A stretch of 57,373 bases of DNA from a virus: positions 1 to 57,373 of the IMG/VR virus record IMGVR_UViG_3300037882_003154. One strand, written 5' to 3'. This document shows, one piece after another, positions 1 to 57,373 of this stretch (position 1 is the stretch's first letter; the number at the start of each line of letters is the position of its first letter). A program made the translations under genes and the position numbers. The notes beneath the pieces were generated by a model. The model saw only the letters and a program-made list of their open reading frames with translations, was not told the DNA's origin and made no database searches.

Positions 1-176
1 AAGTTTATATGTCTACCCAACACCCAAGTTTATATGTCTACCCACCAAAACAGCCTCTTGCCCCACAATATGATATGTCTATCCAAGATATGCGACATGT
101 GTATTTATGTGGTAATTCCCTATCAATATGATATATATATCTACTGTAATTGTCTATACTATGTGTTGATATGAAA

Positions 177-206
177 GAGCCCAAATAAAAAAATTAGAGG
201 GGGCTC
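177..206 (-). terminator. Inverted repeat, possible terminator of 224..424
   Basis: GAGCCCC (177-183) / GGGGCTC (200-206) just downstream of the minus-strand ORF; only a short T run follows. Confidence 0.35.
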
Positions 207-223
207 CTTAGAGAAATATATGT

Positions 224-424
224 CTACCCAATATCAGAGTCCCTCCACCTAAATGTCTGGGGCTTGATGTATCCAAGCCTGTGTCTTTTCTTCTGTACTT
301 TTACTACATTGGTATGCATACCATATTTTTGATTGAGCCCATTAGACAATTCTTCATCTGTTAGGGTTTTATAATTGTCTTTAAGAAATTTAATTGCACT
401 AACAGACCATTTGTTGTTTTTCAT
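224..424 (-). CDS. Small helix-turn-helix (Myb/GcrA-like) DNA-binding protein
   Basis: KWS...FLKDNYKTLTDEEL...L...KKRHRLG pattern; resembles the repeated unit in 1464..2534; minus-strand GGTGTATT upstream. Confidence 0.55.
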   Translation of the reverse strand: MKNNKWSVSAIKFLKDNYKTLTDEELSNGLNQKYGMHTNVVKVQKKRHRLGYIKPQTFRWRDSDIG

Positions 425-483
425 AAGTGGCTCTTTTTAAAAAATAGGGGGGTGGCAAAACACAAAAGAAAGTCTACCCAAAA

Positions 484-516
484 AATACACCAACGTATCT
501 TTGTGTGTATATAATA
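484..516. promoter_or_regulatory. Divergent pair of putative late-promoter motifs
   Basis: GGTGTATT on the minus strand (484-491) and variant TGTGTATATAATA on the plus strand (504-516), facing genes starting at 424 and 550. Confidence 0.5.
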
Positions 517-549
517 TAAGTATAAGAGTATTCAATGTAGGAGATTAAT

Positions 550-723
550 ATGTCAGAAGAAAAAGTTATACAAGAAAAATTGGGCGTGGTATTAGCATCT
601 AAGATAGAAGCTATAGAAGATGAATCGGTAAAGTCCCAAGAAGATTTAAAGCAACAAGACCCAGATGAAGCCACAGCCAAAAGGATTGTATATGGGGCTG
701 CTAATTTAGTTTATAAGAAGTAA
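550..723 (+). CDS. Small hypothetical protein (57 aa, MSEEKVIQEK...), below ORF-track cutoff
   Basis: AGGAG at 539-543, ATG 550, TAA 721-723, 4 bp before the next gene. Confidence 0.7.
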   Translation: MSEEKVIQEKLGVVLASKIEAIEDESVKSQEDLKQQDPDEATAKRIVYGAANLVYKK

Positions 724-727
724 AACA

Positions 728-1471
728 GTGGCTAAAAAGACAAGGGCTCAGAACAAACCAAAAAAAGTTCCTGGGGTATGTGGCGAAGCCCCACCAACCG
801 ATATTCCTAAACACCCGTGGATACCACAGGGGTATACTGAACAAGAGACAGTCAAAATAATTAAAAGGGTTGTTAATTCTTTGGCTGAGACATTTAGGTT
901 TGGTTATTATGATCTGGATGATATAAGGCAAGAGGGGTTTGTTTTAGCAATAGAGTTGTTAAGCAAGGGTGAGTTTGATGCTTCTAAGCCCCTGAACAAA
1001 TATTTATTTACTCATATTCGTAGAAGGTTGATTAACTTAAAAAGGGATAAATTTAGTAGACATGAAATTCCTTGTAAAAAGTGCCCATTCTATTCACCAG
1101 ATAATTCTAAGTCGCCCTGGAAAAATGAGTGTGAGATATTTGAAAATAAAATGGATTGTGAGAAATGGGGTAATTGGGTAAATAGAAATGAGTCTAAAAA
1201 GAGCCTTAGCACTCCACATAACTCAACTGTTGTGTCAGACGATAAAATAATAGACATACCAATTATTGATGAGTCTGCTGTTGATGTTGTTAATATAGCC
1301 CACCTTAATGAAATAAAAAAAATAATTATAGAAAAAATACCAATGGAACATAGGACGGACTTTTATAGATATATTCATGGTACTACTTTATCAAAAACCA
1401 AAAAAGACAAGATAAGGGCTCTTTTGTCTGAAATATGTTCTGAGATTTCTGGGGGCGAATTGGATGGCTGA
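728..1471 (+). CDS. Phage sigma70-like factor (region 2) with Cys-rich insert
   Basis: YDLDDIRQEGFVLAIELL..FDASKPLNKYLFTHIRRRLINLKR matches the sigma region 2 pattern; CKKC...C...C insert; GTG start. Confidence 0.75.
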   Translation: MAKKTRAQNKPKKVPGVCGEAPPTDIPKHPWIPQGYTEQETVKIIKRVVNSLAETFRFGYYDLDDIRQEGFVLAIELLSKGEFDASKPLNKYLFTHIRRRLINLKRDKFSRHEIPCKKCPFYSPDNSKSPWKNECEIFENKMDCEKWGNWVNRNESKKSLSTPHNSTVVSDDKIIDIPIIDESAVDVVNIAHLNEIKKIIIEKIPMEHRTDFYRYIHGTTLSKTKKDKIRALLSEICSEISGGELDG

Positions 1472-2534
1472 GGGAACAAGTTCCAAGCTAAAAAAGGGCA
1501 AACTGTCAGCAGAAGAGATTAGAATAATCTTGGAACAGTCCAACCATAAGACTGATGAAGAGATTGGGCTAATGCTAAATCGCTCTGCACATACCATAGC
1601 TAATAATCGCAAAAGAGCCCAATCACCTAATATAGATGTTGAGGAATCTCCACCACAACCAATTGCCACTAAAGAGAATGTCAATCTCAAGCCACTTAAG
1701 AAGGGCGTACTATCCGATGAAGAGGTAGGGCTTATATTAGAGCAGTCAGCCTATAAAACTGATGAAGAATTAGCTCTGATGTTAAATCGCTCTATATCTA
1801 TGGTAGCTATAGGTAGGAAAAGGGCTGAGCTGGTTGGGGCTGATAAAGCTAAAAAAGCAGAGGGCGAACAGATACTAAAACAGTATGCCCTGATTACAAA
1901 GCCCTTTTGGAAAGACCTAAAAACCCAATTCAGCGCCGATGAATTGCGATTAGCCCAAGAGCTCTGGTATTCCTTATATCAGCAATTTGGTGAAGACGTA
2001 ACTACCACCGAAGAGCTCCAAATCATAGACCTAATACAGGTGCAGATTTTAATTAATAGGAATCTAACAGAAAGACAGGGAGCCCAAAAAACTATTCATA
2101 GATTAGAGATTAGGCTCAATGAAGAATTTGCAAAAGCCCAAGACGAACAAAATACTGATTTGATTGTGGGTCTTACCAACGAAATTAATATGGGCTCTAG
2201 GGGTCAGCAAGCCAGGACCACAGAGTACAAAAATTTATTGGAAAAGAAACAGATGTTGATGAAAGACGTTAAGGGTACAAGGGATCAAAGATATAAAGAG
2301 ATTAAGGAAAGCAAAGACACATTATTTAATTGGATAAAATCACATAATGAAAAGCTATTGAGACAAGAAGAGTCTCATCTAATGGAGCTTCACAGAATAG
2401 CATCAGAAAAAGAAAAGTTGAGGCTGTCATCATATCACGAATACATGGACAATACTGTTGATAGACCACTATTAAATTCGGAGTCGGTTTTACTAGAAGA
2501 AAAGGAGAATGAGGAAGATGAACAGGAATCTTAG
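1464..2534 (+). CDS. Tandem-HTH plus coiled-coil protein, putative terminase small subunit
   Basis: Two ~42-aa repeats (KGKLSAEEI..ILEQS..KTDEE...MLNRS...RKRA) followed by a long helical region; lies upstream of TerL. Confidence 0.45.
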   Translation: MAEGTSSKLKKGKLSAEEIRIILEQSNHKTDEEIGLMLNRSAHTIANNRKRAQSPNIDVEESPPQPIATKENVNLKPLKKGVLSDEEVGLILEQSAYKTDEELALMLNRSISMVAIGRKRAELVGADKAKKAEGEQILKQYALITKPFWKDLKTQFSADELRLAQELWYSLYQQFGEDVTTTEELQIIDLIQVQILINRNLTERQGAQKTIHRLEIRLNEEFAKAQDEQNTDLIVGLTNEINMGSRGQQARTTEYKNLLEKKQMLMKDVKGTRDQRYKEIKESKDTLFNWIKSHNEKLLRQEESHLMELHRIASEKEKLRLSSYHEYMDNTVDRPLLNSESVLLEEKENEEDEQES

Positions 2535-3582
2535 GGCTCTTATCTATGGGATCGGTGGTCAGACCTGCTCCTACCTAGCCGAGATATTGTTGAATAATAG
2601 CATAGATGTTGTTGGGATCCATCGTAGATCTAGTGTAAACAATGTGCAAAAAGTGGGGCACCTTATTAGTAATCCACATTTTAAGCTTATTTGTGGTGAT
2701 ATCACCGATGCCTCTTCTTGTTATAATATTGTCAATGCCTTCAAGCCCACATACTTGATTAATGGGGCTGCCCAAAGCGATGTGGGTATCTCTTTTGATG
2801 AGCCCCTACACACCACACAAGTAAATTATGTTGGTGTTTTAAATTTACTAGAAACTATGAGGGCTGTATCACCAGATACGCTGTTGTTGCAATGTTCTAC
2901 TAGCGAACAATATGGTGACTGTATTGATGAAGATGGGTTTCAGAGAGAAGAAACACCCATGCGACCGAACAGCCCATATGCTATATCTAAACACGCCGCG
3001 CACCAAGCCATTAATTTATATAGGAGGGCTTATAATACAAGGGCTATATGTATTATTAATTTTAATAATGAATCTCCTAGACGTGGTGAAAATTTTGTAA
3101 CCAGAAAAATAACCAAGTATGTTGGTAGAGTGGTTGCATTTTTAAGTGATACAAAACTGGTCAACAGTAAATTTGTTGATGATAAAGATATAGATTTTAT
3201 TAAACTAATTACAAATAATGTGGGCAAATTAAAACTGGGCAATCTTGGGGCTAGTAGAGACTGGAGTTATAGCGAAGATATAGCCCAGGGTATGTATTTA
3301 GCCCTTAAGAATGGTTCTAGTGATGATTACATATTATCTAGTGGCAAAACATACACAGTAAAATCATTCTTAGACAAAGCATTTAGTATGATAGGATTTA
3401 GTGATTATACTCCTTTTGTGGAAATTGATAGTGGGTTTTATAGAAAATGTGAAGTCCCATATTTGTGTGGTGATTCTTCAAAAGCCCACAAATTATTGGG
3501 GTGGTATCCAAAGGTAAAATTAGATGAACTAGTAAAATTAATGGTGCAACATGACATACAAGAAGCCCAGAAGGTCCTATAG
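2518..3582 (+). CDS. gmd: GDP-mannose 4,6-dehydratase
   Basis: GIGGQTCSYLAEILL Rossmann start, AAQSDV, STSEQYG, PYAISK (YxxxK), FNNESPRRGENFVTRKIT, LGNL.A.RDW; ATG 2518 preferred. Confidence 0.92.
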   Translation: MNRNLRALIYGIGGQTCSYLAEILLNNSIDVVGIHRRSSVNNVQKVGHLISNPHFKLICGDITDASSCYNIVNAFKPTYLINGAAQSDVGISFDEPLHTTQVNYVGVLNLLETMRAVSPDTLLLQCSTSEQYGDCIDEDGFQREETPMRPNSPYAISKHAAHQAINLYRRAYNTRAICIINFNNESPRRGENFVTRKITKYVGRVVAFLSDTKLVNSKFVDDKDIDFIKLITNNVGKLKLGNLGASRDWSYSEDIAQGMYLALKNGSSDDYILSSGKTYTVKSFLDKAFSMIGFSDYTPFVEIDSGFYRKCEVPYLCGDSSKAHKLLGWYPKVKLDELVKLMVQHDIQEAQKVL

Positions 3583-3916
3583 ATATAATAGGATGGACCA
3601 GGGCACAGACCAATATAAAGAATGGCGAAAAGCAGTATACCGCAGAGATAATGGCAGATGTCAGTGGTCTGGATGCTCATATAAAGGAATTCGCATAAAT
3701 GTACACCATATTAAAAGACATGCTAATTATCCAGCCCTAAGATATAATATAAATAATGGAATATGTCTATGCCCAAAACACCACAGATTTATTAAGGGCA
3801 ACGAAGAAAGATACGAATATATGTTTTCTATCATGGTTAATCGCAAGGCATATGAAGTGCAGGAAGTCATAAATTTGTGCAAGAATTTAGATGACATAGT
3901 AGTAGACAATGAATAA
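3551..3916 (+). CDS. HNH endonuclease
   Basis: WRKAVYRRD..CQ...C...VHHIK...N..NGICLCPKHH. Confidence 0.88.
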   Translation: MTYKKPRRSYRYNRMDQGTDQYKEWRKAVYRRDNGRCQWSGCSYKGIRINVHHIKRHANYPALRYNINNGICLCPKHHRFIKGNEERYEYMFSIMVNRKAYEVQEVINLCKNLDDIVVDNE

Positions 3917-4388
3917 ATACAAGGTGATAGTTGACACCAGGGAAAGGGCTGAATATAGATGGTGGTTTGATCCAGACGACTGTTGTGAGGGATCCGAACT
4001 ACTTAAACTAGACACCGGAGATTATAGTATAAAAGGGATGGAGCATTTGTTGTCAATAGACCGCAAAAGAAATACTGCGGAAATATCACAAAACATTGTA
4101 GATAGTAGGTTCTTTGATGAATTAGAAAGAATGCAGGTATTTAAATATAAGGCTATTGTTTGTGAGTTCAATATGTTTGCTATTATGAATTTTCCATATT
4201 CTAGTGGCATACCAAATAATAAATTAAAAAACATCAAGATTACATCTAAGCTTATATTATCTAAAATCGCCTACATACAAGCCCAATACAATATACCATT
4301 TATATTTTGTGACAACCGAGAATATGCAATGATATATTCACAAGCCTTTTTCAAGAAAGTATACGCTATTGAGTGTCAAAACGTATAA
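3909..4388 (+). CDS. ERCC4/XPF-family structure-specific nuclease
   Basis: VIVDTRE...LDTGDYS...IDRKR (GDxnERK-type motif). Confidence 0.85.
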   Translation: MNKYKVIVDTRERAEYRWWFDPDDCCEGSELLKLDTGDYSIKGMEHLLSIDRKRNTAEISQNIVDSRFFDELERMQVFKYKAIVCEFNMFAIMNFPYSSGIPNNKLKNIKITSKLILSKIAYIQAQYNIPFIFCDNREYAMIYSQAFFKKVYAIECQNV

Positions 4389-6390
4389 GCCAGATGAAGT
4401 AAAAAAGCTATTAGATTTATCTTGGCTTAATATAGACAATATATTTGACTATGCGGCTTCTCGCAGCAGAACTCATGGTGGTTTTTGGGATGGTGTAGAC
4501 GAAGATGTTCCCGAAAACCTTATTAACACCCTTTTAGACCCTGATTATTTTTACTTTACCGTAAAGATGATTCTTGGGCTCGAACTATTGCCATTTCAAT
4601 GTGTAATATTAAAAGAGCTTTGGACAAAGCCCTTCCCCATGCTTATAGCAAGCCGTGGATTCTCCAAAAGCTTTTTGCTTGGCGTATATGCTGTATTAAG
4701 GTGTGTATTGTGTCAGGGATCAAAGGTTGTTATTTGCGGGGCTGGCTTTAGACAGTCTAAAATAGTCTTTGAATACTGTGAGAGCTTTTGGTATAAGTCC
4801 GCTATATTAAGAGATATTTGTGGGGCTTCTAGCTCACAAGGACCAAAGCACGACACAGATAGATGGCATATGAAATTGGGAGAGAGCATTATAATTGCTA
4901 TACCAATAGGTTCTGGTGATAAGATTAGAGGCATTAGGGCTACACACCTAATCAGTGATGAATTTGCTGCTATCAACCCGGAGATTTATGAAAATGTCAT
5001 ACAAGGATTTGCTGCTGTTAGTGCTGATCCTGTTAGCAATGTTAAGGCTGAATCTAGGAAAGATACTGAAAAAAAACTTGGAATAGCAGATAATCTTTCT
5101 TTGATATCCAAGATGGGCAACCAGTCTATATTGTCGGGCACAACCTATTACACCTTCAATCATTTTTTTGCTTATTGGCGGAAGTACAAAAACATTATAG
5201 AGAGCAAAGGCGACAAGAATAAGCTCAAAGATATTTTTGCTGGTGATGTTCCAGATGAATTTAATTGGCAGGATTTTTCTGTTATGAGAATGCCATATAA
5301 TCTATTACCAAAAGGGTTCATGGATATTAAGCAGGTATATAGATCTAAGAGTATGCAGCATGTTAGTATGTTTAATCTAGAATATGGGGCTGTGTTCTCT
5401 GATGATAGCAATGGTTTTTATAAAAGATCATTAATAGAGAACTGTGTTGCCAATCACACAAATAATATTATACTTTCCTCTGGTAATATAGAATTCTCGG
5501 CAATGTTAAGGGGCTCGCCGGTAAAAGAATATATCTATGGTATTGACCCTGCTTCTGAAGCTGACAATTTTGCAATAGTAATCATAGAGATTAATAATGA
5601 CCACAGAAAGATAGTCTATTGTTGGACCGTAACTAGAAAGTTACACAAACAAAAAATAGTTAAGGATCCCAATATAGAGAGAGACTACTATGCTTATTGC
5701 TGTAGGAAAATTAGAGAATTAATGATGGTGTTTCCTTGTAAATACATTGGTCTCGACACACAAGGTGGCGGCATTGCCGTAGAAGAGTGCTTACATGACG
5801 AAGACAAAATAAAATATGAAATAGGTGAAAAGCCCATTTGGAAAATAATAGACCACGATAAGCCCGATCCAACGGATACTATGGCTGGAATGCATATTAT
5901 ACACAGGATTAATTTTGCTGATTCTGAATGGGTATCTGAGTCTAATCATGGTATGCGCAAAGATATGGAAGACAAATATCTATTGTTTCCAGAATTTGAT
6001 AATATTAGTATCGGGCTGGCTGCTGAACAGGATGCCTTAAATAATAGAACATACGACACACTAGAGGACTGTGTAATGGAGATAGAAGAGCTTAAAGATG
6101 AGCTTTCTTCTATCATACATAGTCAAACTGGTATAACAGGCAGAGATAAGTGGGATACGCCCGAAGTTAAAGTAGCTGGTGGCAAAAAGGGCAGACTAAG
6201 AAAAGATAGATACACCGCCCTATTAATTGCTAATTCTATAGCTAGAAGATTAGAGAGACAGATTAATTATCAGTTTCATGGTTCTCCCGGTGGCTTTGCC
6301 GCTAATGCAGGAAAAGATTGTAGTGGCAGACTATTCTATGGTCCTGAAGATTTTTGTCAAGCTATGCAGGAAGTGTACGGCTTAGACTAA
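4369..6390 (+). CDS. terL: Terminase large subunit
   Basis: PFQ adenine motif, Walker A ASRGFSKS, IRGIR, Walker B HLISDE, RNase H-like YIYGIDPA and KDRY; TTG start. Confidence 0.93.
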   Translation: MSVKTYKPDEVKKLLDLSWLNIDNIFDYAASRSRTHGGFWDGVDEDVPENLINTLLDPDYFYFTVKMILGLELLPFQCVILKELWTKPFPMLIASRGFSKSFLLGVYAVLRCVLCQGSKVVICGAGFRQSKIVFEYCESFWYKSAILRDICGASSSQGPKHDTDRWHMKLGESIIIAIPIGSGDKIRGIRATHLISDEFAAINPEIYENVIQGFAAVSADPVSNVKAESRKDTEKKLGIADNLSLISKMGNQSILSGTTYYTFNHFFAYWRKYKNIIESKGDKNKLKDIFAGDVPDEFNWQDFSVMRMPYNLLPKGFMDIKQVYRSKSMQHVSMFNLEYGAVFSDDSNGFYKRSLIENCVANHTNNIILSSGNIEFSAMLRGSPVKEYIYGIDPASEADNFAIVIIEINNDHRKIVYCWTVTRKLHKQKIVKDPNIERDYYAYCCRKIRELMMVFPCKYIGLDTQGGGIAVEECLHDEDKIKYEIGEKPIWKIIDHDKPDPTDTMAGMHIIHRINFADSEWVSESNHGMRKDMEDKYLLFPEFDNISIGLAAEQDALNNRTYDTLEDCVMEIEELKDELSSIIHSQTGITGRDKWDTPEVKVAGGKKGRLRKDRYTALLIANSIARRLERQINYQFHGSPGGFAANAGKDCSGRLFYGPEDFCQAMQEVYGLD

Positions 6391-6416
6391 TTGGGCGCAA
6401 TTGATAAATTCACTCT

Positions 6417-6428
6417 GGTGTATTTTAA
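6417..6428 (+). promoter_or_regulatory. Putative late promoter GGTGTATTTTAA
   Basis: Recurrent motif, intergenic, 48 bp before the portal ATG. Confidence 0.7.
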
Positions 6429-6464
6429 TATACTCCTAATCTTATCTAATCGGATTACCAAAAT

Positions 6465-8615
6465 ATGGCTGTAGCAAGAGCGATACAAATCAATCACGAC
6501 GATGGCTTTATTACATGGAATGATAAGCAGCCATCCACCAAAGATACTGCTATAGCCAAATTGTCACAGTCTTATGATGACAACAGACTAATATCTATGT
6601 CACAGAATGCCATTGGTAATAATTTTAGATCTTTTCGTGATATAGATACCAATGTTAATGCTAGAACCGGATTCACTAGAGACGACTATGATTTCTTTAG
6701 ACCAGAAGAGTCTACTACATTAACACAGAAAGAAATCATTCGCAAATGTATGATTGCATATCGTAAAGTCGGTCTTATCAAAAATGTTATAGATTTGATG
6801 GGTGATTTTGGTTGCCAGGGCATTAAATTAGTTCATGCCATACCCAAACAGCAAAGATTTTATAGAGAGTGGTTTAAAAAAGTTGGTGGTATTAATAGAT
6901 CAGAAAGGTTTTTAAATACATTATATAGGGCTGGCAATGTAATAGTCAAAAGATCTACTGCCAAGATCACACCAAGAAATTATGATAATATGTCTGCTGT
7001 TGGGGCGGATTTGGATATAGAAAAGAAGAAGTATCCAAACAACGAAATACCCTGGAGATATACGTTTTTTAGCCCATTACAAATAGAGATATTGGGCGAA
7101 GCCCTAGCCCAATTTGCCGGTAAGCCCAAATATGCACTAAAACTATCAAAGATGATACAGGATAGATTTAATGCTAGTTATAACTCTAATGATATAGAAA
7201 AAGAATTACTAAAGGATATACCCAAAGACATTAGAGAAAAGATTAGGGCTAAAAATAGTATTATTGAATTAGATCCAGAAAAAGTAAGGGTTTTTCATTA
7301 TAGAAAAGATGATTGGCAATCCTGGGCTGACCCATTGATTGGGGCTATATTACCAGATGTTATACTATTAGATAAAATGAAGTTGGCTGATTCAGCAGCC
7401 CTAGATGGCGTCATATCAAATGTAAGATTATGGCGGATAGGAGACCTGGAACAGAAAATATATCCCAGCAGAGCTATGATTAACAGACTCTCTAATATAT
7501 TGACCAACAATGTTGGTGGTGGATGCTTGGATTTGGTTTGGGGACCGGAGCTTGATTTTAAAGAATCTAGCACGAACGCCCATCAATTCTTGGGGTCTGA
7601 AAAGTACAAGCCAGTATTAAATGCAATATATGATGGGCTTGGCGTTCCACCAACTTTGACTGCCGCTGGGTCTGCTGGTGGCTTTACTAATAATATCATA
7701 TCTATTAAGACACTTATTGAAAGACTTGAGTATGGCAGAAATTTATTAATAGAGTTTTGGGACGAAGAGATCAAGATGGTTCAACAGGCTATGGGGTTCG
7801 CCAAACCAGCCCAAATATCCTTTGACCACATGACATTATCTGATGAAGCAGCCGAGAAAGCTCTTTTGCTTCAGTTACTAGACAGAGATGTTATTAGTGT
7901 TGAAGCTGTACTAGATAGATTTGATGAGATGCCGGAACTAGAAAAGAAAAGAATTAAAAGAGAACACAATTTAAGAGACAGTGAGTCGATGCCCAAGAAA
8001 GCAGGACCCTGGCACAATCCCTCCCTTATTGAAGATCTAACTAAGATATTCGCCCAAAGAGGATCGGTTACTCCTAGTGAGGTTGGTGTTGAACTTTTAG
8101 AGAGGAAGACTGGAGAAGAAACCCAACAGGAACAGCTTATGAAAATAGCCCAAACAAGGCAATCTGGTGGCACTGGTGGTAGACCCAAGAATTCCAAAGA
8201 TAGTTTCAAACGCAAAAGAACTGTGAAACCGAGGGCTGCCGCCAGCATTGTTTCGATAAGCGCCTGGGCGAAGAAAGCCCAAATCTCTATTGCTGATATA
8301 GTGATGCCCGCCCTTTTGGAATATTATGACAAAAAAAACTCAAGACAATTAACCGATGATGAGTCTAGGATATGCGAAGATATTAAATTTTCTGTTTTGT
8401 GTAGTATTAAGCCCTTTACTAAAATAGACCCAGAAATCATACAAACAACCCTAAATACTTGTGGTTCAAGAATATCCAAGGATATTGCGTCGGTGTATTC
8501 TAAGATGGTTGATAGATTTGCACAAGACACACAATCCGAACCAACTTTAGATGATATGAGAAATATACAGGTTCTAGTTTATTCTTTGTTTAATGAGGAA
8601 GATGAAAATGCCTAA
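6465..8615 (+). CDS. Portal protein
   Basis: Follows TerL; 716 aa; Y..VGLIKNVIDLMGDF N-terminal portal-like helices, I..GLGVP. Confidence 0.8.
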   Translation: MAVARAIQINHDDGFITWNDKQPSTKDTAIAKLSQSYDDNRLISMSQNAIGNNFRSFRDIDTNVNARTGFTRDDYDFFRPEESTTLTQKEIIRKCMIAYRKVGLIKNVIDLMGDFGCQGIKLVHAIPKQQRFYREWFKKVGGINRSERFLNTLYRAGNVIVKRSTAKITPRNYDNMSAVGADLDIEKKKYPNNEIPWRYTFFSPLQIEILGEALAQFAGKPKYALKLSKMIQDRFNASYNSNDIEKELLKDIPKDIREKIRAKNSIIELDPEKVRVFHYRKDDWQSWADPLIGAILPDVILLDKMKLADSAALDGVISNVRLWRIGDLEQKIYPSRAMINRLSNILTNNVGGGCLDLVWGPELDFKESSTNAHQFLGSEKYKPVLNAIYDGLGVPPTLTAAGSAGGFTNNIISIKTLIERLEYGRNLLIEFWDEEIKMVQQAMGFAKPAQISFDHMTLSDEAAEKALLLQLLDRDVISVEAVLDRFDEMPELEKKRIKREHNLRDSESMPKKAGPWHNPSLIEDLTKIFAQRGSVTPSEVGVELLERKTGEETQQEQLMKIAQTRQSGGTGGRPKNSKDSFKRKRTVKPRAAASIVSISAWAKKAQISIADIVMPALLEYYDKKNSRQLTDDESRICEDIKFSVLCSIKPFTKIDPEIIQTTLNTCGSRISKDIASVYSKMVDRFAQDTQSEPTLDDMRNIQVLVYSLFNEEDENA
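8492..8503 (+). promoter_or_regulatory. Putative late promoter inside the portal 3' end
   Basis: GGTGTATTCTAA, 116 bp upstream of ATG 8608. Confidence 0.4.
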
Positions 8616-8955
8616 AATTAATATTGAGGTCAACACGGATGATGAAACAATGGTCATTAAGATTGGTGAGGAAGTTGTAGAAGGGGCAAACTATGTCACT
8701 TTAGCATCACCAGATAGCAATGGATATTATGACAAGATGTATGTATATATCACTAAGACCGAAAAGAGTGAAGAGGGAATTGTAAAGTATACTTCATATA
8801 GCTTGGCTTCTTCAAAAAATAAAGATCTAGCAACGGTAGCATCCAAGTCTTATAAAGGATTTTTAGAATCTGTCAGTCAGAATTCTCCAATAGTAGAACG
8901 TCTTGGCGATTTTGTGTCTAGTAGATTAAAAGACAGGGCTAAAAGAAGGCACTAG
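8608..8955 (+). CDS. Hypothetical head-module protein
   Basis: GAGGA SD at 8595-8599 favours ATG 8608; lies between portal and protease. Confidence 0.65.
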   Translation: MPKINIEVNTDDETMVIKIGEEVVEGANYVTLASPDSNGYYDKMYVYITKTEKSEEGIVKYTSYSLASSKNKDLATVASKSYKGFLESVSQNSPIVERLGDFVSSRLKDRAKRRH

Positions 8956-8957
8956 TA

Positions 8958-10424
8958 ATGCAGATATTTGAAGAAGAGCGCGCTTTTGCTAATTTAATGT
9001 CGGATGATAAGGCGATAGCCTCATTCAATGTTAAATTAAAGAACATACCAGACAATCATATCCAAAAGATATTAGATCATAGTAAGTCTAATGCTTTGGC
9101 TCATTATAAAGACAAAGATCTATTTCATGTCCCGACCGTATTAGTGAGTGTTGGATGTAATGATAACGATGATGTATTTACCAAAGAAGAAACATGGAAG
9201 TCTCGCAAAACACCAGAAGATAAGCCCTTTAATTTAGAACACAACGAAGCCGATATTATAGGGCACATTATCAATAATTATGTCGTTGATGAAAATTTTG
9301 ATGTAATAGCAGATGATACTTCTATAGATCAGTTGCCCAATAAATTTCATATTATCACGCCATCTGTTATTTATACACATTGGCGAAACGATAAATTAAA
9401 AGAAAGATCTGACAATCTCATAGCCGAGATTGGTGAGGGAATATGGTGTGTTTCTATGGAAGCCCATTTTACTGACTTTGGGTATATGGTATTTGAGGAA
9501 GATGAATCTTATAGGGCTGTTGGAAGAAGTCAAGAGACTGCTTACTTAACAAAATATCTGAGGGCTTATGGTGGCTCTGGCAAGTATGATGGTAAAAAAA
9601 TAGCTAGGGTTCTAAAGAACATAACTTTTTCTGGCAAAGGATTGGTCAAGAATCCAGCTAATCCAGAAAGTGTTATACTAAATGGTTCAGAAAAAAATAC
9701 TAGCAAAGCAGAGGTTGGTGTATTAAATACTAAGACAAATGATAGTGAAATTAAAACGCAAGGTGAAATAATGGCTAACGAAAACCAAGATAAAGAGATT
9801 GCAGAACTTAAAGCCAAAGTCGAGCTTTTGTCAACCGAACGAGATGAGGCTAAAGCTAAAGCCGCACAATCGGCTGAGCAGCTTGTTAAAGACAAGATTG
9901 GTTCTTTGGAAGCTTCTATCAAAGTTCGTGATGATAGTATAACAGAGCTCAAGACCAAAATTGAATCTCTCGAAAAAGACAGTGTTGCAAGCAAGAAGTT
10001 AGCCGACGAAGCAGTTGCAAATCTTGATAAGGCTTCTAAGGAACTAGAAGCTATCAAAGTAGAGAAGGTCAAGGCTGAGCGAATTGTGTCACTAGAAAAG
10101 CTGGGGTTTGCGACAACCGAAGCTACCGAAAAATATGAAAAGTTTGCCGCTTTATCAAATGAAATGTTTGCTGAAGTTGTAGCTTCTCTTGCCGCGCTCA
10201 AACCAACCGAAACAAAGAAAGTGGATGCCACAGCTAAGAAAGATGAAAAAGTATTAGAGTCTGCTAAAGCTGATAAAGAGCCCCCACTTAATGATGTGAA
10301 TTCTGACAACGAAGACACTAATAAAGATGTGGTTGCGGCTATATCCAATCGCATTGGTGAGTTGTTCAAGAAAAATAGAAAAAACAAGAAAAGTGTCCGA
10401 AACGACGAAGAGGGAGATAACTAA
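8958..10424 (+). CDS. Prohead protease fused to C-terminal coiled-coil scaffold
   Basis: NDNDDVF...KPFNLEH...IIGH...VSME...FSGKGLVKNPANPES protease-like domain, then an Ala/Lys/Glu coiled coil; lies before the capsid genes. Confidence 0.78.
   Translation: MQIFEEERAFANLMSDDKAIASFNVKLKNIPDNHIQKILDHSKSNALAHYKDKDLFHVPTVLVSVGCNDNDDVFTKEETWKSRKTPEDKPFNLEHNEADIIGHIINNYVVDENFDVIADDTSIDQLPNKFHIITPSVIYTHWRNDKLKERSDNLIAEIGEGIWCVSMEAHFTDFGYMVFEEDESYRAVGRSQETAYLTKYLRAYGGSGKYDGKKIARVLKNITFSGKGLVKNPANPESVILNGSEKNTSKAEVGVLNTKTNDSEIKTQGEIMANENQDKEIAELKAKVELLSTERDEAKAKAAQSAEQLVKDKIGSLEASIKVRDDSITELKTKIESLEKDSVASKKLADEAVANLDKASKELEAIKVEKVKAERIVSLEKLGFATTEATEKYEKFAALSNEMFAEVVASLAALKPTETKKVDATAKKDEKVLESAKADKEPPLNDVNSDNEDTNKDVVAAISNRIGELFKKNRKNKKSVRNDEEGDN
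9717..9729 (+). promoter_or_regulatory. Intragenic putative late promoter
   Basis: GGTGTATTAAATA, 54 bp upstream of internal ATG 9771. Confidence 0.6.
9771..10424 (+). CDS. Nested in-frame scaffolding protein (217 aa, MANENQDKEI...)
   Basis: AGGTG SD at 9761-9765, in-frame Met272 at the start of the coiled coil, own promoter motif. Confidence 0.65.
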   Translation: MANENQDKEIAELKAKVELLSTERDEAKAKAAQSAEQLVKDKIGSLEASIKVRDDSITELKTKIESLEKDSVASKKLADEAVANLDKASKELEAIKVEKVKAERIVSLEKLGFATTEATEKYEKFAALSNEMFAEVVASLAALKPTETKKVDATAKKDEKVLESAKADKEPPLNDVNSDNEDTNKDVVAAISNRIGELFKKNRKNKKSVRNDEEGDN

Positions 10425-10906
10425 TGGCTCTTAAAACAGATAGGCATGAAGTAATAACCGACATTTCATTTTTTATGAATGAAACTGCCGAACGCGGTGG
10501 TGTTGCCGTTCTTTCCACCGTTGGTTCCGGTGGAGCAATGGATCAGTCCCAGGCATTAGTTACATATGCTGCTACTCCTGCTGGTAGACAACCGGTGGGT
10601 ATTTTGTTGAATGACATGGTCAATATTGATCAGACACGACAGCACATCAATCAGCACAAGAATGAAGTACAACAGGGCGGCAAAGTTACGATACTAAGAG
10701 CTGGTCATGTTGTAACTAATAGGATTGCCGGTGGCACAGTTGTATATGCTGGCGCTAAAGCCTATTTGGGTCCTTCGGGATTCCTTCAAATTACCCAAGG
10801 TACTGCGAGCGGTCTGCCATATGAGCCTTCCAATCCAACCGTTGGTTATTTCATGTCATCGAGAGACGAAGATGGCTATGCAAAAGTTGCAATTCAGTTG
10901 AGCTAA
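10424..10906 (+). CDS. Head decoration/cement-like protein
   Basis: 160-aa beta-rich protein between scaffold and MCP (PVGILLND..., KVTIL..G.V.T); GGGAG SD. Confidence 0.6.
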   Translation: MALKTDRHEVITDISFFMNETAERGGVAVLSTVGSGGAMDQSQALVTYAATPAGRQPVGILLNDMVNIDQTRQHINQHKNEVQQGGKVTILRAGHVVTNRIAGGTVVYAGAKAYLGPSGFLQITQGTASGLPYEPSNPTVGYFMSSRDEDGYAKVAIQLS

Positions 10907-10971
10907 TAACAAGTAACTATTAGAGTAAAAGTAAACAAGTAAAAAAAGAGAGAAAACCGAGGGAGTATAAA

Positions 10972-11973
10972 ATGGCTAATGATAAGCAAGACCAAGAATT
11001 GATGTCAAAACTTTTGCAACAGACTGTCTGTGCAAATGCTTCTCAGGCATCTGAGGCTGCCAAAAATTTTGCTATGGCTATTAGTCTGCCTTTAAGACAA
11101 GAGCTTTTGGCTGGTGATATAACCTATGGCATCTTTGAAGTTGAACAGCTTGCTCCGGGTCAAACTCCAGAATATCCTTTGGATTTCTTGGCTCCTGGTA
11201 CCGCCAAAGACTTCGTAGCCTATACCAACCCTCAACATGGCTATATTCCAGAACGAACGGTTGAAGGCGACTACGTTATGGTGCCAACGTATGGAGTCGC
11301 TAACAGTATAGATTGGCTTTTACGATACTCACGAGACGCTAGATGGAATATTGTCGAACGAGCCCTTGATGTCCTTCGTGCTGGTTTCGTAAAGAAAATT
11401 AATGATGATGCATGGCATGTCCTGATGGCGGCTGGTGTTGATCGAAACTTTATTGTTTGGGATGCCGACGCAAATGTTGGTCAGTTTACTAAACGGCTTG
11501 TAAGCCTAATGAAGTCGGTAATGCGCCGAAATGGTGGTGGAAATTCCACAAGCATGAATCGTGGTATGCTTACCGATGTTTTCCTTTCTCCTGAGAATAA
11601 GGAAGATGTTAGAAACTGGGGTATTGACATTGTTGATGACTTTACTCGGCGAGAAATTTTCTTGGCTGAAGATGGAGCTATCAGCAGAATTTGGGGTGTG
11701 AATCTAGTTGATGTGGATGAATTTGGTGAATCACAGGAATATCAAGATTTCTTCACGGGCTCTTTGGGTGGTTCTCTTGCCTCTGGTGATGTGGAGTTGC
11801 TAGTTGGTTTGGATTTGAGAAACCGAGACTCCTTCGTTATGCCAATGCGAGAGCAGGTACAGTTGTTCCAAGATCCAACACTACATCGCAGACAACGCGA
11901 CGGTTACTATGGATGGGCGGAACTTGGGTTGGCGGCATTAGATAATCGCCGTGTCTGCCTTGGGTCTTCGTAG
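10972..11973 (+). CDS. Major capsid protein
   Basis: 333 aa; follows scaffold/decoration genes; GAGGGAG SD; terminator follows; HK97-like C-terminal pattern (GYYGWAELGLAALDNR). Confidence 0.8.
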   Translation: MANDKQDQELMSKLLQQTVCANASQASEAAKNFAMAISLPLRQELLAGDITYGIFEVEQLAPGQTPEYPLDFLAPGTAKDFVAYTNPQHGYIPERTVEGDYVMVPTYGVANSIDWLLRYSRDARWNIVERALDVLRAGFVKKINDDAWHVLMAAGVDRNFIVWDADANVGQFTKRLVSLMKSVMRRNGGGNSTSMNRGMLTDVFLSPENKEDVRNWGIDIVDDFTRREIFLAEDGAISRIWGVNLVDVDEFGESQEYQDFFTGSLGGSLASGDVELLVGLDLRNRDSFVMPMREQVQLFQDPTLHRRQRDGYYGWAELGLAALDNRRVCLGSS

Positions 11974-12016
11974 TACGTATATCATACTACATTTTAGTTA
12001 GTCATCTTTTTAAAAT

Positions 12017-12044
12017 CCCCGATATAATATATCGGGGTTTTTTT
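12017..12044 (+). terminator. Rho-independent terminator
   Basis: CCCCGATAT-AAT-ATATCGGGG followed by T7. Confidence 0.9.
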
Positions 12045-12053
12045 ATAGCCGTG

Positions 12054-12068
12054 GGTGTATTTATACAC
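12054..12068 (+). promoter_or_regulatory. Putative late promoter
   Basis: GGTGTATTTATACAC immediately after the terminator, 50 bp before ATG 12104. Confidence 0.7.
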
Positions 12069-12103
12069 AGCAAACAAATTTCATATCATTTAGGAACAAT
12101 AAT

Positions 12104-12577
12104 ATGGGGCTATCACCACAGCAAATATCATTACTAAAAACCGACATTAATAATGATCCTGCTCTTTCTGGACTGCCAAATACACAAGACGACAATCTAT
12201 TCATAGCCCAGCAGTATGCCCTAGAAAAAGTCCCCAAATTTTGGGTGTGGCGTACAAATGTACCAACAGATGAAATAATAAACAATGGATTCATATGGTC
12301 TACTGTTGATGGTATGACGGTTGGCAAGTCTAGAATTTGGGACTGGATGAAATCGGTCGGATATATTAATCCATCCAAAACCAACGTGCGGCAGGGTCTT
12401 GGTGATGCTTTCGGTGTTGGGTCGGCTATGGCTAATGCTATCACTCCACATCTCAGTAGAGCCGCCAATAGAATAGAAGCCCTATTTGCTACCGGCGTTG
12501 GTACATCAGGAACCCCAGGAACTATGACCCTTGAAGGAACAATCAATTACTTAGATGTTCAATCTGCTAGGAACTAA
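12104..12577 (+). CDS. Putative virion protein
   Basis: 157-aa ORF with AGGA SD in the structural arm. Confidence 0.6.
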   Translation: MGLSPQQISLLKTDINNDPALSGLPNTQDDNLFIAQQYALEKVPKFWVWRTNVPTDEIINNGFIWSTVDGMTVGKSRIWDWMKSVGYINPSKTNVRQGLGDAFGVGSAMANAITPHLSRAANRIEALFATGVGTSGTPGTMTLEGTINYLDVQSARN

Positions 12578-12579
12578 TT

Positions 12580-13338
12580 GTGTTTGATAAGGAAAAAGAC
12601 CCAACACTAGTGTTGGCTGGAATTTGCTATACCTGTGAAAAATACCACGAATATACCGTGCCCATAGATCAAATGGGGCACAGTATGATGGAGTGGGGGC
12701 AAAAACACCTTGGGCACAAAATTGAATTTCATAGCCCCAAGAGATTTATACCAGCCAAATTAGACGATAGCATCTTCCAAGAACATAATTACACGCCTTG
12801 GTGGTTGGGTGAATTTAGTCCCAATGCCGACCTAAAAACCTCTTATACCGCTAGTACCGGATATACCATATCTCCACACTCTACGCCATTGGCTAGTAGT
12901 AGCTCACTCACTCTTGGTAGAAGTAGCGTAGCTGTTAATAACTCGGCTGCAAATGTATTATACTTAGATTATTTAATAGGCGGATTTAGCACAACTAGAA
13001 CAGCGCCAACAGCAGGGCGCATGGAGCTTTGGGCATATTCTTCTTTTAATGATACGCCATTGTATCCTGATAGAATCAGTGGGATTGACGAAGACTTAAC
13101 ACTAACAAGCTCAGATATTAAAAATGCTGGTATGTCATTTATTAACTTGTGTGTTACTGACACCACGAGTGCTCGCAGATATCCGTTTAGAGCAACATCT
13201 CTTTCTTCTTTGTTTAATTCATTTGCGGTTCCTAAATATCATGGGCTCTTTTTAACCCACAATACGGTGGCGGCTCTTAATCCAACTGGAGCTACACATG
13301 CATTTTATTATACCCCGTGTTATTTGTCGGTGGCATAG
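12580..13338 (+). CDS. Putative virion protein with N-terminal CxxC/His segment
   Basis: CYTC..H...H N-terminus, Ser/Thr-rich beta C-terminal region. Confidence 0.55.
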   Translation: MFDKEKDPTLVLAGICYTCEKYHEYTVPIDQMGHSMMEWGQKHLGHKIEFHSPKRFIPAKLDDSIFQEHNYTPWWLGEFSPNADLKTSYTASTGYTISPHSTPLASSSSLTLGRSSVAVNNSAANVLYLDYLIGGFSTTRTAPTAGRMELWAYSSFNDTPLYPDRISGIDEDLTLTSSDIKNAGMSFINLCVTDTTSARRYPFRATSLSSLFNSFAVPKYHGLFLTHNTVAALNPTGATHAFYYTPCYLSVA

Positions 13339-14099
13339 TGTCAAGATTGTTTGCTAGCGCACTTACTCAATATCTTCGGGTGGCTTCGTCTGCTATATCT
13401 GCATATCCATATACAATATGTGGTTGGTCAAAATTGCCGGCTCTGGGGGTAGCAGATCATTCGGTGGTGTCTATTAGTGATGGAAGTGGGCTTAATCAAG
13501 TGCTTATTAGATTAATTGATATTACTGCAACAACTGGTACAGTTAGATATCGTGTTGCAAATGCTGGTGTAGAATCAACAATTGATGCAACAACAACATT
13601 TGACGAAAATTCTTGGTTACACTTTGCAGTACGAGCTCTGTCAGCTACAGATAGGTCGGTGTGGTTAAATGGTGGGGGTCGCACCGATAGTGCTGTATCT
13701 TCTGCTCTTCCAACACTTACTGAATCTAGGCTTGGTGCAACTGGAGAAGCAACAGTACCACTGAATGGGCTACTGGAAAATGTAGCAGTATGGAGTGCTG
13801 GTTTGTCGGAGGATGAAATAATCGCTTTGGCACAAAGAATGCCAGTAAAAAAAATACAGCCACAAAACATAACGGCTCACTGGCAGCTAAATGATAATGG
13901 AACGCTAGCTATGGATTCTGGACCAAATAAGTATCACATGACAAATATTAATGGTAATATATGGTATCCAGAAATCTCCCCAATATATGTGCAAAAAATG
14001 GTTGGCATGAAATATTTTAGGGATCTGGTACAAGCTACAGCCAAATTTAGAAATAGAACCACTATTTTTAAGCCAGCAAATATGAGATATTTTATATAA
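13338..14099 (+). CDS. LamG/concanavalin A-like domain virion protein
   Basis: TICGW..., W.HFAV...VWLNG..., LNGLLENVAVWSAGLSEDEI..L; GTG start overlapping TAG (TAGTG). Confidence 0.8.
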   Translation: MSRLFASALTQYLRVASSAISAYPYTICGWSKLPALGVADHSVVSISDGSGLNQVLIRLIDITATTGTVRYRVANAGVESTIDATTTFDENSWLHFAVRALSATDRSVWLNGGGRTDSAVSSALPTLTESRLGATGEATVPLNGLLENVAVWSAGLSEDEIIALAQRMPVKKIQPQNITAHWQLNDNGTLAMDSGPNKYHMTNINGNIWYPEISPIYVQKMVGMKYFRDLVQATAKFRNRTTIFKPANMRYFI

Positions 14100-14266
14100 T
14101 GAATAATATTCGCTATGATAAAACAGATAATTTGGGTCATACAATATTAATAACATACCCATCTGGTGTAATATCAAATGATAACCACCTGAGTCTAAGG
14201 GTGTATTTAGATGTACCAGATCATAATCCTGGTATGTTTGGATCTCCAATAATCTCTAGGACATAG
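14099..14266 (+). CDS. Small hypothetical protein (55 aa, MNNIRYDKTD...), below ORF-track cutoff
   Basis: TAATG stop/start coupling with the previous gene; fills the gap before 14275. Confidence 0.5.
   Translation: MNNIRYDKTDNLGHTILITYPSGVISNDNHLSLRVYLDVPDHNPGMFGSPIISRT
14200..14217 (+). promoter_or_regulatory. Putative late promoter
   Basis: GGTGTATTTAGA, 75 bp before ATG 14275. Confidence 0.5.
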
Positions 14267-14274
14267 GATTATAA

Positions 14275-14976
14275 ATGCCCTTTTTAGATGGTGTGGCTGT
14301 AAATCAGGTGGTGGTATTCAATGTGGCTACACACAGCCCATCTGGTGGACATTCACAAGCCGCAGATGAATTGCCACGATTCTGGGTATTTGAAAACGAG
14401 AATGACACCCCAATTATTGCCGCGTCTAGTTTAGTGGAAAGGGTTGGGTTTCCTGGTTTTTATAGGGCTAAACTGAATGTTTTATCGCCCACCTTTTCTA
14501 TTGGTGGTTCCTATGGTGTTCTTATATCCGGCAAAGTTGACGGGATCAAGGGGTTTTTGCCCATAGACTTTATTGCTGTTACTGGGACGCCACAAGTTAA
14601 TATAGTACAGATTACTGGATCTCCTATAACCTCAGTATCTTTCAATCCTAATGTATATTTTGCTAGGGTGAGAATGGATAGAGATACCACCAATGGATTC
14701 GATGAATATGTGTCTAGGTGGTATAGGAATGATACTGTTTTGGGCTCTGGGGAAGTGGTTTCACCAACCATTAATGTTATTAAAGTAAGTGATGGCACAG
14801 ATCTGATACCATCTACTGGTATGTCGTACATTAGTGTTAATACTGGTAATGTAAAATATATAGAAAGTGCCGCTGGGCGCAAAATTACGACAGGAGAGTC
14901 CTATATTATTAGGGTGGCGGCTACCCTAGATGGTGGGGTACGGGTTTGGGAAGAATTACTAAGCCGTGATGGCTAA
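14275..14976 (+). CDS. Putative virion protein, two Ig-like beta domains
   Basis: Two similar halves (G.Y...G.SY.V.I.G.VDG / G..KY...GESYII.V.AT.DG). Confidence 0.55.
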   Translation: MPFLDGVAVNQVVVFNVATHSPSGGHSQAADELPRFWVFENENDTPIIAASSLVERVGFPGFYRAKLNVLSPTFSIGGSYGVLISGKVDGIKGFLPIDFIAVTGTPQVNIVQITGSPITSVSFNPNVYFARVRMDRDTTNGFDEYVSRWYRNDTVLGSGEVVSPTINVIKVSDGTDLIPSTGMSYISVNTGNVKYIESAAGRKITTGESYIIRVAATLDGGVRVWEELLSRDG

Positions 14977-14977
14977 T

Positions 14978-14989
14978 GGTGTATTTTAG
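14978..14989 (+). promoter_or_regulatory. Putative late promoter
   Basis: GGTGTATTTTAG, intergenic, 50 bp before ATG 15028. Confidence 0.7.
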
Positions 14990-15027
14990 TAATGAGATAT
15001 AAAATAACTGCACGGGAGCCTTAACAA

Positions 15028-15453
15028 ATGAGTTCGTTAAATAATTTCGCCGAAAGTGGTATCGCAAACCATTTGTTTAGAACTACTTCGTTTGCTAAAC
15101 CACTGACCATAGCCGTTGGTTTATCATCTATTTCTCCCGACGATCTCAATATAACCGAACTGCCTAATGCTAATGCCTATGCTAGAGTCGATTTGGGTCC
15201 TCCACTAGATGCCCTATTTTCACAAATATCACAGCAAGCCAATGGCTCTGGTGTTATATATAACGAAAGCGTAATCACATTCCCAACATGTACTAGTACA
15301 TGGGGGTGGGTGTCGGGTCTCTTTTTGTCTAATTCGGGCGTATATAATGCTGGCAATTTTCTAATGCAGGGTCCTTTAACTGTGGCTAAGTTCGTAACCA
15401 CCAATGATACATTTTCTATTCCGAGATCTGGATTAGCTATCTACTTTGCATAA
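15028..15453 (+). CDS. Small fibre/minor tail-associated structural protein
   Basis: E.....YARV...N...ITFPT....WG.V.......GNFL..GPL....V...DTF pattern common in phage minor structural proteins. Confidence 0.6.
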   Translation: MSSLNNFAESGIANHLFRTTSFAKPLTIAVGLSSISPDDLNITELPNANAYARVDLGPPLDALFSQISQQANGSGVIYNESVITFPTCTSTWGWVSGLFLSNSGVYNAGNFLMQGPLTVAKFVTTNDTFSIPRSGLAIYFA

Positions 15454-15472
15454 TTAGGGACGGGTTGACAAT

Positions 15473-16729
15473 GTGTATTACAGGAAATTCCTTCTCTTAC
15501 ATCAGACATATTATGAAGAGGAATCAGATAATCAGTTACTAGGCTCTATTCTTTATGCTAGTGCTGATATTGCTGTGGTTGGCAGAGTTTTAGATAATAG
15601 TGCTGTCAACATTAGCTCACCATCATCTCTTGGTGGCGTGTTTTATTTGTCTGATTTGACATCACTTTCTCAGTCATCTTATGTGGCTGGGGCGTTGGGT
15701 ATTGGTAGTTTTTTGCCATTAGCCCAAAATCTTATTGGGGCTATTTCTCCATTATTATTAGTATCAGCCCTAAATAACAATGCCCTGAATAACATTGGTG
15801 GGCTCATAGGACTAATGGACATTGGTAATATTACACCCATGTCTGCTCTGTCAATTCTTGGGCACGATCGGCTGGCTGGCATTGGGAATATACAACCAAA
15901 TGCAAGCAACCTAATCGGATCTGTAGTTACATTATCTGCGGACAGTAGATTAAATAATTTTGTTCTAAATAATATCGGTAATTATATTGTTTTAGAGGGT
16001 ATCACTAATATCATATCAAGAGCCCTATCATCTATTTTGGGCTATAATAGATTTGTTAATGTTGGTTATATAACTAGCGATAGTACGATTACTGTAGCTG
16101 GTCAAGTACAAGGCAATGGTACATTAACAGCTATCGGTTTTATTGGTTGTGATGCTAAGTTGGCGATTAACTCAAATCTACATCTAGACAATATCTGCTA
16201 TGTGCTTGATGGTTGTACCAATAATTTTGTAGGAAATATTCAGTTTGGGCTTTCCGACCATATTCAATCAATAGCAAGAAATGAGATTGGGGCTCTGTCT
16301 GAAACTACACTGAAATCATCACTGAGCAATAATCCCACTGTGTCTTTGGCTGGTTATGACATGCTAACAGGAGCCACAAATGCCCTATATAATACTGTGG
16401 TTAATATTAGGGGTTTTGCACCACTTATTAATGTTGGTCAGATATTATCTGATAGTTTTATTATTATTGGTGGTCAGGTTATTGGTGAGTCTAAGATGTC
16501 TGTTCAAAATACCCTGGAAGCCCAATCATATTTAAATATATTGTCTAATAATAGTTTATATAATATTGGATATATAGCAGCCTCTTTGACAAACCCAAGC
16601 CAATTTGATAGTATTTTTGGTCCACATATTCTTTATATAGAGCAGATGCCATCATTTGATCCACTGTATATTGAACAGCAAAAGAGTTATAATGTTTATT
16701 TAGAAGCCCTTCTGGATGTTTTGGGATAA
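15473..16729 (+). CDS. Beta-repeat fibre-like protein (paralog of 18164..19708)
   Basis: Ile/Asn/Gly/Ser-rich degenerate repeats; shares ITVAGQV and a C-terminal YI(E/D)Q. Confidence 0.6.
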   Translation: MYYRKFLLLHQTYYEEESDNQLLGSILYASADIAVVGRVLDNSAVNISSPSSLGGVFYLSDLTSLSQSSYVAGALGIGSFLPLAQNLIGAISPLLLVSALNNNALNNIGGLIGLMDIGNITPMSALSILGHDRLAGIGNIQPNASNLIGSVVTLSADSRLNNFVLNNIGNYIVLEGITNIISRALSSILGYNRFVNVGYITSDSTITVAGQVQGNGTLTAIGFIGCDAKLAINSNLHLDNICYVLDGCTNNFVGNIQFGLSDHIQSIARNEIGALSETTLKSSLSNNPTVSLAGYDMLTGATNALYNTVVNIRGFAPLINVGQILSDSFIIIGGQVIGESKMSVQNTLEAQSYLNILSNNSLYNIGYIAASLTNPSQFDSIFGPHILYIEQMPSFDPLYIEQQKSYNVYLEALLDVLG

Positions 16730-16736
16730 GATCCCT

Positions 16737-16748
16737 AGTGTATTTATA
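16737..16748 (+). promoter_or_regulatory. Putative late promoter (variant)
   Basis: AGTGTATTTATA, intergenic, 43 bp before ATG 16780. Confidence 0.6.
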
Positions 16749-16779
16749 AGAGACAATTAGTGCAACAAATGAGGAATTT

Positions 16780-17457
16780 ATGCCAGATAATATTTATGTA
16801 ACACCCGGAACCGGAGTGCTAGTAGCCTGTGATGACATTAGCGGTGTTTTTTACCAAAGGATTAAACTAACAGATGGCACTCCAGATTCTGAACAATACA
16901 TACCTGGAACTAGTGGATTTGGTCTGTATGTAGATGTGCGGAGGCTTCCATCTGGTGATGCTGATTTTGTTAGGACCAAAGGATACTTTAGTATGCCCTC
17001 AGTATCATTTACAAGACCAGCCAACACAACAGCCTATGCTGTAAACGACGCTATATCTGATAGTACAAGCGCCCCATTTGTTGGTGGGTTTGTGTTTCGG
17101 AATGTTGTTGATGGGAACAATAGACACGGCATTATTACTGATGCTATTGTGGTTACTAATAATGATCCAGCCACATTATTACAAGGTGAAATGTTCATAT
17201 TTAATAGTTCTATAGCCAATATAAATGATAATGCCGCCTTTGCTGTTTCCGATCCACATATCAAGAGTTGTTTGGGCAAAATACCATTTACACTAGAAGA
17301 CGTTGGCAATAATGGGTTTTATCATGCACAAAATCTCAATATAGGATTTATGTCTTTGAGTGGTGATTTACGAATGCTCGTAAGAGCTAAAAATGCTTAT
17401 ACTCCAGCGAGTGCCGAACAGCTTACCTTTACTATTAAGGTTATGGAGATCGACTAA
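16780..17457 (+). CDS. Putative virion protein
   Basis: GAGG SD; N-terminal VA.D.I.GV.YQRIKL..G and FTRPANTTAYA..D motifs typical of phage structural proteins. Confidence 0.6.
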   Translation: MPDNIYVTPGTGVLVACDDISGVFYQRIKLTDGTPDSEQYIPGTSGFGLYVDVRRLPSGDADFVRTKGYFSMPSVSFTRPANTTAYAVNDAISDSTSAPFVGGFVFRNVVDGNNRHGIITDAIVVTNNDPATLLQGEMFIFNSSIANINDNAAFAVSDPHIKSCLGKIPFTLEDVGNNGFYHAQNLNIGFMSLSGDLRMLVRAKNAYTPASAEQLTFTIKVMEID

Positions 17458-18164
17458 TGTTTAAGCCTTTTGCGGCTCGCTTTGTATCTAGTCACATACC
17501 AACACCACCGGTGTTAGCTACATCTGGCTGTTTATATATGTCTACCAGTACAACCACTGTTAATGAAAATACATCTACTTTTACTGGAATAAACATAGGG
17601 ACGCCACATCTGCATAGAATGGTAATATTGGGCATATGGCATGGCGTAAACGCCGCCCCAACAGCAACCATTAATGGTATTAATTGCTATATCATAAGAC
17701 TAAATGAGTTTAGTATAGGGTATGCTAATGTGCCCCATGATAACACAGCCACTATTACTGTAACCGCCGCTTCTAGCTTGACTAAAGCTGTTAGTGTTTT
17801 TATTGCATATCCACAAAGCCCTATACCATTAGATTTTGTTACAGCTTCAGCCAACACAACCACCAACGCAAATGCTGCTAATATAAAGACACAAGCCGGA
17901 GGGTGTATCATATATTCGGGTGGTCAAAATGCTACGCTAGGAGCTTTTACTACCACATGGAATGGTCCTAATGGCGATCCGGTTAATGAAAGTGTTGATG
18001 CTCAGCTTGAGGCTGGCAGTTATACAAGTGGATTCATAAACATCACCAGAAGTAATGATCTGGGCGATCTTAATATGGCAGAAACAGTTTCGGGCACAAA
18101 GAGGCTAATAACAGTATCGTTTGGACCACCACTAGCCCTGACAAATATATTTAGGTTGGCTTAA
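17457..18164 (+). CDS. Putative virion protein (Thr/Ala-rich beta protein)
   Basis: TAATG-coupled ORF in the structural arm. Confidence 0.55.
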   Translation: MFKPFAARFVSSHIPTPPVLATSGCLYMSTSTTTVNENTSTFTGINIGTPHLHRMVILGIWHGVNAAPTATINGINCYIIRLNEFSIGYANVPHDNTATITVTAASSLTKAVSVFIAYPQSPIPLDFVTASANTTTNANAANIKTQAGGCIIYSGGQNATLGAFTTTWNGPNGDPVNESVDAQLEAGSYTSGFINITRSNDLGDLNMAETVSGTKRLITVSFGPPLALTNIFRLA

Positions 18165-19708
18165 TGATTTTATTGTTTTTCCCACCGGCACAAGAGCAGG
18201 GTGGACAGCCGACCACGATTTTAGGTGCATCGGATTTGTATGGTGTGGGTGGTATACTGTCTGCTGATATACAGAATGTCATTAGTGGTAGTGCTAGTAT
18301 ACAAAGCCTGGGGATCGTTTATAATACACCCTCATTGTCTATTAATTCAATAGTAGATATGTATAATGTGGGAACATTAGCTAATAATGGTAGACTTGAC
18401 ACCGTGAGTTATAATAGCCTATTGATGTCTGGAAAGATTCTTAATGATCCCTTTGTAAATATTGACGGTAGAATTAATGTGGGGACCGTAGGACAAGTAT
18501 TGGGCGATTCTATAAATACGATAAGATCGTTGGTCGAATTACAGACTTTGGGTGTAATATCTCCAGAGGCTATTGTTAGTGCGGCTGGTCAAGTTGAAGG
18601 AAATGCCAATCTATCACACATTGAAATACTATTGGCTAATTCACGATTGTTGATTGATAGTAATCAGTGGTTCCTAAATAAGGGCGATCTAGTTCCACTC
18701 GTCACTATGAACATTGGTGGCGTTGGTCCATTAAATATGGTTGGGGCTCTTGCTAACAATAGTCAACTTAATATCATGGGATTTAATAGGCTCACATCTA
18801 TAGGACTAATATCTCCTAATATTACATTAAATATACAAGCGAGTGATGATCTATCTGTAGTTGGAAAAATCCTTAATATCCCATCCCTCAATATTGGTGG
18901 TGGTATTGGACTGGTTAATGTGGGGCTTTTATATAATAATTCTTTTGTGTCCATTGGCTCAACAATAAAATTGAGCAATGTCGGGGTACTGATCAATGAT
19001 AACAGATTAAATATTGGAGCCCATGATAACCTAACCTCCGTTGGTATTATATATCCCAGTGTATCTGTCGGTATATCACAGAATATCAACTTATTATCTA
19101 TTGGCGATTTGAGAAATATCCCACAACTAAATATTAGTGGAAAGACAGAACTGATAAATATTGGGATTTTACATAATAGATCTTTGGTATCTATTGCATC
19201 AGCCACAAGGCTTTCTAATATTGGTTTCATTAGCCCAGAAACAGTAATTACAGTGGCAGGACAAGTTATTGCCAACTCTGATTTGTCTGCTATTGGTGTT
19301 TTGGGTGCAAACCCATATTTGAGTTCGTTAGGGGCTACTAGACTAGAAAATATTGGCTTTTTGAGTGGTGCTGGTGGCTTTATAATTGATGTACAGGCTG
19401 GTCTACTAGCAATAGGGCTTTTGGGTGGTGTCGCATCTGTAAATCAGGGCGGATATGGTGATCTGGGTGCTGTGTCTATTGCTGATATCAATGCTAAATT
19501 AGATATATTGTCTAATAATATATTTACAAATATTGCACAAATATATGGGACATCAACACAAGCGGTCATAGCCACACAGGATTTTAATGCCAATCTATAT
19601 GTTATTTCTGACATAGGGGTTTTGGTCAATACCCTATTGAGTGAACAGTGGCTGTTCCAATATATTGTTTATATAGATCAAACCAAGCCCTTTGTTTTAC
19701 AGATATAA
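18164..19708 (+). CDS. Fibre-like protein with 20-aa tandem repeats
   Basis: Lx(N/S)(I/V)Gx(L/I) recurs every 20 aa over much of the protein. Confidence 0.65.
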   Translation: MILLFFPPAQEQGGQPTTILGASDLYGVGGILSADIQNVISGSASIQSLGIVYNTPSLSINSIVDMYNVGTLANNGRLDTVSYNSLLMSGKILNDPFVNIDGRINVGTVGQVLGDSINTIRSLVELQTLGVISPEAIVSAAGQVEGNANLSHIEILLANSRLLIDSNQWFLNKGDLVPLVTMNIGGVGPLNMVGALANNSQLNIMGFNRLTSIGLISPNITLNIQASDDLSVVGKILNIPSLNIGGGIGLVNVGLLYNNSFVSIGSTIKLSNVGVLINDNRLNIGAHDNLTSVGIIYPSVSVGISQNINLLSIGDLRNIPQLNISGKTELINIGILHNRSLVSIASATRLSNIGFISPETVITVAGQVIANSDLSAIGVLGANPYLSSLGATRLENIGFLSGAGGFIIDVQAGLLAIGLLGGVASVNQGGYGDLGAVSIADINAKLDILSNNIFTNIAQIYGTSTQAVIATQDFNANLYVISDIGVLVNTLLSEQWLFQYIVYIDQTKPFVLQI

Positions 19709-19711
19709 AAG

Positions 19712-19725
19712 GGTGTATTTATAAA
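19712..19725 (+). promoter_or_regulatory. Putative late promoter
   Basis: GGTGTATTTATAAA, intergenic, 41 bp before ATG 19753. Confidence 0.7.
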
Positions 19726-19752
19726 TGAAATACCAATTTACAGGAAGCAAAT

Positions 19753-20067
19753 ATGTCTGTATCTGACCAAATTAGAGTAAACGATATAGGAACGACACTG
19801 CGGTTTACCGTACAAGATGGTCCCGATGTTGTTAATATATCTGCCGCAACTACCAAGCAACTTATTTTCACTAAACCAAACGGTGTGGTTTTGACCAAAG
19901 ATGCTACCTTTCTAACCGATGGCACCGATGGCATTTTATATTACACTGCTATTGCTGGCGATTTAGATACATGTGGCATTTGGCAAGCCCAAGCCTATTT
20001 AGTATTTCCTAGCTCATCATATAAAACAAGTATTATTAAATTTACAGTACACAGGAATTTATCATAA
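19753..20067 (+). CDS. BppU N-terminal-like adaptor protein
   Basis: ND.GT.LRFTV.D....VNIS.A......KP.G.......DG.L.Y.....DL...G.W.AQ. Confidence 0.65.
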   Translation: MSVSDQIRVNDIGTTLRFTVQDGPDVVNISAATTKQLIFTKPNGVVLTKDATFLTDGTDGILYYTAIAGDLDTCGIWQAQAYLVFPSSSYKTSIIKFTVHRNLS

Positions 20068-20571
20068 ATGTGGCAAAATGAAATGGTAAGGATCGTCAGA
20101 CACATAATAGGCGATTTGACCGAGCCCTATAATTATGATGATGCAAGACTGGAAGAGTGTCTTTTGGTGAGTGCTCAGTTGGTGCTGGGGGAGGTGGATT
20201 TTAGTGTAACTTATACAATAGACGTAGATCAGTGTACATTTTCACCAGATCCCACAGAAGGGACCAAAGACCAAAACTTTATACTTTTAGTAACATTAAA
20301 AACCGCTTGCTTAATATCACAATCAGAGTATAAAACAAAAGTAAGGGGTGGCTCTGGAATGGTTGTAAGAGACGGTCCTACAAGCATAGATACCAAAGGC
20401 AATATTGAGGCTTATAAAGATAGTGCAAAAACAGTGTGTCAACAGTATGAAGACTCTAAGAACAATTTCTTGGTTACTGGTGATGCTGGCGGGGTAGGCA
20501 GGGGGATCTTGGGACCATTTTCCTCTGATGTGGTGTGGACCAGTGCATATTACAGAAATGAAAGATGTTAA
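20068..20571 (+). CDS. Putative head-tail connector/adaptor
   Basis: VR.IIGD....Y.YDD..L helical start typical of adaptors; position. Confidence 0.55.
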   Translation: MWQNEMVRIVRHIIGDLTEPYNYDDARLEECLLVSAQLVLGEVDFSVTYTIDVDQCTFSPDPTEGTKDQNFILLVTLKTACLISQSEYKTKVRGGSGMVVRDGPTSIDTKGNIEAYKDSAKTVCQQYEDSKNNFLVTGDAGGVGRGILGPFSSDVVWTSAYYRNERC

Positions 20572-20589
20572 TTTAATAGGAGGTGACTT

Positions 20590-20802
20590 ATGGCTGTTCA
20601 ATCTATTTCAAAAGTAATTGCTAATAATCCTGTTGTTAATGGTAGGGTGGTTACTGCTGTACAAAAGACCGGGGCATATCAGACAGGACCCGATGTGTCA
20701 ACACTGAGAAATTTTCAGGGGGCTCCGGTGAGTACGAATGATTTTACTAGACTCAACACTCGTTATAATTTGCGTTGGGACGACCCTACCTATTATGGAT
20801 AA
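20590..20802 (+). CDS. Hypothetical protein
   Basis: Strong AGGAGGTG SD; 70 aa. Confidence 0.65.
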   Translation: MAVQSISKVIANNPVVNGRVVTAVQKTGAYQTGPDVSTLRNFQGAPVSTNDFTRLNTRYNLRWDDPTYYG

Positions 20803-20807
20803 TTTAG

Positions 20808-21314
20808 TTGGCATTCTCTATTCCTAGTGGGATCATTAACCAATATCAAGAAGTTGTCGATGCTATCATTAATGATTTGGGCAAAGACATTACACTGGTA
20901 TATCCACCCAAACAGGTGGCATGTACGAATTGTGTGGCTGATACTATAGGCAATAAGCCGGGCAGCCACTATATTACTGGGATGCCTATTCCAACATTTA
21001 AGACTGTTGGATGTGAGCAATGTGGCGGTACGGGTTACAGGGCTCAGGAAGCTACGGAAGTTATTAGGGCTAATTTGTATTGGGCTCCTAAAGATTTTAT
21101 TAAGCTAATTCCTGGTGTTGATATACCTAATGGGGCTGTGGCAATGAGATCTTTTTTACATCAACTACCTAAATTAGAGAGATGTGATACTATTTTAGCC
21201 CACAATGGATTAGTGGGTTACGGAATGATTAGACTAAGAAGGACCAAAGATTACATTCCACAAGGATTGGGTATAGATAGATATGTCTGGACTTTTTGGA
21301 CAAGAATAAACTAG
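20808..21314 (+). CDS. Putative head-closure/neck protein with Zn-finger insert
   Basis: CTNC...CEQCGGTG; position in the neck block; TTG start. Confidence 0.5.
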   Translation: MAFSIPSGIINQYQEVVDAIINDLGKDITLVYPPKQVACTNCVADTIGNKPGSHYITGMPIPTFKTVGCEQCGGTGYRAQEATEVIRANLYWAPKDFIKLIPGVDIPNGAVAMRSFLHQLPKLERCDTILAHNGLVGYGMIRLRRTKDYIPQGLGIDRYVWTFWTRIN

Positions 21315-21323
21315 GGCTTTTTT

Positions 21324-22055
21324 ATGACATTGGCAATAAACCTAAAGCTTTTAACCACACAGCCCGAAATGCTATCTATGATATCTGGGGCTCTGGCTGT
21401 TGAAATCAATAAAAGAATTAAATCAAGACTGGATGTTGCAAAAACAGAAATTCAAGCAATGGTAAAAAAAAGATTAATAGAAGCCCCAGAATATAAGTCG
21501 TTAATGGGTGACTCTACCACATCGTCTTTAAGGGCTCACTTTGGGCTTATTTCACCAATTTCGGTAGTTACACCGATCATTGAAACATGGCTAAATAATA
21601 TAAAGCTAGAACACAAAGAATTTAAGGGTGTTAAGACAGGTAAGCTTAAGGGGTCCCTGAAACTTAGCGTGATTAAGTCTTCATATTTGGATGTGAAATC
21701 CCTACCAACAGCGTCTTATACTTCTAAGCCCTCTAACCATTTAATCCCTTGGCTAGAATGGCTGTTAGAAAGTGGAACGACCCTATTGATAAAAGACTAC
21801 GGTATTACATTTGATATTAATGAGGGCTCATTTCAGGGTTTGTTTAGATCTAGATCGGGTCAGGCTATTATGGTTGGAAGCAAAGATGCTGATAATCAAC
21901 TGCATAAAACATTTGGCTTGGAACCACTAAAGGGGTCGTTTAGTTGGAGCGTGCCGCCAGAGTATGCGGGCACCAAGAATGATAATTGGGTTACAAGGGC
22001 TTTGGTTGGAATAGAGCCCCAGATATCCAAGATATTTGCGGGGATGTTTGAATAA
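21324..22055 (+). CDS. Putative neck/tail-completion protein
   Basis: PWLEWLLE.G and GT..DNWVTRAL, reminiscent of tail-completion proteins; position. Confidence 0.45.
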   Translation: MTLAINLKLLTTQPEMLSMISGALAVEINKRIKSRLDVAKTEIQAMVKKRLIEAPEYKSLMGDSTTSSLRAHFGLISPISVVTPIIETWLNNIKLEHKEFKGVKTGKLKGSLKLSVIKSSYLDVKSLPTASYTSKPSNHLIPWLEWLLESGTTLLIKDYGITFDINEGSFQGLFRSRSGQAIMVGSKDADNQLHKTFGLEPLKGSFSWSVPPEYAGTKNDNWVTRALVGIEPQISKIFAGMFE

Positions 22056-23020
22056 TGCCCACGTATACACTACTTAAAGGCGCCGCAGAGTTTGGCAACA
22101 ACTTAATAAGCAACCAGCTAGAAGTCAATATAGCAGACTTTTTTAGCTGGGGGCTTTTGAATGTGGGCAGCTTTTTTAATGTCAACATGCCTACTTCTGG
22201 TGTTTATGGTGGTGACTTTAGTAGACTTAGACCAGTTAAAGACCCCAACTTTAATGATGGTCAAATATGGGAGTCGGCACGTAGCAATTGGGTATGGGAA
22301 AGTGGGCTGGAGTATTCACAACAGCCTATTAGGGTTTCTGGTATTACTGTAAATAATACTTTTTATCCCCAAAATACTACCGGTACTTATGGTCACTATA
22401 TCGACTATCCAAAAGGTAGAGTGGTATTTAATAGTGCTATCTCTACTAGTTCTGTTGTCAAAGCCCAATACAGTTATAAGTGGGCTAATTTCCTAACTTC
22501 AAACGCCCCATTTTTTAGGGACATACAATTTAGGTCTGCTAGGGTAGATGATAGTACGTTCCTACAATTTGCCTCTGGTTATTGGTCCCAGCTATCTCAG
22601 AACAGAGTGCAGCTACCAGCCGTTATGATTGAATCTACTAGCAGATTTAGCTTTACTGGTATGGAATTGGGTGGTGGTCATTATTTAGACAAAGATGTTT
22701 TATTTTATGTGATGGCTGAAACCAAGTGGGAAAGAAATAATTTGGCAGATATGATAGCCTATCAAATAGATAAAAAAATATTTATGTATAATGTGGATTT
22801 AGTAGCCCAAAACAATAAATTCCCATTAACTCCACTTGGATCTATTAGCAGTAATGCCCTAACGTATCCACAGTTAATAAGAGAAACCGGAGATTCGGGA
22901 TTTAGGTATAAAGAACTTATTTTTAAGAATGTGGTGGGGCAAGAGATTGGAGTAGATAGCCAGAACCTATACCTTGGGCTGATTAGGGTTACTTTCCAAG
23001 TTAGAATGCCGGAAATTTAG
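22055..23020 (+). CDS. Putative tail terminator-like protein
   Basis: LPAVMIE...GG.......FYV.AE...ERN.LAD.I; directly precedes the tube gene. Confidence 0.5.
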   Translation: MPTYTLLKGAAEFGNNLISNQLEVNIADFFSWGLLNVGSFFNVNMPTSGVYGGDFSRLRPVKDPNFNDGQIWESARSNWVWESGLEYSQQPIRVSGITVNNTFYPQNTTGTYGHYIDYPKGRVVFNSAISTSSVVKAQYSYKWANFLTSNAPFFRDIQFRSARVDDSTFLQFASGYWSQLSQNRVQLPAVMIESTSRFSFTGMELGGGHYLDKDVLFYVMAETKWERNNLADMIAYQIDKKIFMYNVDLVAQNNKFPLTPLGSISSNALTYPQLIRETGDSGFRYKELIFKNVVGQEIGVDSQNLYLGLIRVTFQVRMPEI

Positions 23021-23029
23021 TCTACGAAT

Positions 23030-23041
23030 GGTGTATTTATC
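23030..23041 (+). promoter_or_regulatory. Putative late promoter
   Basis: GGTGTATTTATC, intergenic, 59 bp before ATG 23089. Confidence 0.7.
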
Positions 23042-23088
23042 TAATGAAGTACACAAAAGTGAAATCCCTGTCAGCAAAGAGATAATAT

Positions 23089-24186
23089 ATGGGTTCAAGA
23101 ATTTTCTTCGCTTGCCAAGCTGTTGGTGCCGCATTAGATGGTACAAACTCATTTAGCGCCATTCATGGCGTTCAAAGTGTTGGTATTACTACCACATTTA
23201 ACCTTGAACAGGTATTTGAACTAGGTCAGCTTGAGCTCTATGAAAACATAGAGAATATTCCAGACATTGAAATGTCACTGGAGAAGGTGTTAGATGGATA
23301 TGCAACGCCATATTTATATGCTACTCGTAATGCTGCTGGCACATCTTTAACCGCTCGTGGTGTTAAAAAGTCTACGTTTGCCCTTTCAATTTTTGAAGAC
23401 GCCCAAGACAATGCTTCGGGCACCCCGGTTTCTCAGGTTGTAATGAGTGGTTTGTTTACATCTCAGTTGACATACAACTTCCCTGTTGAAGGCAACTTCT
23501 CTGAATCTATGTCATTGGTGGGTAATAACAAGTTTTGGATTACTGGTACTGGTGGCGCCTATACATTTACTAATCCATTTACTGGTGGTGACTCTCCCTA
23601 TTCATTAACCGCTTCTGGTGGTGTCAATAGAAGAGAGAATATGATGTTTACACCAACCGTGTCCACATTGGATGCCAATAGCCAAATCGCTGATCCGCAT
23701 TGCACAATTTTACCAGGAAATATTCAGGGTATTACATCATCTGGTACAAACCCAAAACAATCCGATGGTTCTAGATCTGCGCACTTGCAAGATGTTACAG
23801 TGTCCACTAACTTTGGACGAGAAGCTATTTTTGAGCAGGGTCGCAAAACACCTTATTTCAGATTCATTACATTCCCAATCGAAGTTACCACATCTATTGG
23901 GGCTCTATCAACCCAGGGCGATCTTGTTGGCGCTACCGAAGACGGTGTGATTAGCGCCGGATCTAACCTTAGAGACTATAGCATTAGAATCGCTTGTAGA
24001 GAAGGCTTAAGATTAGATCTTGGGACAAAGAATAAGCTAAGCTCTGTCTCTTATGGTGGTGGTGATACGGGTGGTGGAAATGTGATAGTATCTTACAATT
24101 ATAGTAACTTTAATATCATGGCGGTGGCTCACATCAATGATATTACACCGACACTACGTCCGGCAAATGGTGGACTTGACAATTAG
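23089..24186 (+). CDS. Major tail tube protein (putative)
   Basis: Internally duplicated tube-like strands (GVQSVGITT.F..EQVFELGQ / LQDVTVST.FGREAIFEQGR); own promoter motif; upstream of chaperones and TMP. Confidence 0.65.
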   Translation: MGSRIFFACQAVGAALDGTNSFSAIHGVQSVGITTTFNLEQVFELGQLELYENIENIPDIEMSLEKVLDGYATPYLYATRNAAGTSLTARGVKKSTFALSIFEDAQDNASGTPVSQVVMSGLFTSQLTYNFPVEGNFSESMSLVGNNKFWITGTGGAYTFTNPFTGGDSPYSLTASGGVNRRENMMFTPTVSTLDANSQIADPHCTILPGNIQGITSSGTNPKQSDGSRSAHLQDVTVSTNFGREAIFEQGRKTPYFRFITFPIEVTTSIGALSTQGDLVGATEDGVISAGSNLRDYSIRIACREGLRLDLGTKNKLSSVSYGGGDTGGGNVIVSYNYSNFNIMAVAHINDITPTLRPANGGLDN

Positions 24187-24238
24187 TGGTTAATATAAAC
24201 AAAGATAAAGTGGACAAATTTACTAAGAGGGATCAATA

Positions 24239-24880
24239 GTGGCAAACATATCTTTTTATACCACAAATGGTGTGTCTCAAGCCATTAACAACCTCTCAGG
24301 ATCAGGGCTGGGTTTCTATGGCTCTACCTTCGGAAACAGTGTAGCTGTAGGCTCATATCAACAAACCACTTTCGTTACTAATAGTGCTGGGACCACACAG
24401 GGCGTACAGGCTGCGAATGTTAGGTTTGCCGCCCCTAGTAGTGGTATTGTTGGATCTTCAACAACTGGCATACCATTGACTGCCATTCCTAATTTTCAAT
24501 CTACTCTTAATATTAGGTTTGATCATAGTTCTGCCGTTCAAGTTCAAAATGGTATTATAAAAATATATGATAGGGTTAATGTAAATAGTGCTGCTTCAGG
24601 AGTGACTACAAAGTTAGCGGAAATTATACATGTTGATCCCGTACAAAATAACAATGGCAGCGGTGATACAAGTTGGGTTACATTCTCTGGTATTGCCGCT
24701 GCTGGCGGTCAGACGTTGAGCTTAGCCCCATCTCCTGGGGCTTCAGGGTTCTGGGCTGGTAATGGCAGCAATAGTGTTAGACCCGATGCGGTACACGATT
24801 GGTATTTAGCTATATCAGTGAGCCCAGATAGCATTTCATCGAAACTTTTTTCGCTTTTCATGTCCGTTGAATATCTCTAG
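24239..24880 (+). CDS. Tail-associated structural protein
   Basis: GAGGG SD, GTG start; Ser/Gly/Asn-rich beta protein after the tube gene. Confidence 0.55.
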   Translation: MANISFYTTNGVSQAINNLSGSGLGFYGSTFGNSVAVGSYQQTTFVTNSAGTTQGVQAANVRFAAPSSGIVGSSTTGIPLTAIPNFQSTLNIRFDHSSAVQVQNGIIKIYDRVNVNSAASGVTTKLAEIIHVDPVQNNNGSGDTSWVTFSGIAAAGGQTLSLAPSPGASGFWAGNGSNSVRPDAVHDWYLAISVSPDSISSKLFSLFMSVEYL

Positions 24881-24917
24881 TGCATTAATAGGCTAGCAAT
24901 AACATTACTTTTTACAA

Positions 24918-25979
24918 GTGGAAAACAATAGGATCGAATACTATTTAAATCAGATAGCCCTGGGCTATTTGAAATTTAAATATCAAAACACACATTTCAA
25001 AGTTACACATCCATCTATGGAATCTAGATGTGATGCTGATGTTATATATTCTGAAATACTAGAGATGGCTTATTTGGATGGTCTATATACAGACCAAGAG
25101 CTAAAATATTTCTTATATGAAATGGATATATGGTCAGACCACAAAGAAGAAATGGTGGAATCTTTGAAAAGGGACATAGAAGAATTTAAAGTAAAGATGT
25201 ATCAGCTCACTCTTAAAGAAAATGAAATGGAAGTAGCCCGAAGAGCCCTTAGAATTGCTGAGTCCACTTTAATGCGACTATTCAAAGAGAGACACTCATA
25301 TGATTACATATCGGCTAGGGGCACGGCTAAAATAGCTAGGGAAAACTATCTTTTGTTGTCATCCTTAAAATATAATGATAATCAAAGGGTATTTGATGAC
25401 ATTAATAATGAACAGACAAATGTGTTGATACCACTGGTGTCTTTTTGCTACACGAAGAGAATACCGGAGCAGGATATTAGGTTTATCTCTAGATCAGAGC
25501 CCTGGAGAACCACATGGGTTTTGGGCAAAGACCCACAATCCATATTCACTAAATCTATTATTGATTTTACTGATGACCAAAAATCCTTATGTGCTTTTTC
25601 AAGATTTTATGATAATGTCTATGAGTCTTGTGACTGTCCACACGAAACTATTATTGGTGATGATGATTTGTTAGATGGATGGCTCATATTACAAAAAAGA
25701 AAAAGAGACAAAGAACAAAATGTGAGATTGGTTGACAATAAAATCTCTAAGATGGATAAGATTAAGAATGCAGACGAAGTGTACGTGATAACCGATAACA
25801 AGGATATGGCTGCAAAGATTGATGATATGAACGATATTGGGGCTAAGATTATAAAGGGTCAGAGGCTCAATACACTAAAAAAGAAGGGCGTGGTTAATGA
25901 ACTGGAAATGCCCGATGTTAAACAAAGACTAGTCTCAGAGGCGCAAGCCAAGATAATACAAAGACTGAAAGGAAGGTAG
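24918..25979 (+). CDS. Putative tail assembly chaperone (paralog of 26330..27145)
   Basis: Helical charged protein between tube and TMP; alignable by eye to 26330..27145. Confidence 0.5.
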   Translation: MENNRIEYYLNQIALGYLKFKYQNTHFKVTHPSMESRCDADVIYSEILEMAYLDGLYTDQELKYFLYEMDIWSDHKEEMVESLKRDIEEFKVKMYQLTLKENEMEVARRALRIAESTLMRLFKERHSYDYISARGTAKIARENYLLLSSLKYNDNQRVFDDINNEQTNVLIPLVSFCYTKRIPEQDIRFISRSEPWRTTWVLGKDPQSIFTKSIIDFTDDQKSLCAFSRFYDNVYESCDCPHETIIGDDDLLDGWLILQKRKRDKEQNVRLVDNKISKMDKIKNADEVYVITDNKDMAAKIDDMNDIGAKIIKGQRLNTLKKKGVVNELEMPDVKQRLVSEAQAKIIQRLKGR

Positions 25980-25986
25980 GGCTCTT

Positions 25987-26355
25987 ATGGATGAAATGTT
26001 TTGGAAGATGAAAAGGGCTGTCAAGCAGAGGGATGATAACAAGAAAGAGAAAACAGATAGTTATAATAACAATCATAAGAAAAGGCTCTTAGAACTAGCC
26101 CACAAAAGGATGAGAATAGTTTTTGCTGGAGCCCTTGATGAATTTGAGAAGGCTTTTGGAGAAACTTTGGATAATAACAAAGATATGAGTCAAAAGTGGA
26201 AAATTGTTAGGAATAAAATACTTAATAATGGAAACAATCAGAGCAGACTATTGGCTGCTGATATAGAACAATATGATGTCGCCCCAATGAGATATAACTA
26301 TAAATTTACTATAAAACCGGAGCAAGGCAATGAAGAATCTGAAGGAAATAGTTAA
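25987..26355 (+). CDS. Hypothetical helical protein
   Basis: 122-aa ORF in the tail chaperone region. Confidence 0.6.
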   Translation: MDEMFWKMKRAVKQRDDNKKEKTDSYNNNHKKRLLELAHKRMRIVFAGALDEFEKAFGETLDNNKDMSQKWKIVRNKILNNGNNQSRLLAADIEQYDVAPMRYNYKFTIKPEQGNEESEGNS

Positions 26356-27145
26356 TACCAAAGATGTAGATGGCAAAGACATTACATTGGCTGTTTTACA
26401 TCCAACATATGATCTCTTGCACAAACGACAGCTAGAACACAACAGGGCTTTTAGAGAAGCTATAGAAAGTGGGGCTATTTTAAGAGAAGCCCTTGACAAG
26501 TTTATGAGGGACCAAAATCTTTGGGATGACTCTAAACAAAAAGAATATGAAGACCTGAATAAAAAACTGGCTGATGGTGAAAATGCCCTGGCTGCTGGTG
26601 GTATCAAGCTATCGGAAGCCCGTAGGCTAGCTGTTCAAATGAGACTATATAGATTGCAGCTTAGATCCCTATTGTCCGAAAGGCTCAATCTTGATACTTA
26701 TACAGCCCAAGGTCAGGCTGAGAACCATGCTTTCAATTGGATGTTGGTTAAGTGTGTTGTTAATGATAGTAATGGCGAGCAGTATTTTAAATCACTATCA
26801 GATTATACGGAAAGAATTAGGGAAGAGGCTGCGTCTGACTGTGCTACCGTATTTGCTAGTATGACATATGGGCTACCAAAAGACTATCAAAAAGAATTGC
26901 CAGAAAATCAGTTTTTGGTTAAGTATAAATTAGTGGATGAGCAGCTTAGGCTTATTAATTCTGATAATCAGCTTGTTGATATAGACAATAAGAGAATTGA
27001 CGAAGTGGGCAATTATCTAGATGGCAACGGCAATATAATGGATATAAATGGAAAGCCGATGGACAAAAATGGCAATCCTATCGTGGAATTTAAACCATTC
27101 TTGGATGAGAATGAAAAGCCAATTCAAGACACTCTCGGTACATAA
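26330..27145 (+). CDS. Putative tail assembly chaperone
   Basis: Immediately upstream of TMP; GGAG SD; C-terminal D.NG repeats. Confidence 0.55.
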   Translation: MKNLKEIVNTKDVDGKDITLAVLHPTYDLLHKRQLEHNRAFREAIESGAILREALDKFMRDQNLWDDSKQKEYEDLNKKLADGENALAAGGIKLSEARRLAVQMRLYRLQLRSLLSERLNLDTYTAQGQAENHAFNWMLVKCVVNDSNGEQYFKSLSDYTERIREEAASDCATVFASMTYGLPKDYQKELPENQFLVKYKLVDEQLRLINSDNQLVDIDNKRIDEVGNYLDGNGNIMDINGKPMDKNGNPIVEFKPFLDENEKPIQDTLGT

Positions 27146-27183
27146 TACCTCCACTTGTGTATTTTGGGAGGGCATTTGTACAA

Positions 27184-27209
27184 TACTTACCCCGGTGTAT
27201 TTGTAAGTA
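27184..27209 (+). promoter_or_regulatory. Putative late promoter within an inverted repeat
   Basis: TACTTAC-CCCGGTGTATTT-GTAAGTA; motif at 27194; a variant TGTGTATTTT at 27156. Confidence 0.6.
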
Positions 27210-27220
27210 GGAATTTCATT

Positions 27221-27258
27221 GGGCTGGGCTATTTATAATTATAGTCCAGCCCTTTTTT
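27221..27258 (+). terminator. Rho-independent terminator/attenuator before TMP
   Basis: GGGCTGGGCTAT-TTATAATT-ATAGTCCAGCCC (12-bp stem, one G.U) followed by T6. Confidence 0.85.
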
Positions 27259-27278
27259 ATTATTAGTTGGGATAAACA

Positions 27279-30200
27279 ATGGCAGAGCCCTTCGTAATTT
27301 CAGCAATGCTTCAGATTGTAGCCCCAAGCGCTGCTTCTGTTAGTCTACTTAGAGCCAATATTAAGAAACAACTGGGCAACTTGAATGCCGTTGTTAATCT
27401 CAAGGTGGGGTCTACTAAAAGTCTTGATGACTTAGATAGAAAGATAACTGGGGTTACAAAGAGTGTAGGGCGGCTTAGCAAAGAGAGCGAAGTAACAGCC
27501 GCCAACCTACGTGAAATGGGCGGGGCTTTTGGTAACATTAAGGCTAATCTGGCTAGTCTTGGTCCTTCTCTAAATAAAGTCAATGGTTCTTTTGTTAATA
27601 CAACCAAGGTCATTCGTAGTGCAAAACAAGAAACCGTTTCATTTGCCGAACAGGCTGGTTTAGCATCTAGAAGGTTCTTGGCTTTTACATTACCAACAAC
27701 AGCCCTCTTTGCTTTTACCAAAGCAATATCCACTGGTATCAAAGAGATATTTACATTTGAAAGAGAGTTAATCAAAATAGCCCAGGCTACTGATAGACCC
27801 ACCAATAGCCTAAAATCATTAGAGGATACTGTTACGGGACTGTCTGTACAGTTAGGCGTTTCTTCTAGTGAAATGATTAATGCTGCTAAGGTACTGGCAC
27901 AAGCAGGTTTTACCGCAAAGGATACGGAAAAAGCCCTATCTGCCTTAGCTAAAAGCGATCTAGCCCCAAGCTTTGATAGTATAGCCAGAAGTACCGAGGG
28001 TATGATTTCTGTTTTTAGTCAGTTTGAGTCCGACGCATCTAAGCTAGAAGCCATTTTTGGTTCTATCAATGCTGTAGCTGCTAAATATCCAGTAGAGTCT
28101 GATGATATTATTACTGCCATACAAAAAACGGGTGGAGCCTTTAAGGTTGCTGGCGGCAACATCCACGAGCTGATTGGTTTATTTACCGCTGTTAGATCAA
28201 CAACACGAGAATCCGCAGATACTATTGCGGTAGCCTTTAGAACTATCTTTACAAGACTACAAAGACCAGAGACAATTGGATTTTTAAGACAATTCAATAT
28301 TGAGCTCCAGGAAGCCGGAAAGTTCGTTGGTCCCGTAGAAGCCGTTAAAAGGATCAATGAGGTTGTTAGCAAATTGGGCAAGGGTGATTTGCGAATATCT
28401 GCTATTGCCGAAGAAATTGGTGGGCTGAGGCAGGTATCTAAAACCATTCCCTTGATTCAACAAGCAGCCCTGGGTCAAGAAGCCATTAACACTTCATTGA
28501 AGGGTACTGCATCTCTAAATGAAGATGTGGAACAATCTTTGGATGGTTTTTTAAGAAAGCTATCTCAAGTAAGAGAAGAGTTTCTGGCTCTATTCAGAGA
28601 AATGGGTAAGACAAAATCTTTTCAGATAATCACAACGTCCCTAATCCAACTATTACACGGGGCTAATCAGTTGCTTAGGACATTTAAGGAACTGGTTCCA
28701 TTATTAGTTATTGGTGGAACATTTTTGGCTGGCAGATCAATAATAAGGGGTGGGGCTGCTGGCTTCGTATCTAAGTTTCTAAAAAGAGACACTCCATCTA
28801 CTACTATACCATTTGCTAGTGGTGGCGTTGTTCCTGGACCCAATGTGAACAAAGATATTGTACCAGCAATGTTGATGCCGGGCGAGTTTGTTTTGAACAA
28901 GGCGTCAGTAGCAAAGATTGGGCTGGCAAACTTAACTAGAGTAAACAACTCGGCTGGTCCACCTAGGCAGAAGGGTGGTATTACCTTTTTTGGTCCACAA
29001 GAAGATCTGGAGCCACTTGTAAAAGCCATAGCCGATCAGCTAGGAAAATCTGTTAGTAAGGTTTCTATAAATACAAAGACCAGTAAAATTGGTGGATCTT
29101 CATTGTTAGGGTCTGTGGTAGTTCCCGGAGCCTTAACCAAAGGCATAGACATTCAGAAATTGACGCAGGGCGTTACTGGCGGCGCTATTAATACCAGGAC
29201 GGGGGGCGGCATATCTAATTTGGGCAAAGACAGCCTTGCATTGCTTACTGGTCTGGTGTCTGGGGTTAATGAATTTGGGAAAGCTATAGAAGATACTAGT
29301 GGGGCTGTCGAACAAGGGAGTGCTGCGTTAAAACAAGAAATCGCTCTTGCAAAACAAAGAAAGATTGCTCTAAGAGAAGAAGCTCTCATTACAAAACAAG
29401 AGGCTGATATTGCTAAGCAGACATCCAGTCTCAGGAAACAAAAAGTCTCTGCTTTGAAAGATCAGGTAGCTGTTGTAAAAGTAGAAAAGCAGGTTACTAG
29501 TGAGGTTCGGCAGCTTGTTAAGGCACAATCAACTATTACACCACAAGGAACGACAATTGCAGACTCTCAATTGTTTCGTCGGCAGCCCTCGATCAATTTG
29601 CTTTTGGGCAACATCATTGATGCTACTGAAAAACAAAATAGGAACCAGGCTAGATTACAAAGATTCAAACTTGAAGACATCCTTGGTCCATCATCGCAAT
29701 CTGGTAGCCCACTCAATGTTATTCTGAAAGAAACCGAGATACAGAACAAAGAGTATCGTGCATTTTTGCAGAGAAACGAAGCACGACAGAGGGCTTTGTC
29801 AATCATTCCGGGTCGTGGGGTTGGTGGTCCGGGAGTTTTAGTACCTAGTAGAAACAGAATATTTACAGAAAATCTACTGCCACTACCACAAGGCTTATCT
29901 GGCTCTATTGGGTTTGCTGCAACTGGAGCAGATCTAGGACCAAAGATATCACTGAATCCATCTCCACTAGTGACCCCAAGAACACCATTTGTTGCCAGCC
30001 AGAATGCTCAATCTCGCAGACAAGCAAATATACTCCGTAGACAACTAAGAAATCCAACACAAGCCGACACAATCATTGCTAATGCTATAGCCAGACAAAA
30101 TCAAGCATCTGGCGTGTCTACAGCGGGATTAGTATCATTGGGTACAACAGCAGCACAGTCTACATCGCCAACCCCAGGCTCAACCTTTGGTAATGGTGTT

Positions 30201-32636
30201 GTTACACTACCCAGAAATGTTCTGTTAAACCGGTCCGAAAGGATACGAGCAATACAACTTGCTGGTAGGGGTAGCTTACTAAATACAGTATCTACCAATC
30301 TCAACCCATCCTCTATTGGATCTTTATCAAGGTCTGCTGGGACATCAGTTAAAGGCTTGTTTTCTAAAGGAAATTTTGGATTGGCGGCTACTGTGGGCGC
30401 TGGTATTGCTGGGTCTTCCATTCAAGCTAGTGGTCTGAAAACTGGCAGTGAAATCAAGACCGGTTTGGGTGGAGCCTTAAGTGGGGCAGCCGTTGGGGCT
30501 GCGATTGGCTCTATAGTCCCCGGTATTGGAACCGCTGTTGGTGGCATAGTTGGTGGTCTCACTGGTGTGTTGTTCGCCCTTGATGATTTTGATGAAACCG
30601 TCAAGAATGCAAAGATAGCCAAAAACCTCGATAACATAGGACAGAGCTTTTCCGATCTTAATCAAGCAATTGAGACACAAGATACTAAAAAAATAGACAT
30701 CGTTGCAGGGGCGACACTTAATAACATTAGACAGTCCGCAATACTGAATTCGCAACCATTAGACAGAATCAAGAGACAAGAAGCCGATCTTATAAGACAG
30801 ACTGCTACGGCTCAGTTACAAAATAAACAGGATGGAAGACTAGCCGAAAGAGTTGGTCCGGTTGTCTTGCGAGCACTATTTGGTAGATCGGCTACTGGTG
30901 AAAGCGTCGACACCAGAGACACAAGTAAGTTTTCAGATGCATCAGTAGCTGAATTACTAGCCCCAATACTGGGTCTTTCAACCGAAGCTCTTTTAGCTAG
31001 AGATGAAGTACAAAAATATACAAATGCAATCAGAAAACAAACCAGCATATTAGACATACTGTCTGATAGGTTTGCTGATCTAGGATCTAACCTAGACAGA
31101 GCCACAGAAAACAATTCGTTCGTAACAGGTCTAGGCGAAGGCATCGGTGGATTTGCACAGTCTAATCGTAAATTGTCACTCGGCTCTTCTTTATTTGATC
31201 AAAATCTTGGCGCTATTAGTGGCAATCCACAGTTACAACAAGCATCAGCATTTGCTAGTGAAGTTAATGCCGCCTTTGTACAGCTAAGAAGCAAATTTGC
31301 TGGTGGTCTATTAGATGAATTGATAGCATCTGCCACTACTGGCGGAGCCGATATAGCCCTAGAAAATACTATAGGCGGTCTTTCTACTTCTGATAATGTT
31401 AAGAGGCTATTGAATTCGGCGGTTAGAGGATTTGATGGTGAGGCGGTTGGCGAAAAAGATGCAACCACCATATTAAAAGATTTGTTTGGGGCTGAAGCCA
31501 TATCACTGCCTATTGATAAGCTAAACAGTGTTATTCAGGAGCAAACCAGCGCCCTAGACAAACATGCTAATATAATGAAGGGCATAGCAGAGTTTTCACA
31601 AAAAATTCTGTCACAAACTCAAACCGTCAACAATAGCATACAAACGGCTCAGCTTACCGTAGCCGAATTACAATCCAACAGAACCGGTCAAAGGCTTTCT
31701 TCTATTGTGGGCGATATTGGTTTTAATACATTTAAACAAAACCAAGGTATTTTGGGTGGTGGATTAGATCCTACAGCCATAGGGGTCGATGCAAGAAATA
31801 GAATATCTGGTCTACAAGCCTTTGTTGCTGGTGGTGGTGGAAATACTGCCAGAGGCATTAGTTCCATAGTTGCTGAACAAACATCAATTACTAATCTCAT
31901 CCAATCACTAAAGAACTTAACGGACCCTGCTAATCTAGCGGCTGATGCTATTAGAGAGCTTTCAGAAGTAGAAGAAGAAAGGGCTGCCAGGCTAGGTCTA
32001 TTAAACAATTTTCTTGGGCAAGATTCTGGTGGACGGCGTAGCTTTCTGAGAACAGCCCAAAACGCCCAGCGGTTTGCTGCTGGTGGAGCTGGATTTTTTG
32101 ATAGTCTAAACACACAAAGACAAAAAGAACTATTGGACTTTGTTTCATCTAATGCCGGAGTTTCAATCGGTGGCAGAAAGCTAGGGGCTATTGCTAACGA
32201 ACAACTACCATTCACTGCTGGTGGTCGTCAGTTAGAAGCCCTGGGGTTTGGTCTAGGTGGGCTAAATGCCGAAAGAGCTGACTTAGAAGCTGAGATAGGG
32301 GCGGCTAATGCAACCGCCGTTGAGGCACAACGACAACTTTTAGAGATTCTACAAACACAGGGATCTTTGCTCAAAGACACAACCGATGGTTTTCAAACAG
32401 CAGTTGAAGGATTTAATGGGGCTGTTGCTACTTTTTCTAATGCGGTAGACAGAATCCCAAGTTCAATTGAGCTTCGTGGTATTAATGAAATACAAGTGAA
32501 TATAGCTGGTACAAATGGGCTAAATCAATTGTCTAGCTCTATTCAGAGACAGGTTCTGAATTCTGTAGCCAATAAGCTTAAGCAAGTAATCCCGGAAGCC
32601 TCAGCCAAAATAGAAAGATCTTTTGGCTCAGTGTAG
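27279..32636 (+). CDS. Tail tape measure protein
   Basis: 1785 aa; TP901-like core (FEREL..IAQ...LAQAGF); FASGG.VPG....D.VPAML.PGEFVL motif; Gly/Ala hydrophobic segment (GAAVGAAIGSIVPGIGTAVGG). Confidence 0.9.
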   Translation: MAEPFVISAMLQIVAPSAASVSLLRANIKKQLGNLNAVVNLKVGSTKSLDDLDRKITGVTKSVGRLSKESEVTAANLREMGGAFGNIKANLASLGPSLNKVNGSFVNTTKVIRSAKQETVSFAEQAGLASRRFLAFTLPTTALFAFTKAISTGIKEIFTFERELIKIAQATDRPTNSLKSLEDTVTGLSVQLGVSSSEMINAAKVLAQAGFTAKDTEKALSALAKSDLAPSFDSIARSTEGMISVFSQFESDASKLEAIFGSINAVAAKYPVESDDIITAIQKTGGAFKVAGGNIHELIGLFTAVRSTTRESADTIAVAFRTIFTRLQRPETIGFLRQFNIELQEAGKFVGPVEAVKRINEVVSKLGKGDLRISAIAEEIGGLRQVSKTIPLIQQAALGQEAINTSLKGTASLNEDVEQSLDGFLRKLSQVREEFLALFREMGKTKSFQIITTSLIQLLHGANQLLRTFKELVPLLVIGGTFLAGRSIIRGGAAGFVSKFLKRDTPSTTIPFASGGVVPGPNVNKDIVPAMLMPGEFVLNKASVAKIGLANLTRVNNSAGPPRQKGGITFFGPQEDLEPLVKAIADQLGKSVSKVSINTKTSKIGGSSLLGSVVVPGALTKGIDIQKLTQGVTGGAINTRTGGGISNLGKDSLALLTGLVSGVNEFGKAIEDTSGAVEQGSAALKQEIALAKQRKIALREEALITKQEADIAKQTSSLRKQKVSALKDQVAVVKVEKQVTSEVRQLVKAQSTITPQGTTIADSQLFRRQPSINLLLGNIIDATEKQNRNQARLQRFKLEDILGPSSQSGSPLNVILKETEIQNKEYRAFLQRNEARQRALSIIPGRGVGGPGVLVPSRNRIFTENLLPLPQGLSGSIGFAATGADLGPKISLNPSPLVTPRTPFVASQNAQSRRQANILRRQLRNPTQADTIIANAIARQNQASGVSTAGLVSLGTTAAQSTSPTPGSTFGNGVVTLPRNVLLNRSERIRAIQLAGRGSLLNTVSTNLNPSSIGSLSRSAGTSVKGLFSKGNFGLAATVGAGIAGSSIQASGLKTGSEIKTGLGGALSGAAVGAAIGSIVPGIGTAVGGIVGGLTGVLFALDDFDETVKNAKIAKNLDNIGQSFSDLNQAIETQDTKKIDIVAGATLNNIRQSAILNSQPLDRIKRQEADLIRQTATAQLQNKQDGRLAERVGPVVLRALFGRSATGESVDTRDTSKFSDASVAELLAPILGLSTEALLARDEVQKYTNAIRKQTSILDILSDRFADLGSNLDRATENNSFVTGLGEGIGGFAQSNRKLSLGSSLFDQNLGAISGNPQLQQASAFASEVNAAFVQLRSKFAGGLLDELIASATTGGADIALENTIGGLSTSDNVKRLLNSAVRGFDGEAVGEKDATTILKDLFGAEAISLPIDKLNSVIQEQTSALDKHANIMKGIAEFSQKILSQTQTVNNSIQTAQLTVAELQSNRTGQRLSSIVGDIGFNTFKQNQGILGGGLDPTAIGVDARNRISGLQAFVAGGGGNTARGISSIVAEQTSITNLIQSLKNLTDPANLAADAIRELSEVEEERAARLGLLNNFLGQDSGGRRSFLRTAQNAQRFAAGGAGFFDSLNTQRQKELLDFVSSNAGVSIGGRKLGAIANEQLPFTAGGRQLEALGFGLGGLNAERADLEAEIGAANATAVEAQRQLLEILQTQGSLLKDTTDGFQTAVEGFNGAVATFSNAVDRIPSSIELRGINEIQVNIAGTNGLNQLSSSIQRQVLNSVANKLKQVIPEASAKIERSFGSV

Positions 32637-32654
32637 CCCAATCAGGAGATTTGG

Positions 32655-34766
32655 ATGCCCCTAGTACAAACACCATTTAGACCAGCCCAAATAGTCCAAA
32701 ATATATCTGGTAGTGGTCTTGGTACTGCACAATGGACTAGTGCGGCGAATGCTGCTGGGGCTTCTGATAGTGTATATGCAACGTGTCTTATTGCTAATGC
32801 AACCGATCCCTCTTATTATCTGAGGGCTTATGATTTTCGGTTCATTGATCTTGGTATACCAAATAATGCAATTATTACTGGTATTTATGCCCAAATCACC
32901 CGTAAAGCCAGCACAACATTTAATGTCAAAGACGATCATATAAGATTGTTCACTGGTGATCCGGTCAATTTTACTGGTGCTAAAATATATGGAAATTCAC
33001 TATATCCAGGAACCATAGATTTCTGGGGTGTTACAAATGGAACATCTGTGTATGGTGGTACTGGGTTGGCTGGCTATTCACCACTGTTGGGGCTGTCACC
33101 AATCCTTGGTTCTGATATTAACCAGTCTGGATTTGGTTTTGTCTTTTCTTGTAGTGGTAGTGTAACACCACAGACGGCTAGTGTAGACTCTTTAGAGCTA
33201 TCGTTTGTATGGTTAAGTGGCTTTGAATCGAATACATTATCACTATTCTTAGCAGCAGATACTGAGCAATCTGGTCAGACAGATCTATTTACTCAAGGGG
33301 CTATTACTATAACCAATCTTGATGGTTCTAGTGATGGTTTCTCTCCTAGCCAAGTAAATGGATTGGTGGGCTGGTGGGATGCAAATATAAGCAATTCTGT
33401 CTTTCAAGATCCTATAACCAGTGGAAACTCAATACACAACCAACCGGCTGGTCTTTGGTTAAACCAAGTTGGCAATAATCATCTAAAGCAATATACATTT
33501 GCTAAAAAGCCCACATACATCAATAACAATACTGGGTTCTTGGGTCGTCCATACATTGCATTCGATGGAACAGACGACTCTATTGGTATGACCAGTGGAA
33601 TCACACTAAATGGTGATTTCTCTATATGGCTTATTAATTCTTTGCTAGATGGCGATGCCAATGTTAATAATACTATATTATCTGCTACTGGCAATTTATT
33701 AACAACCATATCACAGTCTGGACTACAACTATTTGCTAGATCTGATATAGCATCTGGGTATATATCTCATGGATCAATATCCAATACATTTGATATCAGA
33801 TATATAGAGAGAAACAGTAATACCATAACCTATAAGCCCAATGGTATTAATGGGCTGTCTTACTCTGTGCCCAATGTTTCGGGCAATCTGACACTTAATA
33901 CATTGGGCGAAAGACTCAATACAAATTTCTATAAGGGCAATATAGAAGCCCTCTTAATATACAACCAAAGAAATACTGATGCCGAACAAAGAAACATCAA
34001 TGTGTATCTTGGGGCTTCGCCCATATTTGCATTATATACATATGGGTCTATTGAGATATCCAATGGCATGGAGCTTTTCCTTGGAGCCCCAGAATTAGCC
34101 ACTGGTAATCCCCTAAATTTATACTTGCACAATACCATAGTGACTAGCGATCAGTTCGATTTGTTTGTTGGTGGTCCAGCGTCACTTTCCGGGGTAATGA
34201 ACCTGTTCTTAAGAACAGCAGACCTGTCTTACATAAGCACTAGTGGCAAGAGACAATATAATCCATCGTTGTATGTTAAGGGCGCCCCATTAGGAACTGG
34301 CATACAAGAGGGTAGTCTTAACCTATTCCTAGAATCTAGTCGAGTACAAGCCCCACTGAATTTATTTGTTGGGGTAGATAATAGCGTGACCACAGATACT
34401 TACATGAATTTGTTTGTAAATGGTCGTGCTTATGATATTGGCAATTCTTTACATTTATATGTTGGGGCTTCTGGTGAAATTAATACCCTTAACTTATATA
34501 CCAAGGGGCGAGGGTTTGTAGAAGTTGATAATCCCTTCTATCCATCAGATAGTTTCTATCCTTACAGTGGTGGCATGAACCTCTTTATTATGAGAGATCC
34601 TGCCGAAATGCTCAATCTATTTGTGCAGTGCCAGATATCAAGTGGTGGTTTTCCGCTATATACTAATGGTGCATTTCTTATTGACAGCGGAATAAATCTG
34701 GTAATGCCCTCTACAATTGATAGTGGAAATAAAAGACAATTGTTGTTTACTAGGGGTGGTGTCTAA
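32655..34766 (+). CDS. Tail/fibre protein with LamG-like domain and (L/M)NL(F/Y) repeats
   Basis: LVGWWDAN...FDGTDD...G.I...LIYN lectin-like domain; about 12-14 short xNL(F/Y) repeats in the C-terminal third; AGGAG SD. Confidence 0.7.
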   Translation: MPLVQTPFRPAQIVQNISGSGLGTAQWTSAANAAGASDSVYATCLIANATDPSYYLRAYDFRFIDLGIPNNAIITGIYAQITRKASTTFNVKDDHIRLFTGDPVNFTGAKIYGNSLYPGTIDFWGVTNGTSVYGGTGLAGYSPLLGLSPILGSDINQSGFGFVFSCSGSVTPQTASVDSLELSFVWLSGFESNTLSLFLAADTEQSGQTDLFTQGAITITNLDGSSDGFSPSQVNGLVGWWDANISNSVFQDPITSGNSIHNQPAGLWLNQVGNNHLKQYTFAKKPTYINNNTGFLGRPYIAFDGTDDSIGMTSGITLNGDFSIWLINSLLDGDANVNNTILSATGNLLTTISQSGLQLFARSDIASGYISHGSISNTFDIRYIERNSNTITYKPNGINGLSYSVPNVSGNLTLNTLGERLNTNFYKGNIEALLIYNQRNTDAEQRNINVYLGASPIFALYTYGSIEISNGMELFLGAPELATGNPLNLYLHNTIVTSDQFDLFVGGPASLSGVMNLFLRTADLSYISTSGKRQYNPSLYVKGAPLGTGIQEGSLNLFLESSRVQAPLNLFVGVDNSVTTDTYMNLFVNGRAYDIGNSLHLYVGASGEINTLNLYTKGRGFVEVDNPFYPSDSFYPYSGGMNLFIMRDPAEMLNLFVQCQISSGGFPLYTNGAFLIDSGINLVMPSTIDSGNKRQLLFTRGGV

Positions 34767-36181
34767 TGGCTGTTTATTATGATAACAAGAAAATAATACC
34801 TATTCCATCTGTTGCTATAAATAAGCAATATATAAAGAATGAGGATGGTCAATCAATAGGGTCTAAGTTTAATATAACAATCAATGGGGTTATTATAGCT
34901 TGGAAGGGTAGTCCTGATAGTACAGGGGCTTTTTGGACCATTGGTGGATATCCGGCAGATGAAGTCATAGCTACTGATTCTAGGTTGGCGGCTATACTCA
35001 AAAAACAACAAGCCCTTAGAGATCTTTTTTCTGTTGATGGGAGAGTATTGAGCTTTGCCCCGTGGGATGCCACACAGCCATCGGAATGTAACCCAAGGGT
35101 TATATCTATAGATTTCCCCGCTGGGATTTGGGTGGAGACGTGCCCATATACTATAACATTAGAATGCGATACTATAACCGGTCCATTGATTCCGACAACA
35201 GAGGACGACTTTGCTCAATATTTGAACTCAGCAATCGAAGATTGGTCTATAAATATGCAGTCAGACCAACCCGAAAGCGATATCCAACAACAAACATTCT
35301 TATTGACACACACTCTGAATGCAATTGGTCGAAGGCACTATAATGCCGATTCTTCATATCAGGAAGGATGGGAGCAGGCTAGAACATGGGTACAATCCAG
35401 GCTTGGCATAGATGCCGACAGAATAATTGCTGTTAGCTCACTAAATCTACCAGTATGGTTTAATGGCTATAATCATGCCAGGGCTGAAAGCGTAAATAAA
35501 AACAACGGAAACTTTAGTGTTACTGAAACCTGGGTAGTAAGTTCTGGAACAGCCCTCGAAGATTTTAGTATAGACAGTAATGTATCGACCAATGACGGTC
35601 TCACCACAGTAACAATACAAGGCAATATCAGGGGGCTTGAAACTAGGAACTCTAATTTTGCTATATCACAGACCAAGTGGGCTGCTGCATCGGGTAAGTT
35701 CGAGCAAATACGCAATGGATTATATGGAAGAGCCCAAAACTACAGTGGAATATCATTAAATCCATTGGCTATAAATGAAGCTATTGGTAGAAATCCAGTA
35801 GCTGGTACTATATCTTATGTTTACACTTATAATAGTAGATTCTCATTGTTTCCTAATGCTAGATTTCAGAATATTCAAATAACGGAACAAGGAAACGACG
35901 ATGTGTTCGCATCCCTACTAGTTCTTGGGAGGACGGCTGGACCGGTATTACAAGATATTAGCACAGTAACCGCAAGGGCTAGATCTGTCAACATAGAATT
36001 AATAGTAACACCAGCTAGTTCATCAGGATATATTAATTATATGGCTAATAAGCCCGACACCAATGGTATAATTAATGATACAAGACCGATTGCTTCACAG
36101 GTATTTGAGACAAACAAATCAGAAACATTTAATCCCATTACCGGAAATTATGCCAGAACTATTACATTTGTGTATGAGTAA
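34766..36181 (+). CDS. Putative distal tail/hub protein
   Basis: 471-aa beta-rich protein after TMP with repeated tube-like strands. Confidence 0.5.
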   Translation: MAVYYDNKKIIPIPSVAINKQYIKNEDGQSIGSKFNITINGVIIAWKGSPDSTGAFWTIGGYPADEVIATDSRLAAILKKQQALRDLFSVDGRVLSFAPWDATQPSECNPRVISIDFPAGIWVETCPYTITLECDTITGPLIPTTEDDFAQYLNSAIEDWSINMQSDQPESDIQQQTFLLTHTLNAIGRRHYNADSSYQEGWEQARTWVQSRLGIDADRIIAVSSLNLPVWFNGYNHARAESVNKNNGNFSVTETWVVSSGTALEDFSIDSNVSTNDGLTTVTIQGNIRGLETRNSNFAISQTKWAAASGKFEQIRNGLYGRAQNYSGISLNPLAINEAIGRNPVAGTISYVYTYNSRFSLFPNARFQNIQITEQGNDDVFASLLVLGRTAGPVLQDISTVTARARSVNIELIVTPASSSGYINYMANKPDTNGIINDTRPIASQVFETNKSETFNPITGNYARTITFVYE

Positions 36182-36186
36182 CTAAT

Positions 36187-39100
36187 ATGCAACAACAAAC
36201 ATTTATGGGCTCTAGTATAGCTGCATATGGCGTAACACTAGGTCTGAACGAACAAAATACACAACTGACAGTCAATCTAGTGGACGATCCTGTTAATGGT
36301 GATCTTTTTACTGCACCACTAATAGGGTCGCCAGTATATTTTTCTCATTTTGATGACAGCAACACCTTCACTCATGGTGGTATATTACAACACTACGTAA
36401 GCTCTAGTAGTGGTGATGGATATCCGGTATATACAGTAGATGTATTGGATCCCAGAATAATATTAGATGGTGTCCAGATTATATTATCGGGATATATTGG
36501 GGCTACTGAAGTCGTACCGAATCTTATAAATATTTTTGGGTACTTAGAAAGCCAGGGTTTTGGTAATACCTTGGTAAATGATGGTGGGGTTCCTTTTGTT
36601 AAAATCCGACAAGCCCTTGGTGATATGATCGGTGTTGCTGGTATATTATCAAGCCATGATTATGGTGGACCATTCATCAACTTCAGGGGGCACAACTATT
36701 CTTTAGATATCTCAGAAATTCCTGTCACAAGCCCATATTATCGTGTTCCAGGGAATTTCATTAGCTTGTTAGAGCTCATCAGCATAGTATGTCAAGATCA
36801 TGGGCATGATTTTCATTGTGTGCTGATTCAGAGCGCCATATCTAATATAATTAAAATAAAAACAATAGATAGAAGGGCTCAGCCACAAGGCAATGTATTG
36901 TCCTCATACATATCTAATGTGTCTAATGTTATATCTAAAGAAGTCGGTAAAGAGCTCAGGACAGACCCAACCTCTATGTTTTTGGTTGGTGGTCAGGTGC
37001 AAAGCTTGTTTACTACAACCCAAGTATATTATGACAGCAACAACAATATTGTTGATATATATGGAGATGGTGGCGTCATTATAGATGATGCCGATCCCGA
37101 ACACATATATTATACAATTAGCGCATCTGGGACATTAACCAAAACCATTGTGTCTGCTGCTACAAATTCTACTGTAACAATTGGAACATTTGATAGTACA
37201 GGATTTTTATACGATGGCAATAATCATATAACTTATAATTTAAGAGACGATGGGCTATTAACATCTATTGCTGATGATGGTCAATCTAAAATTGTCGGAA
37301 CGCTCCATCTAAATTCACCCAATGCCGATAGAACAAAAACACACATATTGCCATTTTGGGGAATAGATGCCAATGGCAATGTTATTATTGCTAATGTTGC
37401 TGATAGATTTGCTGAAGCCAACTTTAATATAGATTCTAGAAACTGGAATGTGCTTGGGGTTGGTGACACATACAATATTACTATGGCTGAGATTAGAGCA
37501 TCTCTTATCAGTCAAGATGCATGGGCTACCATGTTGGAGATTATGGACCCAAGCAAGGCGCAGTCATTGGGGATTAGTGACAGAAGTTTCTTTGATGTCA
37601 ATGGGGCATTTTTAGACAATGTATTGCTTGGGGTTGGTAGAAACACAATAACCAAACTTAATGCTAATACCAGGGTTCTAAATGCTAATGAAACAGAATT
37701 TGGTCATCAAAATGACAATATCTTTAGACTATACAATTATGTAAAAGAATTTGCCACCGAACACTATGGCAGAAAATTTATGGTGCGAATACCAGATGTG
37801 TTGGCTACAAGAGAAAGTGAGACCGGCATATTAGTGTTTTCCCTAGATATAGCTGATGGGGGATTTTTGGAAGATGGGGCAGAGCCGTTAGGTTTGCCTA
37901 ACTATTATAGTGACTTGTTCACCGACCAGGATGGTAAATTTCAAGCATTTGTTAGACTAGACAATATACAAAACTATGACCTGTCAAATATGACACCAGG
38001 AACAGATTATGTTGTGATAAATAAAAATTATCCGGGCGGCATATCTGTTCCATACTACGCTTTCATTAAATGTAATGTAGAGCTAAATATGGTATTTTTA
38101 GATTACTATAATCTGACTGGTCCTAGAGCAGTAATTACACTGCCATCGCCAATATTATTAGATATAGAAAAGCAAACAAGGGCTATCAATACTGGTCTGA
38201 GGATTATGTGGCTGAAACATTTTATGGGATTTGGTTTAACAAGAATGCAATATGAAAATGCTTTCTATATTAATAATAATTTAAGTAGACCATCACACCT
38301 ACAAGATGGAACACTAATACAACCAGAGCAAGACACAAACTTTACACTAGATGATCGGTTGCCCAATTTATATCAATTTTCTGAATCATTAGAAAATTAT
38401 AATATCAGATTGATAGCCAATCCAACCGCCATTAGATTTTCAAATACACTGTCAGAGAGACTTCAGGCAGCCATATCTAATATTGCCAACGGTATTGAGA
38501 ATGTTGAAGCAGCCCCTATTTTTAAACAGCCCGATTTTGTTGCCATACCACTCATAGACCACACAACAACATATGGTCCGTGGTATATAAATTCGGCGAT
38601 TGGCAAAGTCTCATTTGAACAAGATGAATCATTGGTTCCCTGGAATTATGGGGGCTTTACACAAATGAATTTGGCAGCACAAGCCAAACTAATATCTGGT
38701 ACTGCTAAGTCTCAGGTTCTTGAGGCTGGTTCAATACAAGTCCCTGGGGTTCCTACAATATCCATAGGTGATATTTTGTCTGTTGGGCTCCCTAATATAA
38801 CTAATATTCAAGTTAGTATTAATGAACAGGGAATAACCACAACATATAATATGCAGACATACACGCCCAAATTTGGGGTTTTTGCACAACAGAATGCGGC
38901 TAGATTTACAAGGCTCACTAAACAATCACAAAATATCAAAAGGCGACTTAATCAAGTTATAAGGGCTCCTTCAAGAGAGCAGTTAAACAGGAGGGGATCG
39001 GCTAGGTTCATAGGTCTAGATGGCTCTAGGATTTTGACAGCAAAGAGCCCACATCCAGTGGTATTAGCCAGAAATGATGTGGATATTAGTGGTAGAGTTG

Positions 39101-39960
39101 TTGGAACATCCCTGTCTTTTTTGAGTATGGGTGAAGCGATAGCTGGCGTAGACGGCAATAATAGCAAGAATTTTCAGTCTACATCCCTAATGACACTAGA
39201 TGGTATCTTTAGACCATTTAGTACGGCTAGTGGAAATGATGGTTCACACCGGTATATGCCACACTTTGAAAAGCCCTCTAGTGGTGCTACGGAGCCCACT
39301 GTATTTAATCTTAATCCATTTGCTAGTGGCGATATATATAATCCGAACACCCAGATGAACACTGATATTAATTATGTGCTTTCTGGAGATGAATACGACA
39401 GACAAGATCAGTTGTATGCCCCAAATGCATACCCGTCATCTGTTCGTGGGATAGGACTAAGAGCCCCCCTAATCATGGTTGGGTGGGGATATGACACAAA
39501 TGGAAAACCGGTACCCAATGTTAATCCACAAAACCCCGGTCCTCTATTTGCTACAGGATATAGAACAGATAGTAGAGACTGGAAAGCTGGTCCATTGGAT
39601 GCCAGATGGGACAATAATAGAAAGGTTTGGGTTGCTACCGGAGATACAATTGACCTATATGCAGTTATTATGCAAAGTGGTGGCAGAACATATGGGCTTT
39701 CCAATAGACCACTTTATGTTGTTAGACCAATATCTTCTATTACTAATCCATCTACTCCAGCAAATGCCCAATTGATTTATGACGACCCAACTACAACCCC
39801 ACCCCTTTCTGGTGTTAATGATAAAGTTGTATTTAATATACAAGAGTCTTGGGGTGATTTGCACACATTGGGATTAGGAACTCCGGTTATATTATATAAC
39901 AAGCATGGTGTAGAATTCATAGATCAGCTACCAAGAACCTTTGCTATTAGGATGATCTAA
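36187..39960 (+). CDS. Large tail-tip/central hub protein
   Basis: 1257 aa; hub-like N-terminus and ITNIQVSINEQGITTTY motif; position. Confidence 0.55.
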   Translation: MQQQTFMGSSIAAYGVTLGLNEQNTQLTVNLVDDPVNGDLFTAPLIGSPVYFSHFDDSNTFTHGGILQHYVSSSSGDGYPVYTVDVLDPRIILDGVQIILSGYIGATEVVPNLINIFGYLESQGFGNTLVNDGGVPFVKIRQALGDMIGVAGILSSHDYGGPFINFRGHNYSLDISEIPVTSPYYRVPGNFISLLELISIVCQDHGHDFHCVLIQSAISNIIKIKTIDRRAQPQGNVLSSYISNVSNVISKEVGKELRTDPTSMFLVGGQVQSLFTTTQVYYDSNNNIVDIYGDGGVIIDDADPEHIYYTISASGTLTKTIVSAATNSTVTIGTFDSTGFLYDGNNHITYNLRDDGLLTSIADDGQSKIVGTLHLNSPNADRTKTHILPFWGIDANGNVIIANVADRFAEANFNIDSRNWNVLGVGDTYNITMAEIRASLISQDAWATMLEIMDPSKAQSLGISDRSFFDVNGAFLDNVLLGVGRNTITKLNANTRVLNANETEFGHQNDNIFRLYNYVKEFATEHYGRKFMVRIPDVLATRESETGILVFSLDIADGGFLEDGAEPLGLPNYYSDLFTDQDGKFQAFVRLDNIQNYDLSNMTPGTDYVVINKNYPGGISVPYYAFIKCNVELNMVFLDYYNLTGPRAVITLPSPILLDIEKQTRAINTGLRIMWLKHFMGFGLTRMQYENAFYINNNLSRPSHLQDGTLIQPEQDTNFTLDDRLPNLYQFSESLENYNIRLIANPTAIRFSNTLSERLQAAISNIANGIENVEAAPIFKQPDFVAIPLIDHTTTYGPWYINSAIGKVSFEQDESLVPWNYGGFTQMNLAAQAKLISGTAKSQVLEAGSIQVPGVPTISIGDILSVGLPNITNIQVSINEQGITTTYNMQTYTPKFGVFAQQNAARFTRLTKQSQNIKRRLNQVIRAPSREQLNRRGSARFIGLDGSRILTAKSPHPVVLARNDVDISGRVVGTSLSFLSMGEAIAGVDGNNSKNFQSTSLMTLDGIFRPFSTASGNDGSHRYMPHFEKPSSGATEPTVFNLNPFASGDIYNPNTQMNTDINYVLSGDEYDRQDQLYAPNAYPSSVRGIGLRAPLIMVGWGYDTNGKPVPNVNPQNPGPLFATGYRTDSRDWKAGPLDARWDNNRKVWVATGDTIDLYAVIMQSGGRTYGLSNRPLYVVRPISSITNPSTPANAQLIYDDPTTTPPLSGVNDKVVFNIQESWGDLHTLGLGTPVILYNKHGVEFIDQLPRTFAIRMI

Positions 39961-41786
39961 TGGCTTATCCAGCAGATCGTGGTAAATTTGGATATGCCGA
40001 ATCTTCGGGTGTATTCTACTCGGAATATGAGCCCACAAGACTGTTGTATCACACATACTTTAGGGGACCTGCTGGTGAAAACCCATCTTTATTATATAAC
40101 GGACCAGTTTCAATCAACAATTCCTATCGTGTAACCAACTATGATATTGGTTCCCACATATTATATTCAGATAGTTTTCCTCATTCAATAGCATCAAGAA
40201 ATATATTTTGGTATGATTATGATGCATATCAACAAAACAAACTATCACTACCATCTATAGGCGGATCTGGAATCAATGTATTATCTAGTGGTGTTACAGC
40301 CTTTTTTAGAAAATATCCAATATTATGGTCATATAGCGATCTAACTAGTAGTGGGCAGTTTACCAGATTTTTTACAAAAAGTCTTGGGCTTCCTTTTTCT
40401 GACATATCTTTGCCATCTGGTGATAGACCACTCTCTGTTACAATACCAACACTATATATAGTTTCTGGTAGTGTTCCACGAGACATATCCAATTCTGAAC
40501 TTGCAATTATGCCCTTTTACCAAATGGCTGATGTAATTTGGCAGTGCCACAATCATATAGATGGAATGTACAGAAACCCCAAGATCAATGCTGCACATCC
40601 ATGTGGTGAAGATTGGATCAATCCAGAGTCATCTGCTAGTAGTCAGACTGCAACACTAAAGAGCAGAGTGGCTACGGAGACATATGTTATTAGTGGCGTC
40701 CCAATACCACAATTGACCAAAGAATATGGTCTGCAATTTAATAACTTAACACTTAAGGCAACTGGATTTATAGGACCCCAAAACCACTTACTATATGCAT
40801 CTGGTCAAATTCCTGGTTCTGGTTATATGCCATATCTTCAAATGGCTGAGCAGTGTTGTTTTGAAAATATCAGGGACCACAATTTCATTACCAAAGTAAC
40901 TAATAGCAGTCCTGTCGTTCCGCCAACATTTAATCAGGTTAGTGGAATTGGTGATTGGGGATATAGTAGTCTTGGACTATCTTCCGGCATATTTTTAGAC
41001 ACAGCTAAAATAGTGGGGTCTAATAAGATATTGCCTAATGGCGTGGTCAAACAGTGGTTATTGGCGACAGAAATACCCGACAGTGATATATTGACAAGTT
41101 GTGTGAGAGCCAAGTTTTTTGGTGGCTTGGGCAATTCTAGTTTTGATATAGTGTGTTCTGGAAGCCAACCCACTATTTCTTTAAATGCCACAACACATTT
41201 CCTTAGAACCGATCCAGTTTTTCTTACACAGACCATTACCACAGAAACAACACCAATAAAATTAATACCAATATTGTATACACAGGTCAAGATAGAGCAC
41301 AATGCCCCGGTTACAGTTGGAGGAAGCATATGCACTATGGGTGATGCTACCGGTCTGCGATTTGGGGTTGCAAATACCAATAAAGCTAATAGATTGGGCG
41401 TATCTGTTAGTGGGTCAACATTTTATAGTATAGCCAATGCAATGTTTAGTAAGCTTGGTGATCCAATATCACCATCAATACTACATAATATTCAGCAGCA
41501 TCCATTCAGGCACAACACTCAAAGCTTCTTTGGTACGCCGGTCACACTGGTTATAAATAACAAAATATTTTGGGCTATAGCTAGGTCGGTTGAACCAACC
41601 GGCACCACAACAGGAACAGCCCGAACATTTACAGAATTAACAATACCGCCAAATACTATGGTATTGAACCCATCTAGTATATACATCAAGATCAATGGTA
41701 TAGATGTTCCATGCAGTAGACTAGACGGCATTAATATACCAGGAAGTTCAATTTTTGATGTGTTCCAATACTCTGCTAGTCCCTAG
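39960..41786 (+). CDS. Tail-tip-associated hypothetical protein
   Basis: TAATG-coupled last gene of the late arm; Ser/Gly-rich. Confidence 0.55.
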   Translation: MAYPADRGKFGYAESSGVFYSEYEPTRLLYHTYFRGPAGENPSLLYNGPVSINNSYRVTNYDIGSHILYSDSFPHSIASRNIFWYDYDAYQQNKLSLPSIGGSGINVLSSGVTAFFRKYPILWSYSDLTSSGQFTRFFTKSLGLPFSDISLPSGDRPLSVTIPTLYIVSGSVPRDISNSELAIMPFYQMADVIWQCHNHIDGMYRNPKINAAHPCGEDWINPESSASSQTATLKSRVATETYVISGVPIPQLTKEYGLQFNNLTLKATGFIGPQNHLLYASGQIPGSGYMPYLQMAEQCCFENIRDHNFITKVTNSSPVVPPTFNQVSGIGDWGYSSLGLSSGIFLDTAKIVGSNKILPNGVVKQWLLATEIPDSDILTSCVRAKFFGGLGNSSFDIVCSGSQPTISLNATTHFLRTDPVFLTQTITTETTPIKLIPILYTQVKIEHNAPVTVGGSICTMGDATGLRFGVANTNKANRLGVSVSGSTFYSIANAMFSKLGDPISPSILHNIQQHPFRHNTQSFFGTPVTLVINNKIFWAIARSVEPTGTTTGTARTFTELTIPPNTMVLNPSSIYIKINGIDVPCSRLDGINIPGSSIFDVFQYSASP

Positions 41787-42180
41787 GTCCAATGCCTTTG
41801 TAGGGCATAGCCAGCCCCAAATTTAACAACCTTTCATTAAGATTGATCCAGTTATTATCTTGGTCGAAAAAATAAACTGTAGCAAGGTATCTTCGCCACT
41901 TTTCCCTTTTCATCTTGTAGGGTGTTTTGACCAACATTTCACTCTCTACGAATATTCTTGAGGCATTCTCACATAGAGTAAAGAATATCTCATAAGCCTC
42001 TTTGCCCTTTTCTGTTGACATATTTTGTGTATTTAGCCCAGATAGCCTAAATTCAACGTCGGTTTTGATACTGTATCCTAGATCGACACTGGCAACAAAT
42101 GTGTCACCATCAATGATCCTGTTGATCTGGACTTCTCGAATATAGTTGTCTAGTGGGGCTAAGACTATGTTATTGGTCAT
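41776..42180 (-). CDS. Staphylococcal nuclease (SNase/thermonuclease)-like protein
   Basis: RIIDGDT...VDLG...RLSGLNT...KWRRYLA.V....LNE.LL..GLA.PY. Confidence 0.88.
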   Translation of the reverse strand: MTNNIVLAPLDNYIREVQINRIIDGDTFVASVDLGYSIKTDVEFRLSGLNTQNMSTEKGKEAYEIFFTLCENASRIFVESEMLVKTPYKMKREKWRRYLATVYFFDQDNNWINLNERLLNLGLAMPYKGIGPRD

Positions 42181-42284
42181 AAAATGCCATTGGTTTGCAA
42201 TAGGATTGGTTCTGGCTTAGGGCTGGACGGAGTTTGTGCTGGAATACCACGAAAACATTGTATATTATTCATTAGGGCTAATTT

Positions 42285-42346
42285 AAAATAAAAAAAATCC
42301 CACAACCAAGAAAGTCAACAACCACCTTCAATCTTGGCTGTGGGAT
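42285..42346 (-). terminator. Terminator-like hairpin, 3' end of candidate ncRNA
   Basis: 15-bp stem ATCCCACAGCCAAGA/TCTTGGTTGTGGGAT (one G.U on the minus strand) followed by a T-rich tract. Confidence 0.75.
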
Positions 42347-42860
42347 CTAGCAAAAGGGACGCTACGCTAACAAAATTTTATTTCACCCTTATCATTGGGT
42401 GCATTTTTCACTCACTGTCTTACTGATACTATTGATACTTTAGGAACTATTCGTGACTATTATCCTACGAGCCCCCCTCTTACTATTTTGTAGATATATT
42501 TCATTCGGGACTTATACCTAGTGTTTCTTATCACCGACCGTTCTATGAAAGATATTTTTAATCCACAAACGGCACGTTTGTGGGCGTACCAAACCCATTT
42601 GCAGGGGTTTAGTAAAAGACAAGCCGCAATTATCATTTAATTGTAGGCTGACCGGAAGTATTTTTTTTACTACGCACACTCCCTTCAACCACGTAGTTTG
42701 GCTTTATTATCCTAGATCGGTTATCGAATCTATAAATAGGAGAACACCAAAAATCTTGCGTTTACCAATTATGATATTTTTTTGTGCAAAATGCGTAGGC
42801 TGGTAAACTTCTAGGACCTTTGCCAAATCAGGTGGCTATATTTTCACGAATCATCTTCAG
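42285..42860 (-). ncRNA. Candidate large structured non-coding RNA (~570 nt), family not recognised
   Basis: ORF-free; at least 9 hairpins; several stems pair G.U on the minus strand but A.C on the plus strand; TATAAT upstream and terminator downstream. Confidence 0.6.
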
Positions 42861-42864
42861 TGTT

Positions 42865-42870
42865 ATTATA
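42865..42870 (-). promoter_or_regulatory. Sigma70-type -10 box for candidate ncRNA
   Basis: Perfect TATAAT on the minus strand at the upstream edge of the structured region; -35 match is poor. Confidence 0.4.
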
Positions 42871-43006
42871 TCCCAGGTGAATACAAAAAATCATACTTTT
42901 TCTTGTCTAAGTCGGATAATATTTTTTAACTCTTTGAGAAAACACGCCAAAGATTTTTAAAACAGGTAGAGTTTCGCGGCGAATGCCGCATAGCTGAATA
43001 AACAAT

Positions 43007-43327
43007 CTAGTGTGAATCTAGGGACTTTCGGTAAGTTATGCAATTGTGCAAAAATTCATCCATCGGTGGTACATATATTTTTTCATCTACATATAAACCG
43101 ATGGCTTTGGCTAGCTCCATGCGATTTTGCCAACACAGGTCGTGTCCATCCTTGGACAAATAGTCCTTGACACTTTTAACCAGATTATTATATTTGTGTT
43201 TGTTGATGGTTACTTCTTTAATATCTTGTAGTCTACATTTTAAGTAGCGAACTCGCCTTTTATAAAGATAATAAAGTTTGATATACAGCAAACCAAGGGT
43301 GATGATTATGATCCGTTCAATTGTCAT
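43007..43327 (-). CDS. Hypothetical protein with N-terminal hydrophobic segment
   Basis: IIIITLGLLYIKLYYLY; GGAG SD. Confidence 0.6.
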   Translation of the reverse strand: MTIERIIIITLGLLYIKLYYLYKRRVRYLKCRLQDIKEVTINKHKYNNLVKSVKDYLSKDGHDLCWQNRMELAKAIGLYVDEKIYVPPMDEFLHNCITYRKSLDSH

Positions 43328-43360
43328 AATTACTCCATGCCGATGGTTATTTGTCTGTGG

Positions 43361-43705
43361 TTACTGTTTTTTGATTGGGACCCACTTTACCCAACCACCA
43401 TTGGGAAGGTATTCCTTAGATTCATCGGTTTTCTTGCGTCTAGGATACAGTGCCCCTTTGGGCTTTTTTTTCTGCCCAAAGGACAGAACAGCCCTGCAAG
43501 ATATATTTTGGCACTTTAGATCATAGTATTTATTATCATCCTTGTCTGTCCGAACAGAGTATCGTAGATCTTTAGACTTACAACACCCACACTCACTAAT
43601 ACCAAATACCTCTTGAACGCCCATGAGGGTTTCAAAGGCATCGGTATGAACATCGGAGTCAAAACACACATCAAGACGGTCATTAACCTTGTATGTAAAT
43701 TTCAT
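43361..43705 (-). CDS. Zinc-ribbon hypothetical protein
   Basis: CGCC...CQNISC, basic aromatic C-terminus (GWVKW). Confidence 0.65.
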   Translation of the reverse strand: MKFTYKVNDRLDVCFDSDVHTDAFETLMGVQEVFGISECGCCKSKDLRYSVRTDKDDNKYYDLKCQNISCRAVLSFGQKKKPKGALYPRRKKTDESKEYLPNGGWVKWVPIKKQ

Positions 43706-43717
43706 TTACTATCTCTT

Positions 43718-43966
43718 TTAAACATATCTTTGTAGATGAACGCCATTGTTATAACCATTGCGATATCGGTCGTAGTCTCTTTGTCTAATAAAGGCGTCTC
43801 TGCTTTCTCTTCTACCTGCAACAATACCCTGGGAGATACCGTACAAATATAAACCACCACACATGTGTGTTAAATATGACGCCCTATTTTTCTTGAGGTC
43901 CCCTATGGTTGTTACACCACTTCTAATGTGATCTACGGTGATCTTTAGTCTTTTCTTGTTAATCAT
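43718..43966 (-). CDS. Hypothetical protein
   Basis: 82-aa ORF tightly packed in the operon. Confidence 0.55.
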   Translation of the reverse strand: MINKKRLKITVDHIRSGVTTIGDLKKNRASYLTHMCGGLYLYGISQGIVAGRRESRDAFIRQRDYDRYRNGYNNGVHLQRYV

Positions 43967-43969
43967 TTT

Positions 43970-44785
43970 TTAACCTTTCTCACTAGAATTTTCAACTTCT
44001 AACAAATGCCCAGGTATTTCTTTTTCTCCTCTAAAATACTCACCCAGTCTTTTAATCATAGCAGTAGACACGTCATATGGCACCTCCTTGATATCATTAT
44101 ATGCTCTCTTACCACTATTAATAAATGCACTAACATTTATATTACATCTTTGGCACAAGAGTGTTATGCCTAAAACTCTGCCCTCATCTATTAGGGCTTC
44201 GTTGTCAAACAGAGATCTGTCTTGTGCAGCCTGAATGTCACTCTCTTCTCTAACAGACTTTTCTTCTGCACTAATGTTCTTAATACCAAGCGCTTTTCTC
44301 AAGGCTCTGCCCTCTGCTCTGGTCTCTGCCGTTGCTGATGGATGCTGATTATATGGGGATATTGTGTTTTCAGACCAACAATCTGCGACAGCCATAATAG
44401 TTTTGTATAATTGTATGCCGCTATCATCAAATGACCTTAGAGCAAATACTATGGTATGTTCAACCGACGCCCTATTACCATTTTCTTTTGTGGGCGCTTG
44501 TACTATTTTGGTCTTAGATTCGGCTATTTGCCCAATAAGCTTTTGGGCTACTCTGCGTAATCCGTCGGTTTTTGGATTATCACCTTGTAGTTCGTCTTTT
44601 GCGAACAAAGACATCACATAATCAGACCAATCTGGATCCGTATAGCTTTCTAGATATGTCCGTTCTTTGGTTGTGGTCTCATTGTTGTTTTGCAAATCAC
44701 CAACAAGATATCCATCATCTACCGACAATATCTTCTGGTCCCCTAATGTATCCTGGTCGTTTGGTTCTGATTTTTTTCTTGGCAT
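43970..44785 (-). CDS. Putative Rad52/Sak-like single-strand annealing protein
   Basis: DGLRRVA...A.AD...ATAETRAEGRALRKALGI motif typical of phage Rad52-like recombinases. Confidence 0.55.
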   Translation of the reverse strand: MPRKKSEPNDQDTLGDQKILSVDDGYLVGDLQNNNETTTKERTYLESYTDPDWSDYVMSLFAKDELQGDNPKTDGLRRVAQKLIGQIAESKTKIVQAPTKENGNRASVEHTIVFALRSFDDSGIQLYKTIMAVADCWSENTISPYNQHPSATAETRAEGRALRKALGIKNISAEEKSVREESDIQAAQDRSLFDNEALIDEGRVLGITLLCQRCNINVSAFINSGKRAYNDIKEVPYDVSTAMIKRLGEYFRGEKEIPGHLLEVENSSEKG

Positions 44786-45677
44786 TGTTCGGTTTTCCGG
44801 TTGTGGTATCTTTCCTAATACGAAGTGGCTTGTTTTCTATTATAAGTTCTCGTATTGGAGAAGGGTTTAATATACTGATATCAGGGTGCTGACCTGAATA
44901 TGGCGTCGGTGTGATTTCAAGATAAGTGGGCTCTTTGGGCTTTGTCTTGAATTTTTCCAGGGTCTCCAAAAGAATTTTAGAAACCTCTCGACAGTATTTA
45001 TTCGATTTTGTATCACCGAAGTGTCTCAATCTTATTATACTCAGTCCCTTGCCCAAAAGCAATCCCATTTTCTGAATATCGGCTTTTCGTGTTTTGGCTA
45101 GGGCTTCTTCGCCCCAAACCGGATAAAAGTGCGACGGACCATCCACTTCAATAGCGACACCCAGGTTTTGGACGAAAATATCAATCTCCAGTTTTTCATT
45201 AGCCAAAATTTTATTATAATGAAATACCACATTGTGACCCTCGTTTTTTAATAGTCGGAATAGCATGTGCTCCATTTTAGATCCAAGCTTTGATGCTTTC
45301 CTAATGCCATCTATGCCCATCTTGATGAAATCTTCTTTTTCTTTTTTTGTTCTTTTGTTCCATACTTTTTTGGCTTTTTCTACATGCACCTGTTTTTGCT
45401 CTTCGGACTTTTCGTGCCAAACCCTATAATTAGATTCGCTGATAGCCAGCTTTGTGCTTTCAGAGGACTCTTTTCCTTTGGTGGGGTGTTCTTTTGAGCC
45501 GGTCTCATAAGCATTAGCAAGAGCTTCGCCTCTAGTTCTTTTTGGTATACCGAACTTTTCTAGGGCTCTGTTAATTTGTTCTGGAAAAAGCCCCATTTCT
45601 TTAGCTATACTAGACGTTGATCTTTTATTTTGTGCATATTCTTTTTGCAGATATGCCTTGGTTAGTTCTTTACTCAT
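44715..45677 (-). CDS. DUF559/Vsr-like endonuclease with N-terminal HTH and NUMOD3-like basic region (homing endonuclease-like)
   Basis: SKMEH.L...EIDIF....VAIEVDGPSH...D..K...L...G..IIRL; N-terminal ST..IAKE.G and S.STK.AIS. Confidence 0.75.
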   Translation of the reverse strand: MSKELTKAYLQKEYAQNKRSTSSIAKEMGLFPEQINRALEKFGIPKRTRGEALANAYETGSKEHPTKGKESSESTKLAISESNYRVWHEKSEEQKQVHVEKAKKVWNKRTKKEKEDFIKMGIDGIRKASKLGSKMEHMLFRLLKNEGHNVVFHYNKILANEKLEIDIFVQNLGVAIEVDGPSHFYPVWGEEALAKTRKADIQKMGLLLGKGLSIIRLRHFGDTKSNKYCREVSKILLETLEKFKTKPKEPTYLEITPTPYSGQHPDISILNPSPIRELIIENKPLRIRKDTTTGKPNNAKKKIRTKRPGYIRGPEDIVGR

Positions 45678-46143
45678 CTTGCCCTCTCACAAACTCTAAT
45701 AAGGATTTGATATCAAAATTTTCTACAACACCTTTTACTTTGACATTAAAATTATTTTCTATTACCTTTTTATGATTTTGCGATCTACACAATATTTCCA
45801 TATTAGAATTACAAAACAAATTATAAAAAATGTCTGAGTTCACAACATTATTAAGAAAGTCTAGATCTTGTACATAATATATCTTTTGTCTAGGACCCAG
45901 AATGGTCATCATCTTGTTGGCTGTAGTGTGGCTTGTTGCAACAAGAGCCCCATTAAACAGCCACGATTCGCTCATATTAAAATAGCCAGTTAGTAGTTTT
46001 CCTATTGGACGATCTAAATTTTCATAGAAAATAGATATAGGTGTGTCAAACCTACTAAGCATTAAACCATTAACTTCTTTTAATATTCTATAAGATAATT
46101 GGGAGTGCCCAAAATCTGTTACACAAATGCCCAGCTTTTTCAT
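45670..46143 (-). CDS. Glycosyltransferase N-domain-like protein (WsaF-like)
   Basis: LVATSHTTA...KIYYVQDL motif; ATG 46143 preferred, just after the upstream stop. Confidence 0.5.
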   Translation of the reverse strand: MKKLGICVTDFGHSQLSYRILKEVNGLMLSRFDTPISIFYENLDRPIGKLLTGYFNMSESWLFNGALVATSHTTANKMMTILGPRQKIYYVQDLDFLNNVVNSDIFYNLFCNSNMEILCRSQNHKKVIENNFNVKVKGVVENFDIKSLLEFVRGQDE

Positions 46144-46144
46144 T

Positions 46145-47116
46145 TTACTCCGAAAATATTGTAGTAGTCCCTTGGTAGTCAAACTTACATTTCACTGACT
46201 TGAGCCCCGATAATTTGTCACACAGATGGTCCTGTCGATGTGGTGGGCACAAAAATAGTATAAATCCATCTTGTCCAGCCCCCATGATTTTGGCTCCAAT
46301 AGCCCCAGAAGACAGTCCGGTGCTGATTATACTGTCTACACGATCATTTGATATTTTGTCTGAAATAGCCCTCTTGCTTTGCCAAGAAAGATTGAGCAAC
46401 TTGCCAATTTGATTTATATTTTCGCTTGCAAAATATTCTAGGCTTTCTATAGCTATGTCTCTGATACTTCTTAGGCTGTCTATGCTTTTTTTGGTGTATG
46501 ATTTTGCTACTTCGCCACTTAATCTATCTTGACCAGTATGAAAAAGTATTATATGTTCTTGTAGGTGTTCTATAAATGGTCTCCCACACACCACTGGCTC
46601 AATAAAAAAATCACCATTGACAAATTCTATCTTGGAGACACCACCACCATATGAGGCGAATATTTGATCTTGGTACCCCCCATCGAGCCCCATTTCATTT
46701 CTTTCTATATTGATGGCTTCTTTGGCTATTTCTTTGCGCCCCCAGTGTATACCATTCAGTGTATTAAGTGACTTAATCAAACAAGTAATAAATGATGATG
46801 ATGAGCCTATACCACCGGTTTTGGGCAAATCTGTAATAATGTGTATATCTAGATTTTTATCTATATTATACTTATTTAAGACGTGTTTTATTGTCTGGTG
46901 TTTCAACTCATTTATATTCTTAACACATTCGATGATGGAATATGATAGTCTAATCTTATAATCAAAGATATTATTTAGCTCTTTAATCGCTATGGTGACA
47001 TATTTATTGATAGCCGAACCAACTACTATGCTGCGTTCGCCTTCATCTAAAAATAACTTGATGTCACTTCCGCCCCCAAACCATGATACTCGCATTGGGG
47101 CGCGACTGATGATTAT
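46145..47116 (-). CDS. GHMP sugar kinase, HddA (heptose-7-phosphate kinase)-like; probable ATA start
   Basis: IIISRAPMRVSWFGGGSD, PKTGGIGSSS, G.QDQ, GAKIMGAG.DG. Confidence 0.85.
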   Translation of the reverse strand: MIISRAPMRVSWFGGGSDIKLFLDEGERSIVVGSAINKYVTIAIKELNNIFDYKIRLSYSIIECVKNINELKHQTIKHVLNKYNIDKNLDIHIITDLPKTGGIGSSSSFITCLIKSLNTLNGIHWGRKEIAKEAINIERNEMGLDGGYQDQIFASYGGGVSKIEFVNGDFFIEPVVCGRPFIEHLQEHIILFHTGQDRLSGEVAKSYTKKSIDSLRSIRDIAIESLEYFASENINQIGKLLNLSWQSKRAISDKISNDRVDSIISTGLSSGAIGAKIMGAGQDGFILFLCPPHRQDHLCDKLSGLKSVKCKFDYQGTTTIFSE

Positions 47117-47694
47117 ATCAGATCTCCTATATCTTGTGTGTCTTTGTATGGTATCTCATAATTTTTGTGAAATCCCATTTTAGCCGGTTTCATTTCTAGT
47201 TTTATTATATCTCCCTTGTTCATATATCCAACCAAAGAAATTTGGGCTACTTTTTTTAATATGTCATCTAGTATCACATAACCAAAAACATAAGTATCAG
47301 AGGTTAGGTCTAAGAATTTGCCACTTTCTGTTTGAGCCCTAATAAGCCCACATAAGTATTTGGGCTTTTTGGCTGCCGTCTTAATATCGAACTTTTTATT
47401 ATTTATTGTAAAATCCTGTGTGTCACCAAGGTGTTTATATTCAGCATCTATATTTTGATTAATCAAAATCCCAAAAGCCATTTCTCCCAACCTGCCGGTT
47501 CTTTCTGTTTTATACGGGTCTTCTTTGGTGTTCAAGAGCCCACTACCATACCTGCCCTTCTTTTTGTTTGCCCACATGTTTTGAGATGCTACACTACATA
47601 TATCATATTGCTGTGGATTAACATTGACAATATATACATTTTTAGTACATTTACCAAGGTCTGTAGGGACTATTTGAAATTGTTTAGATTTCAT
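47113..47694 (-). CDS. PD-(D/E)xK-family nuclease-like protein
   Basis: G.LGE.AF...DF......DIKT...D.YVF; ATG 47694 preferred. Confidence 0.6.
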   Translation of the reverse strand: MKSKQFQIVPTDLGKCTKNVYIVNVNPQQYDICSVASQNMWANKKKGRYGSGLLNTKEDPYKTERTGRLGEMAFGILINQNIDAEYKHLGDTQDFTINNKKFDIKTAAKKPKYLCGLIRAQTESGKFLDLTSDTYVFGYVILDDILKKVAQISLVGYMNKGDIIKLEMKPAKMGFHKNYEIPYKDTQDIGDLI

Positions 47695-47695
47695 A

Positions 47696-48430
47696 TTAAC
47701 CAACACGAGAATACGATTCTATGAATTTGGATAACTTTTGAGACTCTTTTATTCTTTCATTTTCGTCGTTTGTATATTGAATATTGCATGGAATAGCCCC
47801 CCCATACCCCCTCATATTCTTTTCTTGATATGTCTTATCATTTTCAGCCTTTGGATATCCATCACTATCTTGAACTGACCAATGCATATGCTCAAATATG
47901 ACATCATCTAAATATATAGATCTACCAATTTTTTCTGCCACATCTGTTAAATGACGGTCTCCATAATCACCATCGTATTGTTTTGGTGTTACATACCCAA
48001 GGGTTTCTATCCAATTAACGTGTAGAAATCCGTGTGTGGCAGTTTCTTTGTTATAACCATCATTTCCCCACACAAGCCCTATCTTATCTTTTATTTTGTC
48101 AAAAACCCCTAGCACCCTTGTGTCCCATCCAGGTGTTCTAAATATAAAATCATCACCAAAGTATCCAACAATCTTGCCTTTGGCAATCTTATAGCACTCA
48201 TTAGACATTTGGTTTAATGATACTTTAGGACCAATATTTGCAATTACATTAGGGTAATAGACAGATATTTCATCAATGGTTTCTGGTGATATTACATCAT
48301 CATTATCTATATAAAAGATGATTTCTATATTTTGTGGTATCTCTGCTGTTTGATATACCGATCCTACAAACCTATGTATATTACTGGGTCTGTGCCTAGT
48401 TCCTAGTAATATTGATATTTTGTTATTCAT
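47696..48430 (-). CDS. GT2/GT-A family glycosyltransferase
   Basis: ISILLGTR.R, EIIFYIDNDD, GDDFIF...WD, YGD..L, FEHMH. Confidence 0.85.
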   Translation of the reverse strand: MNNKISILLGTRHRPSNIHRFVGSVYQTAEIPQNIEIIFYIDNDDVISPETIDEISVYYPNVIANIGPKVSLNQMSNECYKIAKGKIVGYFGDDFIFRTPGWDTRVLGVFDKIKDKIGLVWGNDGYNKETATHGFLHVNWIETLGYVTPKQYDGDYGDRHLTDVAEKIGRSIYLDDVIFEHMHWSVQDSDGYPKAENDKTYQEKNMRGYGGAIPCNIQYTNDENERIKESQKLSKFIESYSRVG

Positions 48431-48431
48431 A

Positions 48432-49607
48432 TTATAATTTGTCCAAAAAATGATCTAACACCCTACAAATGGCGTATACATCATCATCGTCCATATAAGC
48501 ATGACATGGGATATGTATGCCGTGATCACCAACCCATTCGGCATTGGGAAAAGCGCCCTCTACATCTTTGATGGCTTTTGCACTAAATACGTGCCTAAAT
48601 GCTTCGTGCTGAGTAATAGCCCCAAAATTTCTTTTCCATTCTATATTAGCTGCACTCAATGTCTTTTTTAGATCTCCAATGCGTTCTTTTGCAGCACCAC
48701 ACTTTCTGAATGTTATGCTCACTGCATGTGGGCAATTAATGTCATTTGATCTTTCTTCTACAATATGTATTATGTCTGTGTATTTTTTAAGAGACTCAGT
48801 AATTTTATATGAAGTGGTCCTACGTCTACACATATGATACTTAGCATTTTCTATCCCCTCTAAACCTATTGAGGCATGAATATCAGTTGGTTTTAGATTT
48901 AGACCAAACCTTTCGTGTGAAAAATATAGGCTATCAACTGGTCTGCCATGACTTCTAATAGATTTCACCAAGTTTATTATATCTTCATTATTAGAACAGA
49001 CCGCACCCATCTCGCACGCAAAAACACAATGGGCGGAGAAGAAGCTATAGGCACAAGCATCTGCTATGTCTTCTAGTGGAACATTATTTACTCTACAAAG
49101 GTGTGATTCACAGCAATCACCAAATAGCTTAAGATTATGATTGTCTGCAATGTCTCTAAGGATATGGGCATCGAATGGCTTGCCCATTAAAGCTACAGCC
49201 AATATAGCTCGCGTCTTAGAAGATATATTGTTCTCAACTAAGGCTGTGTCTATATTAAGGGATTCTATATCAATGTCTACTGGAACTGGCTTAAAACCAG
49301 CGGCTATAATTGCATTCCAAGATGCACAGAAAGATAGGGCTGGAACTATGATCTCATCTCCGGGATTAGCCCCAGAATCATATAAAGAAGCACACATTGC
49401 CAATACCGCAGATGTGCCGGAATTTACAGCGGCACAATATTTTGCTCCAGAAATCTTAGCCCACTCTTTTTCAAATTCTTTCACCTTGGGTCCCATAGTA
49501 ACCCAATTATTATCCAAACACTCATTAATATGCCTTCGGGCTGTGGCACCAATTTTTACATCACCAAACTTAATTCGTCTATTTGAATCAATGCTGTCTT
49601 TGCTCAT
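48432..49607 (-). CDS. DegT/DnrJ-fold PLP enzyme with His in place of catalytic Lys: ColD/RfbH-like NDP-4-keto-6-deoxysugar 3-dehydratase
   Basis: VNSGTSA, GDEIIVPA, DCCESH, YSFFSAHCVFACEMG (H where aminotransferases have K), G.NLKPTD. Confidence 0.8.
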   Translation of the reverse strand: MSKDSIDSNRRIKFGDVKIGATARRHINECLDNNWVTMGPKVKEFEKEWAKISGAKYCAAVNSGTSAVLAMCASLYDSGANPGDEIIVPALSFCASWNAIIAAGFKPVPVDIDIESLNIDTALVENNISSKTRAILAVALMGKPFDAHILRDIADNHNLKLFGDCCESHLCRVNNVPLEDIADACAYSFFSAHCVFACEMGAVCSNNEDIINLVKSIRSHGRPVDSLYFSHERFGLNLKPTDIHASIGLEGIENAKYHMCRRRTTSYKITESLKKYTDIIHIVEERSNDINCPHAVSITFRKCGAAKERIGDLKKTLSAANIEWKRNFGAITQHEAFRHVFSAKAIKDVEGAFPNAEWVGDHGIHIPCHAYMDDDDVYAICRVLDHFLDKL

Positions 49608-49619
49608 AATATTTCCCGT

Positions 49620-50153
49620 TTAGTACATGTCTCCAATTTCAGCAACCAGGGTGGCTCTGTTATCTGGTCTTTCATATGCATACTTATATATATTATATAC
49701 TTCTTCGATAGTATTAGCCTCAATAACATCTATCCAATCTAGCATATCTTTGATTTGATTGTGGAAATTGCCAATGTGCTGATGACCGGGATGACTCTTT
49801 TTTTGTGGTCCTACTGCTGTCCTGATAATCATCTTGGGCAAGGCTTCATAATTAGAGATGGCTGGCAGCTTATCAATCATATTGACCAGATCGGCTATAC
49901 CCAATAGTAGAAAATTTTCTCGTGGAAATATAGTTATGGGAAACATTCCAGCTATTGCCAGCCCAAGAGAGAACTGCATTTGAAAGCTTTCACAAACAGG
50001 GAACTCTTTTCTTTTTTCTAGTGGAACATTTGAAACAGTGCCACTCATAAAAGTTCCTCCGTCTACAATGGACTGACCAACAAACATAGTATTGGGCTTT
50101 TGTCCCAACCAAGTCATAGCCCTTGTAATTTCATCAAAATAGGTTAATAGCAT
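49620..50153 (-). CDS. TPP-dependent enzyme beta subunit (pyrimidine-binding domain only)
   Basis: FVGQ...EFPVCE..Q...SLGLA..G..PI...PR..FL...LVN...HPGHQH. Confidence 0.82.
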   Translation of the reverse strand: MLLTYFDEITRAMTWLGQKPNTMFVGQSIVDGGTFMSGTVSNVPLEKRKEFPVCESFQMQFSLGLAIAGMFPITIFPRENFLLLGIADLVNMIDKLPAISNYEALPKMIIRTAVGPQKKSHPGHQHIGNFHNQIKDMLDWIDVIEANTIEEVYNIYKYAYERPDNRATLVAEIGDMY

Positions 50154-50154
50154 T

Positions 50155-50769
50155 TTAGAACCTTATCTTTTGTGTTATACCACTATGAGGAAATTCATTT
50201 TTGTATATGAACCTTTCTATATTTTGTAGACAGCCGTATCCACTGTATTTCTGGTCATTCCAAACCTCTTTTGTATTAGTCATTACACTAATGCCATTGT
50301 CTTCTACTATAAATCTAATGGGCAAAAAATGATTATTAGCATAATTAGTAGCCTCTGCAAATATACCACATCTAGATAACATATCACCACCAAAGTGGTG
50401 GACCATATGATTTAGACCCTGTTTTTTAATAGCATAGGCGCATCCCACAGCCACGCCGACCAAAGACCCAACTATGCCAGAGCAAAATATCTTATATTTT
50501 GGAAAGCACAGAGATATGCTTTTGCCAGCTAATATCTCTTGTTTTAGGGTTTCCATTGGTACACCCTTCAATAAACAATGGGCGTGTGATGCCCAATAAG
50601 AGAAAACATAATCGTCTTCGTCTATTTGAGCGAATCTGTCAATGATTTGTGTGGAATATCCACCACCCTTCCTCAAGTGTACAGGAGCCCTAATAATGCC
50701 AGTTTTATAAATCTCGGCAATTTCATCTTCAAAATCATCTAGCTGTTTTGCTGTATATTTAATCTTCAT
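50155..50769 (-). CDS. TPP-dependent enzyme alpha subunit (E1-alpha-like)
   Basis: PVHL..G, SHAHCLLKG, SGIVG...AVG.A, GDM...G.F.EA.N...LPI.FIVEDN. Confidence 0.85.
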   Translation of the reverse strand: MKIKYTAKQLDDFEDEIAEIYKTGIIRAPVHLRKGGGYSTQIIDRFAQIDEDDYVFSYWASHAHCLLKGVPMETLKQEILAGKSISLCFPKYKIFCSGIVGSLVGVAVGCAYAIKKQGLNHMVHHFGGDMLSRCGIFAEATNYANNHFLPIRFIVEDNGISVMTNTKEVWNDQKYSGYGCLQNIERFIYKNEFPHSGITQKIRF

Positions 50770-51739
50770 GCCGTTCTTTCAGTTCATAGTATCCAGAATA
50801 AGCGTTTATTGGGGCAGTATCACCATTTATTATATCAAATATGCTATCTGGAGTATACATGTCCCACTTATATCCAATATCTGACCAAGTGGCATAGTCT
50901 ATGTAGCTTCTTTCTCTTGGATTATCATCGGTATCATATGGACATCTTATATCTGATATAAAACGAAAGTCTATAGAAACCCTAAATGGGGAGGGTCCTA
51001 CTGATGGCAATTCTTTGTGTGTGGCATGTAATAATAAAGGGTCGGACAAATAAAGCTTGTTCTTTTCTAAGATAATATCATACTTATTTTTGGCTGCAAT
51101 ATCGGTGATGGCTTTGCCCTCATTATAATCATCTAGTGGTCTTAACCAATGGAGAATATCCTCTGGTGTCTTATAAAAATCTATACCAGCCCTTTTAAAA
51201 TCACCATCAATAGGAATAAAAACCATAGTAGTGTTGGTGGGCTCGCCCGACCAAACATCTGTGTGTATTTTGCTAGAAGCCCTAGGTCTTTCATCCTTAT
51301 TGCTCAAAAACCCACCAGAGATTCTTACCGTGATAGGACAGTGTATTTTTTGAATGTGGCTGGATATTCCCAGTTTGTTTAGGGCTAATCTGACAGCATT
51401 GTGTATCTTATAATAATACTTGATCGTTTCTCGTTTTGGTAGAAGAATTCCATTGGGTGTTAGATTGGGCAGTCCACCAATCGTCGCATTAGTATATAAC
51501 TGCGCTAGGGACTGTGTGACTATATGTTCATAGTTTTCTTTGTAATAGATAGCTATAGACTTTTTTATATATGTCAAGACAGACCAATAAATATCATTAT
51601 AGCTATACCAAAGTTCTAATCCCTTAGACATAGAACATGACTTAAGTAAATCTAGATCATCAATAACTTCGGTCTGTGACAAAATTTGTCTTAGTCTATC
51701 GTTTCGTGGTTTTATAATGCCAAACATATTATCCTTCAT
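50759..51739 (-). CDS. 2-oxoglutarate/Fe(II) oxygenase-fold protein
   Basis: HTD...(LL)H...RVSIDFRF facial triad plus Arg pattern. Confidence 0.65.
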   Translation of the reverse strand: MKDNMFGIIKPRNDRLRQILSQTEVIDDLDLLKSCSMSKGLELWYSYNDIYWSVLTYIKKSIAIYYKENYEHIVTQSLAQLYTNATIGGLPNLTPNGILLPKRETIKYYYKIHNAVRLALNKLGISSHIQKIHCPITVRISGGFLSNKDERPRASSKIHTDVWSGEPTNTTMVFIPIDGDFKRAGIDFYKTPEDILHWLRPLDDYNEGKAITDIAAKNKYDIILEKNKLYLSDPLLLHATHKELPSVGPSPFRVSIDFRFISDIRCPYDTDDNPRERSYIDYATWSDIGYKWDMYTPDSIFDIINGDTAPINAYSGYYELKERHED

Positions 51740-52649
51740 ATTTAAGATATGTTTGATAAAGTTTTTGTAGTTCGGTATGTGTCAAAAACTTCCTATTTGC
51801 TAGTGTTCCATTTTCAATGGCTTGGGCAGGAGTGTTAGCCCCAGGTATTGTAGTGACAATTCCTGGTGTTGACCAGCAAAATCTTAGAGCAAACTGAGCC
51901 ATTGTTTCATTGGGGCTCTTAAATTGTTTGAAAATTTCAAACCCACTTTTCCACTTGGATTTTTGTTGCTCAGAACACTTCAATCTATGATCTGTTTGCT
52001 CTAGTTCACCATCTTTAATATCATTACAAAGATACCCAAAACAGAATGGCGTTCTAGCTATAATACTAATTTTTTCATCATAACAATAGTCTAAAAGACC
52101 AAGTGTCTTGGCTCTTTGATCAAGGAGCCCATAGTTAATTTGAATGAAATCGGGCTTCTTGAGTTTTTTGTATTTTGCTTGTTTAAGATCTGTAACAGCA
52201 TCATTGGGTGATTTATATGATATGCCCCAATATTGTGTTGTTTTAGTGTCCACAAATGACAGCATCATTTTTATAACATCTTCGGTGATCATCTCTATTG
52301 GTGGACTGTGTATTTGTAGCAAATATATATTACCAATGTTGGCGATGCTTTGGTTGATGCTTTTAATCATGTAGGATTTGTCAAAACTCCACTGGTTTTC
52401 TCCTATCATGCCTATTTTTGTAGCAATATAATTGGCGAATCGTGTCTTTCGTTCTTTGAAAAAATCCCCCACAATTTTTTCACTATTACCATAGAATGGA
52501 GATGTGTCAAAAAAATTCACACCATATGGCATTGTCGATTTGAGTATTTCTTTATCTTGTTCCTGAGATCTGGCGCCATATACGTCATTACCAACTCCCC
52601 AACATCCCTGTCCAATAACCGATATTCCTTTGTCATAGTTAAACCACAT
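51729..52649 (-). CDS. Aldo/keto reductase
   Basis: IGQGCW, FFDTSPFYGNSE, IATKIG, LLQIHSP, WGIS, Q.NY.LL, AQFALRF, IPGA. Confidence 0.9.
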   Translation of the reverse strand: MWFNYDKGISVIGQGCWGVGNDVYGARSQEQDKEILKSTMPYGVNFFDTSPFYGNSEKIVGDFFKERKTRFANYIATKIGMIGENQWSFDKSYMIKSINQSIANIGNIYLLQIHSPPIEMITEDVIKMMLSFVDTKTTQYWGISYKSPNDAVTDLKQAKYKKLKKPDFIQINYGLLDQRAKTLGLLDYCYDEKISIIARTPFCFGYLCNDIKDGELEQTDHRLKCSEQQKSKWKSGFEIFKQFKSPNETMAQFALRFCWSTPGIVTTIPGANTPAQAIENGTLANRKFLTHTELQKLYQTYLKYEG

Positions 52650-52836
52650 AGTTTTGTGCCTTCTGGATCAGTGTTACAATTTCAGAAAAAAATTCTTTAC
52701 AAAGTATTCCGCCATTTGTAGTCTGTATGTAATTGTCTTTAAAATGCACTATGCTAGATATACCGACTGACACTGGGTCGTTCGGATAAATATCTTTGTG
52801 TACTGTGATAAAGTCTCGCATTTTGTCCCCAATCAT
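52639..52836 (-). CDS. Small hypothetical protein
   Basis: 65-aa ORF filling the gap in the operon. Confidence 0.45.
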   Translation of the reverse strand: MIGDKMRDFITVHKDIYPNDPVSVGISSIVHFKDNYIQTTNGGILCKEFFSEIVTLIQKAQNYVV

Positions 52837-52881
52837 ATTTGAAATCTTTTGTTTTTTGTTGCTTTTGTCATATGATTGGGG

Positions 52882-55800
52882 CTAATGATGACCACCCAAA
52901 ACATTGATATCATACACTGGTAAATTGCTTATATTCTGATGTTTGATATTTTCAGAAATCACATTCTTATTTAGATAGTGACCAGCTTTATTTCCATACC
53001 AAATAGTATACTTATACCAATCTTCCCATGTGCTTCTATGATCTTTTTGTCTATTAATATGATATCTAATTGGGGATTCTTCTAAAATTATGGGCGACTG
53101 CACTAAAATAGATTGATAGTATTCATAAATATTATACGACAGATCTATGGATAAAATATCATTCACTATTGGCAGTTGTATTAAAGATTTATTTAATTTT
53201 ATACCATCCATTACTATCCTGTCAAGACTATATATGCCCTTGGATTTTAGATAGCTCAATATCAGGTCCTCACAGTCCTGATAAAAGCCATCTAGGTTAT
53301 TTTCTTTGATGGTTTTAATCAATATAAATTCATCATGTGGATACCAGATATTTAACCACTCTGGTGCTGGACAATATTCAGGACCACCATTTTGTATGCT
53401 CTTCGCGCCATCTATGAAAAATTTTCTTATACCATTCAATACTGGATATTTAGACAAATCAGATTCAAAGAACAAATCAAACCAATCTTTATATGGTATG
53501 TCTGTTATTGTTCTTAGTGTAGCTATTGGTATTTGTAATATCTTATCAAAGTATAAAAACGCGACCATCCAGCAAAAAGCCCTTGTTTTGATCCAATCCT
53601 CCTTTGGACATGAATCGGTTCCCACAACCAATTCTTGCCATTCGTCTACACCATCTTCAGATGGTTCTAGTGAATTGTGCATAGAAATAGCAATGCTATC
53701 AATGATTATCATTCCATATTTTTTTTGATAGTCTTTGGTCCCCATCCCTGCATTCGGTAAAATAGATAAGTTATTAAATTGTATTCGGTTGTGTTGACCA
53801 TCTTCTACCAGTTTGGCTATATTACATTTCATGCTATCATAAGTTTCACATGGCATACCTAATATTAAGTCAGTATATGTTGGTATCTTTTCTTGTGCAA
53901 ATCTTTTTTGTAGACTAGCATAAGATTCTGATGATATATTTCCTCTTTTAATAGAGTCAAGCGTGTCTTTGTTTAAAGACTGGATTGATAAAGTCACACC
54001 CTTGTTCAGACCGTAATCCCCAAGTATCTTTTGTACTTGAAATACTCTGTCTGTAGCATTTTTGGCATTTTGCACAGACAAAGCTTTTGGATATCCATAT
54101 TTTTCCTTATTAGTACCAACATATTGAGCTATATCTATTGCTCTCTTGAGCATCCCAAAATTTGCATCACAACAAAATATAAATTCTATCTTGTACTCAG
54201 ACATCCAGTCCACTTCTTTATATAATCTGTCCATATCAAACTGTGATACTTTAGAGGCTATTGCAGAGCCCCAGTCACAGAAACTTTGTTTAATTAAAAC
54301 TCCCCCACTAGCAACCATGAATGTTGGTGGATTTCCGATATCATATATGTCTTTGGCATCGGTCTTTATTATATCAACTATCTCACACTTATAAATATTT
54401 TCTATGTTAGTTTCATTTACAAATCTGCATTTTTGATCTGCCTCATACCAATAAATATTATATATATCATTATTACCATAGGCATCTGTGCATTGTTGCG
54501 CACGATATATCCTCGATATATATCCAACCCATTGTAATACACAACACACTTCCATTGCTAGTATATGTGAGACTGTAGATAAAAATCTAGCGCCACTATC
54601 TGGAACATGTCCATCGGCAGCCCACAACCCATTCAGAAATGCCTCACAGACACTTTTTGGTGATCTAAAAATTAGTCTGGGAACTTTCAATTTATCCTTT
54701 TTGATTCCCATCCCGATGGATTCATTTAGAAATCTAACCAACAACCTAGAATCGACCCACCCATGTTTCATTTTTGTTGTGTTGTTGGCTTTGTGTACTT
54801 TGAGTTTGAGCCCAAATAGTTTATCAATTAGACAATGTAGTTTTTCTTCATATTTATCAGTAATAGCCATATGAAGTGATGGTCTAATACATGGGCTGCC
54901 ATCTTTGTCTGGCTTTCCTGCTGATAGACAGCCATCACCAATAATATATCCCAAAAACCAAGCCAAATCTTCATCTAAATATTCTGGTAGCCTTATCCTT
55001 TTTGGATCTCTTCTACCAATGCCTTTTGCATAATCTATTTTTAATTTTGGTATTGTCTGATATTCTATTACATTATTTTGACCAACTTGGATTGGGAGAT
55101 AATCGCCCACACCAAGGTCTTCGGCTTTTGCATCAATTAATTCTCCGGTTTTTCTGTCGAATAACTTGACATTATGCTCTGGGGTTACTTCTATAAAAGA
55201 ACCATTCCTAAGCTCTATTCTCAAGCATTCTCTTTTGCCCTGGTAGACCATTCTATTATCACTAATACACTTTGTATGTCTGTGTGTTGGATCATTACAT
55301 TCGATATGTTGTGTCTCATATATCTCTTCATCAAACTTAACTATTCTATCGGATAAAGCGATATAATTACTAGATGAGAAACAACATGAGAAAGGGCATC
55401 CTCGGTCGGTCTCCCACATGACCAACCACTGTTCATTGGGATTAGCCCACATAAGATCATTAAAGATCCCGGTCGTATATGGTGAGGGTATCTCATCTAA
55501 TGATTTTATTCTATCTATTTTGGGCTTGCCAACAAACCCACCATCCTTATTGATGTAGCTTATTGATTTTAGATCTTCAAATGTCTTGTCTTTAAAATTT
55601 TCTAGTATATGTGTAAATACTCTTTCGCCCTCACCATTTACAACCATATCAATAAATGGATTAGCCCTTAGAAATTCCTCAGATTTATCTGGAACTTGTG
55701 GACCACCAAATATGATAAATACATTTGGATTAATCTCTTTAATTGCTTTGGCTACTGCAAGCGACAGTCTTATGTTCCACACATAGGCTGAAAATGCTAC

Positions 55801-55998
55801 TATATCAGCGTCTTGAATTTTTTCTACTATTTTTTGTACTGGCTCGCGCTTATATATTGGAAGCAAAAATTCATAGCCATCTATATTCTTACAGTAGGTA
55901 CGAGCATATGCTTCCAGTAATCCGGCAGAATATGGTAAATAGTGACAGCCAGAAAAACTACTATTGATTTGGACTATTGTGATTCTTGTTTTAGACAT
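52882..55998 (-). CDS. B12-binding radical SAM enzyme (class B methyltransferase-like) containing an intein
   Basis: FSAYVWN, IIFGGP, GEGE B12 domain; ETDRGCPFSC|SFCDW split Fe-S motif; DANFG, LILGMP.ET; ATG 55998 preferred. Confidence 0.92.
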   Translation of the reverse strand: MSKTRITIVQINSSFSGCHYLPYSAGLLEAYARTYCKNIDGYEFLLPIYKREPVQKIVEKIQDADIVAFSAYVWNIRLSLAVAKAIKEINPNVFIIFGGPQVPDKSEEFLRANPFIDMVVNGEGERVFTHILENFKDKTFEDLKSISYINKDGGFVGKPKIDRIKSLDEIPSPYTTGIFNDLMWANPNEQWLVMWETDRGCPFSCCFSSSNYIALSDRIVKFDEEIYETQHIECNDPTHRHTKCISDNRMVYQGKRECLRIELRNGSFIEVTPEHNVKLFDRKTGELIDAKAEDLGVGDYLPIQVGQNNVIEYQTIPKLKIDYAKGIGRRDPKRIRLPEYLDEDLAWFLGYIIGDGCLSAGKPDKDGSPCIRPSLHMAITDKYEEKLHCLIDKLFGLKLKVHKANNTTKMKHGWVDSRLLVRFLNESIGMGIKKDKLKVPRLIFRSPKSVCEAFLNGLWAADGHVPDSGARFLSTVSHILAMEVCCVLQWVGYISRIYRAQQCTDAYGNNDIYNIYWYEADQKCRFVNETNIENIYKCEIVDIIKTDAKDIYDIGNPPTFMVASGGVLIKQSFCDWGSAIASKVSQFDMDRLYKEVDWMSEYKIEFIFCCDANFGMLKRAIDIAQYVGTNKEKYGYPKALSVQNAKNATDRVFQVQKILGDYGLNKGVTLSIQSLNKDTLDSIKRGNISSESYASLQKRFAQEKIPTYTDLILGMPCETYDSMKCNIAKLVEDGQHNRIQFNNLSILPNAGMGTKDYQKKYGMIIIDSIAISMHNSLEPSEDGVDEWQELVVGTDSCPKEDWIKTRAFCWMVAFLYFDKILQIPIATLRTITDIPYKDWFDLFFESDLSKYPVLNGIRKFFIDGAKSIQNGGPEYCPAPEWLNIWYPHDEFILIKTIKENNLDGFYQDCEDLILSYLKSKGIYSLDRIVMDGIKLNKSLIQLPIVNDILSIDLSYNIYEYYQSILVQSPIILEESPIRYHINRQKDHRSTWEDWYKYTIWYGNKAGHYLNKNVISENIKHQNISNLPVYDINVLGGHH
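54286..55383 (-). mobile_element. Intein (366 aa) with LAGLIDADG homing endonuclease
   Basis: C1 (CFSSSNYI), block B VTPEH, LAWFLGYIIGDG and FLNGLWAADG, block F IYDI, ends VLIKQ/S(+1); removal restores CPFSCSFC. Confidence 0.92.
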
Positions 55999-56683
55999 AT
56001 GTTTTTCTATCACCCTTTTCGTGCTCTTTAATCATAGATAGAAAAACATTTCTGGCACTGTCTATATCTGTGTCGTTTCTAGTAGAACTATTTCCAAATG
56101 GATACAAACAAGCCCTATCGTATTCTAGTGGAAATTGATTATGAGCCCACATCCAATATCCTAGCCAACTGTCTGCATAATGATGTCTATACTCTGGATT
56201 AAAAAGACATCCACACAACTCATTTTCTATCGTACTAGAATGAAAAATTGGAAACCTTGGCATTATGCAATGTGGTACTAGATTTTTCCCGCTAAGATTA
56301 CAGTCGTCGTCCAAGTAACACGGATTTGTGTATCCATATCCATTGTGTATCGGCAGTGAAATGATCTTGAATTTATGGTTCTGATAGTTATTTTCTAAAT
56401 CATAGAATACACTAAATATATTTGGGTCGAATTGCTTATCATCAGTAGACAAAACAATATAATCACTATTTGTTTGTGTAAAAAGATAATTGTATGATCT
56501 AACAGATCCTAGTTGTTTATCATCATTAATCCACACAACTTTTGGTTGATCAACACTTTCTTTAGATAATAATACTATTTCATAGTCTATATTCAACGAA
56601 TCAGCATTATATATAGACTGAATGGTTGTTTGTGCTCCACCAACAAAGGCTTTGTTTGTGGCTAATATAAAAGACACTTTCAT
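55991..56683 (-). CDS. GT2/GT-A-like glycosyltransferase
   Basis: MKVSFILAT, YEIVL, DYIVLSTDD, FNPEYRHHYAD.WL. Confidence 0.7.
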   Translation of the reverse strand: MKVSFILATNKAFVGGAQTTIQSIYNADSLNIDYEIVLLSKESVDQPKVVWINDDKQLGSVRSYNYLFTQTNSDYIVLSTDDKQFDPNIFSVFYDLENNYQNHKFKIISLPIHNGYGYTNPCYLDDDCNLSGKNLVPHCIMPRFPIFHSSTIENELCGCLFNPEYRHHYADSWLGYWMWAHNQFPLEYDRACLYPFGNSSTRNDTDIDSARNVFLSMIKEHEKGDRKTYV

Positions 56684-57372
56684 TCTGGTCCTAATGTTCT
56701 GGGCTTATTATTTCTAACTTCGATCAAAAATTCTACAACCTCATCCTCCGCATATAGATATTTGATGGGATTGCCCCTATATTCCCAAAACCTTCGCATG
56801 GCTTGTGTATCATATCCACAGACCGCTCTAGGTTTAAATCTATTGTCCTCTGTATATGTACACAACATAGGACCGCTTCCTTTGCCAAGAATAGACTCAC
56901 ATTGATTGCTAATATGCGATAGTTCTATTAGGTTTTTATCCGAACAATCTATCACATTATTTTTTGATGGCGCTTTCGATGTACAGTAAAAATTAAATTC
57001 TGGAAATATATTACACAAATTTTCTATATCAAACTCAAAAGATGTTGGATGACTGCGCTGAACACCATTTTCTATATATATGCCCCTTCCGATAATTTTA
57101 ATATCGCACAAAACATTAAAATCTATCATTGGTACTTCTTTGTGATACAACTCTATACCAAGATTATATATTTTAGATTGTCTGTTAAATGTTTCGACTA
57201 TATTAATCCAATTGTGTTGATATTTAATATCTAAGTCTCTATATGTACCACAATGTGTATTAATTGGCATATATCCATTCGGACACAACCGAACTAAATC
57301 AATGGATAGTGGAAAATTCTCGTCTTCTTGTGATACTATGTGCTGAACAAACAAATCCTCATATAAATAGTA
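56680..57372 (-). CDS. Hypothetical protein (possibly glycosyltransferase-like), 5' end outside the window
   Basis: Frame is open to the window edge (...YYLYEDLFVQ); NLIELS.IS..C..ILGKGSGP resembles GT-B C-terminal motifs. Confidence 0.5.
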   Translation of the reverse strand, partial: YYLYEDLFVQHIVSQEDENFPLSIDLVRLCPNGYMPINTHCGTYRDLDIKYQHNWINIVETFNRQSKIYNLGIELYHKEVPMIDFNVLCDIKIIGRGIYIENGVQRSHPTSFEFDIENLCNIFPEFNFYCTSKAPSKNNVIDCSDKNLIELSHISNQCESILGKGSGPMLCTYTEDNRFKPRAVCGYDTQAMRRFWEYRGNPIKYLYAEDEVVEFLIEVRNNKPRTLGPE

Positions 57373-57373
57373 A

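What the first reader, a model, noticed from the sequence alone, without database searches (positions are those of the whole stretch)
42285..42870. Candidate novel ~570-nt structured ncRNA with its own -10 box and terminator
Seen: this is the only long ORF-free gap (42181-43006) in an otherwise gene-dense window, and it is packed with stems: 42297-42311/42332-42346 (15 bp plus T tract), 42384-88/42397-401, 42441-45/42463-67, 42563-70/42576-83, 42587-96/42605-14, 42622-49, 42669-74/42692-97, 42711-40, 42760-67/42801-08 and 42822-25/42833-36. In four stems the imperfect position is G.U on the minus strand but A.C on the plus strand, which suggests selection on a minus-strand RNA; one stem (42622-49) favours plus. 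A TATAAT lies at 42865-70 (minus). The 5' segment AUUCGUGA (42844-51) is complementary to UCACGAAU (42449-56), which sits in a hairpin loop and could form a long-range pseudoknot. Two loops share UUGAAGG. Knowledge: large phage-associated ncRNAs such as ROOL and GOLLD exist in this size range, but I could not recognise hallmarks of RNase P, tmRNA or group I/II introns. Inference: an undescribed large phage RNA.
Basis: partly seen in the sequence, partly recalled or inferred. Interest (0 to 1): 0.9.

Follow-up and report, generated by a model that had tools for sequence, protein, structure and literature searches.

The report
Singleton candidate large structured phage RNA
The longest gene-free stretch of this uncultivated 133-kb phage folds, on the minus strand, into the most stable and best-defined RNA structure in the genome and ends in a strong terminator, so it is probably a new roughly 0.55-kb non-coding RNA, but no relative could be found to prove it.

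Summary

Evidence for a minus-strand RNA:
- 42285-42870 folds at -169.4 kcal/mol (z -4.8 against shuffles).
- Its GC-corrected stability exceeds all 454 same-size windows of the genome.
- The ensemble is unusually well defined, and long-range helices have pair probability of 0.9 or more.
- It splits into three domains (z -3.5 to -4.1) plus a 16-bp/U8 intrinsic terminator that works only on the minus strand.
- No ORF in it matches any protein family.
- Rfam 15 and ARAGORN find nothing.

A 60%-identical relative has the two flanking genes abutting, so the spacer is a dispensable insert or deletion.

Not supported:
- The TATAAT box is unverified.
- The 8-nt "pseudoknot" and the shared UUGAAGG loops are within chance expectation.
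- The strand difference in folding energy is common in this genome.

No homologue was found anywhere, so covariation cannot be tested. The scan's by-sequence look-up found no look-alike on other DNA. It has noted other large phage RNAs, but none is shown to be related.

Verdict: a plausible (about 45%) new large phage ncRNA, unproven.

The parts
43007..43327 (-). Upstream flanking gene: 106-aa protein with a conserved GHDxCWxN...C.EYRKSLD domain. It is intact and ends right after KSLD, as in relatives P0005 and P0006.
   Evidence: no Pfam or PHROG match
42865..42870 (-). Candidate -10 box TATAAT. It is unverified: there is no recognisable -35 box and the consensus scan did not call it.
   Evidence: the shared GATATAAT in relative L085 is not statistically meaningful
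42532..42862 (-). Long-range closing helix (42862-42838 pairs with 42555-42532, about 21 bp with small bulges). It encloses domains A and B.
   Evidence: pair probabilities are 0.90 for the two 6-bp segments and 0.45 for the inner 4 bp
42687..42836 (-). Domain A: branched domain closed by 42837-42832/42692-42687. Inner helices are 42827-22/42702-697, 42817-10/42716-09 and 42808-00/42768-60.
   Evidence: z -3.51; -38.2 kcal/mol; helix probabilities 0.95-0.98. It folds about equally well on the plus strand.
42560..42686 (-). Domain B: four tandem hairpins (42683-76/42661-54, 42653-42617, 42614-05/42596-87, 42583-75/42571-63).
   Evidence: z -4.02; -42.2 kcal/mol; helix probabilities 0.98-0.99. 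The hairpin sequences are unique in the genome.
42346..42487 (-). Domain C: closed by a 12-bp helix 42485-42474/42359-42348 that contains three G.U pairs, with an inner hairpin 42401-397/42388-384.
   Evidence: (z -4.11; -38.7 kcal/mol) against the plus strand at z -1.83 and -23.7 kcal/mol; closing helix probability 0.98
42288..42347 (-). Intrinsic terminator: 16-bp stem followed by U8. It abuts the 3' strand of domain C's closing helix directly.
   Evidence: I1; z -6.56; -28.3 kcal/mol; P 0.96
41776..42180 (-). Downstream flanking gene: 134-aa staphylococcal-nuclease-like endonuclease. Its start lies 105 nt after the terminator.
   Evidence: SNase, below cut-off; phrog_452 endonuclease, E 3.6e-18

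Best explanation
The spacer carries a minus-strand transcription unit of about 515-575 nt, running from about 42862 to the U-tract at 42290. It most likely makes a stable, stand-alone structured non-coding RNA.

The RNA has three compact domains (A, B and C). A long-range helix ties its 5' end to the segment after domain B. A strong intrinsic terminator abuts domain C and defines the 3' end.

I infer that it acts through its fold, as a protein-binding scaffold or decoy made during infection. I do not think it acts by antisense pairing or as DNA.

Shown:
- The region has no coding capacity.
- Its fold stability and definition are exceptional.
- The terminator and domain C are specific to the minus strand.
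- The spacer is absent from a close relative.

Inferred:
- That it is transcribed.
- Where transcription starts.
- That it acts in trans.
- What it binds.
For: - Fold: z -4.77 and -4.05 without the terminator. It is the most stable 586-nt window of 454 in the genome after GC correction. Each of the three domains is separately significant.
- Ensemble: diversity and entropy are 2.7 sd below shuffles, and helices spanning 130-330 nt have P>=0.9.
- Strand: the terminator has U8 on the minus strand only, domain C is minus-specific, and there are 28 G.U pairs against one A.C mismatch.
- Non-coding: the longest ORF is 58 aa. No gap ORF was called as a gene in the 15-billion-protein collection, and none has a family match.
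- Not repeats: there are no iterons or tandem repeats, and base composition matches the surroundings.
- Discrete module: relatives L002/L003 have the two flanking genes overlapping by 17 nt. Relative L085 again has at least 248 nt of non-coding DNA after the same gene.
Against: - There is no homologue, so no covariation. Everything rests on thermodynamics of one sequence.
- I chose the domain boundaries from the MFE, which inflates the per-domain z-scores.
- Domains A and B fold about as well on the plus strand.
- The strand difference in MFE is ordinary for this genome.
- There is no convincing promoter.
- The non-coding tail of L085 shows no significant similarity or structure.
- A close relative lacks the spacer, so it is dispensable.
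Confidence: 0.45

Rival explanations
1. It is a cis-acting structured leader or attenuator. The RNA and its terminator sit 105 nt upstream of the nuclease gene and gate read-through into it. The layout resembles a riboswitch or attenuator, or the RNA-terminator-toxin order of type III toxin-antitoxin loci. In this reading the structure controls nuclease dosage or timing.
For: - The terminator lies directly between the structured region and the SNase-like gene, and no promoter was called between them on the minus strand.
- The 3' strand of domain C's closing helix abuts the 5' strand of the terminator, the geometry of an expression platform.
Against: - In relatives L002/L003 the nuclease gene is expressed without any such leader and is translationally coupled to the upstream gene.
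- There are no tandem repeats as in ToxI.
- No riboswitch or leader family matched.
- I saw no clear antiterminator alternative.
- About 570 nt is very long for a leader.
Confidence: 0.2
2. It is a spacer without a dedicated RNA function. It would be left-over DNA from an insertion or rearrangement, and its hairpins at most terminate or stabilise the upstream operon mRNA. The overall fold score would then be an extreme of the background.
For: - A close relative does not need the spacer.
- There is no conservation to point to.
- In 120-nt windows only two segments are locally significant.
- A homing-endonuclease-like gene lies 1.7 kb away, so the neighbourhood does receive insertions.
Against: - The phage is otherwise tightly packed.
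- The fold is more extreme than all 454 genome windows.
- Long-range helices are well defined.
- Random or decaying DNA should not give low ensemble entropy.
Confidence: 0.17
3. It is a DNA-level element: a replication origin (hairpin- or RNA-primed), or a recombination or packaging site.
For: - Hairpin-dense, ORF-free regions are typical of origins.
- Domains A and B and the perfect 9-bp palindrome 42563-42583 fold equally well on both strands.
Against: - There are no iterons, no AT-rich unwinding block, and no composition shift.
- The palindromes occur only once in the genome.
- The genome's clear iteron cluster lies elsewhere, at 1-500.
- Domain C and the terminator depend on G.U pairs and a U-tract, so they work only as minus-strand RNA.
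- The spacer is not next to replication genes.
Confidence: 0.08
4. It is a decayed protein gene, for example a free-standing homing endonuclease, or a cluster of very small protein genes.
For: - The size (about 0.8 kb) and the intergenic position fit a free-standing endonuclease insertion.
- Another such gene is nearby.
Against: - Stop codons are dense in all six frames, and the longest ORF is 58 aa.
- No ORF matches Pfam or PHROGs even at E<=1 beyond noise.
- None was called as a gene in the protein collection.
- I saw no ribosome-binding sites.
Confidence: 0.05

Closest known systems
ROOL and GOLLD RNAs (large 'ornate' RNAs of phages and prophages; Rfam families; cryo-EM homo-oligomers, PMC12286853; ROOL discovery, PMC5737381)
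   Same: The size class (about 0.5-0.8 kb), phage carriage, multi-domain fold, lack of coding capacity and unknown function.
   Different: - There is no sequence or structure match to either model, even at E<=10.
- It is not next to tRNAs: there are none in the genome.
- No family, covariation or oligomer evidence exists for this RNA.
Type III toxin-antitoxin loci (ToxIN-like): promoter, antitoxin RNA, terminator, nuclease toxin
   Same: The gene order: a structured RNA, then an intrinsic terminator, then a nuclease gene on the same strand.
   Different: - The RNA has no tandem repeats.
- The nuclease is SNase-like, not ToxN-like, and PADLOC finds nothing.
- A relative carries the nuclease without the RNA.
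Other large phage ncRNAs noted earlier in this scan (RaK2-like jumbo phages, Streptomyces phages; AI notes e1-123407, e1-3427489)
   Same: An ORF-free gap of 0.5-0.8 kb in a dense phage genome, running from a promoter to a terminator, with no Rfam match.
   Different: - Those were reported as multi-copy or conserved families.
- This one is single-copy and has no look-alike in the scan's index.
- I did not test any relation to them.

Membership tests
ROOL / GOLLD / OLE / HEARO / raiA and every other Rfam 15 family | The covariance-model score reaches the family's gathering threshold | tested here: not met
   There were 0 matches at gathering over the whole window. At E<=10 on 41700-43400 there were only three short chance hits, each far below its cut-off.
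Group I / group II self-splicing intron | It interrupts a host gene whose exons join in intron-less relatives, and it has a ribozyme core recognisable by Rfam models | tested here: not met
   Both flanking genes are complete on their own. The upstream protein ends at KSLD, as in P0005 and P0006, and nothing after the stop aligns. There is no intron model hit.
tRNA / tmRNA | A cloverleaf or tRNA-like domain with a tag reading frame, detectable by ARAGORN | tested here: not met
   There are 0 genes in the window and 0 in the whole genome.
Type III toxin-antitoxin (ToxIN-like) | The antitoxin RNA is built of tandem direct repeats | tested here: not met
   TRF finds no array at score >=30, and the repeat finder gives only short two-copy families.
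Type III toxin-antitoxin (ToxIN-like) | A terminator lies between the RNA and a downstream nuclease toxin of a known toxin family | tested here: inconclusive
   A terminator and a nuclease gene are present. However, the nuclease is SNase-like with no PADLOC match, and toxicity was not tested.
Rho-independent (intrinsic) terminator | A G+C-containing stem-loop immediately followed by a U-run on the transcribed strand | tested here: met
   A 16-bp stem of -28.3 kcal/mol (z -6.56) is followed by U8 on the minus strand.
Iteron-type replication origin | Clustered direct repeats (iterons) beside an AT-rich unwinding region | tested here: not met
   There are no repeat families beyond chance and no AT-rich block. 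Iteron-like repeats lie at 1-500 instead.

The most novel reading that the evidence does not exclude
This is the first, and so far only, sequenced member of a new class of large (about 0.55 kb) three-domain structured RNA. It is carried as an optional cassette by a deeply branching, almost unsampled lineage of 130-kb phages, and it acts through its fold in the way proposed for ROOL and GOLLD.
Probability: 0.4. Interest if true: 0.65.

Novelty: new variant of a known kind. Interest (0 to 1): 0.45.

Why it matters
Large structured RNAs of phages such as ROOL and GOLLD are among the least understood RNA classes, and each new unrelated example widens the set on which function can be tested. This one is compact, has clear 3' and plausible 5' ends, and looks modular. 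It is also present in one lineage and absent in a 60%-identical relative, a natural comparison for function. Its weakness is that it is a singleton. Without relatives or transcript data it remains a well-supported prediction, not a discovery.

Tried and rejected
**Homologue hunt (all negative)**
- blastn of the gap against 50,697 phage records and 72,556 plasmids.
- The scan's own index, by sequence.
- IMG/VR anchors:
  - SNase as a single protein found nothing. As a profile it gave 80 loci at 38% identity or less.
  - The Zn-ribbon-like gene found nothing.
  - The 608-aa neighbour found nothing.
  - TerL relatives (45-50% identity) lie only on contigs of 4-19 kb that cannot reach this locus.
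- JGI metagenomes, anchored on the Zn-ribbon-like domain: 80 loci, all at 38% identity or less.
- The 5.8-billion-protein search of all three neighbouring genes, then their contigs.
- The 1.84-billion representative search with the 608-aa neighbour: 34% identity or less.
- blastn and nhmmer of the gap against all loci held.
- Single-sequence covariance models of domains C and B against the whole genome and 100 loci.
- Degenerate DNA patterns in IMG/VR and in GTDB genomes. The 3 and 17 hits are all chance matches, either in coding DNA or without extended similarity, and a second pattern gave 0 hits.

**Ideas rejected**
- Homology between the L085 tail and the gap. The shared GATATAAT and a 28-nt look-alike tempted me, but the local alignment score is no better than shuffles (153-255 of 300 shuffles reach it).
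- A recurring TAGACA...TATAAT phage promoter. The spacing is inconsistent across sites.
- The hairpins as repeated operators. Each occurs only once in the genome.
- Antisense targeting. The best hit is a 16-nt exact complement to an mRNA at genome 111424-111439, but 8% of shuffles do as well.
- Host identification through named control genomes. No handles were given.

Full report
**Context**

The window is the first 57 kb of a 133,464-nt IMG/VR phage record that is estimated 85% complete. Plus-strand structural genes run to 41786. From there, minus-strand genes run to the window's end.

The finding lies inside the minus-strand block. Upstream is a 106-aa gene (43007-43327) with a conserved GHDxCW...C.EYRKSLD domain. 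Downstream is a 134-aa staphylococcal-nuclease-like endonuclease gene (41776-42180; phrog_452 E 3.6e-18; Pfam SNase below cut-off).

The lineage is very poorly sampled. The large terminase is only 24% identical to its best match among cultured phages, Microcystis phage MaeS.

**Observation**

Positions 42181-43006 are the largest stretch without an ORF of 75 aa or more in the whole genome, apart from the contig start.

The fold of the minus strand stands out in several ways:
- 42285-42870 folds at -169.4 kcal/mol (z -4.77). The plus strand gives -141.2 (z -3.35).
- Without the terminator, z is still -4.05.
- As a genome-internal control I folded all 227 non-overlapping 586-nt windows on both strands. 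After regression on GC, the target's minus strand lies at -3.24 sd, and the most extreme of the 454 controls is -2.48. The target's plus strand is ordinary at -0.85.
- The ensemble is well defined. Diversity is 54.6 against 141.9 +/- 32.5 in shuffles, and positional entropy is 0.44 against 1.10 +/- 0.24. Helices spanning 130-330 nt have pair probabilities of 0.90-0.98.

**Anatomy on the minus strand**

- A long-range helix (42862-42838 with 42555-42532) encloses domains A and B.
- Domain A (42836-42687) is branched, z -3.5.
- Domain B (42686-42560) is four tandem hairpins, z -4.0.
- A small hairpin lies at 42520-42491.
- Domain C (42487-42346) is closed by a 12-bp helix with three G.U pairs, z -4.1.
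- A 16-bp/U8 intrinsic terminator (42347-42288, z -6.6) abuts domain C directly.

I took the domain borders from the MFE, so the per-domain z-scores are somewhat optimistic.

**Which strand**

Domains A and B fold about as well on the plus strand. Domain C does not (-38.7 against -23.7 kcal/mol; z -4.1 against -1.8), and the U-tract exists only on the minus strand. The minus-strand MFE has 28 G.U pairs and a single A.C 1x1 mismatch. The plus-strand MFE has 17 and 3.

A strand difference of 28 kcal/mol or more occurs in 25 of 227 windows, because sense strands in this genome are G-rich.

**What it is not**

- Not a known RNA family. There is no Rfam 15 hit at gathering, only noise at E<=10, and no tRNA or tmRNA.
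- Not coding. The longest ORF is 58 aa. No gap ORF is in the 15-billion-protein collection, and none matches Pfam or PHROGs.
- Not repetitive. There are no iterons, tandem repeats or composition shift, and the hairpin sequences occur only once in the genome.
- Probably not the origin. An obvious iteron cluster (the ATATGTCTACCCA motif) sits at 1-500, a better origin or operator candidate.
- Not an intron. Both flanking genes are complete.

**Comparative evidence**

Two ENA contigs (L002, L003) carry the nuclease at 60% identity and the upstream gene at 46-52% identity. There the two genes overlap by 17 nt and have no spacer. The spacer is therefore a discrete, dispensable module that was either gained here or lost there.

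A Logan contig (L085) has the two upstream genes at 58% identity and the same gene end. It then has at least 248 nt of non-coding DNA before the contig stops. That tail shows no significant similarity to the window's spacer and no unusual folding. It neither supports nor refutes homology.

Every other route to a homologue failed (see Tried and rejected).

**Details I could not support**

- The TATAAT has no -35 partner and was not called by the scan.
- About 2.6 perfect 8-nt complements and about 10 repeated 7-mers are expected by chance in 586 nt. The proposed pseudoknot and the shared UUGAAGG loops therefore carry no weight.
- A 16-nt exact complement to a phage mRNA at genome 111424-111439 is matched or beaten by 8% of shuffles.

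**Interpretation**

The best reading, at about 45%, is a stand-alone structured ncRNA of about 515-575 nt that acts through its fold. The main rivals are:
- a cis-acting leader or attenuator for the nuclease gene (about 20%);
- a functionless spacer whose hairpins merely terminate or stabilise the operon mRNA (about 17%);
- a DNA element such as an origin (about 8%);
- a decayed gene (about 5%).

In kind, it resembles the large ornate phage RNAs ROOL and GOLLD, which form RNA-only homo-oligomers (PMC12286853). Membership in either family was tested and not met.

Earlier notes of this scan report other large phage RNAs in RaK2-like and Streptomyces phages. They raise the prior for this kind of gap, but they are unchecked and no relation to this sequence is shown.

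Noticed in passing
window 1-500: There are four to five direct copies of an ATATGTCTACCCA-like motif (at 7, 32, 73, 218 and 472) in the ORF-free contig start. These iteron-like repeats could mark the replication origin, a genome terminus or an operator array.
   Followed up: partly
window 44715-45677 (minus): This 320-aa ORF matches HNH/homing-endonuclease PHROGs (phrog_559, E 6e-11). It is probably a free-standing mobile endonuclease, 1.7 kb upstream of the spacer.
   Followed up: no
window 42610-42625 versus genome 111424-111439 (L209:1425-1440): There is a 16-nt exact complement between the candidate RNA and the minus-strand mRNA. It lies at the junction of a trypsin-like peptidase gene and a 100-aa ORF (codons 4-9 of the latter). 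In shuffles, 8% give a match at least as long, and the site is mostly base-paired in the predicted fold.
   Followed up: partly
L002:2-737 and L003:3-765: In this relative the upstream gene carries a 28-aa C-terminal extension that overlaps the nuclease start. That is what one would expect if the spacer had been deleted there and the reading frame ran on.
   Followed up: partly
window 43007-43327 (minus); L087-L166: The GHDxCW...C.EYRKSL domain has no Pfam or PHROG model. It nevertheless has 130 tblastn-confirmed relatives in JGI metagenome contigs, many apparently from soil. It is an undescribed small phage or prophage protein family.
   Followed up: no
window 4369-6390 (plus): The large terminase is at best 24% identical to any cultured phage (Microcystis phage MaeS, Bacillus phages). 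IMG/VR relatives at 45-50% identity exist only as short contigs, so the lineage is essentially unsampled.
   Followed up: partly
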